Positions 1 through 62,833 of a DNA stretch of 62,833 nt are shown here, in pieces. The stretch covers positions 310,001 through 372,833 of the forward strand of contig JBEWZL010000227.1 of assembly GCA_045837725.1 (NCBI GenBank). The letters are read 5' to 3'. Numbering within the stretch: the first letter of the stretch is position 1; each line of letters opens with the position of its first letter. The position numbers were made by a program, and so were the translations under genes. Source of the stretch: Vermamoeba vermiformis (lineage: Eukaryota). A model generated the notes under the pieces. It made no database searches. It saw only the letters and a program-made list of their open reading frames with translations, and had not been told where the DNA came from.

Positions 1-70
1 TTGGAAATTTGACGCGTTAAAAAATAGATCAGCAGTAAAAGAACTTAATTTGGATAAATTTGAATATAAT

Positions 71-2112
71 ATGGAGAAGAACGACGATAGAGTTATTAAC
101 AACGAGGAGTAAGTGTTAGACAATCTATTTTCGATAAATTTCTCACTTTATTTATTCTTAATTCATATTAATCTTTTAATCGTTATTAGTAATCAATTTT
201 ATATGCATTTAATGCTATTCAAATAGCAATATTATATTACGGATTTATTTTATTATTTTAAATACGCACCTCAAACAAATAATGCGATGTGACGTCACAT
301 CGAGGCTTACATAATGATTTCAGCAATCTACTATTATAATAATGTGCTATTTCAGGTTCGAGAACGATGCCGCTACAACAGCAGCAGATCTGATTCTAGA
401 TGTTGAAAACAAAATAACCGATGCCATGAGCCCAAGTGAGGCAGTCAAATGCAACGACGATAATAATGAAATTCATATATCAAACAACAATAATACCATG
501 GACGCAGCTGCTCAAAGTTCAAGCAATAATCTGCAACAAGCGAAACTTTCTAAAAAAGGAAACTCCGTTACCTTTCATACAGAACAACAGAGACAACGCG
601 CGATAGGCCTTAATAGCGCCTCTAAAGAGGATAAGAAGTATTTACAATTAAATGACGCGTTTTTCCCGCCAATGAAAGTTGAAAAAGGCAGTTGGCTGTC
701 CGAGAATAAAGAAAATGCGCAGCCCTTCTCAATTTACAAGAAAAAGAATGCCATATTGCCGTAAGTATATTAATATACATAGTATATTCGCTAGAAGTAT
801 TGATGTTCCGCTTTTAAGTCTAATTTGGCGTTTTCGCTTGATCAGATCAAACTTTTGAAATTTTGAAACTTTTAAAGCGACAACATCCCTTATTAGTATA
901 TAATATTATGAACGACACTATCTAAATGAATTGCACGTCATTCACATATTTAAAACAAATGCAAATTAGTTTTCTTTCGAATGTCCGTTCACGAACTGAT
1001 TTCCTTTTATAGCAAACCGACGAAAAACGTTATCTACGTGATACCCCTGGGAGACTTCCCAGAAGGTCTATCGCCAGATTTGTCAATCGTGCAACACTTC
1101 ACGGCCAGTTACTTTTACCCCGTTACAGTCGTGTTTTTGACACCTGTCAAAGAAATCGAGCGTACAGACCTCCATATGACAGTTGAGATTGAAGATGTCA
1201 AAAACAGGCTTGTAAAGCGACGCTACAAGCTGGCGATTGAGCTCCGAAATGGCAAAGTCATGTTTTTGACAGGTGACATCAAAGACATGTTGTTGAAAGA
1301 GAAATATTACTTGACCAATCGTAAGTACACCAATGACATCCACGTGATTTGTCGTGTCCGGACAGTAACGTATACGATGGCACGTGTCAAACGGCGTGTT
1401 CGAAAATCATTTCACTGAAATTCATTGCCACGCGACACGTAGCGCAGTTTTCATTCAATGACACGTTAAATTAACTTTGACATTTCTAAGTGTCATTTCG
1501 CGACGTTCTTCGTAATGACACGTGTCAACTCATGTTATCGATGCATTTCCCACCGAACTAACCGAGTAAATTTCACTTAGCATTCTGCGTCACGGCGATT
1601 ACTTTATGCGGCCTATTCACGAACTCTAAGGAATCCAAGTACCGCTATTTGTTAGGTAAATTATTCGACATCCGGCAAACGGATCAAATCCACAAAAAAA
1701 AACTAGCAGATCTAACTAAAAGTTCCTTATATGATTAGGTGAAGCATCAATAGGCCGTGGAGTAGGCGTGTTTCGCTGCGCTGGTTACAACAATCCTGAC
1801 GCCGTAAATTACCGCGACAAGTTGCTTCGACGTGCGTGTCAAGTACTTGCGCACGAGATTGGACACTTGTTTGGCCTCGAACACTGCACGTACCACGAGT
1901 GCGGCATGAACGGTGCCGTTGATATTCAAGAGAACGATCAGCTGCCGATTCATTTGTGTCCTGTGTGCCTCCACAAGCTCACATATGCGACTGGTTGCAG
2001 CATCAAAAACCGTTACGAAACATTGCTAGAATTTTACAAGCAACACTCAGCTTTTGTCCAAGAATACGACTGGCTGAATAGAAGACTAAAACACGTCTCG
2101 GAATCACTTTAG
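71..2112 (+). CDS. Archaemetzincin-like zinc metalloprotease (peptidase M54), 5 exons
   Basis: Exons 71-108, 356-760, 1013-1320, 1581-1655 and 1739-2112 join in frame at GT-AG junctions. The last exon has the metzincin motif HEIGHLFGLEHC, followed by C-x-MNG and LCPVCLHKL as in archaemetzincins. Confidence 0.9.
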
Positions 2113-2371
2113 CTGGCGGTACTGACGAAAAACTATTTCACAAATTGCCACCGGATCCACGTGGTTTGACACCTGTCATGTCACATGTCATGCCATCAGA
2201 CTGGCCGACGTAGTTCGTCCAAGTGATGCGAGAGTGTTGGAATATCTCTAAGCTTGAACTGGACACGATATGCAATTGACTGTCACATCAATCGAGCTTT
2301 CAAATAAACATACGATTATGTTTAGCAAACATTACATTTGCAATGAATTGAGAAGGTATTTAGTAAAAGGC

Positions 2372-2437
2372 ATAATCAACTACAGCTACAAAGCATCAAA
2401 TGTCAAACTTAGAAAAACAAACTGGCGAAACTCGCGA
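2372..2437 (+). repeat. Dispersed ~65-70 bp repeat, copy 1
   Basis: AAGCATCAAATGTCAAACTTAGAAAAACAAACTGGCGAAACTCGCGA is nearly identical to sequence in 21221-21291. Confidence 0.75.
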
Positions 2438-2574
2438 CGACCTACAGCGGTAAATCTCAATAATCATGTCAGGTTTTCCTAACACAGCTCGCGTCCTTTT
2501 TTTGGTGAATAACGTCACGAAATATAAATAACGCATTGTGCTGAGGCCTTTACGAGCGGAACAGTTTATTAGTT

Positions 2575-5053
2575 TCATTTGATGTCCCGCACGAGTTTCA
2601 AAGCCCTTTCATAAGTCAAATTGTGCTTAGGTTTGATTGCTTGTTGAAACTCTTCTTTCGTCGGCATCACAAAGGCGTTGCTGTCTTTCAAAAATTTCAA
2701 CGCGGTTTCATTTTGAGTCTTCAACGCTTCAATGCTGAGAATATTGTGCCATGTAGGCGTACTCTTACTAACATTATGTGACACGGATTGCCATAAATTC
2801 TGCAAACAGCGCCAATCAGTCTCGTATTTGAACATAAATTTGATGAATTTGAGATGACAAGCTGAGTACTGTGCCAAGTACAAGATCGATTTTTTTGTTT
2901 TTCTAAAAATAGAATAATTTAATTGCGTCGTTTCTTTTGCTGTCGCGTGTAATATTCCATAAGATAATCCGCTCCTTGCAAAGAATTCAATAGCCCAAAG
3001 ATTATTTTTGAACCAACTAGCTGGTCGTGTGCATCGATTAACGTGATGACCGCGGAATCTATAAGCAACATAATGAGCCAATGAGCTAATTAAGGGAGGC
3101 TCGTCAATAAAATCAACAATTAATCGGATCAGATCGCGCGGAAGATTTTTAAACCCGATAGACTCGCCACTAGCATGCGTCCAAGCCAATAATACTGTCA
3201 TTTTCGTGTCTGTAATAATCTTGCGTTGTTTGCATAAATTTTTGTACTGATCCAACACAAAATTCCAGATTTGGGTTCGTTCGATATCATCCCATGCGTC
3301 CATTAATACTTTCAAGTCTTTAGCATTCGCTGGCATCGCTTTAGCGATATATTGGACCCATAAATTCGTCGAAATTGTTCCTCCTAATTTAATAATCTTT
3401 CTAATGATCGGCAACTTCTGCTCTGAAATTTCATCTCCTTCCCATTCAAACCTCACCCTGCATAATAAAATTAATAAATTATGAATAAAATTATTATTAT
3501 TGGTTACTTTTTAATTGGACAGAGGTCAAACAGCCATTCAACAATGTCTTGGCGGATGTCGTCAACAAAGTTTAAGTACTCGATTAGCGGATGAGGCTGA
3601 CTATTAGTGCATATAGAAGTGCTCGGATAGGAGTCGCTTTTGCTTAATATAGTCCTCCAGTCAAAGCCTGATATGAATTTAAAATAGCGAAAAAAACAAA
3701 TTTGTATATTGGATCAAAATTAATATTAATGACAATTAATTGGCCTAATTTATACTAATATAAGTATATATACGCACCGTGAGTATTCTGCAGCTGTTTC
3801 ATGCCTTCTAGATCATGCGCAGCTAATCGTAGATAAAATTCATATAGACCCAAGTCTTTGATGCCCGTAGTGTTCAAAAATCCATATTTAGGCAATTTTC
3901 CGATAGTTTTTTCGTTAAATAATTGTTTTTTCCACGAAGATTGATGATAAAATAACCGCGATCCATAGAACCCAACCAAAAACGCATCTCTCGTACTGAT
4001 ACACCATTCTGATAATTATAATATATTATATATATAATAACATATATGGACTTACGTCTAAACATATGCTCGATCTCTCGGCGCATTAAATTGCCAAAAA
4101 ACCACGGCTGTTTGTCGATCGGCTGTTGCAACAATTCTTTTGTGACTTCAATCCTTGTACTTTGATCCTTAAATATACGTTCTATCAAATATAGTCAGTA
4201 TTTTTAAACAATAGAACAATAACGATTAGATTTTACCTTGTTTCTGGGTCATTGATCGTAAAATCGATTCGCAGCTGTAGAATCCCTGTATTTTATAGCG
4301 ATAGAGGTCCATCAAATAGCCACCAATGTCATATTTGAATGACGTATTTTGCTGTATTGTTGCAGTAATCAGATCCATGTGTTGGTTCGGATCGACGTTA
4401 CAAAAAGTTAGCATCCGGCATAACAAGAGCTGTAATTTGTCGTGCCATCCATTCTTAGAAGCCAATTTCAGCGCACCCATCAATATATTAGGTCTAAAAT
4501 CTGGAAATATTGGCTGCACTTGAAACCATTCAGTTCGAAAATTTTGGATGGATCCACAATGTAAGCCGCGATCGAAGAAGTAGGTCAGATACGAACGCAA
4601 AAAATCGCATGTCGTATGCTGAGTTATATATATAAGCAAGCTATTGAGTTTTCTGACGCTTTCAAGTCTTGTGTAACGCTCAACGAACAAATCTGTTACT
4701 GCAAAAATTTTCACATTAGTAAGAAAGTTTTACTATTATCTCTCTTAGCTTACATGTTTCAAATCCTTCGAAATCATTATTGCGTATAAAGAACTTCAGT
4801 TTGTTAACCACAAACCGAGTTCGATCTGAAAATAAAATTTAGAAACGTTACAAAATTAAATATAACAATACCTCGTACCTCTCACATATCTATAGCTTGT
4901 TTCAATTAATATTTTGTCATTCAAATATTTTTTACATGATTTTGAAGCGATTGACAAATTCAAGACTGATTTAAAGACTTCAAAACTGTCCTCTGATTGC
5001 TTCAATCGAGATACAACGATCAATAATACATTTGTAATGGCTGCTTCGTCCAT
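2575..5053 (-). CDS. Multi-exon protein of unknown function with a degenerate SH2-like domain and a C-terminal helical region
   Basis: ORF fragments 4856-5053, 4226-4714, 3874-4188, 3755-3979, an unlisted exon at ~3508-3667, and 2575-3456 link through GT-AG introns (frame checked for the last four). Spliced sequence includes WFFGNLMRREIEHMFRQWCISTRDAFLVG and FKNLPRDLIRLIVDFI. Confidence 0.65.
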
Positions 5054-5336
5054 TGTTGGTTTCCACCGACGGACAGCGAAAAAATGAAATGAATATTATG
5101 AGACGTGATTACAGTGCTGTTCTTCCTTGGAATATTTCTCCCTAAATCTCGATCATATCGTCAAGTCACTCGAGCAAATGTTCTGTTTATTACTCAACAT
5201 TTAATGACGTGTCGTTATTGACAGCCTGCGTCGCTTACAAGAGAAAAGTAGTCTTCTTCAGCTCCTCTCATTCTTGGGCCATTCCAGACCAGTTGTTTAA
5301 GCTCTATATAGTCGATAGTAACTCTCTAATATGGAC

Positions 5337-6202
5337 TTAGCCAAGGGCGCACGTGACTACATCGTCGACCATTTGACACGACAAGTGACAGCGACAATTT
5401 GACAAGTCATCGCAATTGCATCGAACAATGTCCTGTTGTTCTGGCGCATATGTGACAGGTGAGTCTGTAGTAGTAGCGAGTGGTGCCTCGATAAACATTG
5501 GGGTATTGAAAGGTACATCCGTGGGGACTGATGGAAGTGGGTCACTTGGTGCCTCGTCTGTTGTATATGGTGTGCTTAGTGGCGACTCAATGGGTACTTC
5601 TAATGGAGTAGTTGTCGGGCTCGTATACTTCCAATAAAATCCAGCTTCTAAATTTAGATTCAGAGTACAAGACGAAGGCAAAAACTGAGTGGTGCATGTT
5701 GGTATTTCCGTGAGGTTACACAGCGTGATTTGAGCCGTATCCATCAATATAAATTGTATTGAAATCCACTCATTGCTAGTTTGGTGATATATCTTGACGG
5801 CGTTGTTATTGGGAATGCCTGGAGTCGGTTAGATTTTTTTCAACCAATCCAGATCTTAGTACCTCCGTATGCCATAATATTGCTCTCTTCGCCACAACTT
5901 GTCATAGATTCATAGTAATTTAATACAGCAAAGCCAGAATTATCCAACGCGATAGGGGTGTCACATCTAACTTCGTAAAAATTTCCGTCTCCTACAGGTG
6001 AACAGCCAATTGAGCTACAGTTGGTATTTTCTCTGCCCTAATAATATATCAGATAAATATTATTTTGACTTAATTAATACCCTACATCGTAATAAAATGC
6101 AATTCTTGAATTAGATGCGCAACTTCCGTCGTTGTAGGTTGCTGACAATATTGAGGCCTCCGAGAATGCCACAGAAAATATCAGTAATATGTGAAATAAC
6201 AT
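5337..6202 (-). CDS. Secreted Cys-rich protein with a Pro/Thr-rich stalk and a Cys-rich C-terminus (3 exons)
   Basis: Signal-peptide-like start MLFHILLIFSVAFSEAS, Cys-rich exons, a P/T/E-rich tract (TTTPLEVPIESPLSTPYTT...) and a terminal CNCDDLSNCRCHLSC...C. Confidence 0.7.
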
Positions 6203-6594
6203 GTTTCATTGATATTCTCTTCATAACAATAAAAATTTCATTTTTGACAACTGTTGATAGGCTTTTTATTTAATTTTTCCGCCGTTCAAATTACCGAGGA
6301 ACAATTTACCCACGCGGCGGCACGTGCAAAAGTTGTGTGATTGCCTCGTATCTCCTTAGGAACGGACTTTACTCTTCGGAACAATTCTTTTCATGAATTA
6401 GGTTTCGATAACCCCAATCCCGATCAATCTTGGCGAAATCTCCGTATGAAAGGTGTTGCATCCAACAGTGCTCCATAGAATTTCGAAACTTTATGTACAT
6501 AAAATATTTACGCTGTTTACAAGACTGTAGAAGTCAAAGGAAATAATAGCTATTGCCGCTACAGCACGTCTAATTATCGCATATTAAGTAGCGG

Positions 6595-8430
6595 TTAAGC
6601 TTGATTAATTTGCATGACGCGAGCCGACAAGCTACCACTTTGGGATCTGCTACTGAGGGATAATTTCGTGGCTGAAGGATTGCTGCTAATCTTAGTTTTC
6701 TTCGGCACATTAAATGCCGCAGCTTGCAATACGCTATTGATATCCAGCACTAATGTATTGACGAACCACGCGCTCCAATAGCCCCACGGAATGTACATCG
6801 CATCCGTCAAGCCGTTGATAGCAACATTAATGGCGAACAAAATCATCATTACTCCTGACGCTACGACTCGTTCAGTGGTCTACAAAATGGAACGGTTAGT
6901 ACCACATGACATCTGAGTTTGACACGTGTCACTTACTTTGGCAAGTTTGTTTGACTTCGAGACGGTCTTTTCGCGAGTGCCGGATCGAACGGAATTCACG
7001 ACATTAGCACCAGCAATAAAATAGAAAATTGAAATTGCGAGAGACACCACGACGTAGATAGATCCGGTGATAATCGTCATCAGTCCAATTGGATAATAGA
7101 GGCCTCGTAGAAGAGAACCAGCGAATTCCATTGCAAAAATGAGTGCTACAATGACCCAGAACGGAACTTTCAACTTCTCTACGAACAAACTAACTTTGAG
7201 CTGATTTTTCGTGATTAGTTCTTTCCTGCAAATTGACAGTTAGTATTCGTTTGAAACGATGCTTATACACTCACCAATAGAATGATATCAATAAAGTTGT
7301 CGATAAGGCAAAAGGCCAACTCCCAGTAGCGAATAAGTGATTGAATAAGTTGGGACACAATCGACGCGAGTACATCGGATCCACTGAAATACTGATCAAG
7401 CGGACTACAATACTCACGATAAGAATACGATTCAATTATATCACCGCTGAGTACGTACTTATATTTCCAATAATGTTTCCGATTAGCACCACTTGGGCGA
7501 GTGACCATTGGAATCCTTTGCGACGAAGCCACAAGGCCCATTTGTAGACACAAAAGGCCAAAGAGCTGGCTGTCAAAGGAGTCAAAATTGAGGTTAATGC
7601 AATGGCACCGGGGCCCATAACAATATCCCATGGGTTGTAGTCTAAATATGGAAGGTCATTCATTAGCGAAGTGCGCGAAAGACCTCAAATAGCAAACTTA
7701 CCGCTTGAGGTCATATTCACCACTAGTCTTGTTCCGTTATTGATGAACTGCATTAAGAAGTTATAGTCGGCTAAATTTAGCTCCGTTGATGGCATCTTGA
7801 GCTGCTTAGAATCGCTAGGTAGCAAAAATTAGATCTACTAACGTTTGAAGTTATTTTAAGAAAAGATGCTTCTTACCTTCCGTCCCAGACATAGCTACCA
7901 AGGCCCGCGTACGGAACTATTAAATTAAAATTGAGTATACCAGATCTTGTACTCAAAGGTCTTTAATTTAAACCGGAATATTTCTCAACCGTACCTTCTC
8001 GTCGATATGGAGTAATCACGCCAGCGCTGCCTGCACTGAAATACTCTCGCGACATATCTTCTTGCGCTTTGCCGTTCGGGATATCAACAATAACGATTCT
8101 GCAAGTAATAGTCAGCGAGATCTTGATTAGCTTGCTATTCTGAATAAGCCTTACTTATCGGTAAGATTATCGGCGTCAGGGCCAACAAGTTCAGCGACGA
8201 TAACAAAATCCCAATCAAGAGGACCTACTGTTTTGACTCGCGGCGTTTGAATGATCTGACCTTGATCAGTACAAAAGTAATATTATCGCGATACGTACTT
8301 GTCCTGCGAGCTCTTTCGGCTCAATTATTACCAAGGCATTGCCATAGGATATCATACTTAGAAAGCTAGCGATAACTATCGTGCGTCGAATCGACGATCC
8401 CCACATCCAGTAGCTCCTGCTGTTGATCAT
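6595..8430 (-). CDS. Membrane protein: signal peptide, PA-like extracellular domain and 7TM region (tandem paralog A)
   Basis: Hydrophobic leader, then ALVIIEPKELAG...TPRVKTVGPLDWDF. About seven hydrophobic helices lie in the spliced 3' exons. Colinear with 8733-10787. The start codon is uncertain. Confidence 0.7.
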
Positions 8431-8732
8431 TGTTGCGGTATTCCCATTGAAGATTTTTTCCTGCGACGTCAATTTATAGATGCATAATTCTCTGATTCTT
8501 CGCTAAGACGTTGTTGCCTAACCGGGGCAAATCCAAAAATAGCGAAAAAATTACGTTAAGCGAAAGGCTCTGTTAAATACTTCGAATTTCTGCACTACGT
8601 CATTCCTCGATTAAATTTTCGTACTATGGCGTGCTTTCTGATATACTTCGCAAATGTCTTCAAAGACTGGATGGAACAAAACTTTAGTACACTACACGCA
8701 TAATCGCATTCTTATATTACAAGTTGGTGCTA

Positions 8733-10787
8733 TTAATTATCGCTTATACTTCCTTCGGCAGCAGGAGCGTGAGCGCTGCCAGCAGACTGATTGGTATTGC
8801 TCACTCGACTCAAATCTGTCGAACTGCCAGTATGCTTCTTGCTTGGGACATTAAAAGCGGCTACTTGAAGCACGCTATTAATATTCAAGACTATATTTAT
8901 AACCAGCCAAGCAGACCAGAAGCCCCAAGGTATGTAGAGTACGTCGGTGAGGCCGATCACAGCAACAATAATCGCAAATATGACCATTAAGCTACCTGAT
9001 GCTACAACTCGTTCAGTAGTCTTAATAAATAATTAATATAAACGTTAAATAATATTTTTAGTCAAGATCTAAATACCTTTGTCAATTTCTTCGGCACTTT
9101 TCCAACGCGCGAGCTTGCGCTGCTTTTAAGAGCCTGAACGATTCTTCCTCCTACAATAATAAATTAAATTAATATCAACTTCCGCTACAAATCGATATTA
9201 AGCTCAAAAAAGCCCGACGTTTTCCACATCTTACCTGAGATGAAGTACAACAAAGAGATAGCCAATGAAGCCACGATATATACGACACCAGTTAACGTAG
9301 TCAATGCCCCGAGTGGGTAATAAAGACCACGCAACATCGACGACGTAAACTCCATGGAGAAAATCAATGCTACGATGATCCAGAACGGAATTTTCAACTT
9401 GCGGACAAATAAACTGACTTGAACTCGATTCTTAGTAATTAATTCTTGCCTATTAATGCTTACATCAGTAACGCGGATAAGAGTATGACGATCCGGATTA
9501 TTTCGAGATTAAGTTCAGACTTACCAATAGAACGATATCAATAATGTTGCTGTCAGTGCGAATGGCCAACTTCCGGTCAAAAACAAGTTGTTTACGACAT
9601 TAGGCAAAATTCGACGCGAAAATATTGGATCTACCGACACCGAGAAAAGCCGAACTATGAAACACTGTTAGTTCATAGATAATGTTATAAAATGTGTTGA
9701 TGTGTATTCGTACTTATATTGCCGATAATATTTGCCAATAATACGACTTGCACGAATGACCATTGAAATCCTTTGTATCGCAGCCAAATGTAGTACTTGT
9801 AGAGGCTGAAGCCCAATGAGCCAGCTGTCAGGGGCATTAATACGCATGTGAATGCAATGGCACCGGTACCCATAACAGGGTCCCATGGATTCTCGTCTAT
9901 AAAAGGATATGTGTTCGTGAGAATTGCCTTCGCAATATGCTAGTACACGCGTGTTTGTAAACCATACCGTATGAAGTAAAATTGACGAGTAATCTCGTGC
10001 CATTAAGAATAAATGGCTCTATAAATCTATAATCGACCATATTCAACTCCGCCGATGGTGTATAGACCTGACTCGAGTTACTAAAATAGATCTTGAGTTC
10101 ATGAACGCTTGCATAATTGTATATCGCCATCATCATGATTTACCTTCCGTCCCAAATAAAGCTTCCTAAGCCAGCATATGGAACTAGTATTAATTGTATT
10201 AGTACCGGCGGAGCCCTCCGAAAAAACCAGTTTGCGTACCTTCGTTTCTAAAAGCTGTAATCACACCAAGACTGCCTGTAAGGTTAAATCTTCGCGCCAT
10301 ATCTTCTTGGGATAAGCCAGCAGGAATATCAATCAAAATAATCCTTTTTAGGCAGATTTAGCAAACCGGAACACGAATGTATGGCATCGTCGTGACTTAC
10401 CTTCCAGTGAGATTGGCAGCATCTGGCCCCACGAGTTCAGCGACTATCACATAACTCCAGTCCATTGGTCCGATTGTCTTAATGCGCGGTGTTTCAATTA
10501 TCTGTCAAACATCCGGTCAGAATCATAACCAGCACTAGGTAATAGTGATAATGACTTGATAATAGAAAACTTGAATTTTGATTTACGGAGTAACTAATCG
10601 CGGTCAGAAACGGCAATTACGATCGGTAAAATAGTGATCCGTTAATTATTGCAAGTAATCATTATGTAATTTAAATATAATTACATACCATTCCTGCCAA
10701 TTCTGGAGGTTCGAGAATCACCAACGCATTAGAGCAACAGATCAAAATTGCTAGAACTAAAAATACATTATTTTCGATTAATGGCAT
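8733..10787 (-). CDS. Membrane protein: signal peptide, PA-like extracellular domain and 7TM region (tandem paralog B)
   Basis: Starts MPLIENNVFLVLAILICCSNALVILEPPELAG. Shares KGFQWS-x-x-QVVL, SWPFAL, LRGLYYP, YIPWG-x-WSAW and INSVLQ-x-AAFNVP with paralog A, with largely matching intron positions. Confidence 0.72.
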
Positions 10788-11566
10788 TAAGATTGTATTA
10801 GTGGCATTATTGGTATATAATACACGTGCTCATTTAGGTTTGATTCATTACCTGCGCTAAACATGGAGTACCAACGAACAGATTCGCTTGGCATTTTCAT
10901 GAATAATTGCCGGTTAATGTAACCGAATAACGACCATATAACTGCAAGCGTAGTACTTGACTTAGTGATAAAACTAAAAATAAACAAATTAGCAAGGACA
11001 GACACGGGTTTGGGCGCAAAGTCAACGTCAATCAGCGTCGGGAGTTAGAAATTTGGTAGAACGTATCAGCTATTCTATGACGTTTTGTAATTCACAAAAG
11101 TGGTGATTCAAAGACCAAATTTTACGGTAACTATTGTTTGGCTATAACATAGTTTTGGTGGCGTGCAGAGCTGATAGGGGGGTGTCATTTTTTTTGCCAA
11201 GATTTTTCTGGAGATGTATCCATATTTGGAAGAGATTAAAATTAATGCAAAAACTGTCAACACTGGATAAAATTTTTTGCTTAGTGTATTGTTTGGGGAA
11301 AATTTTGATTTTAGTTGATTGTATAGAAAGAAAGAGAAAAAAATGGGATGAGAGATAGTTGATGAAAGAGAGAATGAAGGGAGAAAAAATATAGAGGGGA
11401 GGGAGGGGGAAAGGGAATTTTATCCACTGATAGAACCTCCGCAAAGAATGCCCAAGTCTTCTGCGCCAGGGTAGCTTATTCGATGCATTTATTTTTGACT
11501 TCACAATTTGAGGGAAGTAATTCTATGTACAAGTGCGATTAAAAGTTAATTGCTGCAAAAGCAGTC

Positions 11567-13557
11567 TTATTCTTGCTTCTTTTGTTCTTGTTGTTGTCGT
11601 TGCTTGCGGGGCTTGTAATAGTAAAAGTAGAACAGAGCCCACGAGAACAAACCGATCAAAAAGATTGCCCATGACCAGACCACAGCAGGAGGATGAGACT
11701 ATAGTGTATCAATATTAATATGTGCCACTAAAGAGTCTATTAAGGCCATGATAACTTACCACAACGTGATCGAATTGGCCCTTAGAGAATTTGACCCAGA
11801 TCAAGATTTCAGTACCAGTAATAGCCAACGCGAGCCAGGCCATAGTACCAATGCGCTTGCATTTACTAATATGGATATTAGTCATATTATTGCTAATTTC
11901 GAGTGAGTAGAAGACTTACGGGTTCGAGATCCATTCGTAATACTCGCGTGTAGCGGGAAGAGCAAACAAGAACCACAAGAACAAACGAGCCGTGACTAAG
12001 GGGTGAGGAGGCGGGTGCCACAAGACAAACTTCAAGAAGAAACAGTTCAACTCGATAACACTTTCCTAAAATGGTAAACGGATCTGTCAGCACGCGTGAC
12101 GTAATCTTGACATCCATTTGTTCAACTTACGAGAGCGATGAAGCCAATAACGGCAAAGAATCGTTTAGGAGACTCGAAGATACTCCAATTGAACTTGGTC
12201 CAGTTGTACGGAGTGAACTGCAAGACCATTCGCTTGGCATTGCTGACGCTGCGACCACGCTTCTTGCCAGCATTTGTACGACCTCCCCAATCGTATTCCT
12301 TAACTTCCAAGTACTTCAAGACCAAGTGGCCGAGGTAAATACCAATACCATTGCAGACTAAGACGTCCAGGATAATCTAAAACATAACATTAGTTTCAAC
12401 AATTAACGGATCTGCATTACGTCAAAAAAAAATTCCAAAAAAACGTACTAGGACGATATATCCATTATTATATTATACGTTTAATACTTACGTGATCCCA
12501 CCAGCACTCTTTGAAGTTTGGCAAGATGTGTTCGAGCGACAACTCCAAGACTTCGAAGAGAATGCTAATGAACCAGCTGAGATAAGCGTCGCGCAGAATC
12601 AACGATTTGCCGAACCAGCCGAGCAAATGCGCAATAAGAAACTCGTCGTAGACAGTTCCCTAATCATTCAACCATTAATAAGAATTTCAAACACAAAAAA
12701 TTGAATAACCACTAATGTTTCAATAATAACGACGCGTCATTATTATTCGTATTGTCGTTATCACTTAAATTAATATTATTGAGCAAAAAATTGAATGGTG
12801 GCAATCGGAGTTTTGAAAAATTAAAGCGTACCATAACATTCTTGAACTGAGACTCGGGATTCTCAGGAGTAAATATTCTACAGTCCTCTGCATATGATCG
12901 CTCGGGCAGAGGTACACCAAGTGCCGGATCAATAAAACTGAAAAGACGTCGCGCGTCATCTGCTGTCTACGGATCGAAAATATTAGTCCGATGCAAATAG
13001 TGTTATAATTAATAAAATGCTATTAATTATATGATATTTATGTACTACTGAATATTTTTTGGATTTTTCATAACTGGATCTGGTCGTTGAACATGAAGTT
13101 AAGCAGAAAGAAGCTTGAATACTTACTTGGAAGAGCATATATACACAACCTAATAAATATAGAACGGCGCAACCCATAACTATACGCCAGAAAGCTGGAT
13201 GTGGACGAACAAATAGTCCGTCGCGCATCTGTTGCATGGAAAAAAATAAAAATACCAAGATCATGGCAAAAAATCCCCTATTATAATAATACGTTAGATA
13301 TCATTAATACACTAATTTTCAGATCGCGGGATCGGATCTTACATTTTAATGTTATAAGCAGAATTCTCTTCAGCACGGGTATGATAGAATGCAAAATATA
13401 CCAATACAATACCCGCAAATAACAGAGCAGTAAGAGTGTGCGGCTGTTTGAAAAACAATACCTCATCCTCTTCTGCTACTCTGCGCGGTGAATCTGGCTT
13501 GCCATTTTGATCATCGAGCGTTTCGCCGTTATGCGTTGATATACGCGGCGACTTCAT
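11567..13557 (-). CDS. PTDSS: Phosphatidylserine synthase (base-exchange PTDSS1/2 family)
   Basis: Motifs KQPHTLTALL, DGLFVRPHPAFWR, LQFTPYNWTKFNW and multiple TM segments. The spliced C-terminus ends ...QEQKKQE-stop at 11567. Confidence 0.92.
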
Positions 13558-14232
13558 CGTGTTAATCGTGTCAACTGACGTATGGAAATGACGATAAACG
13601 CGTTGGCTGTGTTTTTTTTCGTCCGCGAGTGAAATCACTACTGAACACAACACAAAACTGACCTCAAATAGTACTGAAATGATAGGAATAGCATGACTAT
13701 GTTGGCGCCGATCATAATAATGCCCGATTTATCGGTTGGTAGTGAGCTGAAATGCAATCTGCAACGGTTTGGTGCCACGTGATCCGATCGCAATATTTAA
13801 AGCAATTATTGCAACAATTTGACTAAAAATATGACAATTTCGCGTGAGTCTAACACCGACGTTTTGTTTGGGAAGTCACGCTCGGACTTTTTATTTGAAT
13901 TGCACTGCCAGTCACAGATTGAGCATCCGCTCGCAGTATTTTAAACGCCACCCTCAATATTTACTATAACCAACGTGATATTGTGTATAGCGTGAATGCT
14001 AACTGTAATTGCCTGACCCGTGGCCAATTTCAACGATCCTCCGCAAGAATTTGGCCCAAAATCTTTTTTGAGTTGATTTGGGTAAAAAGAACCAGAGAGT
14101 GCGTCAAATATTAACTTTAGAAGCTAAACGAGTACAGCTTTGCTATACTTATTTATTTGCCTCCTAAGCTATTTCCTACCTTGGCGAGGTTTTCAAATCA
14201 AACATCAGTAACAGCAAAACGTTTAGTGATAA

Positions 14233-16998
14233 ATGGCTGACAAACTCTTTAGTAAAAAGCCAGTAAGTCTAATTTAATCTAAATAATTTCTTGGTGGGAG
14301 TAAATATACAGATAATAGGACGTGATATTGATTTTTTGCAACACATCAACGCGCTCATTTTTACTGTTAATTTTAGCGTGCCAAAAATTTAATATTTATA
14401 TCTAATAATCCTATTGGTACTAATATTATGTAGAAATATAACGGCCCTCCAATTTCCGTTGATAGTCTCGGAGCACCAGATAAGGACGGCTTCATCACCA
14501 AACAAGGTGGTAATTTCAAGAGTTGGAAGCGAAGATGGCTCATTTTGAAGGGCGATAAATTATATTACTTCAAGACAAAGAAGGTAAGCTCAGGACAGAA
14601 AGGAGAGTCGAGCGAATCTGGACCAGATTTTCTAAAATTGAAAACGATTTTGGAGCTCAAAAATATCTTTGCCAATGCTGAATTTCAATTCAATCAATTC
14701 ACGGGATACTATTAGAATTTCATTTCTTATTGTAACTCCCGAAGAGCTCCAAATTTTCTCACTATTGAATCGGCAATCTGAGTAGTTACCAGCTCAGAAA
14801 ATTATCCCTTAGCTATACACCGGCTAAATTATGTAATTTTCATCATTTTTAACGCTATATTCTTAAATAGGACGCTAACGTTACTGGTGTGATTGATATT
14901 ACTCGCGACTCTTTTGTCCGCCCAGAACGCAAAAAAGAATCGAAATTTACCTTTGCCGTGGGTACATCTCGCCGTGTATTTTTCATGTACACTGATAACC
15001 AAGAGGTAAGTTGAATTGCTGCAATTATTTCTAAAATGGAAATTTGGCTTGGGACACGAAGCCGATGCGATCCGTTATGCTTTAAAATTAGAAAATTACG
15101 AGCTTCGCCACAATATTATTTTCAAAATATTTTAGTTTGTTTGTAGCGGCTAGAAACGCTTCAATCTCAAATATTTCTGATTGGCAGATCATGCTAATAT
15201 TCTCCGACTGTGTTCAAAATCACCCGTGGAGATAAACATGAGACTAACGATTATTGTCATTAGGAAATGGACGGCTGGATTAACAAATTACAACAAGTCA
15301 TTGACAGGCTGAAGTCTGGTGGTCAATCCGCTGGTGTTTCTCCTCAAACAACCGTTACACCCACCACGCACACCCACAACGACAACAACGTGCAGCACAC
15401 TACTCCTGGCGTCTCGTCGCCCACCGCTACCCCTACTCACCAAGATAACTATCCTAAACCCGCTGAGCTCCCCGTCAACGGTAAGTCAATCATGACTATC
15501 TTAAACTCGAGATTTGTCGCGCCAGTAAGCGACGTAATTTTCCGAGAACTTTATTTTACGTCATTTCATCGGAGTAATCTCGTCTTAAGCAGTTACAATG
15601 TGATTGAGCTCAATTTAATATTTTTGTGATTATTGCGCGGTATAACAATATCGTACAATATATGCGCTAATATGAATTGATTAGCCACAAATTATTCCTT
15701 CTATGTTAATTACAATAATTTTGGAGACGTAACAAGCCTTCGTTTTTCTGGATGCAGTTTTGGCGTTACGTAGGTATTGACAAACGCTATAAATAGGTTA
15801 CATTGGTCCCCGCGAAAAGATTGCGCACGCTAAAACAGAAGTCCCCTTCTTGCGCGACAAGGACAGCAAGACCCTTGAATTCTGGAACATTTGGGCTGAA
15901 AGCATTGCTCCTCGTGACGAACTGGCCCCTGGCAACAAGATCGACTTTGAAGTCTCGACCTCTGCTGACATGCAAAAGCTGACGTGGCGTGTCTCTGGTC
16001 CTCAAAACATTTTCATTCAAAAGATGGTCGATTTCTTCTGGAACGTCGGTGCTCCTGAAAGCGAGATTGATCGATTGAACGACGTTGGCGCGTTGATTAA
16101 TCCTATTTGCATCGGCTCATGGATTGACATGTCGCACAAGGGCGGCATGGACGGCGGTTGGTTCTTCCCCGTTGACATTCCTGTCAAGTACGCCATTGAA
16201 TCTAGCGACGTTGGTGAAGCTATTAAGAAGGTAACGGTCGTTAAAAATCAATCACAATCATTTGTTATTTATAGATGGAGATCATATTTTGATTCGGTTT
16301 TGCACTTTTTTTGGATGTGCGCGACGTCAAATCAAGATGTCAAACTAACGTCGTGTCAACCGCTCTATTTTTAGCGTGATCTCAATCTATGTTTTTACCT
16401 ACGCGCCTTTACTAACAATAGACCTTTAGTTCACCGACTGGGCTGAAGCTCACGGCGTTGTTGAGTGCTACATTGTGGGCCGTGACATGGGTGCTGCTCC
16501 TCCACGTCAAACCGAGATCCGCTTCAAGGTCCCTGGTGCCTCATTCCAAGAACAATACGAGCACGCCATGAGCGCGTTCTCTGCTTTCGATATTCCTGTT
16601 CCCCCCGAACAAGCCCTCGAAGTTATCCGTTCCACCCCTCGCGAAGGTTTGGCTATGTCAGTGATCACATCCAGCGAAGGTTTCGTTCGTGTTGGTCTGT
16701 TGGCTCCCAAGCCCGACGCTATGACTGTTGAGAAGCTCTGCTCACTGTCTGGCGCCCTCAACTCTGAATTGCTCCACTCATTCGAGGTACGTGTCGTGCA
16801 CTGTTGGTCGTGTCTGTTGTTTGACACGTGCTCCTTTGACACGTACTAATGCTTTTCTTCTTGCAGAGATCTCTCGGTGTCAATGGTCCCGAGTACGCCG
16901 AGTACCAATACCTCTCCAAAGGATTCGGCTACGGTGTTTATAAGGAAGGCTTCGACGTCGTCTTCCACTACAAAGTTGGAGAAGAAATCCCTAAATAA
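14233..16998 (+). CDS. PH-domain protein with a conserved-looking C-terminal domain of unknown function
   Basis: N-terminal PH domain (KDGFITKQGGNFKSWKRRWLILK...EEMDGWINKL), a Thr/Pro linker and a globular C-terminal part (MVDFFWNVGAP...GGMDGGWFFP). About 7 exons. Confidence 0.85.
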
Positions 16999-17630
16999 GA
17001 TCTCGCGGCTATTATTTAAAAGTTTTGTATTTCTACGCCCGAAATTTTATTTAACATCGACAACTTTTTGAATTAACGACTTGCTCTTTAAACAAGAGTA
17101 AGGCGAATTGTGATCATTTAATATTTTATTATAATCAAAAATATGGAATTAAAATGTAATTTTGTAAAGCTTATATTATTTTTATTCCAGTAATAAAAAT
17201 ACCTGTTTAAAACTACAAAAAACTGGATCCGATGAAACTCGCGCTAAATCTAAGGCGCAACAAGCTGGAAGAGCGCCTTGATCTTATCGAACGCGCAAAT
17301 GGTGACCTTATGTGCAATGTTGCGACAGGCTAATAGCGCGTTTGCCCGAGGTGATACTCGATTTGTCACGAGCGTTCCCCGCGCAGGTTTAACTCACTGT
17401 CTATTTTATGCCCGTGTTCGTCTTACAGGTACAACGTATTGTGGAGACGACCTAAACAAAAGGGTGCTTCATGGTACATGCAATCTGATATTACACTCTC
17501 CACAATACATAACTTTGGTTAAACCAATTTATTTTGTTTTACCGCACGATCTCACTCGCGTAACGAGTAAGTTGTCTTTTGACGAGCAAGCCAATCAAAA
17601 GACCATCGTAGCAGTAGTCTCTAAATTGAT

Positions 17631-18604
17631 TTACAATTGACCGCAGTCAGCAATGGTGATGACCTTGCTGGTCTTGCCGCTTTGAGAACCGAAGGACTCG
17701 ATCTTCTTGACGACTTCCATACCTTCGATGACCTTGCCGAAGACGACGTGCTTGCCGTCCAACCAGGGGCACTATAAAATAAAATATAAATTAACACGCA
17801 TATCAGAAGCAACAAAAAAAGTAAAAAGCGCAGAGAATCTACCAAAAATAATATCGTATAGAACGCAATACTTACGGGAACGGTGGTAACGAAGAATTGA
17901 GAACCGTTAGTTCCGGGACCAGCGTTGGCCATGCTAACAAATTAAAGTCAGTCCAAGGTTCACCAAGCACATCTAACAAGCGCAATAACAGAATGCGCTT
18001 AGTACACTTACGACAAGAGACCAGGGGTGGTGTGCTTGACCTTGAAGTTCTCGTCGGCGAACTTCTCACCGTAGATAGACTCACCACCTACGCGGAGCAA
18101 AAATTAAATTGGATTCTCTCTTGCGTCCTTTTGTCAGTCAATTACTTACCAGTACCGTTGCCTCTGGTGAAGTCACCTCCTTGGAGCATAAAGTCGGGGA
18201 TCACCTGTTAACAAACATGAAAATAAGTCTAAATCCCCAGATTTTATTTTGAGGGAGCAAAATATCAATGCTTACTCTGTGGAAAACGCTGTTCTTGAAG
18301 TGCAAGGGCTTGCCAGACTTTCCGACACCCTTCTCACCTATTTAGATAATTATCAGTTAATAATTTTGATTTTTGAAAAACAAATCTTTTCGAATCTTAC
18401 CAGTGCACAAAGCACGGAAGTTCTCAGCGGTCTTGGGGACGATGTCAGAGAAGAGCTAAATTAAAAGGATTAATATGATTGCCATTCACGAAACGAGGAA
18501 ACGCAAAGAAAAGTTTTGCATTCGGTTCCGCATACCTCGAAGACAATGCGACCAGCAGCGGAGCCACCAATAGTGACGTCAAAGAAAACCTTGGGGTTAG
18601 ACAT
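17631..18604 (-). CDS. PPIA: Cyclophilin A-type peptidyl-prolyl cis-trans isomerase
   Basis: Spliced [14 protein letters not shown]...[16 protein letters not shown]...[16 protein letters not shown]...[15 protein letters not shown]...[12 protein letters not shown]...ADCGQL-stop. Many short introns. Confidence 0.97.
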
Positions 18605-18945
18605 GTTGTATGTTGTTGTGTAAGGAGGATAAAAAGAACACCCACAGAACGAAAATTTGTTTGGCAGAGGAACCACGTGTTCAGTGAATTTGGATCTGGC
18701 AGAAAACTCATTAGGATGGCCCGAATAGCGCGGTAAGGGGAGGTGCGGTACTTTCCATTGGAGTGGTTTACATACAAACGTGGGCATTAGCAGCTTCAGC
18801 TAGCTAATCATTTTCTAATGGGTGGACGTATTTGTCGGTGCTGGGATACGTAGGAATTTGATTTTTTGCGGCCTTGTGCCAGGTCGCAAGAGGGGAGAGC
18901 TGTATCAAGGAAAAAGTTTGTGTGGCGGGCGGAGCCCGCCACCCG

Positions 18946-19013
18946 AAGGAGGATGACTCGAATAGGGGAAATCATCTGGGCTCCGCCCGCGCAGGTTTAA
19001 GCCTGCTGTGGTA
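18946..19013 (+). pseudogene. Partial inverted tRNA-Ser(CGA) copy with an 8-nt anticodon-loop insertion and a damaged T-loop
   Basis: AAGGAGGATGACTCGAA[TAGGGGAA]ATCATCTGGGCTCCGCCCGCGCAGGTTTAAGCCTGCTGT matches the 3' part of the adjacent tRNA. The 5' acceptor and D-arm portion is missing. Confidence 0.75.
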
Positions 19014-19078
19014 GACTACCGTATAATTTGCCAAACCGATGAACAGTGAGAGAAAAAGAAAAAAAGACAAAAAGAATT

Positions 19079-19161
19079 CGACAACAGCAGGATTTGAACC
19101 TGCGCGGGCGGAGCCCAGATGATTTCGAGTCATCCTCCTTAGACCACTCGGACATGTTGTC
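19079..19161 (-). tRNA. trnS-CGA: tRNA-Ser, anticodon CGA, intronless
   Basis: Minus strand reads GACAACATGTCCGAGTGGTCTAAGGAGGATGACTCGAAATCATCTGGGCTCCGCCCGCGCAGGTTCAAATCCTGCTGTTGTCG. It forms a full cloverleaf with a long variable arm, A/B boxes and a G discriminator. T-runs (Pol III terminator) follow downstream. Confidence 0.96.
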
Positions 19162-19357
19162 ATTTGTTGATTTACCAAGACAGTGTCCACAAAGGGTCGT
19201 CGACAAGACAAACTACCGGGCAGCTCCGCTGCTTGATTGCGCATAGTGCCCACGAATTGCTTGGCAGCTACGCTGCCCATAAATCACTGCTATAGCTTCA
19301 TCCTTAGGCAGCTTACGCTGCCCTACCGCTTTGATTTGGGTAAACGCTACCTTTATG

Positions 19358-20778
19358 TTACTTCAATGGTGGTAGACCAAGTTTGGCACGCAAAGCATTC
19401 ATGCCCTCAGTTGACATTTCGGCCAAACCTCCGCCTTCGCCTTTGGCTTGCTTTTCTTCATTATCATCTTTCTTTTGTCGCTTGCTACTGCGGCCTCCTT
19501 CTTCGCTAGCCTTGCGCTTGCGATCTGTAATTATGTATTAATTTCTATTCGTAACAATATTTTTTGCTGTGGAACTTACCTCGTGATCTCGATCTGCTTC
19601 TGTCACGTCTGTCTCTTCTGTCGCGACTTCTATCTCGATCTCTTCTATCTCTGGATCTTGATCTGCTTCGTCTAATAGCACGTGTTATTATTACTCATTA
19701 AAAAGAATTATTCTCCTTACCTTCTTCTGTCTCGCGATCTACTTCTGCTGCGTCTGTCTCGTCTCTCGCGACTTCGATCTCGATCACGTCTGTCTCTATC
19801 ACGACTTCTGCTGCGACTTCTTGAGCGCTTGTTACGATCTCTGTCACGACTTCTCGATCGTGATCTCTTGCGCCACTTTTCGGTCTTTTTCTCTTTCTCT
19901 TTTTCTTTGTCCTCTGAAGGCTCTTCTTCAGCTGACTCTTGAATTTCTTCTTCCAAGAAACTAATACGAGGACCTAACAGCTCCAAATCTTCCAACACTT
20001 GTCGCTTCATAATGCGCGGCAAGGCGACATCGAACACGCGTTCTTCGTGCAATAATTTATCGATGATTTCATCAACATGCATCATAACAAACTCTAGAAA
20101 ATAATAAAGTGAATGTTAGATTATTATAATCGATTTTCTATTAATTTAATGACGTACCTCCGTTGCCTTGTCGATATCGAATTTTTCTCATGTCAACGTA
20201 TAATGGCTCCAAATATTCGTAAATATCTACTGGCCGGCCAACCAATCGCAAATAAAATGCACCTAATATTCTTACATATCTAGTAAAATAGAAATTAATT
20301 CAAGATCCGATCGCTTTTAACACTGTCAAAATTAACTTACTTATAATCTTCGTTTGTTATAAATTCGACGATAATTTCTTTCTCGGGTTGTAATTGTAAC
20401 ATTTTGAGCACTAAACAAATAAACGGCGTTGGTTTAAGGTTTCCACCGTACATCCCGCCAACATATTTTAATTCTACTGCTCGATCGACTAATGTTGCCG
20501 CTAAAATAATATATTAATACGATATAATATGCAAAACATTGAGGATATTAGCCTGTCTGAAATGTGCAGCACAATATTAAAATAATTATTAAATTATTTT
20601 CAATCGCTCCTTTTGCTATTTATACGTTTAGACGAACAATATAATTACCTTTCAATGCAAAACATTTTTCCTTCCAATAATTGCTGCCATAAATTCTGGT
20701 TCGCATAATCGTCTCGATGAGATTCTGTGGATTCGTTCCATGGATGCTCTGAGCACCAGGATCCGTCTTATTCGCCAT
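19358..20778 (-). CDS. PRPF38A: Pre-mRNA splicing factor Prp38 (PRPF38A type) with an RS domain and a C-terminal HIND-like motif
   Basis: MANKTDPGAQSIHGTNPQNLIE...YWKEKCFAL, PTPFICLVLKMLQLQPEKEI, HVDEIIDKLL and RS/RD repeats. Ends MSTEGMNALRAKLGLPPLK-stop. Confidence 0.95.
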
Positions 20779-21220
20779 CTTGGTGGTATTGTTATTGATT
20801 TAACGTGTGGTTGGGGCAACAAGGAAACGACAAAACGAAAAACAGTCTCGCTCATTTCTTTGCTTTTGCTCTGCGAATTCCGACCAGTGCATCAATCGTA
20901 AGTATTTTGCTACGTACTAGGAATCATATTGTTTAGCCTTAGGAAGAAGTCAATCCCTTGAATTATAGATTTATAGGGAGTAGTTGCGCTATCTCCTTTT
21001 GAATTTCATTCTAGCAATAACTGCCCTTGATTCACTTTACGTAATTTCATGAACGACGTGCACAACCGAGACCGAGACGTAGCACGATTGAAGTCTGTTT
21101 TCACTGACTTTTCTGGTACATCTACTGTCGCGAGGCCGATCCAGCAAAATATAGCGATTTTTCCGTCAGTTTGCCTCCCTAAACGTATAAATACGCATGC
21201 TGCACACTGCTTTCTTTTCA

Positions 21221-21291
21221 ATCATCAACTTAGAGCTACAACAAAGCATCAAAATGTCAAACTTAGAAAAACATACCGGTGAAACTCGCGA
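21221..21291 (+). repeat. Dispersed ~65-70 bp repeat, copy 2
   Basis: AAAGCATCAAAATGTCAAACTTAGAAAAACATACCGGTGAAACTCGCGA matches 2372-2437. Confidence 0.75.
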
Positions 21292-21316
21292 TCCCTTGAA
21301 GGGAGGCAACACTTCT

Positions 21317-21610
21317 ATGAGCGTAAGTAGTTTCGTCTATGTATAAAATCGCAAAAGGCCATTATCGTTGGTATTAAGCATTTCTGACCTTTTTTTTGTC
21401 AAGTGGATGGATCCAAACCGCAAAGAGAACCAAACTCAAGGCGGCAATTCCATCCAAGACAAAATTCCTGGCGTCGCAAATTACTGGAATTACTCCGAAG
21501 TCCCCTCCGACAAAACCACCGGAGGATCGCACGTCATTGTTCCTCCTGAAAACGACAAAACCTCTAATTTTAAGACTGACGACCTCAAAATCCTTCACGA
21601 GAACGCTTAA
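21317..21610 (+). CDS. Small (~70 aa) hydrophilic hypothetical protein, 2 exons
   Basis: ATG AGC|gtaagt, intron 21323-21403 with a branch-like CTGAC and polypyrimidine tract, then in-frame WMDPNRKENQTQGG...LHENA-stop and a downstream AATAAA. Confidence 0.55.
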
Positions 21611-22047
21611 ACTATGATTCCATCGTGTACATACAATAAATTACTTAAACCAAAATTAGAAGGTTGTAATGCCGATGACAACAATTTCCGCACTGTTGCA
21701 ACAGCGATGGCATTGTCGACAATGATACTACTATATGTAAATGTCAAGAATTTCATCCTGTCTCCTTGTAGAAAGACTATCTTTGTGGGACCGCTTGTGA
21801 AACGTGTCTCTTATTATGTCGCTAAGATCTAGATCGAAAGAAGCGATTCCACAAGCACCACAATAGCCTGATTAAGATATATTTTTGCGAGTAAATTGTC
21901 GAAACGAATTTAAGAAGGTTAGTATTTTAAGACGACTTTAATTAAATCGAAAATTAATAAGTATTTAAAAAACGAAGTACTCCCAGCAACAATTAGTTAG
22001 TGTTAATAGAGGGGCGACATTAATTCATTTTTTTTCTCGCAGAACAC

Positions 22048-23158
22048 ATGGAACACGCCAAGGGACCAATTATATTCGATATTGGCTCGACGGTTGGAAA
22101 AGCAGGCTTCATTGACCAAGTAGAGCCTTTAAAGTGGCCTTCCATTGTGAGTTATCCAAAATGTCTCAAAAGTGCTGAACGAAAACACATCTACGTTGGC
22201 GACAGCGCGGTAGTACAGCGGCCATTGCAAGTATATGAATATCCAGTCCATCGAGGGCTAATAACGGACTGGAATTATATTGAAAGGATGTGGCGGTATG
22301 CTTTTGAAGAATTCCATGGCGATCCTGAAGAACACTCAGTTATGCTCTTAGAGCATCCACTAACACCAAAAGCTGCTCGCGAGAAGACTACACAAATAAT
22401 GTTTGAAACGTTCAAAGTACCTGCGGTCTTCATGGCCAATCCGTGCGTTGCTTCGATGCGCGCGGTCGGACGGACCACTGGAGTGGCCGTGAGCATGGGC
22501 GGACAGACTACATATTCGATGGCTGTCAAGGACGGCAAGGGCATGATAGAAACACTAAATTCGATGGATATTGGGTCTCAGGATGTTGTAGCCAGTTTCA
22601 TGAAGTCCATGATTCCCGAGAACTGGGACTCAGAGAACTTAACTTACCAAAATCTCGCTGCGCATATTCTTCGAAAGATAGGATACATAGCACTAGATTA
22701 CAATACTGAACTTCAAAAACTAGATAGTGAAGTGTCAGCCAGCTACGAAGATAAATATTGTGCCCTTACTTCGTCTTTCATCACGAGCGGTTCATGCACA
22801 CGGAGATAGTTTCCGCGAGCTGTTTGGACTCGAGAAGAGCGGCATTCACGACATGATATACAATTCAGTTAACAAGTGTGAACCAAGCATTCAGAGCGAA
22901 CTGTTCAAGAACATCGTTCTGTCCGGTGGTAATTCAATGACATGTGGGCTCGATGCGCGACTGATCAAAGAGCTTCAAATACTCTCGCCAGAGCACAGTA
23001 AGCACATGAGAATCGAACCAGGACTCTCGAGATTGGATCTGCCCTTCATTGGAGCTGCACGATTGGCTCAAACGCTCACTGATTGGATGACCAAAGCCGA
23101 GTACGACGAAGTTGGTACTTTGTTAGTGCATGAGAAGTGTCCAATAGGAGTGTGGTAG
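22048..23158 (+). CDS. Divergent intronless actin-related protein with two apparent frameshifts (pseudogene or assembly indels)
   Basis: Actin motifs IIFDIGS-x-x-x-KAGF, YPVHRGLITDW, REKTTQIMFETFKVPA, NIVLSGGNSM, WMTKAEYDEVG. The reading frame changes twice in 22760-22815. Confidence 0.85.
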
Positions 23159-23527
23159 ACTGTGAATAAAATTGAATTACATTGGAGCAGCTCCTTTATA
23201 TTGTGCCGCAATGAGTAAAAAAAAACTTCCTTCCTTCGGAAACTCCGATTTTTGGAACACTTTTTGAAATTCGGTTAAGTCATTTATTAATAAGATCGCG
23301 TAAGCTCTTTTATCAATAAACTTTAACTGCCCTGCTAGAGCTTGCTAAGCGGATCCGTTCATTCGTAGAGATCGGATTAATCGCCGTTAAATTCTCAGTT
23401 TGTCAATGCGTGTCCAAAGATCACTTTCAATCGAGTAACTCCGTGCACGTGAAGTAGGGTTATGACGTTGTATCCAGTTCAGTTAATGCTCAGGTGGTGC
23501 CTTTAAGGTGTATTGTGCAGGCGACTG

Positions 23528-24787
23528 CTACTGATCTCCAACGCGGTTACTACAACTGCGCTCAATTTCAGGTGGATCCGCCATTCTCTTCGTTTTGAAG
23601 TACTTTTCACGGCATTCACCTTCACTTGCTCGATTGATCGTCAAATAAAACGTTCGTCTCGTCTAATGTTAGAACAATACACTACTGTTAGTATTGCACC
23701 AGTAAGCTCCATTCGTTCATACTAACATACCTTGACAGGATCGCTATTTGCGTCGCTTCTGTGCGGCACGTGCATGCCAAAGAAGAACACATCGCCCGGC
23801 TCAGTCTCAATGTACTCCCAGCTGATAGTAGTGCGTTAGTATCTGTGTACTGGTACCGCGAACATGAGAGTGACACGTGTCAAACTGCCCATTGTAACGG
23901 ACACGTGTCATTCAAAGAGCTTTGTTATAAGTGATAATGCAAGTAATGATAGGGTGTATATTAAAACAGTTACCTATTCTCGCGGTCCCATCGTTGCAAC
24001 AGTTCTGGATCTAATTCAGGTTCATAATCACCGCTGTCATTGAACGGAAAGCCTCGGATAACCTTTTATAGATTAAATAATCAGATCGTACATCGCTATT
24101 ATAGTGACGCTATGTATTTTTGTACCTGCAAGCAGCCATTTGTTTTGTCAGCGCGATCCACCGAAATCATCGCTACAATGTGAGGCCGAAGTTCATAATG
24201 TAAATATCCTAGTATGCGAAATAAGGTATATTGTAATATGTATGCGACTTTACTACGCACCTGCACCATCTTGATGAGTTGCAAAGCCATGAGATCCAGG
24301 AAATTTGTAAATTATTTTGTCCTTGTAGATCTTGCATTCCTCGCCTAAAATTTCACCAGCAGCTTGCAATAATTTTTCTTTGATCGTTTTAAATACATCT
24401 CCGATATATGGCACAAAGTTCTCGGTTCTGGCTAGTATTCTCTGGTTATTTGAATTGTAATCGAAATATTGAAGCCATTTGCCTGCGACTTCTGGCCACG
24501 ATTGTATTATTTCCGCACATTTTATGAGCTAAATACAATAATTATTGCGTGCGTGAAGGTAACGCTGCAAAAGCAAAAGAAAATCAACTAAAATTAATTA
24601 GAATTAAATTCACGATAAAGGAATGTTGCTGTAATAATTGATTAATTATAACGGAACCGATATACAATAATAATCGAAGGTTATTTACATTTTCCTTTTC
24701 ACTGGCAGTAAATAAATCGCGTTTGAGAATGCAGCCGTCTTTGTAATACTGCTCTATCTCCTGCTCTGATAGCAATATAGACTGCAT
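23528..24787 (-). CDS. Phytanoyl-CoA dioxygenase (PhyH)-family Fe(II)/2-oxoglutarate oxygenase
   Basis: LSEQEIEQYYKDG, KDKIIYKFPGSHGFATHQDG (HxD), NGCLQV, EPGDVFFFGMHVPHRSDAN (distal His) and RRTFYLT. The exact stop is less certain. Confidence 0.88.
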
Positions 24788-25346
24788 TATAATAACTTCG
24801 TAATCTAAGAGACTAAGACTATTATTTAGTAATGAGTTCTCTTCGCCAAAGGCGCATGAAAAAAATAAAGTTACAAAGTATAAAATGCCAAAAATAGACC
24901 GCTGCTAGTGTACAGGTAATATTGTCATTTGAATGTTTATTCGAATAAATACATGGTTTTAAGTCGAATAAAGACGACAATTCTTTTGTTTTGGTCTTGG
25001 TTTGGGACATCCAGCTTGATTACAAATGGTTGGTGGTTGGGATGGGTTTGTATTATGTACTTGGCGTTGGTTGGGCAAGGTTGGGTATTCCGCTTGTGAT
25101 TGGTATTATATATAATGCAAAATTATTGTTATTGATTGTGTTGTTGAGATGCGATCTATTTTTCTAACTGCAATTGTTGCTGTAATATGTATAGTGCTGT
25201 ATATGAGTTGTGTATAGTATTGTATTTACGTGGCTATATTATTCATGAATATCAAGTCAAGCTCGTTGAAGATCCAAATCCATTCAGATCGGATGTCGAT
25301 CAAGGCCAATAGAAGAACAGCGTCTTTTATTCGGCCAAAATTCGTC

Positions 25347-27877
25347 TTAGACGAAGTTGAACTCGGGGAACTTAACGTTGTACTTGGAAGACAGTTCGCC
25401 AACGATCTTGTTGAGCTGTTGTTCCTTCATTTTGAGTTCGTTTTCTTTGAGCTGGATTTGCATTCGTTCATGAGCCATATCAGCCAACTCGCGTTCTTTT
25501 AGTCGATCAAAGTCGCCCTTCTTAATTCTTAACGCTTCTTCATCAATCTCCAATTGTCGTTGAAGATCGCGCAACAATTTTGATTGCTGATCGACCAATT
25601 TTTCTCGTTCGTGGATCTGCACCAATTGTCCTTGTTGTTGCAAAATCATCAATTGTTGCAATTGCAATTGAACCTTCATTTGCTCCGCGGTCATGCCGTC
25701 AGTAGAACCATTTTCCGCTTTGACGGATGCAGCCTCTTCTTCTTTGCTCGAAGTAATAGTTGCACTAGCAGCAGCTGCGATGTCGTTAATAGAGATCATC
25801 GGGGTCTGTGGAGGGTCAGGAGCAACGCTGTTGGCTAAAATGCTGGCTACTTCGACCAAAGCTGCTTCGCGTGACGAATCTCGTGAATGCGAAAGAGATC
25901 CCGAGCCACTGCCGCTATTGTCGCCGCGAGGAGTGGTGTGCGCGCTCTTAGGTGACAGGCCTAACCGACTGTAGCCAGTGTGACCGTTACTGCTAATGTT
26001 CATTTCCATCAATCGGTCGCCCAAGATCGTGGTGCGCGAAACTGATCGCGATCTGTGTCCTGCTTTTTTCGACGAGGGTTGCGTAGCTGCAGCGAGTTCA
26101 GCCAACCGCCTCTCTTCTTCTTCTTTGTAGTCATCGTCCATCTCTTCGTCTTCATCTTCGACTTCATCGTCGTCATCTTCATCGAGCACTGACATTGAAT
26201 TGTTATCGCCAAACGAGATCGAGCCAAAATCCCAAGTGTCTGGTTAAAAATTAATTAGAAATCGTGCCGTCCATGTATTAATATTCGTCATATTATTTAC
26301 CTGCTCTATCGCGAGATCTGTTCGTGCTATCTGCTTCGCCATTAAATCCGTTTTCGTTCTCGCCACTCAATCCGTCGTCAATATCCTCCTCATCGTCTTC
26401 GTCGTCCAAATAAGTGCCGCTGTGATTGCCGCTGAATTTAGCTTTAGTTCTTAGCCTGGCTGGCAATGAGCTGCGCGATAATTTTCTGCCGCCATTCTTG
26501 CTGGTACTGTTCTTGCGCATGGGGATCAGCTTTGGTGAAGTGCTGCCAGGCAAGCCGCTAGACTCGCTGGAGTTTGGTGAGCTTGAATCGTTCAAGGACT
26601 TCTTTTTAGGACGCGATCCACTTTTTCTGAAAGGTAAGAAAGAAAAATCGTTTAGTAAAATGAGTCGCCCTAGTCTTATCATAGATAGGTATACTACGTC
26701 ATCAGGTGACCTATTTTACTGTATTATGCGCGAGTACTTACTTCTTATTGCTGAGATTGTGCGGAGTATAGCAAGCTAACCGCCACCAGCCTTTATTGCC
26801 GTTCTTTTCGCCCACGCCGGACTGGAAATCCTTTGGTGACGTGCTAAGTGTTCTGGCAATAGTACTCTTCCATGTCATAGTCTTTGTGCGGCCTTTTGAA
26901 ATTAATTATTAGCTCGCAGATCGCGGATTTGGAATTTACTGTTAATTCATTAAACGGGATCATTCCGCATTTAGAATCCTTGAAAAGTGAACACAATAAA
27001 TCCGTTTCTCGAGGTGATCGTAAAAGGCAGCTTATAATGTGAATTTGAAGCGAGTAAAATAAAAAATGTGACCTACCAGTACATAATCGATCCCAGTTCG
27101 CATCTACAAAGTGTTGAATAGCCTTCAATGTGACGAAGCTAGCATGAGGATCACCGCTCTCGGTTTGCAAATTATATACAGAAATTTGAACGACGTCGTA
27201 CCAATCTAAAGAAGGAAAAATTATTAGCGATCGCGATCCAAAATTAAAATTAATGAAAAATCAGAAAAACTGATTAAGCCAATGCGCTAAAAAACTCCAC
27301 ACCCACTCTCCCAAGCATAATATTACGAATTCAGGATTAAAAAGCAAGTTGGATTTTAGGCTAAATTTCTTCGGAAAATGATCTGCGCTGAAAAATAAAC
27401 AAAAAGATTTCGTTTCAATCCTTCGATACGGGAGATTGACCGTATTGAAATTGTTACGGAGCTTGGGGAAGCAAGCGGGATTGATAGCTCGTTGGATTAG
27501 GCGATATCATTTTTGCATTTAAAACGACGATCGTAGGGATTTGAATCCACCAAAATTCTATTATTGTTTGTGTAAAAGATGTATCAATAATACCTACCTC
27601 GTTCAAGAAGTTTATAATCCTCTGTGCCATTGTTGCAGGTTTTGCACAAAAATGAGTAATGCCAGTCGCCATCGAGCGGTGGATTCTCGATCTGCTTAAC
27701 AAAGCAATGCTGATGATAAAATTTGTGACAAGCGTCGCATCTGAGATCAACTAAACACTTCTTCGGCTTATTCTCGCTCGATTTCGTCTTATCGTTGAAT
27801 ATATCAGTGCTGGAACGCTGATCACCGCAATAACAACCGTAAACAAACTCTATTTTCTTCTCTTTTCGTCCCGACAT
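25347..27877 (-). CDS. Chromatin protein: PHD finger and winged helix (KAT14/ASH2L/Polycomb-like type), then acidic/Ser-rich and coiled-coil regions
   Basis: GCYCG...CDACHKFYHQHC...GDWHYSFLCKTC, then DWYDVVQISVYNL, FVDANWDRLC, TWKSTIARTLS...FQSG...GWWRL. Q/E/K-rich heptad C-terminus. Confidence 0.8.
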
Positions 27878-29514
27878 CACCTGGTAATGACAAATAATAT
27901 ATTAGTACATTTGTATGACGCTATTTATAATAAAAGTTATAAAAGAAGCAAGGCAAAAGTCTTTGTGGGCGACAAGATCCGATCCGCTCGAAAAAGAATT
28001 TTTTAAAATAGCGCGCTGTGCTTGATTAGGCACGCTATTATGATATTATATCATTGTACATATTATTTATGATAGTCATTATTATTGAAATTGAAGGGAC
28101 TTGAATTCAATTGTTGGATCTTGGGGTTGATTCGCCGCCACAAGGAGACCTTAAGAATATGAGAAAAAATAAAATTAAGGAATGACTGTAATTTAATTTA
28201 TCCTAATTATTATATATGTTTCGCTGCTTGAGATCCAATACGTGGATCAGTTTTTGAAAGTTTCGAATCGGATCGAGCTCGCCGGCTTCCAGAATCTTAC
28301 CCTTTCTACGGCGCAGTTGCTGTACCGGGTCGATAGGATGACGTACTGTTGCTATTTAAATACAAAACGTGACTGTAGTTGTCACTAATAAAATACAAGT
28401 TAAAATTTGAAGTCAAACTTCCGCTGACAAAGCAACCCAAAAAAAAACGTCCCTGCGTCAAACTGATTCTTGAAATTGAATTATGTGGATGGTTAACATG
28501 ATCTACTGCGCGGCTCGCTTCCTTGGACCCTAATACTGCGAGTACTACGATAAAACAGAAACGGACATTTGGAATTGATCCGTTGTTTTTGCGGATTTGA
28601 GAATTAAGAGAGAATAGGACACAATAATATGCTTCAGATCATGCATGCGCACGTTGGATAATGATTAATTACAGCGTTAGCTCTGAAAAGTTCGTCTGGA
28701 TCTTGCGGATCCGAAAACCGACTTACACGACTAATAAGGAAATAGGTGTTTCGCTGAGGTTCTTATCCCTTCAATTTTCAACGGTCGATACTACCAGTAT
28801 CTCGTTGTGCAATCACAGCTGATTCATGTCATTAAAAATTTCAAAGGCTAAAAATGGACGCAGATCCAATAATAAAAATAAATAAAACTTGAAGCATCTT
28901 TGACGCGCCTTAGCAATAATAAAGGCCGCGTTAACTAGGGTCCAATTGGCGAATTCTTCCGCATCATGCTGTTAGGATTGCAGGCCACAAAATTGTTTTG
29001 AATTTAATGAACTCGCAATCAGAGCACAAGAAGAATCATTGGATCTTTCCATAGTATTGCGTGTTAGATTTATTAATGTGCATACGACAAGTACCCGCTA
29101 TAATATAATATTAATGTAGCGTAAAGAATGCATTCTTACTTGATCACTGTTGGATTCTCAAAAATTGAAAGCTCTGGAACAGCAGTGTTTGCCAAACTCA
29201 TGATATTATGTGTAATGCTTTACTTACGGTTTATTAGTAAGGAGTACTTGAAGACCTTCAGATTAGAAATCTGATCATTCCGGCCCCTACCTTGACAGCA
29301 CCAGTTAAAATTAGCCTCGAACTAATTTTTGTGGATCATTATTCACCAGCGTTATGGACCAGTGCTTTGTTGGTTGTGGTGCGTTAAATTCTATGAAATT
29401 CAAATAATTATTTCGTTTCGCTTTCTTTGGACACCGCGACCAATTATAAATTTCAATCAATTCATTATTTATCTCAAAACGAGTTAACAGCACGAGGTGG
29501 TAAAACAAGATAAA

Positions 29515-31007
29515 ATGGAGCACTTAGAAGAGAGTTGGGTTCAAGTCGAGCGTGATCTGAAGGAAATTATCACTTTAAAGGTCTTCAATCGCAATGCCTT
29601 ATTATCAGGTGTGCGCAACAATTTCCAAGCCTGCCTGGAACTCGAAAGCGGCATACTACAGACTCAAAAGAAACGTCCAGCATTTAACTTATGCTTAGGT
29701 AAGTCTTCACCATGCAATTTTGACTATAAATAGCATTGAATACTCTATAAACAGTAAAAATATTAATACTCGCTTCTTAGTCATCGATCAAAGCGGATCC
29801 ATGGAAGGCGACAAATTAGAATTCGCAAAGCAGGCCGCGACGATGATCGTTGAAAATCTGATTGAAGGCGACGTACTTCATATCGTTACTTATTCAGATA
29901 ATGCTACGACAATATTCTCGGGTGGAAATCATAAAACGAAGCAAGAGATTATTTCAGCCATCAACAGCATTCGCGCAACGAGTAAGCAAGGCAATCGAGA
30001 TATTTGAGGCCTGTAATTAACGGGAAATCTCATTTTAGACAACACGAACTTGTACGGAGGATTAGAACAAGGCTACTCAATCTTAGTCAAAGAGCCAAAC
30101 AATGCCCGCAAGAGAATCTTTTTGTTTTCAGACGGACTAGTCAATCACGGCAAGACAGACGAGAAGGATATATTCGAGGGCGTGAGACAGATGCACAAGT
30201 CAGACATTAACTTCACGACGTTTGGCATTGGCAGTGACTTTGACGAGAAGATAATGCGCGGTGTTGCCGAACATGGCAGTGGCGACTATTTCTTTATTAA
30301 ACAAGCTGAAGATATTGTTACACAAGTAGGCAAGGGCCTGAAAGTATTGGTACGTGTTGCATGAGACATAGTTTATTACAAATAGTACTAACTTGCCTTC
30401 AACTGTGCAGCAAGACTTAGTCGGTTGCAATGCTCAATTGACATTACAAGGACAGAATGGCGCTATTGTTACAAAAGTCTACGGCTACGATGACTTTGAC
30501 AAGGGCACAATTAAGCTCGGCGATATCTGTCAAGACGATTTGCGACAGTTGTTGATCGATGTTCAAGCGGATGTCACTCTTACAGACAGCGAGATCACGT
30601 ACTTGAACTGGACTCTCTCGTTCGAGTCTGCCGAGAAGGTCTCAAAACACATGGTGTTGAGTGGCGTGGCAAAGATCAAGGCAGTCAGCGACCCCGCCAA
30701 GATCGAGGACGACCCCGCTCAAGTCAAAGTGTCGCAAGCAGTCAAGTTCTCAGCAGAACAAGACCGCGCTATCAAAGAACTGATCCGAAATGGAGAATTC
30801 GATTCAGCCGTGGAGAAGAAGAAAGAGGCTGTTGCAGCCCTTGAAAAAGTTGTTTCGTACGACTCTACGGGTGTTGTCAAGGCACTACTCAAATTAGCTG
30901 AATCAGCAATCGTTACGCTCGCAGAGCAAAAAGACGTCGCGCAAATGGAAAAAGAAGCTGACTATGCTGAATATGGTGCTAGTATTGTGCACCGAAAGTG
31001 TTTCTAA
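29515..31007 (+). CDS. von Willebrand factor A (vWA) domain protein
   Basis: MIDAS motif VIDQSGSM, TNLYGGL, IFLFSDG, TTFGIGSDFDEKIMRGVAEHGSGDYFFI. 4 exons. Confidence 0.9.
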
Positions 31008-31127
31008 ATAAATTAAAAGTTGTTGAGCGACTCCACCACGTGTCATGAAATTTGACGTATGTCACGAAGCGAGCAATTTTCGCCCCGTCATCAGCTCTAT
31101 TGTCTTTGTCTATTGTTCCACACGGCA

Positions 31128-34100
31128 ATGAAAGTCCTTAATAACATTTGTATTTTGTTAGTGGTGGCTGTGACGTTCGCTATCTTCGCGGACGTGGCTC
31201 AAGCCAAATCCAACAATATTTTAACCCTGGATTCATCGAACTTTGATACAATGTGCGCAAAACACCCAAGAATTTTGGCGCTATTCACTGCCTCAAGTAA
31301 GAAAAATTAGCATCTGTCAATTACGCTACTTGGCCTACTTCATCTTATTTAATTTTATTAAACGAATACCATTGCTTATTACGTTGTATTAAATTGTATG
31401 CGTCACGTACGAACGTTCTTATGAAATGGCAAATTAAAATATTTTCTGCATCTGGACAACACATTTGCTGAAACTAATGAATCAACAGAATGTGAAGCAT
31501 GCACCAAATTTGGACCTCAGTTCGCAGATTTGTCGAAAGATTTTGCCTCTTCCAAGGATGAGCTAGTTTTCGCTTCGATCACCTGCACCAAGGAAGAAGA
31601 GTTATGCAAAAAATTTAATATCGCCAACTTGCCTACTTTGATTGTGATTGACAAGTAAGTATTATTAGTCAATACGCAACGGAATAATATTAAATTTTCT
31701 CCCGCGTCATTTTCAATTCTATTCGGCCACGTATTTAACGCTCAAATACGAGCCAATAATACTGTTATTACCAGTTTACTCATTTTCGACCATTTACCTA
31801 TAGGTGCGAGCAAGGTATTCGCTACAGAGGAAAGCACAATGGCATTGCTGTAGCCGAGTTCATCAGAAAGTGCGTAAATTGTAGTGACCTCGTCGCTCAA
31901 GATACTAGTACTAAATATTATTATATATCAGGTACCTCGTGAGTCCTGCTATTACTCTGCAAGGCAAAGACGAGCTCGCCATTTTCAAGAAAGATTTGAG
32001 CAGACTCGGCGTCGTTGGCTATTTTGAATCTAAGGAGGATCCTCGTACGTTTATTAAGCTACACATTACTATCTATATATAATGATTATTACTTATTGTT
32101 GTGGCCAAGAATTCAAGCATTAACTTTTCTCGTAGGCTACGAGCCGTTCCTTCAAGCCTCGCGTTTACATATGAATCAGTATCCTTATGGAGTTGTTATT
32201 GATGCTGACCCTGAAGAGTAAGTATTTAGTCAATTGTTATTATCTAGTACGAAGCTAAATTTGGATCTCACTTGAGGTACGGCATTCATGACGTCCCTGC
32301 AATTGTAATGTACAAACAAGGCAAAGAATATCACTACAGAATACCACGTGATGTCACTGGTAACTCTATTGTCGAATGGGTCAATGAGAACTCGCTCTTG
32401 TTCATGGTACGCAGATGCGCATCCATTTATTAATTATTAAGACCTTATAATGATTATGAATAGGATACTATTCCACTTGGAGAGTTAGAAGAACTCATTC
32501 GTACCAGCTTCGCATCAGTTGGTGTGTTCTGGTTGCCCGAAGATTATCCTCAATCAGATCTCGCTCAATTCGATATCCTCAAGGACGCTTTTCCTACTTA
32601 CTTCTTCGTTAAAGTATACGTAAAGCCGTAAGTATGAAGCTACTGTTACTTCCCCGAATCTTTCAAATGATAATTCGCCAGTACGCGTACCAAACCTTCT
32701 AATAATTTATTAGATCTGACAAAGAAACTGTTAAGCGCATCGTTTCTTCAGCTATTGATATCGAACAGCAGCTACCTGCATTTACGTTCATTCATTTGGT
32801 ACGTAGCGAATTCATTAAGGTTCTGAGTCTGACCACTGCTTAGACTACCGAGATCTATCCGTTAGAAGAGGGAGACGACTTCATTGCTGCTCATATTAGA
32901 GAGCTATTGAACGGTTTCCTTGAAGGCACTGCAAGATTAGTCCAAAAGTCCGCTCCTTTACCTGATCCCGCTCAAGAAAAGAACAAAATCGTCAAGACTC
33001 TCGTGTTCGATAACTACTACGCTACTGTCGATCAACCTCAACACGATTCAGTTATTCTTATGGTCAGCAAACGTAAGCTAACGATTCTTAATCAACGACG
33101 ATATTTATTTCCTTTTTAGGACATTGCTTGAAATGCGAAGAAATCCTTTCAACGCTGAAACAACTCGCAGAAATTATTAGACAGAAGCATGGCGAAGATG
33201 AGATTGCATTTGGCGAGTACGACATCGACGACAATTTTGTTCCTGAACTGCTCACGGATGTGCCTACTTTGTTCTACTTCAGGTAAGTCCAATTAAATAT
33301 TACTTATTACATATTGTCACCTAACATCTTATATGCCCAGAGCTGGTCAAATGAGTGCTCCTCGCAGCATTAGTAGAAACCTTAACAAAATTTCAGTGCT
33401 GTTCAATTTGATCAAGAACAGCGCAAGGTAAAATAGTATAATTTTCTTTATTTAGTATATTAATATCTCATTATTATCATTACAGCTTTGACTTTGATGT
33501 TGAATTGCCTAATACGGTTGAAGATCATGCTGAAGCAGATGAAATTTCGCCTGAAAACATGGGTGTGGCTCAAGAACAGCCAGATCCAAACGAATTCTTC
33601 GGGGACGTTGAGAACGGTAACGAAGAGCCAGTAGCGCCGTGGATGAACAATCCTGTTGTCGTGTCGAACATTGACGACAATTCTTTGCAGAAATTTATTG
33701 ATGAAAATGAACGTGTCTTGCTCGTCTTCGTTGAACGTACGTAAATACACAACTTCGTAATATAGCCTTACTAATATAACACCTAGATGCTAATGCCGAG
33801 GCCGATCTTTTGGAACAAATTGGCGTGTTGTCGCAGCAGTACGGAGATCGCATTGCATTCGGCAAAGTCGAGGCCAAGAATGCACCGCAAATGATTGCTT
33901 TCTTCAATATTAAGGACTTCCCTGCTCTTAAATACTTCAGGTACTATTATTAGATATCGACTACAATTCTAGCACGTGATTTTAATGCCTGTTTTAGTCT
34001 CCAAGAAGCCGTTGACATGCGCGAACTTGACGCCTTCACATTGCCTTCACTCGAGATTTTCTTGTGGAGGTAAGACTAGTCTATTTATAACAATGAGAAT

Positions 34101-35701
34101 GAGTTAATTATTGGATGAATTAGACATCTCGATGATTACGCACACAAGTTCAACACTGCTAAAGAGCTCGAGGAGTACGTGACCAATGAGGAGGGCAAGA
34201 CTTTTTGGACCCCTAAGTTGATTGTGCTCGGCGGTGTGTTCACGTCAGACAACCTTAAGAACCCAGGTACGTGATACTAAGCTGAGACTACGAACTAAAA
34301 CTCACCCTCTTGCAATAGCCTTCCGATCGTTCATGAAAACCGCGGAGTATTTGTTGTCTTCCGTCCAATCAGGCTACGTTGTTTACGACAACATAGGTCT
34401 CCCTGAAGAGTAAGTGACACGTGTCACTATTAGATGTCTATTACTAACCCGTGTGGTGCAGGTACGGCTTGGAGTCAGTCCCTTCATTGATGCTGTACAG
34501 CAACGGCAAGCGTGTCGCTGTCTTGCCGATGAAAGACGACGTTCTGTTGCCCATCAGCGAGTTGTCTAAATGGGTGCTCGACAATGGCATTCCCACCGTC
34601 GTAAGTCCCTGAGTCATTCTATATCTACCTCGCCTTTATATTAATAATCCTAACCCTCCCTCAGACTGAATTTTCACCCTTCTTGTACACCAATCTGTAC
34701 TGGAACTTGAAGCCCCTCGTTGTGTTGTTCGTCGATCAAAGCAAAACAGCAGATGCCACTGAACACATCAAAATGTTGGAGGAAGTGTGCACCGAGTTCA
34801 AAGGCAAAGTTCACTGCACTTACGCTAACGGGTACGTCCTTTTGAGCACTCTTATTAACGCTAAAAACCTAACCTTGTCGACAGATCCGATCCTCAACTC
34901 GTCGACAGTCACATGTTGCAATGGGATTTGAACCCTGAGAAATTACCCGCTGCTGTCATTGAAGCGTAAGTCATCCTTTGGAGCTGATTCTGTTTGGCTG
35001 ACACGTGTCACTTTTCAGTTGGCATGTCCGTGACGAAAGCGAGTACTACCCAATGCGCGTGGATGTCACCAAAGAGTCTCTTCGTGATCACATCAACAAG
35101 GTCTTGAACAAAGAGGTAAGCACTCGATGCATGACACGTATGCGACCATAAATTAACCCTTGTTGTACAGATCAAGTCCCACGTTCGTTCAGAGCCTGTT
35201 GTGCCCTTCGCACCGCTGCCAGAGATCACCAAAGTTGTTCGCAACAATCTCGAGGAGTTCATCAACCAGCCTGACAAGGAAGTGCTGTTGTATTTCACCC
35301 ACTCTGATGAACGAGGCTGTCCCTCTTGCCCTCGCGTTGACAAGGCTGCTCAAAAGTGGGCCAAGAAGTTCGCTAAATACACTAATGTGGCTTTGGGTCA
35401 ATTCGATGTTTATCGCAATGGTACGGACACGCCAGTTTATACATAGAGAGAAACGCGTTGCTTATGAATTTACGTAGACTTGCCCTTCAGCCTCTGGCGC
35501 GAGATTGGTCAAATCCCCGCCATGTTGTACTACAGATCTACCAACAAACAAGAGCCGCTCAAGTACATTAAGAGCTTGGAGTTCAAAGACCTCAAGGACT
35601 TCTTGATCGAGCACGGAGCGTAAGTATTGCCATTCTCAGCTTGCGTTTTGTTAATGTTCGTTTTTAGTACCCTTCACAAGGCCAAATCTGACAAGGACTA
35701 A
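31128..35701 (+). CDS. Large secreted/ER protein disulfide isomerase-like protein with about 8 thioredoxin folds (duplicated a-b-b'-a')
   Basis: Signal peptide and ILTLDSSNFD. CxxC motifs CEAC, CLKC and CPSC. Two x-linker-like motifs (KSAPLP, RSEPVVP). More than 20 short exons. Ends HKAKSDKD-stop. Confidence 0.8.
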
Positions 35702-35789
35702 ATACAATGACTAATTTTGATATTACATATGCAATAAACTTTTAATTAAAAATCCGAGTTATTTATTCAAAATTTCGCATTCAGCTTGC

Positions 35790-38700
35790 TTAAAAGCCAA
35801 AATGTTTGTTCAAAGCCTCTTGAGCTTGTTGATCAACCTTAGCAATATCAGCCTTCAAACTGTCAACATTAGACTTCCATTCGTTCAATTTGTTCTCAAC
35901 GGCCTTGCGAGTAGCTTCGTTGGTCAATTGTTCATCACGGAGCAAACTGCCGAAGATGCGCAACAATTGCACGCGGTCGAGTTCAGGGTGCTTGGCAACG
36001 AGTTCAATCAACACGCCGTGGCAAACAACAGCCTCTTCGTGATCCTTGGTGATGGGCAACAACTTCATGAATTCGTCGACGAGCTTGTTGAACTCAACGG
36101 CCTCAGGAGTGTACAAGCACAACTTGCCCAAAGAGCTGATGGCGTTGTCGATGACAGGAGCGAACTCTTCGTCTTGCGACTTCTCGCCGTGAATCAACTC
36201 CTTCAAGCCCTTCAAAGCATCCTTGACGAAAGGAGCGTACTTGGCCTTGTAAGCTTGAGCATAGACACCAATGCCAAAGGCAGCAGCTTGAGCAACATCG
36301 TTCTCATCAGCTTGGATGTACTTGGTCACGACGGGCAAGAACTTCTCGAGCAAAGCAAAGCTCTCCTCGCCGATGTTCTCAGCAATGGCATCGACCATGC
36401 AGCACATGAACCAGGGACCGAATGCCTCCTTGAAGGCAGGAACAGCGGTCTTGGCGCCCTTCTTCTTGACAAGTCCGGCAATTTCAACCATACGTTGGTA
36501 GACCCAGAGATTGGGAGTGAAGGCCTTGACGAACAAGTCCTTGTTGTTCTTGGCAATAGCTTCAACAATGGAGATCAAATCACCGACAACAACGTCAGCC
36601 TCTTCAATATCACCATTGGGACTTTCGTCATCATCGTCTTCGTCGCCCATTTCTTCGTCATTTTCACCGGCCTCAGCAGCAACTTGATCAACAATTTCGA
36701 GAACAGTGGACATCAACTCGAACAATTTGTTGACTTGGTTGGCATTCAATTGGCCAAGGTTAATAAGAGCAGCCAAAGCCTCAAGCTTGGCATCGATAGT
36801 CTCGAGCGAAGGATCTTCAGTGACGGAGTTGATCAACGCGTGAATAATGTCAGAGAACAATTTGCTCTTGTCCTTGTCAGAGCCAGTAGCGCTCTTGTAC
36901 AAGCTGACCAATGAGATAGCAGCCTTCTCGCGGACCTTTTCCAAGTGAGCGTAGTTCAACATGTTGGAAGCCTTCTCGACGGCAACAGCGACGTGAGGAG
37001 CAAAGAGAGGACCCAAGTTCTCGGCAAAGAGACCGAGAGCCTTGACGGCCTTGGCCTTGTTGTTGAGTTGCAAGAACAAAGTCTGGTTCATGGCAGCAGG
37101 GTTAATACCGCCCATTGAAGCACCAGCACTCTTCATGCCACCCATATCATCGTCATCATCGTCTTCACCGAAGGGATCGATGTCGTCATCAGGGATATCT
37201 TCAACAGTCTCAATGATGGAGACAAGAGTCTTCATGTAGACATCCAAGTAAGGAGCGAAGTCTTGGCCGAGTACCTTGGCAGCGAGACCAGCAGTCAAGA
37301 CACAGACAGTCTTGAGCCAGTCTTCAGGGGATTGTTCCTTCTTTTCATTGCTCTCTTCCAGAGAAGGCAAATCGCCGAAGTTGAAAACAAAAGGCTTTTC
37401 ACCAGCAGGTTGAGCAGCGGGTTGAGCACCACCGAAGTTGAATGTGAAGTTGGGTTGAGCACCGGTAGTAGCGGCACCAAAGTTGAAGGTGGGGGCAGCA
37501 CCGGTGGAAGCAGTACCGAAGTTGAAAGCACCAGGAGTAGCGGGCTTGGGAGGTTGCTTGGCCTCAACTTCCTTGCGGATAGTCTCAAACTTCTTGACGG
37601 CAACATCGAGGGCAGCCTTGACAGCCTTCTTTGCCTCGTCGTCGACCTTGTATGAAGAAATTCTGCAAATGGTTTCGAGGACTTGACCAAGTTCTTCGTT
37701 GTCCTGAGTGTTCAACAACTTGGAGATGGCTTGCAAAGTGGCCTCACGGTAAGGCAAGAAGTGATCTTCTGCAGCACCAGCCAAAGCAGCAGCTGTGTAG
37801 AAAGAACGCTCGCGGATGTGCTTGTCCTCGCTGTTGATCAAAGGCAAGACACCCTCGAACAATCTCTTCAAGTAAGGAGCGAGGAGTTCAGGGTCGTCAA
37901 CCTTCTCGCAGAAGTTGTTCAATGAAGCAACGGCGACCAATTGGTTGCGCTTCTTAGTGCCGTCAAACAAGAAAGCCTCGAGGGCAGGCAAAATAGTGGC
38001 GTGGTATTTGTTTTGAAGCTCTGGGCCCAAGTCGTGCATCATCAAGCTGAGAGTGTGAACGGCAGCGTGAACGACGTCGGAGTGAGGGTGGTTCAATTGA
38101 GCCATAATGTAGTTCTTGAGGACCTTCTCCATCAAAGCGTCGCTAGTCTTGTAGACAGCAGCGCTGGCTTCGCAAGTAACAGCCAACATGAACAAAGCGG
38201 CGTGCTTGGCCTTGAAGTCAGCGTTGGGGTCAGTGAGAGGTTGGTCAACCAACTTCAAGACAGTGTTAAAGATAGTAGGGCCACCAACGACCATGCTCAA
38301 CTTGTCAACGTATTCAGTGAACTCTTGGTTAGGTCTGGGAGCATCGACGTCGCCAACCTTGTTGGGATCAGCATTCCATTCGTCGGTGGGCCAGTTGATC
38401 AACAAGTCTTGCAAAGCCTTCAACATCATGTGCAAGCTCTCATCGCTGACAGGGTTGACGTCATCCATTTCGTCGTGATCATGATTGCAGTTCTCGCCGT
38501 GCACGTGCTCGTGAGCGTGAGCCTTAGCCTTGGGTTCGGCGGGCTCTTCCTCATCGTCCTCTTCGTCTTCTTCATCTTCCTCATCGCCAAAATCAGCACC
38601 CATCATTTGAGCAACGGCGAATTGAGCAAGAGACTCCCAGACGTTAACAACGTTGTCCAACAACAAGTGGACGATCATCTTGCTGCGCTTGTTGTGCTTC

Positions 38701-40021
38701 AAGCAGATAGCCAACAAATCAGTCAAGTTGACGATGTACTTGTCGTTGTAGTTGTTGAAAAAGTTGACGACCTTAGTCTCAGGCTCGCCAATCAAATCTT
38801 CCCAAATAATGAAGACGCTTGCAACCAACTTCTGGTTGTTCTTTTCAATTTCTAAATAGCGCGGGTTAGAACACAGTGCCAGAAAACACAATCTTTGAGA
38901 TACGCACCAGGATTTTCGTTGACGTTGCCTTGGACAACTAAAACCTTCAAGAAGTCGAGCGAGAAATCAGCAAAGTTTTGCAAGAACTTCTCGAGGTTGG
39001 CGGGAGCAGCCTTGCCAGAAGTGATATCAATCATAGCGGCGTGAATAGTCTCCAACATAGCGCCGGCGTTCTTGGGATTCATTTCAGTTTCAGTCTTGTT
39101 GACTGGCTTGGGTGCCTCAGCGGCTTTAGCACTAGAAAATACAATGCATGGTCAGACACGGAATTCCAACTCGATATCCTCGGTTCGTTTGCTGCTTACC
39201 CTCCACGGGCCTTGCCTCCACGACCACGGCCGCCACGACCACCACGGCTGCTTGCAGCCTTGGCCTTTCGGGCGTTTTGCTTCTCCATAACAGTCCAGAG
39301 ATCTTGCTCGAGGGCAGTGTAAAGATCTCTGTTAATGAACCATTAGTCGTTGAAAAATGTCAGTATAAATCATTAAAAATATTACCTCAAAATATAGTAA
39401 CGGCGCCAGTCAACTTCATTGTTATCTGTTCGAAGAAAACAGTCAGATCGGATTAGGAAATTTAATTGAATAGAAATACGTGAGCTGTCATGTTTGATTT
39501 CGGTTCATTAAATCGTAAAAAAATATTAGCGTATGATTATGGGTAGCAGATTACTCGTACCAGTCAAAGGGATCAACCAGTTGGATTGATCGACCTTGTC
39601 TCCAGGGAGCTTAGTGGACCATCTCTTAGAGCAAATATTCTTCCACACTGTTTGATCTTCAGCAGATTGGGTCCATCCAGCAGCGCGAGCTTTTTCAGCT
39701 AAAAAGAAGACCGATCAGATCAGAAGATCAAGCAACACAAAAAAGCCAAGAATATTTGCATACGTCCAAGTACTACATAATTCGTTTATCATAAATGCAA
39801 CTTTGAGAACAAAATAATTAAATGCCGAAAACGATCTGCGAAACGGCTAGATTTGTGATCTGTGGGTGGATTTACCCCCTTAATTAATCAAAAATCATTT
39901 TGCAGGCATATCTGAATAAGCAACAAACTTGGAGTAATTATACACATTAACGAATCATACCAAGCTGGCGAGGGTCAGATTGATACAACGACCAAAGTTC
40001 GGCTTCTGACAACTTGTTCAT
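35790..40021 (-). CDS. Karyopherin-beta (importin-4/5-like) HEAT protein with an N-terminal F-box-like and RGG extension and an internal FNFG-repeat insertion
   Basis: Importin-5-like motifs VDKLSMVVGG, KHAALFMLA, HPHSDVVHAAVHTL, LGQDFAPYL, VAQAAAFGIG, IDNAISSLGK, LPITKDHEEA. In-frame exons 40021-39961, (39772-39764), 39698-39561, 39425-39386, 39328-39200, 39131-38908 and 38851-35790. Confidence 0.85.
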
Positions 40022-40258
40022 CGCGTAGTAGTGGTTCTTATTTGCAAAAAATTAAGAGATGAGCCACAAACAATTTGTTGGTTCCTCTTCTATCGATTTT
40101 TTATGAAATTTAGTTGCCCTGGTAAGATCTGGGGTGGATCCAGTATTTCGGGCAGAGAAGTGGCCATTAGATCAAGATCATGTACAAACAACGTTAATGT
40201 TTAATATTATCCAAAATTAGTTGGATCTGCCTGACAAGTATCCAAAGTGTTAATTGAG

Positions 40259-42929
<2,671 letters not shown>

Positions 42930-43077
42930 TGCTAATAGCTTGCACACTAAAGGCCGGTGGTGTTCTACTCAGCTGGATGCAATAAAATTATGTCACAACA
43001 GAAATTTTATTTTTGTTCTCCTACCAGCGCAAGATCCAACATTACAGCCAAAAAGTAATGCAAAATATATCAATAAT

Positions 43078-44578
43078 ATGGACGGCGAAGTAAACAAATT
43101 GGCGGTCTCTATTGGAGGTACGATCGAACGATCTACCGAGATCTCTTGAACTTCTCGATCGACGACGAGAGACTTAACGATAATATAATAATAATTCTAA
43201 TTAATATCATACTTAATTTTAGAGGGCGATAAAGTCTGGGGTACTGGTCAAGATGAGGTGTTGAATTACCAGCAGAAAGAAGAATGGCTACAAAAGCAAT
43301 TAGATTTCTATACATCCCGCTTAAATGACCTTAATAATGCTACCAATAATAATAACAACAAAGATCCTCAAGGAATGCAAGTCGATAACGAAGGTAAATC
43401 CGTAATTTGAAAAAATCCAAACTCACCCAATAATTAAAATAATTTACAAATAATAATATAAATAGTACATACTAGTCATTGGTACTTTTTACAATTTATT
43501 TCGAAAATTAACAGCCATATTTTTTTGGCGGTCAAAACATATTAGGGCGAAATTGAGTCTTAGCTGCGCCTTAGCGTTTAAATCGTTCTAATATTACTTT
43601 ATTAATATTATATTCCAAGACGACGAATATCGATGGGCTAAGACCGAAGAGGAATTGCTCCAAAAAACAGCAGATCTGCACGATAACCTATACGCACTGA
43701 CCTCGAGGAATTTGCAAAATCATTTATTAATACGAAGGTACAATTTGGCGTGCTGATATTTTTAAACGAGTTCAATATTAGTGACTCCTGGAACGGAAAG
43801 TCCGGACTTTAGCTCGCTTAAGAACGAGCATTTTTACCCGGCAATGAATTAGCAATAATTATATCGGAATTAGTTGTAGATACCATATAACGAGTGATTT
43901 ATGCTAATTATTGGGCTACAGATTGACAGAACAGCCAATTGCTTTGAAATTGTTGTATGAGACCAACACGCAAGACCAGAAAGAAGTGCAGCTGAAAGAA
44001 CTCATGTTGACGCGCGATGAAAAGGCGACTAAAGCCCTCGCACTCAACGACGAATTGAAGAACTTGCAGAACGAGCGATTTGACCTCGAGAAGAGCATAT
44101 TAGGTACGTTGTTTATTTACTTCATCGCCGAATAATACGATACTAATGGTCGTTATTTGTTGCAGAAATGAAAAAGAACTTGCGTACTAAATGGAGTGAA
44201 TTGCGAGACAAGCAACAACAATTCAAAGAACGATTCAAAGCTCAAATTCCTGACCAGAAGAATGACGCGTATGTGATAAACAAACTTATAACAATTTGAT
44301 AGCACCTTATTAATCATTGTTTATAGGAATGGCATCGTTAGACTCGAGCACGAAGTTCTGTTTTTGGCAAATCAAAATAAACTCGTTAGAAATTCATTCC
44401 AGGCAAGTAACTCCGAGCCTAATTTAAGCCAATTTGTCTAATATAATCCATTTAGGCGTTAATATTGGCCTCAGGAGTTGATTGGGCCGAAGATCCAGAC
44501 TTGCGCGATCTGTTTTTGAACTTATCTGTGGAACCAGAACTCGATACACAAGTTGAAGCCTTGCCATTTGATAAATAA
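43078..44578 (+). CDS. CENPH: Centromere protein H (CENP-H/Fta3)-like coiled-coil protein
   Basis: A long coiled coil followed by the CENP-H C-terminal signature RNSFQALILASGVDWAEDPDLRDLFL. The last intron is GC-AG. Confidence 0.85.
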
Positions 44579-44699
44579 GCTGAATTGTAAATAATAATGA
44601 GATTTGAAATTGAATAATAAATTGTATTTTAATAATCAGTGCCATTTATCAAAACATGATTTTATTCGAAAAACGAAGTATAAATAAGAGTCTTTACAA

Positions 44700-45823
44700 T
44701 TAAAACAAAGGCGGGTTGCTCGGAGCAGGTGCAGCTTGAGGTTGATAATCACCAGGTGTGCTTAGGGGTGTGGTAGAATTGCTGGGGGCAGGGACTGGTT
44801 CGTAGGGTGCTTCGGTGTAAATGAACTTCAAATAGATGATCACTGTAATAATAATCACGAGCACGACGATGATCAAGATTTGCAATAATTTGTTCTTCAT
44901 GAATGTCGCCCAAATGCGGTTCATAATCTTCTTGGCTGTGTCGAGCTGTTCGTTGATGCCTTTGACCTGCCCAGAAAATTATTACTCGGTCCTTAATCAC
45001 AACTTAAATGTTTCACGTACGTTTCTGCGCTGTGATTCAATTCGTTCGCGTTGTTCACCGAGCGTTCTCAATGTATTTGAGCCGCTTTCAAGCGCACCCA
45101 ATGCAACTGAGTGCGCGTTTCTAATGTCATCACCTTGACCGTCCAACTGTTGTGTCAATGAGCGCATTTGATTTCGTTGATCCAACGATGTAGTCTACAA
45201 CGACAGCGTTAATATACTGACTTAAACGCATTGAAAGAGAATGCAATGATGTTGCAACAACATTACGAGATAACACGTACAATATCGCGGTCAGTACCAC
45301 CCAACAAGCTCATACGATCGCTCTTCTCCGAGAGGTTCTGTAAATCACGTCTCAAATTCTTCAAATCTGCTTTGTAATTCTTGACTTGCGATGATAACTC
45401 GTCGACTAGACCATGTTAAGACCGTGTTAAAAACGATAGATATCATTGAAAGTCACTTACATTTGCCGGGAATTGTTCGAGCACTCAACTCCATTGAATC
45501 GAGCTATGAATTTAGCGTATTAGTTAAACTGATATTGATACTGGTAGCCCTGAACTTGAGCTACAAAGATAGATCGCTGGTGTTTAATTGATAATTACCA
45601 ATTGTTCGGCTTCTTTGTAGGCATTTTCTGCTTCTCTGACAGCATATCGTTTATCGTCTATAATAGCAAGTAATAAATAACAGATTTTTCCAATTTTCCG
45701 AAAATAAAATCGTTATTTTGCACAATAATTACCTCCAGCAAGTTCTACTGCGTTCTGAATTTTATCCTTAATCTCGCTCACTAAATCGAGATAGTCTGCT
45801 TGATATTGCTTGTAGAGATCCAT
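44700..45823 (-). CDS. VTI1: Vti1-type Qb-SNARE
   Basis: Habc domain (AEQLLDSMELSAR...VKNYKADL), DQRNQM, a SNARE motif with LGEQRERI, and a TM segment (LLQILIIVVLVIIITVIIYLKF). Confidence 0.9.
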
Positions 45824-46367
45824 TTGTTGTGTTTAAGCGGGTTGGTTTAATGAATCTACGTTTAAAAAATTAGTTTAACAATTACGAAGACGTTCAAAAT
45901 TATATCATATATTTGAAATAATTATGGCACCGTATAATCAATAAAATAAATGACTACAAAAAATATGAAATTCAATACCGCACACTTCGACCGGATTCAC
46001 GTTTCAATCATTATTTTAATATTACAGTAATTAATTATTGATATTATATGCTAGGTTGCTATCTTATTTTCTTACCTTGAGGTGATCTTTGGGAAGAAAT
46101 GGATCTATCGGTTGTGCAAGGCGATTACTGCACCGATTACTTAGTGTTGCTAGTAATGAATCAAGACTAACTGAGGTATCTTGAGAAGAGAGACAAACAG
46201 AATTGCCAAAATACCACGCGTAAAATTATTTGAAAACCACGTAACGGAACCGGCAACAAAACACGAAATAAACTGCACATTGTTTCGAATTGATGCAGCC
46301 GCATCTTATTTACATTGGAAGTAGGGGTAATAATACAATAAGGGTAGGGTTGGATTACAAAATTAAG

Positions 46368-47348
46368 TTAGTTGGGGTTGACAAGCACAGAGATCGAGCT
46401 CCTAACTCGGATGTCTTGCTCTTTTTTGCATCTGTTGGCGTATCGCAGGCCACAAGCATTGCATAATGAAGCGGGACCATTAGGACCTTTGCGCCACTGA
46501 GGAGTAACTGAAGTATGACATTTATCGCATTGCTGTCGGTTCTTGGGTTTGATGACCTTAGGTCTGTTATGTGACTTGCGCCACACTTGCAACATTTGAT
46601 AACGACCAGCGTCGCTGTCTGAGCGAGATTGCTCCTCTTTTTTCACTTCAAGGTGTCTCTCTTTGTAGTTCTGTTGTAGCCTTTGAGCTTCGTACATAGT
46701 TCTATACTCATCAGGGGTGGGGATAGGACTGTTTAATAAGAATATATTAGTTTCAGGGTCAGAGTTGGGTTGGATTGAAAGAAAGTTGCTCTAGATTTAG
46801 ATGAACTTACGTAGTGTTCTGCAACCATGTGGGGTTAACGGCTGGGATATGCATTGATATCAGGGCCTGCGAGGCGCACGAGGTCGATGATGATTCTGAA
46901 GAAGGCTCTTCATTACTCTGTAAAGGAGGATTAGTTCTGGGTTGGGATTAAATCGGACATTTAATTTCCAAATTTGGAATTTAGCACGATGTCGCATGAT
47001 CATCAGGGAAGCATTGAATGCTAGTTACCTTGCAAGCCCAAGCTGAAGGGGGTTTATATTGCTCTTGTTGAGTTTCGGCCACAGATCTAAGATTGGCCAT
47101 TAATTGCAGAGACAACAAAGCCGCTCGTTCGAGCTCTTCGTTCGAGGTGACTTTTTGTTGCTTCTGCTTTTCGTCCACCAGCTGAAAGATTTGCTTACAA
47201 GTTTGCTCGACCTAAATTTCGAATATTTTAGCATCACGAGGATCGAATTTATGATTTTAAATATTGCAGTATTTGATATGCGAACACTTACTGTGCTCCA
47301 ATCGGCTTTATTTGATGTTGTAATTGTTTGATAGCTGTAAGTCGTCAT
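46368..47348 (-). CDS. GATA zinc-finger transcription factor
   Basis: [27 protein letters not shown] (C-x2-C-x18-C-x2-C) in the last exon. The upstream exons and start are less certain. Confidence 0.88.
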
Positions 47349-48168
47349 GGTTGGTAGCTGAAAGTTGACTAGCGATCGAGTAAGTAACAATCTTCAGTGA
47401 AATAGAAATTATTATAATAATAATACGTACCATTGCAAACGACAGGACCCTGAGAGCACGAGGGAAGTATCGATGATGAAATATTGGAGAACATTTTGTC
47501 GCGTTGGATGGCGGATGGTGCCTCGTCTGTGGTTTCTCTTCTCTTTTTAACCTAATAAATCGCAACCGTAATTTTAGTCCTGTCAGATTTATGCCATCTT
47601 CGGAGCACAAATAAGCCCGAGAGGGGCCACGTCAGTTTTCTCCGATTACTCGACCAATGGGAGAACGCCACCTCGATGGAAATTGTCCGGTGCGCGTGCA
47701 GATGGAAATTCCAGTCAGATTTATTGATATTCCAATTTAGTAAGATTGGTGAACATAGATTACTGCATCGAACGGTTGTTTTCACCAGCAGGAATTGCGA
47801 ATCAACTTGCAGGTGTGCGTTGGATCAGGTCATATAAAAATTGAGAATGATTCGATTACGATGTGGGTATCCTCCGAATCTTCCCGGTGACGTAATGTTC
47901 ACGTGCAGTCTTTTACGCATTCACGGTGGGGGAATTTTGTTTAAATGCCCGACCCGGACATTTTCGCGTGAACAAGAAAGAATGATGACAAAACACCGAG
48001 ATAGCGAGACCAAATTTTCCTTTGCTCCTTTTTAGAGCAATAAGTCCGCTAGATTAAGAACATGGCAAAACTCCCGGGCTCGTAGGGATCCAACCTCTCG
48101 TACTTTGCTAAGTGCGTGTAACTTTTGCGTTTCGTGCATTTCAATTTAAAGTATATTTAACTACCACG

Positions 48169-50860
48169 ATGGCTGACGCCAATAATATATTGCTGTTTCA
48201 AACATTGAACAGCTCAGTTAATGTCACGTTTTGGTATGAATTCGCAAAGAAAAAGTTGGAAGTTTACAAGTTAAAAGAAGATCCGATTCCCGTGTATGGA
48301 TATTACAGCATTGAAGGACACGTTGACCTTCCTGCGCAAATGCAACTTGATATCGACTCGTTCTCGGCCGATTTAAAGTAAAATCGCGATCCAAATTTAA
48401 TATTTTTAAATTTCGAAAATTTTTGTTGCCTCTGCACTAACGAATTTATTCTCGAAAGATGATTATTGCTTATTAATAGATTATTGTGCATGTATATATG
48501 AAAATATTAAATAATTACCTTCTCTTGTTGCAGAGTTCCAACAAATTCATTCATGCTGCCTGGCACGATGGTCAATATGAATACAATCGAGTCGTTCAAG
48601 GCATTAAATAAGGTTCAACTGCTTGATACGCTCACACAAGAGGTACATCCATTGTCGTAACAGTAATAATGAAAAATCTTCTGATTCTATTTGCAACGGC
48701 TAGATCTTTGAGGCCATTCAAAGCGGAAAGTTCTTAACCGACCCGAGCATGTTAAACAAGTTCTTGCTCGTATCATATGCAGACATCAAGAAGTATATAT
48801 TCTACTATCACTTTGCTTTCCCGGCACTCGTGCCTGATCAGGTTTGTCTAAAGTCGAAGGAACCTGTTGCCTCAGAACTAACTCTTTATCTTCATCTAGC
48901 TCGCCACTCTTGCAACTGAGTCTAAGAAGATTACGGACGTCTATTCAGAACAACAGGTAATGCCACCCTATTCGTGTTCGTGTTGTCCGCATTAACGTGC
49001 TTTAGATCGCCCAACTGAAAGACCAAGCCCTGCCTTTGTTTGCTAAAGGTTCACCTTTCTTACTAATCAACCCCGAATCTCTTGCTGTGTCGGAACTCAG
49101 TGCTCTCTCAACTCTTTCAACAATGCCTATGCTGCTCGTGGCAGATCCGAGCGCTCACCCTTCCGCTCTTGGCTGGCCCACTCGTACATTGCTTTGGGCC
49201 TTGCAATCATACTGCAGTAAGCATAGTAAGACCGTCAATGGTCCCTTGCGTGTGATTGCATGGAGACATCACCGAGGAGGTAACATCAATGCCTCGAACC
49301 CTGAATTCAACTCCGTGGTGTTTGACGTTAAGTTGCCCGAACGTAAGTATCTTATTTACAATATAACACCATCTGACGCCGATTAGTGAGCAAGGAGAGC
49401 CTCGAGAAGTGTCCTAAGGCAGTGGGCTGGGAGAAGGATTTGCAATCAAAGATGAGACCTCGCGTGTTGAACTTGGCCCAAACAATGGACCCTGTTAGGT
49501 TGAGCAGCAGTGCTGCTGATCTAAATCTCAAATTGATGAGCTGGCGTCAATTTGGAGGTTTGCAACTGACTGACATTCAGAGCACCAAGTGCCTTTTGTT
49601 CGGTGCGGGTACTCTTGGCTGCAACGTGGCACGTAGCTTGTTGGTAAGTTAATTAATGTACGATATATCCATAGCTTATATTGTCGTAGGCCTGGGGTGT
49701 TCGACACATCACGTTCATCGACAATGGCAAGGTCTCGTATTCAAACCCCGTGCGTCAGTCACTTTTCACACTTGAAGATTGCTTGAACGGTGGCAAACAA
49801 AAGGCTGTGGCAGCTGCACATCGATTGAAAGAGATCTTTCCTGCATTAGTAAGCTCTATACCCTTATTATAATAATACGCATCTGATGATGACCCCTTGA
49901 CCTAGGTTAGTGAGGGTCACGTCATGACCATTCCGATGCCCGGTCACATTGTTAAATCCACCGATGAAATCAAACAGACTAAGGAAACAGTTGAGAAGAT
50001 TGAGGTAAACATATTATTCGCTGTAACATCGGTTGTACTAACCATTTTCAAGTCCCTGATTGACAGTCACGACGTCATCTTTTTGTTGACTGATAGCCGT
50101 GAGAGTCGATGGTTGCCAACTATGTTGTGCGCTGCTAAGAATAAGGTATCTCTGCATACTCACTTTAGCATGACGCGATCATAAATTAACGGCATGGTCT
50201 AGTTGGTATTGAACGCAGCTCTTGGCTTCGACACGTTTGTTGTCATGCGTCACGGCGTTGCTGAGACCAATCCGCGTCTCGGCTGCTACTTCTGCAACGA
50301 CGTTGTTGTGCCCACTGATGTACGCATTTATATATCGAGGCATTCTAAAATTAACATTTTGAAATCAGTCCTTGTCCAACCGCACTTTGGATCAACAGTG
50401 CACCGTGACTAGACCGGGCTTGAGCTCAGTTGCCAGTGCCCTCGCTGTCGAGTTGTTGGTGTCGCTCATTCATCACCCAATGAAGGGCAAGGCTCCTGCT
50501 AGCGACAAAGCAGATGCACAAATGGGTGGCGAGTTGCCGACGGATCTTGGTCTCGTGCCTCATCAGTTGCGAGGCTTCTTGACGCACTTCAACAACATGA
50601 TCGTTACTAGCGAGCAGTTCGACAAGTGTGTTGCGTGCTCGGATCCGGTACGCAGTCTGTTGCTTGCCTCGTGACACTTGTTACTAACACTAGGTGCACA
50701 GATTGTTCACGAGTACAAGAAACGTGGTTTTGAGTTATTATTGGAGGCTTTTAATGCTCCGAACGTGTTGGAGGACCTCACTGGCATCACTAAGATGAAG
50801 GAAGAGAGCGCTAACTTGGATGTCGACTGGGAGATCGGCAGCGACAACGACGATTTTTAA
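48169..50860 (+). CDS. ATG7: Autophagy E1-like enzyme ATG7
   Basis: [66 protein letters not shown] and catalytic [13 protein letters not shown]. Confidence 0.97.
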
Positions 50861-51057
50861 GATATTGACGTGTACATACTCAATATAATTTACTTTGAGT
50901 CTTAGCGTGTGTTCTTTGTATGATCATTCGTACTGTTCTTTGACAGTCGATCCGAGATCCTCTCCTGGTTCTGATTTCTTTTATTTTTGGCTCTTTGTTA
51001 ACACATTGCTACACGTGGTTTAGTTATTTACTTAGTTATTTGGAGCAAAGTATAACA

Positions 51058-54000
51058 ATGGAGAACGAGAAGACGAAAGGAGAACAGACTGGATCTGGAT
51101 CGAACAAAAAGATCAGAGTTAATAAGATTTTTGTAAAAAACCTCTCCGAAAATACAACAAATAAGATAAGTATAATAATCCATTGCATATTTAATTTTCT
51201 GAATTTTTTACTTTGTAAATCCAAATCCGCTCAACGATCCACTATTTTTAATAAATATAATGCGATTGGACAACCAACGATCGTCATAATATAAATAGTA
51301 TTACAAATAATACAAATGAAATTATTTCAATCGTTTTCGATCGAGATCTGGACCATCCTGTTCTGACGTTTTTACACGATTTAGAAAATTTCTTCAGTGA
51401 TGCAGGCCCAATTAAGAGATGCTACGCTATCAATGATAAAGGTAAATAGCATTACAATCATTCAGTCATACGGATCCAAATCCAAAACCCCGTAATTAAT
51501 CCTATCAAATTCAGGAACTCAAAAGTGCCGTGGCTTTGGTTACATTCATTAGTAAGTAATCGATTAATAATAGCGAGAACGAGTTATTGATCATTGTAAT
51601 GCGATCCAGTGCCCTCGAAGATGACGCGAAAAAAGCAGTAACGATGTTCAACGGCAAAACATTGAAGGGCAATAAAGTGTCAGTGTCTTTGTCCAAGCCT
51701 AGATGTAAGTAGTAGTAATAGCAGTTATATTCTACTCTCGAAATTAACAGTGTTTTCAGTGGGTAAAGAAGAGGATAACGCCGAAGAAGAGGGCGAAAAG
51801 CAAGAGGAAGGAGAAAAGGAAAACAACGAAGAGGCTGAAGAGAAGCCCAAACCAGCCCCAAAGGCTTTGACACCAAAGAAATCTCCGCAGCCAAAGCGAC
51901 CCGCGATGCCTGCTAGTGCGAGCAATGAAATCCCCGCGACTAATGATCCTGATGCCATCAAAGTGCACAAGAAAAAAGTGTACGTCGACTGTAATATATT
52001 CGGGTGAATATATTTTAATATAATATCACTAGTGCTATCAAAACATTGGCCTACAGAGGACTGCCCAAGGACTGCACGCGCGAGGACATTGACAAAGTGG
52101 CTGGAGAGCACGTCAAAGCTGTTCAATTCCCTATTGACAGTCATGTAAGAGAGTTAAATAGTGTTATATGACCAGCTAACATAATTGTAGGGCGGTGCTA
52201 TCTCTGCTTATGTTTGCTACAAATCAGTCGGCGATGCCATTGACACGTTGAAGAAGTATCAAAACTCACCGCCCAGCATTCGCGGCACTAAGATTCGTGT
52301 CGAGTTGTTTTCTGACGCTGTAAGTACTGTCAACAGCCTTTGACATCAGTGATATTAACGAGTTATTATAGGGTTTGAAGCGATACCGCCTTATTATCCG
52401 AAACTTGCCTTTTAAGGTAATTTCAAGAGTGTTCTTGCATAAAGATTGATATTAATCACTGTTACAGTGCTACAAAGATGAGATCGAACGAATTTTCTCC
52501 AAATTTGGCAAATTGTATGAAGTTCAATTGCCGCCGGGCAACAAAGAAGGCACAATTAAGGGCTTTGGTTTCGTCAACTATTTGAACACTGTTGATGCCA
52601 AGAAGGCTATTGAAGAAGGAAACAAAATCAAACTCCGCGGCAGACAAATTGCAGTGGACTTTACCGTGTCAAAGGACAAGTACAAAGAATTCAAAAACAA
52701 TCCTGCTGGTACGTATATCTGACCTTGTCGTGTCGCGGGTCTAATTCGTCATTTTAGCTGGACGAGGCGACAGCTCTTCAGAGGAGTTTGACAGCGATGA
52801 CAGCAGTTCAGAGGAGAGTGAAGACCAAGACAACGAGAACAAAGAGGATGGTGACGAAGAGATGAATGAGAACGAAGATGAAGACGAGGATGAAGATATG
52901 AATGACGCTGGTGATGAGGACGATGAAGGGGACAACGAGGATGACGATGAAGACAGCGACGACGAGGATGACAGTGATGAGGACGAGGCCGAGAATGGCA
53001 AGAAACAACCTCAACGATGTACGGCCTCTCATGTGACATTGATGTAGTTGCACAACGCACTAACATGTTTTTTCAGCCTCTGACGTGCACATGGGTCAGA
53101 CTTTGTTCTTGCGAAATCTCTCCTTTGACACCACCGAGAAGGATGTTGTTGACAGGTATGACACTTTGACACGCGGTGTAGTGTTCTGACTTGTTTGCGT
53201 AGATTCTCTGAGTTCGGTGAAGTTGCCTACTGCAAGTTAGTCGTCGATCATGACACTGGCATGCCTCGTGGTACTGCCTTTTTGAAGTTCAATAGCAAGG
53301 AAGCCGCTGATCTTGTGTTGCAAACTGTTAATGACGGACACGACCAACCTCCAACCTTGACTCAGAACCAGAACAAGAAGGACAAGAAAGAAAAGAAGAG
53401 TACGTGTCACGTGTTTCCCTCGCATTTCTTATCATAACCTTTGCCTTATTTAGGTTTCACATCTCTCTTTGACAATCCTAACACAATCGTGTTGGACGGT
53501 CGCCCATTGATCGTGTCACGTGCTGTCAGCCGAACCATGGCTGAGAACATTAAGAACAATGAAAAAGAAGTCAAGAACAAAGACAAGAGAAACTTGTTTT
53601 TGGCTCCTGAAGGAGGTAAGCAAATCCTTTTACTATGATTATTCACGGTGCTAACGCCATTCAGAAATTACTCGTGAAAGTCCCGAAGCCAAGTTCTTCA
53701 CCGAGTTCGAATTGATGAACTTGGAACGTGCTCAGCGCGAGAAGAAATTAAAGTTGGCTAATCCTAACTTCCACGTCTCACGAACACGTCTCAGCTTGAA
53801 AAACTTGCCCAAGGATTTGGACGAAAAGAAAATTCGAGTATGTCTCAGATCTAACTTTTTGAAACGTCAAAAATGTTAACCGTTACTTTGTAGAACATAT
53901 TCTTCGATGCAGCTAAGAAGGCGTGCCCTGGTGAAAAGATCTCCATTAAACAAGTCAAAGTTGTGCGTGATGACACGAAGCTCGATGCTCAAGGCCAGCC

Positions 54001-54839
54001 CATTTCACGTGGTTTTGGTTTCGTTGAATTTGAGTAAGGATTGCACATTAATTACAAGAAAGAGTCGTACTAACATACCGTAGGGACCACACTCAAGCAC
54101 TCGAGGCCTTGAGACGAGTGAATGCCATGGACAACAAACAACTCGGTATGAAGCAACACATCAACGTACAGTTCGCCATTGAAAACACATTGGTGCTGCA
54201 AAAGCGAGAGCGAAGAATTAAGGTAATATTAACCATGCACTAGCAAGTACGAGACTTGTACTTACCACGCGTGCAGGACGCCAAAGACCACAAGTACACT
54301 CCTGCGCAAGCTCAAGATTTGAAGCGAAAGCGAGAAGAAGACAACAAAGGACCTAAGGCGAAGAAACAACGCACTGAAAACACCAACGCTAACAACAGTA
54401 ACGCGAATAAGCCTGCTAATAACAACAAGTCACCGAACGCGAAGAACGGCAATAACAACCAAAACAAGCCGAAGAATAACACTCAGAACAAGGGGAAGCA
54501 ATGCTGCTGCCAACAAGCCCGCAGCAAATAACAACAAGCAAGTGGCTGTTGCACCGAGAGCACCAAAAGTAGACAAGGCCTTTGAGAAGATTCAAGGTGT
54601 GTTGGGTGACAGTGCAGTCAAAGACATTGCCCCGCGCAAACAAAAGATGTTTGAAAAACAAGTACGTTGATCGTTGTTGTTGAACTCGTTGATCGCTAAT
54701 CGTCTTATTGTAGCAACATCAGAACTCAAGGAAACAACAAAAGAAGAGCCGAGAAGATCAAGACGAAGACCGACTAGATCAAATTATTAGTGAACGAGAG
54801 GGCAAGCCTTTGAAGAAGAAAAAGAAGTGGTTTATGTAA
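51058..54839 (+). CDS. RBM28: Nucleolar multi-RRM protein RBM28/Nop4
   Basis: Several RRMs (LIIRNLPF, GFGFVNY, RGTAFLKF, RGFGFVEF), an acidic tract, DKRNLFLAPEG, KLANPNFHVSRTRLS and a terminal KKKWF. One apparent +1 indel at 54492-54495. Confidence 0.93.
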
Positions 54840-54980
54840 TGCGACAATACAATACAAGAATAAACCACAATTGTTAAATTAAGGATTGTTCATTTGTCCA
54901 AACTCGATCCGAAGAGCTCCTGTACGGCCTATTCCAAGTGATAGCTTCGAGGAGCTGGCAGCTGGTATTATTTGTTCACG

Positions 54981-56378
54981 CTAAAACTCTCCACTGAACT
55001 GTGCGTTGTTTCTGTTCTCTTGTTTAGTTTGCTCACACGCGGCACAGCCCATGGTCAGTCCTTTGAACTCGTGACATTCAGCACAGGTCCAAAAGCCGTG
55101 TTCTTCGGCTTCACTCCACGTGTCATGCACGACGAGTGGCGTGCCTTCATTGAGCCAATCCACGACCCACGCACGATGTCTGTCCACATGACCGAACACC
55201 ACTGCCCCGCTCGGTGCGTGTTGAATGATCAAGCGCAGTGATTTGAGTGGTGCCAGTGAGGGATAGCGCGCCACGAGTCCGCTCAACACGGCCCAGTTGT
55301 ACTTGGCACTGAACTTCTCGCCCGCTGTGCCGTAGATCTGAGCTAATGCACGCCACGTGGCCATCAATGCGCCAATCCGATCACGTGATCGACCAAGTGC
55401 AGTGACCAGGGCCAGTTCAGCCTCTTTCCAATTGTTCAGCTGTGCAGCTGTGCGTCCTAGACCACGCAGCGCTCGTTGATGTGTGAGCGGAACGGTCGGA
55501 TCTGTGTCATCAGCGAGCACGTGATTGTTGGCATCAAACCACGTGACAATCTCGCGGTACAATCTCGCTGCTTCTGAAATGTCATTGTGTTTTTCACAGA
55601 GTTCTGCTGCCTCGAGTCGAACGAACTGAAGTTCAGTGTTGACAGGTGTCAAAGTCGATGTTTGGCGTAAATACCTGCCGGGCATGTTAATCGAGGACTC
55701 GCCGTGAATTATTAACCCATATTCTTACACGTGGTAGAATGCCAAGAGCTCCGGATCTGTCATGTGTTTGTTGACACGGCCGAGAATAGGTATTAACGGC
55801 AAGAGTTCCTCGGGTGTGTTTAGACCATGTAGCAGTGCAGAGAATATTAGGGCATTAAAGTAGCGACCTGGCTTGGGTGGTGAGACTGGCACAAACAGAT
55901 GGCGGTAATGCAATTTTGGATGCAGGTACAACCCAAGAACAACCTAAAAATGCATAAAATTAAATTCTGATAATTAAAATGTAGCCTAATTTCACGTACA
56001 TCGTCTTCGAATTGCGTTGCTATTGCGTGTACAATGGGATCAGGTAATTGCAGTTGTTTTTGTAGCTCTCCCAACCGTTGTTTGGGCAATATTTTCACAT
56101 CTTTTACTGTGGGCAGTGTTTGCAATTTATTTTGAAATATTTTAACGCACTTCTTCAATTCTTCCTTCTGTAAATTTAATATTTAATTTAATAAACTGAG
56201 GAACCAGGAGATCCGGTACAAATACCAACCTTCTAACATATTCAGTATTTACACAAGTGCATGAATGCTGGTAATCCTTGCGTGTTGGTGTAAATTTTGT
56301 TGTGTAAAAACTTCCTTCGTTGGTTACCAACCGTTTTTTACCCAACTGTCGAACATTTGCCTCCAGCAGTACATTCAT
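54981..56378 (-). CDS. Hypothetical protein with TPR-like helices and a C-terminal C4 zinc-finger-like motif
   Basis: Spliced ORF pieces 56142-56378, 55847-56158, 55725-55931 and 54981-55685. ALRGLGRTAAQLNNWKEAELALVTAL is TPR-like. WTCAECHEFKGLTMGCAAC has RanBP2-like spacing. Confidence 0.6.
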
Positions 56379-56574
56379 ATTCTCTTCTTTGTCGCCGCTC
56401 AGCGCACATAAATAAGACTTGATATGCGAACTCGGTAGTGCTTATGATGTAGAGTGGAAATAATAGCGGCAAGTCGAACATTAAATTTGCAGATTTACTC
56501 AACACAATTGTCGCTATTGTGGTACAATACGAGCGCTTAAATAAAGATAAATTTAATAGGAGAGCAGGCTAGTG

Positions 56575-57058
56575 TTATTCTTCGTCATAGCGATCCTCTG
56601 AACTGGACTCATCTTCAGCCGCAGCTTTCGCCCAGTCAAGTGCCACCTGATTGAACCACGAAGGAAGTGGTACTGACAGTAGAATAGGTGGTTGTAATAC
56701 TCTCTTTCTGCACGCTCTTGGGTCGATGAGTGTGCCGCAGTCAATGTGATGGACGAGCAGCAATAAAAATCCGTAGAAATCGTGCTCAGGGATGCCAAAG
56801 TACTCTTTGACAACTGCTGACATGTCTCTAAGACCCTCGTGTGTTTTGTATGGTCTTGTATCATTGCCTATTGAACAATAAATCAGTACGAGGATCAATC
56901 AAAAATTGGGTCTTACCATCATAGGCGTTGACCGAGTATATTGCAGTAAATTCCAGCATCGTATCGGGCTCAGCGTAGCTTTTTTGAAGTTTAACAGATA
57001 ACTTAAAGTCTTCCGAACCGTTGTTTTCAATTCGAGTTTTGTACTGGATGTGACACTT
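56575..57058 (-). CDS. Hypothetical protein, possibly the 3' part of a gene interrupted by the transposon
   Basis: Two exons (~57058-56918 and ~56868-56575) join in frame (AYD-G-NDTRP). The frame stays open up to the CACTG terminus at 57059 with no ATG at its 5' end. Confidence 0.5.
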
Positions 57059-57145
57059 CACTGTGGTTAAAACACAATGTTTTTTAAAAAAAACAATGTT
57101 CGTAATAAAAAACCAGTGTTTATTTTAGTACATGATGTGTTATTC
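57059..57145 (+). repeat. Left TIR and subterminal repeats
   Basis: CACTG start, then AAAACACAATGTTTTT, AAAACAATGTT and AAACCAGTGTTT. Confidence 0.7.
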
Positions 57146-60100
57146 AAATTCCGTACAAAGTAAAAAATAATTTTGCCGTAGTTCAGCGTCCGCCATAGTG
57201 TGATTGTTCAGAAAATGAAAGCGCAGATCCGACGGAACGACGACCACTTGTTGGGAAACGGCATCGGAAGGGACAACAATTGGCATGTCAACTTGCAATA
57301 ACGGCAAGTGCGTTACGGGATCTTTGTGCCCCAAGTTTTTGTATTGAAGCTAATTATCGATTAGTATTTTTGTTCGTAAAAAAAATAACAACTTACCGCA
57401 TAGATCCAATATCGACCATGATAAAGTATGACGTATTGAGTACGGGCAATGTAAGATGTATTCCGTCTAATAAATTGGAAATAATAATTGCGCTTCAGAT
57501 CAAAGTGGCGCAGTTGAATACCTTCATAGCTGGTGGCTATGAAATCGAAATTTTCCGGAAAATCAAGATCGAACCATGCGTAATACTTTTCAAACAAATG
57601 GAACATGTGATTGTCGAAGGTAAGGAGGTTAATTTTACCGGTGGCCTGAATTTTTTCGTCTTCCGATGAAGCTTGGCACAACTGTGATGCTTTTCGTAGT
57701 TCTGTTTAATGTAAATAAAGGAATAAAGGCAAATATTGGTTTTACCTGATATCTGAAGCAAGTGATAAAATACGTCCGTCGAATTCGTATTGATTGTCTT
57801 AATGCTGCGGTTGTCTCGCTCAGGTGTGAAGCAATGAAGCCAACCAGGCTTTCCTTGGTTACGGAACTGATCAACTACATGCGCAACTGCGTAATTATAA
57901 GTATTAGAAACGAAAAAATTCACGGTAAATTATTCCGTACCTTCCACGTGGGTTTTAGAGGTGATGAACGAGTCGCCATATAAAAGTATGTGAAGCCTAG
58001 TTATGTTTTCGAGATTTTGCTTTACATCATTGAGGTTACCGAGCTAGAATATGTCAGATCTGATCGCGCAAACGATTTTTTACTTACACTGAGTGGGGAG
58101 TGCGAAGTTGCCCGTAAATAGAATAAACAATATTCTCTAATACCAACGTAGTGATCGAAATAGGTGTGAGTTGCCTCCAAACCGAAATACTGTTGCAGAT
58201 CGACCGGGATTTGTTTTCGAATGCCAATTCGACAATTGCACGGAGTTTTTGGTAGAAACACTGCAAGAACAGGTATTGCTAATCGTAACCAAAGGAACAT
58301 CTGATGCCCACTGGTCAAAGAATCGTTAGATCTTGAAGGCAGATTCGATCGTGCACAATATTGACAGCGAATTAGGAAAAGCGGAGCAGAATGATTAATA
58401 AACTTTAAAAATATAATTGAATTTTCGTTGAGGGTAAAAGTAATATTATTTGAACGGAGAATTTTACGTCAAACTTTTTTTCATACCTGAAATACGGATG
58501 TCTATCAACAAAATTAACTAATCTCTCATCATCGCTTCGCATGGGGATATTTCCGACGATCATGTTAATTTCTGCAAGGTCCTGTTTTGTAAATAACGCG
58601 TATTTGACCTCACGGGTGTCGTGCATGAAGATCTGCTGCGTTAGCTTCTTCAATTCGCCTTCCAAACATGTGTGAAAGAAATCAAAAAAGATTGTTGATG
58701 TATCAAAGGAGGGAAGATTCCAAAATACGGAGCAATCTGAAAGATGGTAAGCAGAGAATTTCGTGTGCAAGATCTCACGTACCGTTTATACCAAAAAAAG
58801 TGCTCAGGAACGAAGATGCATAGTTTGGGAGTCGATTGTTGGCGATTTGAATAAATGCAGCGTTGTCTCGAGTGTTAGTTCTTGGTGGTGTAGCAAACAC
58901 ATCCGATCGGTCACCGAAACAGTGCATGCACCATCGTTTTAGCTTTGAATAACCACCCTCCTGCGGTATGTGTTATTATGAAACAATACTGGCATATATT
59001 TCAATACCTTGAAGCACGTTATGTTTGAAATTGCTGGTAAATCTCCGATAATTCCAAAATAATCCGCTTTGCATAGAAATTGCTCCGACTTGAAGGCGTC
59101 AACAACTTGAATTCCATTCACGCGAAGGTCTTTTAGTTCGTCGACGAAGCGCTCCATAAAGAAATTGACTCCTAAGTAAAAAATTAATAAGTGTGGACTA
59201 GCGGCGGAACTTTTTACCTTTTTCCTTCAGCAAAAAACCCGGAATGAATGCCAAATCCCACCAGTTCGCCATGTCAGCTCGATAAGCTTTACCAAGAGAT
59301 ACTGGAATGCAACGAAGTACCCACACGTTCTTCCACGTCAAGTTCACTTGTCGATTTCTGCACACTTTGTCGACATAAAACAGCAGAAGCAAATTTCGAG
59401 CGTCTTGTTGCATTATTGGGTTTTCGGTAAAGCGTGGAAGGTCGTGAAGATCGTGCATGCTGTTAACATTCACCGCGCGAGAAGCCTGCCATGTTTGAAG
59501 CTTTCGACTGTATTCAGGAATGCTAAAGCAGCGGCGAATGTGGTCTTTGATTCTAAATATTACAAAATGAGGTGCTATTCTCAATTAGTTTGTGAGACTT
59601 ACGTTATGAATCCAATTTTGATTCGTTGAGCGCGACCGGCGAAATTTGTATCGATATACCACGGGTGGGGAGTCAGACAGTAGCCATTGCTCTTGAATGA
59701 ATTTTCGAACGCTCTGATATCAGCGTATCTGATCATTTCATCCTTAGCGGCAGCCTTTTGGGCTAACTCAAGGATCTGGATCAACTGCCAACGAGGAACT
59801 CGCCATAGTCGATGTAGGGTCATTAATTCAAAAGTGATTTTTTGTCTTTCATCAAGCGTTGCAATAACTAAAATGAGAATTAATAACCAAATATGTATTT
59901 TCCTAACTGTACGTACTTGGTTCAGTTATTTGTAGTTGGTCATCCGCTGGCGCTTGAAAGTCTTCCGCGACAGCTTGAAGAATGTCCTCTTCCATTATAT
60001 CATCACTGTCCGATGAAACATCCTTCAACAATATGGTGAGTACTTTCTTAATTGGTTAAGTAACACGTACCGCTAAGATGTGAATTGTTCCGTAATGAGT

Positions 60101-60157
60101 AGCTAAGCGATCATAGCGATCGCACGTATAGGGGCATTTGGGGCAATAATAAGTCAT
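57140..60157 (-). CDS. EnSpm/CACTA-type DDE transposase with an N-terminal C2H2 finger
   Basis: MTYYCPKCPYTC...H...H, LLLLFYVD (first D), FMERFVDELKDL...G, IIGDLPA (second D), WCMHC, DFFH-x-x-LEG, YG...ITSKTH and HVVDQFRNQGKP...FTPERDN (E). About 10 exons join in frame; one donor (GTCGCG) is weak. Confidence 0.9.
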
Positions 60158-60454
60158 ATTGAAGCGTTGTGATTTGTGTTGTTTTGTTTGAAAAAATTGT
60201 TTTATAACAAAATGTTTGGGTTAGTGCTCCAGTAAATTTCCTTCAAATTCACCGTAATAGGAAGATTCTGTATTTGTCCGGGGTTATCATTCCAATGCGT
60301 TTATTAACGCTGATAATCCTTGTGGATTGGAGTATCCCCAATGCCGAAAACAAGCTCCGTGGATCGAATGGTTTTTCACCATTACAAGTAAACATGGAAA
60401 CAATAAAAGCGGAAAACAATTCGATTTTATTCAATACCAACAACATTAACAACC

Positions 60455-62496
60455 ATGTCCTCATTTTATACTTCAATGGGTCGCCGATCTGTCATTATGT
60501 CGGGGATCACGAAACATTCCAGGGTAAGCAAATAATCGTTAGTTAAATTAAATATCTAATATTATATTAATACTATAGGAGCTAACACTGCTTTTGCGGG
60601 ATCTAAAAAAAGATCTGAATCGAAAATTTATTATGTCAATCAAACATCTACAAACGATTCCCAACACAATCTATCGAGACAGCGAGTTTTACAATGGTAA
60701 ATAATTTATCCTAGTTCTAAACAAAATATTAATCGTATTTAAATAGAAAATATTCGCAACAACGACTTCGCTGACGTTATCAAGAAGTTTATTGCTTCTC
60801 GTACATCAAAAGAGTTCAGAAATGCACTCGAGTCGGGTATGGGCATCAAGATTCTGCAGCGAATCATACGAAACCGCATGTGGGAGTTCCTCCGTGGTCG
60901 ATTGCGACAATACCACGTGGTAAGTTGAATTTACCTTATTTGGCAAACGTTGTAACTTATTGTACAAGCACGGATTGCAACATTTCCTTGGTAATGACTT
61001 CGACGACATCGATGACGAAGACATGGACGATGATGCCAATGCTGAAAACGACGAAATGTCTGACTGGTGCGTAACATTAAGTTTAAATCTATTGATAACA
61101 CGTTTGTAAAGCGAGTCGCCACCAGTTTCGCCCAAGCCTGGTACGAAGCAAGTGACCAAGTCAAATGGTTCTCCTCAACCGCCCAGCCCTCCTCACCGTA
61201 CACGTGCGACAACGCTAAAGGCCACTCAATCGTCATCTCCCAGCACTGGAAATCACAATGGTGTTGCCAACACTGTGCAACCTGCTGCCTCGAACACTAA
61301 TCAACGGTTCACGTCAAAATCCAAGTCTCCTCGTGGTCCAAACAACAACACGCCTCCCGATTCACCACGAACGAATGAGAAGCCATCGACGGAGCCAAAA
61401 AGAAAACAACAGGGTAAAGCCAAGTCACTTCCATCTGAAGAGCCAACCACTCAGTAAGTTTGACGAAATTACGATCGTAATTGACGCATACTAAATAACT
61501 ATCAGGAATGCGTCCGAGAAATTGATGTTGTTGGTTACGTTCGACAGCGCTCCAGAATATCACTTCGATATTACAAACACCAATGAGTTACGACTGGTCG
61601 GTAGCGATCAAATATTTACACCTCCTTCAACTGGCTCCACTTCAATGTTAATTGGTTCCTACAACCTTGCGGTAAGCATCGGTGCAATTTTGATCGTTGT
61701 TAACGCAAATTATGACTTAGGGCCTGGTTGCACTTTCTGGCTGCGCTTTCAAGGTACGGAAACTTCGTCAAAATAAATTCTAATTGCATTTAAGAGCATT
61801 CTTATGCTGACAACAAGACAACGAGTGTCGTTGATGTTTTCGACGGAAGGAGATGAGTTTTTTTCCGTTGCTGCACCATACGTTGATCGAAACACCCGCT
61901 TTTATGCTGTAAGTTAGCCTGCTTAATGATATGAAATAGTAATCTCTGCTAGACGGCGATCGATCTATCATTCGCTTCAGAAACCGTTTTGACGCCTGAA
62001 AGGCTTCAGCGACGCTTTCACGTATGTATTACGCTGCTATTCAAACTAAGACTCACCAAGAATCAGATGTTCCTGTGCATGCTCTCCGCTTACGCGTTCA
62101 AAAACGCTCCGAAGAAATTTATACCTCTATTGAAGAGCACGTTCGCAATTGATATACCTGTGAGTTACCATCAATTTCACTGCCACTTTCTAACGATAAC
62201 AGGATTTGACTCGCGATGCCTTAATCGCTGCCATATCAGAACTGCCCTTTGCGACAATCCGAGACAGTTGCTACAAGTTCGTTCACAATGCAGCATCGAT
62301 GTTCGATCTTCAAGTGATGCCTTCATTCACCTTGATGAACGCACGCTCGGGAGCGATTGAAGAAGTTCAACCGTCGCAGAACGATTATGAAAAAACATTA
62401 ATGCATATTGGTGTCAATCTGCTTGCTCCTGAAGACGCGCACAACGCTGCATATCCGATGACAGAAGCGTTATTTCAAGTAATGCACAATTATTAG
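60455..62496 (+). CDS. Transposon accessory protein (second ORF, TnpA-like by position), function unknown
   Basis: About 11 exons join in frame from ATG 60455. They encode a basic helical N-terminus (ELTLLLRDLKK...IIRNRMWEFLRGRLR), an acidic tract, a Pro/Ser/Thr linker and a globular C-terminus. The gene lies between the two termini. Confidence 0.7.
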
Positions 62497-62694
62497 AACT
62501 GATTAACTAATTAGTTCGTAGAGAGTTGTCCTGTTAAAAGAGAGTGCTGTTTCTTCGACAAAACAGTTCCGTGAGCTCTTCAACGATGTTTCCGCTCTTT
62601 TTAACTAACGACCAGCTGCTGGCATGTTTCTAACTCTTCTTTAATTATAATTTTTAAATATACATTGAGAACTATTAATTATTAATATAAGAAA

Positions 62695-62833
62695 AATAAT
62701 AACAAACGCTTGTAATAATATCTATTGTATTTTTAAACACTGTTTATTAAAACGTTGTTTCCAATAAACACAAGTTTTTTAAACACAGTTTTCCTGGCAG
62801 GATTTTTCATTCGAAAAACAGCGTGTTTTACAC
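62695..62833 (-). repeat. Right subterminal repeats and partial TIR
   Basis: On the + strand: AAACACTGTTT, AAACGTTGTTT, AAACACAAGTTTTT, AAACACAGTTTT and AAAACAGCGTGTTTTACAC. Confidence 0.65.

Follow-up and report, generated by a model that had tools for sequence, protein, structure and literature searches.

An importin-5/Kap121-like protein of Vermamoeba vermiformis with FxFG motifs in an internal loop

A six-exon gene and its transcripts

The window analysed here is a stretch of 62,833 nucleotides of Vermamoeba vermiformis DNA. On its minus strand lies a six-exon gene (40021..35790) for a 1217-aa protein, the joined exons forming an uninterrupted reading frame of 3654 nt. Exon 1 (39961..40021) carries the start codon at 40021 (MNKLSEAELW...) and was placed by a tblastn search of the window with P0005, the protein of a close relative, and by a joint from 39698 to 39961 that is found in the spliced contigs of three RNA runs from three studies (X1, X2 and X3). 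Exon 2 (39561..39698), placed by the same tblastn search and by spliced contigs, encodes a Trp-rich N-terminal segment without a family match. Exons 3 (39386..39425; joints 39425 to 39561 and 39328 to 39386) and 4 (39200..39328) are defined by joints in the spliced contigs, and exon 4 contributes an RGG box, RGGRGGRGRGG, at residues 108–118 of the 1217-aa product. A helical region is encoded by exon 5 (38908..39131; tblastn of P0005, joints 39131 to 39200 and 38851 to 38908), in which an internal Met serves as the start in shorter gene models. Exon 6 (35790..38851) comprises 3062 nt including the stop codon and encodes residues 199–1217; its residues are numbered below according to P0002, the product of window positions 35793–38849 on the minus strand. 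An actin-like ORF neighbours the importin-5-like gene. In homologue searches bearing on the taxon, longer proteins yielded only dinoflagellate matches at 34–35%, whereas proteins of similar length yielded Vermamoeba vermiformis, at 53%, as the best named match.

All five introns are of the GT..AG type, and all are absent from the spliced contigs in each of the three runs. The segment of exon 6 that encodes FxFG motifs is crossed without joint or indel by contigs covering 36325–38198 (X1), 37064–37583 (X2) and 36610–37793 (X3), and no GT..AG-bounded, frame-preserving unit within it was seen as a joint in the spliced contigs. That this segment stems from a faulty assembly or is an overlooked intron, and is missing from the mature protein, is extremely unlikely and in our judgement already refuted: nothing speaks positively for it, the three runs that have lost five true introns keep the segment intact, and the 1215-aa product of the relative, FG loop included, is encoded on a contig of 3724 nt, which is too short for introns. 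Splicing-out of the segment, by which the first-pass annotation had proposed that its own claim be judged, is thus not what the RNA-seq contigs reveal. The sole further joint (37167 to 38560 in X3, side 22) has CC..CC ends and lies at low-complexity acidic runs. A polyA RNA-seq run that is not from the source organism (X24) gave only 32 partial reads, placed on acidic low-complexity runs and all continuing into unlike sequence.

The HEAT solenoid and the N-terminal region

The C-terminal ~880 residues form a HEAT solenoid of the importin-5/Kap121 type, with 24–29% identity to canonical members. Residues 338–1213 of P0005 align to the importin-5 profile with a probability of 100 and an E-value of 1.6e-64 (hhalign), and phmmer against the PDB returned importin-5 (E 1.5e-38), Kap121 (2.3e-21) and importin-4 (7.6e-14). 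The Pfam families TPR_IMB1, HEAT_EZ and HEAT all exceed their cut-offs (39.3 bits vs 29.1 for TPR_IMB1). The top fold matches of an AF2 model (mean pLDDT 77.7) are structures of importin-5 and Kap121, with TM values of 0.60–0.65 (Foldseek) and with 9im6, 6xu2 and 3w3t as the closest; both the PDB matches and Foldseek place the protein closest to importin-5 rather than to importin-7/8. The top canonical importin-5 matches come from Rhodelphis, Populus, Gonapodya, Amoeba and Dermamoeba.

Within exon 6, an acidic run and, after it, a His/Cys-rich stretch (together 38445..38597, P0002 85–135) precede the solenoid; 41 of 50 residues of this part are identical in P0005, and pLDDT is below 50 for residues 73–132. 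The central HEAT repeats (37557..38444, P0002 136–431) are homologous to importin-5 ~313–550 and to Kap121 350–558, and the C-terminal HEAT repeats (35793..37328, P0002 508–1019) to importin-5 608–1025. The latter contain two acidic loops and terminate with HFGF, which does not match FxFG. As cargo-site positions we used those mutated in the Kap121 entries 3w3u and 3w3v, of which D353K/E396K/D438K are named in the PDB title. Four of these seven positions are kept, with D353, E396, D438 and N477 of Kap121 corresponding to D182, E227, D273 and N312 of P0002, all of them in the central repeats; the window protein has E in place of Q350 and H in place of N430, while R349 lies beyond the alignment. 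All three residues of the set in the PDB title are thus retained, and the four matched positions, which reportedly take part in NLS binding in Kap121, are near-invariant throughout the family. The gene is best explained as one that derives from the importin-5/Kap121 (KAP-beta3) family, is expressed and restricted to its lineage, and has kept the central and C-terminal HEAT arches; the protein also has three long acidic loops.

The first-pass annotation had called the protein a karyopherin, a description that the solenoid bears out and that the N-terminal 337 residues do not, as no resemblance to a Ran-binding arch was detected in them; they contain the Trp-rich segment, the RGG box and the acidic/His-rich stretch. 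Pfam scans with E-value limits of 1 and 5 gave no match to IBN_N. With hhalign, the first 337 residues did not align to columns 1–305 of the importin-5 profile, and a forced local alignment of the N-terminal 337 residues reached probabilities of only 0.3–2%. The RGG box is also present in P0005, the N-terminus of which has no Pfam match, and Pfam recognised no known anchor domain. The region is, however, poorly modelled (for the first 285 residues of the relative, AF2 without an alignment reached a mean pLDDT of 44.7), and IBN_N and the RanGTP-binding HEAT repeats 1–7 may have escaped detection through extreme divergence and not because they were lost. An F-box at the N-terminus was considered and is a weak lead only: residues 1–125 gave a best value of 0.82 in the ESM Atlas, F-box clusters scored 0.76–0.79, which is in the range of chance, and Pfam reported no F-box.

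An FxFG loop between the two HEAT arches

The low-complexity peptide with four FNFG units that drew attention to this gene was found letter for letter on the minus strand at 37374–37535 (P0002 439–492), inside the interval 37370–37560 originally assigned to it. It lies in frame within the single 3062-nt exon (38851..35790), as claimed, and 35 residues ahead of LGQDFAPYL, a motif that the alignment pairs with the helix LGKEFQQYL in human importin-5. The Phe residues of the four units are 442/444, 455/457, 470/472 and 489/491, to which F468 and F487 add, giving 10 Phe per 50 residues; the units are spaced 13–19 residues apart by uncharged A/T/P/Q/G spacers. At least four FxFG motifs occurred in none of 20000 shuffles of the protein and are thus beyond chance.

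The peptide is part of a loop (37329..37556, P0002 432–507, about residues 629–705 of the 1217-aa product) that is supported by the AF2 model, a gap in the hhalign profile and the spliced contigs. About 65–75 of its residues are predicted to be disordered, with pLDDT below 50 over P0002 439–504 between confidently modelled helices (404–431 and 508–548), and the FG segment falls into a gap of the importin-5 profile. The loop is 109 aa long here; in 109 canonical relatives the equivalent loop measures 39–73 aa, with a median of 43, and contains no FxFG motif in any of them. These data agree with the loop insertion proposed in the first-pass annotation, the host being a HEAT protein of the importin-5/Kap121 type. 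The annotation had also asked whether such inserts are common in ordinary IPO4/5 proteins; at this loop they are absent from all 109. In a set of 165 other importin-5-like proteins, 155 have no FxFG, 10 have one, and none has two or more. Eight relatives with 3 FG dipeptides in a stretch of 80 residues were set aside, these being scattered dipeptides in HEAT helices and not repeats. The FG segment alone matched no Pfam family at E-values up to 0.1, and the whole protein matched no Pfam nucleoporin or Nucleoporin_FG family at E-values up to 1. The best explanation is that the loop equivalent to human importin-5 ~551–607 has gained ~65 residues and become a small FxFG domain of the nucleoporin type, modelled as disordered.

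The depth of conservation is shallow, as the protein is known from two closely related species only. P0005, which is 87% identical overall, is the nearest and sole close relative found; a search of 1.84 billion cluster-representative proteins detected no relative of intermediate similarity, and a metagenome scan for further relatives yielded a single locus (L001) that covers only residues 1–232 of the query, without the FG loop. Reading-frame constraint is evident from strain differences, which are synonymous in 36 of the 39 listed for exon 6 and in 5 of 6 inside the FG loop.

It is conceivable, although we consider it unlikely, that the loop is a tolerated disordered insert that arose by neutral low-complexity expansion, with FNFG units that have no specific ligand. 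The loop is the least conserved part of the protein, with 51 of 67 residues identical between P0005 and the window protein plus 3 gap columns (76%), vs 86–90% elsewhere, and the same protein has further long low-complexity loops. In addition, the third FNFG unit is altered by F472L in strain X1 and the fourth reads FNFS in the relative, which means that single units are not strictly fixed; the restriction to two close species also fits a neutral origin. However, the relative retains three FNFG units besides the FNFS and a total of 9 Phe, one fewer than the 10 of the window protein, although its spacers differ by substitutions and in-frame indels. In the one close relative available, the retention of Phe anticipated by the first-pass annotation is thus found. 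A neutral origin also fits poorly with the 5 of 6 synonymous loop differences, with the four identical FNFG tetrapeptides, which occurred in 0 of 20000 shuffles and are not a recent DNA duplication, and with the 109 canonical relatives, in none of which this loop has drifted in a similar way.

Possible roles of the loop and comparison with known systems

Selective passage through the nuclear pore is driven by FG motifs interacting with the HEAT surfaces of karyopherins, and the two normally reside on separate proteins. In stating that receptors do not normally contain FxFG repeats, the first-pass annotation nevertheless goes too far. As described by Ivic et al. 2019 (PMC6436938), importin-7 and importin-8 have a conserved FxFG (+GGxxF) tail that binds the FG pockets of importin-beta, is required for the import of histone H1 and adjoins acidic, cargo-chaperoning loops; FG-mediated dimerisation is termed a more general mechanism by these authors, and work cited there has mapped FG pockets structurally to HEAT 5–7 of importin-beta. 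In the accessible portion of a review of FG proteins, karyopherins are mentioned only as their partners (PMC8311347), and a full-text search of the literature did not turn up any importin-5-type protein described as having FG repeats. FxFG motifs built into a transport receptor are unusual, but not unprecedented.

Of several possible explanations, we tentatively favour one in which the FG loop serves as a docking site in trans for the FG pockets of other receptors, a possibility that we rate at somewhat less than an even chance and that draws on the analogy with the importin-7/8 tail (PMC6436938). That tail also provides a direct precedent for the earlier idea of piggy-back transport. If its recruitment of importin-beta is a model for the action of the FG loop, the loop would engage the FG pockets of an importin-beta-type partner, or possibly of NTF2. 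The protein itself would hold basic cargo, acting as a co-receptor or chaperone, and would cross the pore and undergo Ran-driven release by means of the partner receptor. Several observations do not sit easily with docking in trans. The motifs are in an internal loop and not in a C-terminal tail, and the GGxxF of importin-7/8 is missing. Four units exceed what heterodimerisation needs, and a role in the pore phase or a nucleoporin-like role would fit them too. Finally, individual units vary (F472L, FNFS), and the conservation, both shallow and weaker in the loop than elsewhere, adds to these reservations.

Alternatively, as the first-pass annotation had suggested in the first place, the loop might fold back and occupy FG-binding grooves on the outside of the very HEAT repeats to which it is tethered, barring the protein from the pore or tuning its affinity for the pore until cargo or a partner takes the place of the loop. 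A tether of about 75 disordered residues in the middle of the solenoid would bring both arches within reach, and weak FG contacts are favoured by a high local concentration. We consider such self-masking quite improbable, as it has no positive evidence in its favour. Moreover, the importin-beta pockets are at HEAT 5–7 according to work cited in PMC6436938, and the corresponding N-terminal region is not recognisably conserved here. A complex prediction of the FG loop against the protein's own two HEAT halves, run without controls, gave a score of 0.00 and weighs on neither side.

Equally improbable, in our view, is that the protein has become a karyopherin-derived FG nucleoporin that stays permanently in the pore or in some other FG condensate, anchored by its N-terminal domain or RGG box, and that adds FG motifs to the barrier from a scaffold resembling a receptor. 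The repeated FxFG motifs in a disordered low-complexity domain, with nucleoporin-like spacing and uncharged spacers, would suit such a role, as would the failure to detect the Ran-binding arch that a shuttling receptor needs, and the novel N-terminal module encoded on the same mRNA. Typical FG nucleoporins, however, carry more FG units than the four found here, and the protein matches no nucleoporin profile of Pfam and has no recognised pore-anchoring domain; the conserved cargo-site residues and acidic loops rather resemble those of a working cargo binder. A related precedent comes from the scaffold nucleoporins Nup188 and Nup192, which share properties with transport receptors (PMC3679522). 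A mixed form, which we regard as very doubtful, would be a lineage-specific, FG-bearing solenoid of karyopherin origin freed from Ran control, resident in the pore or a condensate or cycling slowly, that holds basic cargo on its acidic loops and offers FxFG motifs to mobile receptors. If true, it would be a natural counterpart to the idea of karyopherins as integral constituents of the permeability barrier.

The importin-7/8 tail showed that a single receptor-borne FxFG can pair two receptors; the present protein, from a different subfamily, has acquired a multi-unit FxFG loop independently, together with the apparent loss of the Ran arch and the gain of an RGG box. Should the loop bind other receptors, evolution would have arrived repeatedly at the pairing of receptors by FG mimicry; should it mask the protein itself or park it in the pore, it would represent a natural experiment on the way in which FG valency and tethering determine affinity for the pore. 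A survey of the evolution of karyopherin-beta proteins found little to suggest major innovation in the family since the last eukaryotic common ancestor (PMC3083441), and novelty of the present kind, at the level of domains, therefore appears uncommon.

In relation to known systems, the protein resembles importin-7/8 as a member of the karyopherin-beta family with nucleoporin-type FxFG in a disordered segment. The architecture of their tail (acidic R1, GGxxF, FxFG) is not reproduced, as no GGxxF precedes the motifs in the translation: importin-7/8 have one FxFG, at the extreme C-terminus and preceded by GGxxF, while the window protein belongs to another subfamily and has its four FNFG units inside the chain, in a loop between HEAT repeats.

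FxFG nucleoporins are of the Nsp1, Nup1, Nup2 and Nup153 type, with a typical spacing of repeats. The window protein is similar to them in having FxFG every 13–19 residues in a disordered low-complexity context, and differs in its four units, in the lack of a Nucleoporin_FG match and in having a receptor-type solenoid instead of a pore-anchoring domain. RanBP3/Yrb2 and Nup50/Nup2 are soluble or mobile transport cofactors with few FxFG motifs, and are not core components of the pore; they carry a Ran-binding domain and not a HEAT solenoid, and no homology to them was seen here. With importin-5 (RanBP5) and Kap121 (Pse1) of the KAP-beta3 group, the protein shares the HEAT solenoid of ~880 residues, the cargo-site residues and the acidic loops. 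It differs from them in having no recognisable Ran-binding arch or IBN_N, in its additional Trp-rich segment and RGG box, and in a loop that has a median length of 43 aa and no FxFG in canonical members, and that here extends to 109 aa and carries the FxFG motifs.

The FG loop and the HEAT body

The FxFG-containing peptide quoted in the first-pass annotation is encoded unchanged, in the reverse complement of 37370–37560. By translation, the FG segment comprises residues 439–492 (37374–37535, minus strand; numbering follows P0002, the 1019-residue product read from exon 6) and holds the four FNFG units claimed (F442/F444, F455/F457, F470/F472 and F489/F491), spaced 13–19 residues apart by spacers rich in A/T/P/Q/G. 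Two further phenylalanines (F468 and F487) lie outside the units, giving a total of 10 Phe in 50 residues. Chance is no explanation, as none of the 20000 sequences obtained by shuffling the 1019-residue protein contained at least four FxFG, nor are the units a fresh duplication, as the sole tandem repeat in the DNA of the region is a 12-nt unit (2.2 copies) inside a spacer.

The remainder of the exon 6 product is largely an importin-5/Kap121-type HEAT body. Pfam matches above the cut-offs are TPR_IMB1, HEAT_EZ and HEAT, the best PDB sequence matches are importin-5 (E 1.5e-38), Kap121 (2.3e-21) and importin-4 (7.6e-14), and a profile comparison aligns residues 338–1213 of P0005, the homologous protein of a close relative, with columns 306–1089 of the importin-5 profile (probability 100, E 1.6e-64). 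An AF2 model from an alignment of 65 sequences (mean pLDDT 77.7; confident at 190–431 and 508–1017) is structurally closest to importin-5 and Kap121 (TM 0.60–0.65), followed by importin-4 and Kap123. At the Kap121 positions which we take to be the NLS site, D353, E396, D438 and N477 are identical in the aligned window protein and Q350 and N430 are not. The positions compared are those mutated in PDB entries 3w3u/3w3v, according to the entry titles. The protein has three long acidic loops, and its best canonical importin-5 matches are spread over several supergroups.

That the FG segment is a true loop insertion is indicated by the alignments, by the model and by loop length. The alignment to human importin-5 is interrupted at residues 388–521 (importin-5 550–608), the FG stretch stands opposite a gap in the importin-5 profile alignment, and residues 439–504 have a pLDDT <50 between helices 404–431 and 508–548. 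Counted between two Phe anchors, F421 and F531 (conserved in 106/111 and 109/111 aligned proteins, respectively), the interval is 39–73 residues (median 43) in 109 canonical relatives, 109 in the window protein and 106 in P0005. Contrary to a possibility raised beforehand, inserts of this kind are uncommon among family members: none of the 109 relatives has an FxFG in this interval (4 have a single FG), and none of 165 other family members has at least two FxFG anywhere in the protein. Eight family members have three FG dipeptides within 80 residues, scattered in HEAT helices.

Transcripts, genomic context and conservation

The FG segment had been placed within one long exon, which is correct, but the gene is larger, as a tblastn search with P0005 (1215 aa) found four further coding blocks upstream. 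Contigs from three public runs of three studies (X1, X2 and X3), 95–99% alike to the window, lack five GT..AG segments on the minus strand (38852–38907, 39132–39199, 39329–39385, 39426–39560 and 39699–39960) and thus represent spliced RNA. Joined together, the six exons form an open frame of 3654 nt (1217 codons), with 87.3% identity to P0005 from end to end. Contigs of all three runs span the FG region unbroken (X1, 36325–38198; X2, 37064–37583; X3, 36610–37793), with neither joints nor indels there, so that splicing out of the segment, a possibility raised beforehand, did not occur in these RNAs. In the relative, the full P0005 product, FG loop included, is encoded on a 3724-nt contig that is too short for introns. 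Raw polyA reads from another organism (X24) gave partial low-complexity matches only.

Genomic gene calls from the relative (P0026 and P0035) go out of frame with respect to P0005 past ...GEKSEDE, where transcript-derived products carry on; the relative seems to have an additional intron in the C-terminal part, without counterpart in the window species. Three open frames run antisense to the long exon on the plus strand (35721–36914, 397 codons; 37119–37655, 178; 37926–38855, 309). Their translations are repetitive and L/V/Q-rich, and they are most likely by-products of sense-strand codon bias.

The window (G+C 38–48%) is intron-rich, with short GT..AG introns in which CTAAC- or CTGAC-like elements occur close to the 3' end. 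The flanking genes, an ordinary housekeeping context, encode an archaemetzincin-type M54 peptidase (1735–2109, plus), a VWA-domain protein (30017–31004, plus) and a 6-phosphofructo-2-kinase (6PF2K)/histidine phosphatase (40663–41412, minus), together with a thioredoxin-like ORF (weak match); no other transport gene was found near the importin-5-like gene. A divergent actin-family gene (22024–23155, plus; Pfam Actin, E 3.6e-38) has as its nearest named relative a Vermamoeba vermiformis protein (53% identity), with ordinary actins at about 35%. That the window comes from an amoebozoan is a plausible guess at most.

Among 5.8 billion proteins, a word-based search returned only the gene's own product, one relative at 86–87% identity and then canonical importin-5 at 24–29%, and a full HMMER scan, run over 1.84 billion representatives, had the same outcome; conservation is therefore documented in no more than two close species. 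When they are compared, the FG loop is identical at 51/67 positions with 3 gap columns (other parts, 86–90%), the units in P0005 read AFNFG, TFNFG, TFNFG and FVFNFS, and 9 Phe are present as against 10 in the window protein. Among the strain differences listed, 36/39 in exon 6 are synonymous (43 further differences exist across the whole stretch compared), as are 5/6 inside the FG loop. The exception, F472L (37434, third FNFG unit), occurs in X1 only, the two other strains having Phe; it is a natural variant suited to asking whether single units matter. Neutral drift of the loop is an unlikely explanation. The reading frame and most Phe are constrained, but degeneration of single units does occur. 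FG domains generally show overall constraint with degeneration of single units.

The N-terminal part and other segments

The Ran-binding arch lies in columns 1–305 of the importin-5 profile, and the N-terminal 337 residues gave no alignment to these columns; a forced local profile comparison of these residues with the arch gave a probability of at most 2%, and Pfam scans found no IBN_N. Exons 1–3 (39386–40021, minus) encode a Trp-rich segment of about 100 residues with no Pfam match. Its weak F-box-like neighbours in the ESM Atlas (0.76–0.79) are in the chance range; were it a true F-box, the protein would read as an SCF adaptor. The first ~50 residues are modelled as three short helices (pLDDT 64–81 for the first 40), and the N-terminal part also has ~150 helical residues. 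Exon 4 (39200–39328, minus) carries an RGG box, RGGRGGRGRGG, within SSRGGRGGRGRGGKARGG, conserved in P0005. RGG regions are RNA-binding and are also importin ligands, and here the box might serve as an internal element, either cargo-like or self-regulatory, that faces the acidic loops of the same protein. At 38445–38597 (minus; 41/50 kept in P0005; modelled disordered), an acidic run, DEEDEEDEEDDEEE, precedes a His/Cys-rich stretch, HAHEHVHGENCNHDHD, which looks like a putative metal-binding patch.

The N-terminal part shares spliced contigs with the HEAT body. Its models are poor, so that extreme divergence is indistinguishable from replacement of the Ran-binding arch. As a functional label, the earlier designation as a karyopherin is therefore not yet justified.

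At the C-terminus (35793–35804, minus), the window protein and P0005 both have HFGF. Importin-alpha and importin-7/8 bind importin-beta through C-terminal Phe motifs; 4/109 canonical relatives have FG or FxF in the last 12 residues, given which HFGF may be without meaning.

Possible roles of the FG loop and known precedents

Of the readings considered, we tentatively favour one where the FG loop docks in trans on an FG-binding receptor. The loop would recruit this receptor like the importin-7 tail, the task of holding basic cargo would fall to the central arch, which is conserved, and to the acidic loops, and the partner would provide pore passage and Ran-driven release, which the window protein may no longer manage alone. 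Beyond neutral drift, self-masking by the FG loop is improbable, and we give equally little weight to a pore-resident, nucleoporin-like role. An annotation artefact is refuted by the spliced contigs retaining the segment, and has next to no likelihood.

The first-pass observation stands, and its interpretation holds in part. FxFG motifs had been described as not normally part of a receptor, to which the importin-7/8 tails are a published exception. In that study, importin-7 and importin-8 have a conserved GGxxF and FxFG in a disordered C-terminal tail that occupies the nucleoporin-binding pockets of importin-beta; mutation of the two Phe lowered importin-beta binding 7- to 10-fold and abolished histone H1 import, and FG-motif dimerisation is regarded by the authors as a more general mechanism (PMC6436938). 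A full-text literature search found no report of an importin-5-type protein with FG repeats, and a family-wide survey of karyopherin-beta proteins describes little evidence for major innovation after the last eukaryotic common ancestor, with few chimeras only (PMC3083441). FG mimicry on a karyopherin-family protein is thus already known and common to importin-7/8 and the window protein; what is new in the latter is that the FG motifs are multi-unit, lie in an internal loop and belong to a different subfamily, in a protein with a remodelled N-terminus.

Follow-up and report, generated by a model that had tools for sequence, protein, structure and literature searches.

The window, 62,833 nucleotides of a Vermamoeba vermiformis contig (JBEWZL010000227.1, positions 310,001 to 372,833), carries on its minus strand a gene of six exons, the chain of which was read from the sequence and then checked. 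All its introns have GT..AG ends. When joined, the exons make up 3654 nucleotides, running from an ATG at 40021 to a stop at 35790, and encode 1217 amino acids with the terminal stop as the only one; an in-frame TAA lies 11 codons 5' of the ATG. The first exon (39961..40021, amino acids 1-20) holds the start codon and what looks like a degenerate first F-box helix. The second (39561..39698, amino acids 21-66) encodes the second and third helices of the putative F-box remnant and the first half of a tryptophan-rich motif (..VWKNICSKRW..NWLIP), which is completed by the DWRRYY portion in exon 3 (39386..39425, amino acids 67-79). Exon 4 (39200..39328, amino acids 80-122) contributes a long predicted helix followed by an RGG box, and exon 5 (38908..39131, amino acids 123-197) a linker, the first helices of a shortened N-terminal arch, and an internal methionine, Met140. 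The rest of the protein, amino acids 198-1217, is encoded together with the stop by exon 6 (35790..38851), and consists of a HEAT body similar to those of importin-5 and Kap121.

A preliminary description of this DNA had joined the small exons to the HEAT body in frame through GT-AG sites, and quoted several of the resulting peptides. All of these peptides are present, in the order MNKLSEAELWSLYQSDPRQL, EKARAAGWTQSAEDQTVWKNICSKRW..., VDWRRYYILRD and SSRGGRGGRGRGGKARGG, but the four residues VLGP given there in brackets correspond to a single alanine, at the junction of exons 1 and 2. The exon joints were assessed with four of 23 sequencing runs, three of them with contigs (X1, X2 and X4, from three studies) and one with raw reads (X21). 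The three contig runs could only be guessed to be RNA from their labels, and we regard them as transcript-derived because their contigs lack introns, at the neighbouring gene as well. All five joints (38851/38908, 39131/39200, 39328/39386, 39425/39561 and 39698/39961) occur in each of the three runs, with CT..AC ends on the plus strand. Single contigs reach from exon 6 to exon 1 in X2 (38290..40038), X4 (38020..40024) and X1 (38768..40017). Depth falls to zero in the intergenic bin 40093-40183 and in bins wholly within intron 1 or intron 2, and bins that overlap the short intron 4 show the lowered depth that their exon content predicts.

The contig variants follow the proposed reading frame, since 17 of 18 are synonymous third-position changes, including all five in exons 2-5. 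The reads of X21 fall mainly on a low-complexity acidic stretch (38546-38636), have foreign flanks and are uninformative on the joints. Taken together, the contigs show that the locus is one gene, with one mRNA and a protein of 1217 amino acids; they report presence only, and alternative transcripts remain compatible with them. The upstream gene has a contig of its own in X4, likewise intron-less.

The exon chain is also conserved. A JGI gene model from a related species (P0002, 1215 amino acids) has the same chain and is 86% identical over the whole protein, and its head is closer still, with 99 of 106 residues identical. Residues 1-43 are the same in both proteins and differ by two replacements in L001, a close relative from metagenomic data. 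A metagenome scan with the head alignment gave three loci. The exons of L001 are 85-93% identical to those of the window, with no gap column, and the introns are 52-67% identical and gapped. Every ag/gt site and every exon length is kept, and the chain is free of stops. Codon changes between the window and L001 are mostly silent, 51 synonymous against 12 replacement in exons 1-5 and 30 against 8 in exons 1-4, and the peptide of exon 1 is identical in L001 despite four synonymous changes. Judging from these substitutions, the head, drifted as it is, evolves under strong purifying selection and must have some function.

It might be argued that the exons upstream form a small gene of their own or an untranslated region, and that the fusion is an artefact of assembly or gene modelling. 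Unspliced, exon 4 does meet a stop after about 45 nt of intron 4, exon 5 contains the in-frame Met140, and the one database protein without these exons (P0001, 1012 amino acids) begins within exon 6. Yet the joint between exons 4 and 5 (39131/39200) lies inside single contigs that run from exon 1 to exon 6 in all three contig runs, and the bins of intron 4 are of reduced depth. Met140, the one position from which a separate HEAT protein might start, is a leucine in L001 and therefore not a conserved start codon. As for P0001, its start is a TTG-encoded leucine inside exon 6, which is an open reading frame call by bacterial rules and no evidence on the exons. Moreover, the independent models P0002, P0017, P0020 and P0021, as well as the genomic locus L003, share the layout of head plus body. 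Given the spliced contigs and the conservation in L001, we rejected both the separate-gene and the untranslated readings, which are extremely improbable.

The body of the protein is related to import receptors. In the 1058-aa open frame, the Pfam profiles TPR_IMB1, HEAT_EZ and HEAT score above their cut-offs, and Importin_rep_6 and TPR_IPO5 score below threshold. Nine database proteins were found at E<=0.001 among 7999 candidates scored, and the best of them besides P0001 and P0002 are IPO5-like proteins with 22-29% identity. Among solved structures, P0002 matches human IPO5 (6xte, E 1.5e-36), yeast Kap121 (3w3t, E 1.9e-24, query 376-590 to chain 339-549) and importin-4 (E 4.4e-9). Single-sequence alignments to Kap121/IPO5-like proteins begin at the VDKLSMVVGG landmark (38280..38309, amino acids 379-388); the BLASTP alignment to the IPO5-like protein P0003 extends from there to the C-terminus (376-1211 to 438-1184).

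A profile built from seven members of the family described below extends the similarity in the N-terminal direction. It matches IPO5 with an E-value of 6.9e-45 (profile 206-956 to IPO5 279-1029) and Kap121 with one of 1e-31 (188-946 to 270-1016 in 3w3z), the other Kap121 chains being matched from residue 259. These alignments show the predicted body to be a diverged importin-5/Kap121 arch, which corresponds to those importins only in the part that starts at about residue 260-280 and ends with their C-terminus. The C-terminal motifs are common to importin-5 (IPO5/RanBP5), Kap121/Pse1 (importin subunit beta-3) and the window protein. Even with the family profile, no counterpart was found for the first ~260-280 residues of IPO5 and Kap121, which agrees with the earlier remark that the part before VDKLSMVVGG is shortened. 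Similarly, no IBN_N domain, which the preliminary description had been unable to recognise, appears in Pfam at E<=10 in the first 285 amino acids. One could see a remnant of it in the ..KN.I..RW pattern, but this segment aligns to the third F-box helix of the relatives, and Pfam gives no IBN_N there, so that we rejected this candidate. By sequence comparison, the importin is thus shortened and probably Ran-blind.

These gaps matter for the possibility that the protein is still a working nuclear transport receptor, in which about 150 amino acids of helices would keep enough Ran-binding surface, and the head and the RGG box would be regulatory additions. The body and C-terminus are indeed colinear with IPO5 and Kap121. 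Furthermore, the language-model features of amino acids 136-285 in the Atlas resemble internal karyopherin repeats (0.90-0.93), which we treat as a lead only, and an FxFG insert in the arch hints at a link with the nuclear pore. However, the reading has to accommodate the absence of IBN_N and of the first ~260-280 residues, and the canonical F-box of the relatives points away from transport. We find it quite unlikely. The structural model adds little here: in the 630-aa AF2 model, most of residues 1-375 have a pLDDT under 50, and the prediction becomes confident only at about residue 390, so that the number of N-terminal HEAT repeats is a count made on the sequence.

What precedes the arch was traced with searches that started from the head. 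A phmmer search with amino acids 1-103 of P0002 against 1.84 billion representative proteins gave six matches at E<=0.001. Two are exon fragments of close relatives (P0010 and P0013), two are repeat proteins that we regard as noise (P0011 and P0014), and the remaining ones are P0012 (E 9.9e-7, query 16-96) and P0015 (E 5.8e-4). Both contain an F-box-like domain (PF12937, with a cut-off of 24.3 bits) at E 2.9e-11 and 43.4 bits in P0012 and at E 1.6e-10 and 41.0 bits in P0015, covering exactly the N-terminal segment that aligns to the head. A profile search for longer relatives of the head found P0016 and P0017, and a search with P0017 uncovered four more relatives, P0018, P0019, P0020 and P0021. 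In P0021 (1043 amino acids), a single polypeptide carries both the F-box-like match (E 1.5e-9, 37.9 bits) and the HEAT body. At L003, the F-box exons immediately precede those of the linker and HEAT body and share their strand, and the second exon alone matches the profile (E 1.6e-6, 28.3 bits).

A profile-positive F-box is therefore found in all four distant relatives with an available N-terminus (P0012, P0015, P0021 and L003). Thirteen columns of the head alignment are invariant: D35, W39, C43, W47, P52, N60, W61, I63, P64, D72, W73, Y77 and R80. An Atlas search on the head gave scores of 0.78-0.84, with a few F-box clusters among the rows, and is a lead only. The phmmer and profile matches and the invariant columns support a shared ancestry of the head and genuine F-box domains. 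The F-box-like motif proposed in the preliminary description is accordingly homologous to that of F-box-positive relatives, but the head of the window protein itself has no Pfam F-box or F-box-like match at E<=10. Overall, the comparisons support both the F-box origin of the head and the shortening of the importin.

The relatives share more than the head. In BLASTP, P0002 and P0017 (976 amino acids) align colinearly in the head (33-107 to 2-88, E 2e-9) and in the arch (330-596 to 224-486, E 6e-10), and P0017 itself matches Kap121 (E 3.7e-7). The family alignments run through to the C-terminal YDNAL and LPP..GD..EA motifs, and head, linker and arch are colinear over the full length in P0017-P0021 and L003. 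The same order of parts is found in P0012, P0015 and P0016, and the family has in common with the window protein the motif D.ELW..C..RW...NWLIP...DWRRYY. Its best-conserved block, at about amino acids 479-604, may correspond to the NLS-binding repeats of Kap121.

All these proteins are labelled 'hypothetical protein' in their sources. The head belongs to a conserved and apparently undescribed family, defined by an F-box, the tryptophan-rich motif, a basic linker and a truncated Kap121-like arch. Describing the head as 'spliced onto' an importin, as was done initially, is thus misleading, because the fusion is, by these alignments, an old, family-wide architecture and no local novelty. The family members differ from the window protein in having a profile-positive F-box, a lysine-rich linker and an F.KGW motif, and in lacking its RGG box, FNFG insert and acidic/His loop. 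The identity between the window protein and the relatives with a canonical F-box is only about 20%.

Comparison with importin-5 and Kap121 separates what was lost from what was gained. The window protein lacks their N-terminal ~260-280 residues and their IBN_N, and adds the F-box-derived head, an RGG linker, an acidic/His loop and an FxFG insert. The protein is made of four parts: a head of ~105 amino acids derived from an F-box, with the tryptophan-rich motif and a long helix; a flexible basic linker, here the RGG box; about 150 amino acids of karyopherin-like helices with the acidic/His loop; and the HEAT arch. The RGG box noted in the preliminary description is indeed there (39200..39252, amino acids 106-123), with four RGG in a stretch that is disordered in the 630-aa AF2 model; the Pfam FoP_duplication profile reaches only E 0.11 on it. 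The box takes the place of the K/R-rich linker of the relatives. K/R clusters occur at this position in P0012, P0015, P0016, P0017, P0018, P0020 and P0021, so that the linker is basic in all aligned relatives that extend across it (P0019 stops short of it).

Two further segments are additions of this lineage. The acidic/His-rich loop (38460..38594, amino acids 284-328) is predicted to be disordered, with pLDDT <50 and no secondary structure. The FNFG insert (37374..37532, amino acids 638-690) lies between HEAT repeats and contains four FNFG, of the FxFG type; P0002 has three FNFG and one FNFS, and the insert is absent in the distant relatives.

An F-box is the module by which a protein docks onto a ubiquitin ligase; functional F-boxes are known to vary widely. 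No Pfam F-box or F-box-like match was found at E<=10 in P0002, be it in the whole protein or in the first 285 amino acids. The only recognisable F-box parts kept in the head are the third helix and the tryptophan-rich motif that follows it. In the alignment with relatives, the stretch up to residue 33 reads LS instead of LP, is shorter by two deletions of one residue each and has several core hydrophobics replaced, in line with the degenerate F-box start noted initially. Against a hidden Markov model of the relatives' F-box start, these residues score 1.4 bits, a value matched by 59 of 2000 shuffles, so that their resemblance to an F-box is weak, barely above chance. The first two F-box helices are, on this alignment, far drifted from the consensus in this lineage.

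Structure comparison gave no clear relative of the head. The AF2 model of the head (pLDDT 76) has three short helices (6-11, 22-34 and 36-47), a hairpin and a long helix (73-102). Its Foldseek matches are within noise, the best row being a chain of an Elongin complex (E 0.44) and FBXW8 ranking eighth (E 4.0), and so is the best VIA-align hit (Z 4.5).

Our results suggest a mechanism to which we give about an even chance: a Ran-free arch would hold clients, and the head would couple this arch to Skp1 and a cullin ligase. Judging from the sequence similarity that is missing, the protein would no longer be a Ran-controlled import receptor. The former cargo-binding arch would hold clients, most likely basic or NLS-like segments such as those bound by importin-5 and Kap121, without Ran-driven release. 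The head would link the arch to Skp1 and, through it, to a cullin ligase, as in an SCF-type substrate receptor, or else to another Skp1 complex. More speculatively, the basic/RGG linker next to the arch could serve as a pseudo-substrate, or as a signal that directs the import of the protein itself into the nucleus. Because its first two F-box helices have drifted far from the consensus, the head of this lineage may couple to Skp1 less strongly or in a different way. No Skp1 domain was found among the 45 scanned open reading frames of the window.

The layout can be compared with known proteins on both sides. F-box proteins that act as SCF receptors (PF00646, PF12937) have an N-terminal module, a helical linker and a repeat solenoid, likewise found here; they pass the Pfam profile, whereas the window protein fails it, and Skp1 binding is here putative. 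On the cargo side, importin-5 and Kap121 recognise IK-type basic NLSs and bind histones (PMC7752055).

The drift of the head invites a different explanation, that the F-box has decayed and no longer binds Skp1. The protein would then work without a ligase and independently of Ran, holding, chaperoning or sequestering basic proteins, with possible contacts to RNA or condensates through the RGG box and the FxFG insert, and the conserved head would serve another partner or an intramolecular contact. This would account for the missing Pfam match and for the near-chance score of residues 1-33 against the relatives' F-box start. The RGG box, the four FNFG and the acidic/His loop, specific to this lineage and missing in the canonical relatives, fit such a change of role, which is also suggested by the ~20% identity to the canonical group. 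Nevertheless, residues 1-43 are identical in P0002 and show just two replacements in L001, the third F-box helix and the tryptophan-rich motif are kept, and working F-boxes are known to vary widely. We consider decay possible and of some weight, though short of probable.

The coupling of a client-holding arch to Skp1, as proposed above, may apply beyond this lineage. A bolder and rather doubtful proposal, which we put forward tentatively, is that the whole family consists of ubiquitin-ligase receptors made from an import receptor, in which the Ran-free Kap121/importin-5 groove would read NLS-like basic segments and, by way of the F-box, hand their bearers to SCF. If this were true, a failure of import would expose nuclear or ribosomal proteins to degradation by a 'mirror image' of their own importin. 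In the lineage of the window, the FxFG repeats and the RGG pseudo-cargo of the protein itself may then gate the groove or bring the ligase to the pore.

It is the target of the second domain that defines an F-box protein. An importin cargo-binding arch as the second domain would link import or chaperoning with degradation, the two systems by which the fate of basic, aggregation-prone nuclear proteins is decided, and a nuclear-import receptor may thereby have become a ubiquitin-ligase adaptor. It would, moreover, represent a naturally occurring karyopherin freed of Ran control. No description of an F-box/karyopherin architecture was found in full-text searches of the openly accessible literature; in the accessible part of PMC9699179, the F-box is named only in the context of auxin receptors. 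What appears to be new here is an F-box-family protein with a karyopherin-derived second domain, together with a lineage in which the F-box has drifted. The family provides a directly testable system, since it offers canonical and drifted F-box versions of one architecture and a gene model verified by transcripts.

Another HEAT solenoid is linked to SCF biology, that of CAND1, and the family profile matches it weakly (E ~1e-6). We rejected an origin from CAND1: the match is ~39 orders of magnitude weaker than that to IPO5 and covers profile positions 383-649 only, as expected from generic HEAT similarity.

Between HEAT repeats, the importin-derived protein carries an insert (aa 638-690; window 37374-37532, minus strand) with four FNFG motifs, which are of the FxFG type known from nucleoporin repeats. 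The related-species model P0002 carries three FNFG and one FNFS in its version of the insert, which is absent in distant relatives. Transport receptors, or the outer surface of the protein itself, are possible binding partners of these motifs. Closer to the head, a segment at aa 284-328 (38460-38594, minus strand), immediately ahead of the VDKLSMVVGG landmark, begins with a long run of acidic residues and then turns His-rich (HAHEHVHGENCNHDHD). This segment is disordered in the structure model, and the acidic/His region is less conserved than the rest of the protein (56 of 70 identities with P0002 over aa 291-360). A role in metal binding is possible.

The F-box exons are present in a P0020-like gene that we read on the metagenome contig L003 (3108-5283, plus strand), but are missing from the database models of the distant relatives P0020 and P0017. 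Both models begin at 'M..DNELW', and their 5' ends are probably truncated.

The surroundings of the studied gene are unremarkable for a eukaryote, with housekeeping genes and short introns. Directly upstream, and also on the minus strand, lies a 6-phosphofructo-2-kinase / fructose-2,6-bisphosphatase gene with several introns (40259-42300), recognized by Pfam matches to 6PF2K (E 3.9e-18 and 1.6e-13) and His_Phos_1 (E 1.3e-5). About 240 nt separate the stop of this neighbour from the start codon of the studied gene. Two of the neighbour's introns were confirmed by intron-less, transcript-derived contigs (joints 40407|40463 and 40528|40580). Elsewhere in the window, we scanned for domains 45 of the 57 stop-to-stop ORFs of at least 110 aa, leaving out 12 that overlapped the studied gene, were antisense or were overlapping duplicates. 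The scan gave exons of Peptidase_M54 (1735-2109), VWA (30017-30361) and ATG7_N (49006-49383) on the plus strand, exons of PRP38 (19720-20115) and a GATA zinc finger (46371-46790) on the minus strand, and an actin-family gene (Actin; 22024-23155, plus strand) that is interrupted by either an intron or a shift of frame. An additional exon (45000-45194, minus strand) matched V-SNARE_C near threshold (E 8e-6; 26.5 bits vs a cut-off of 27.1). Because of this match and the hydrophobic stretch at the end of the adjoining ORF (44700-44978), the two together probably represent a Vti1-like SNARE gene.
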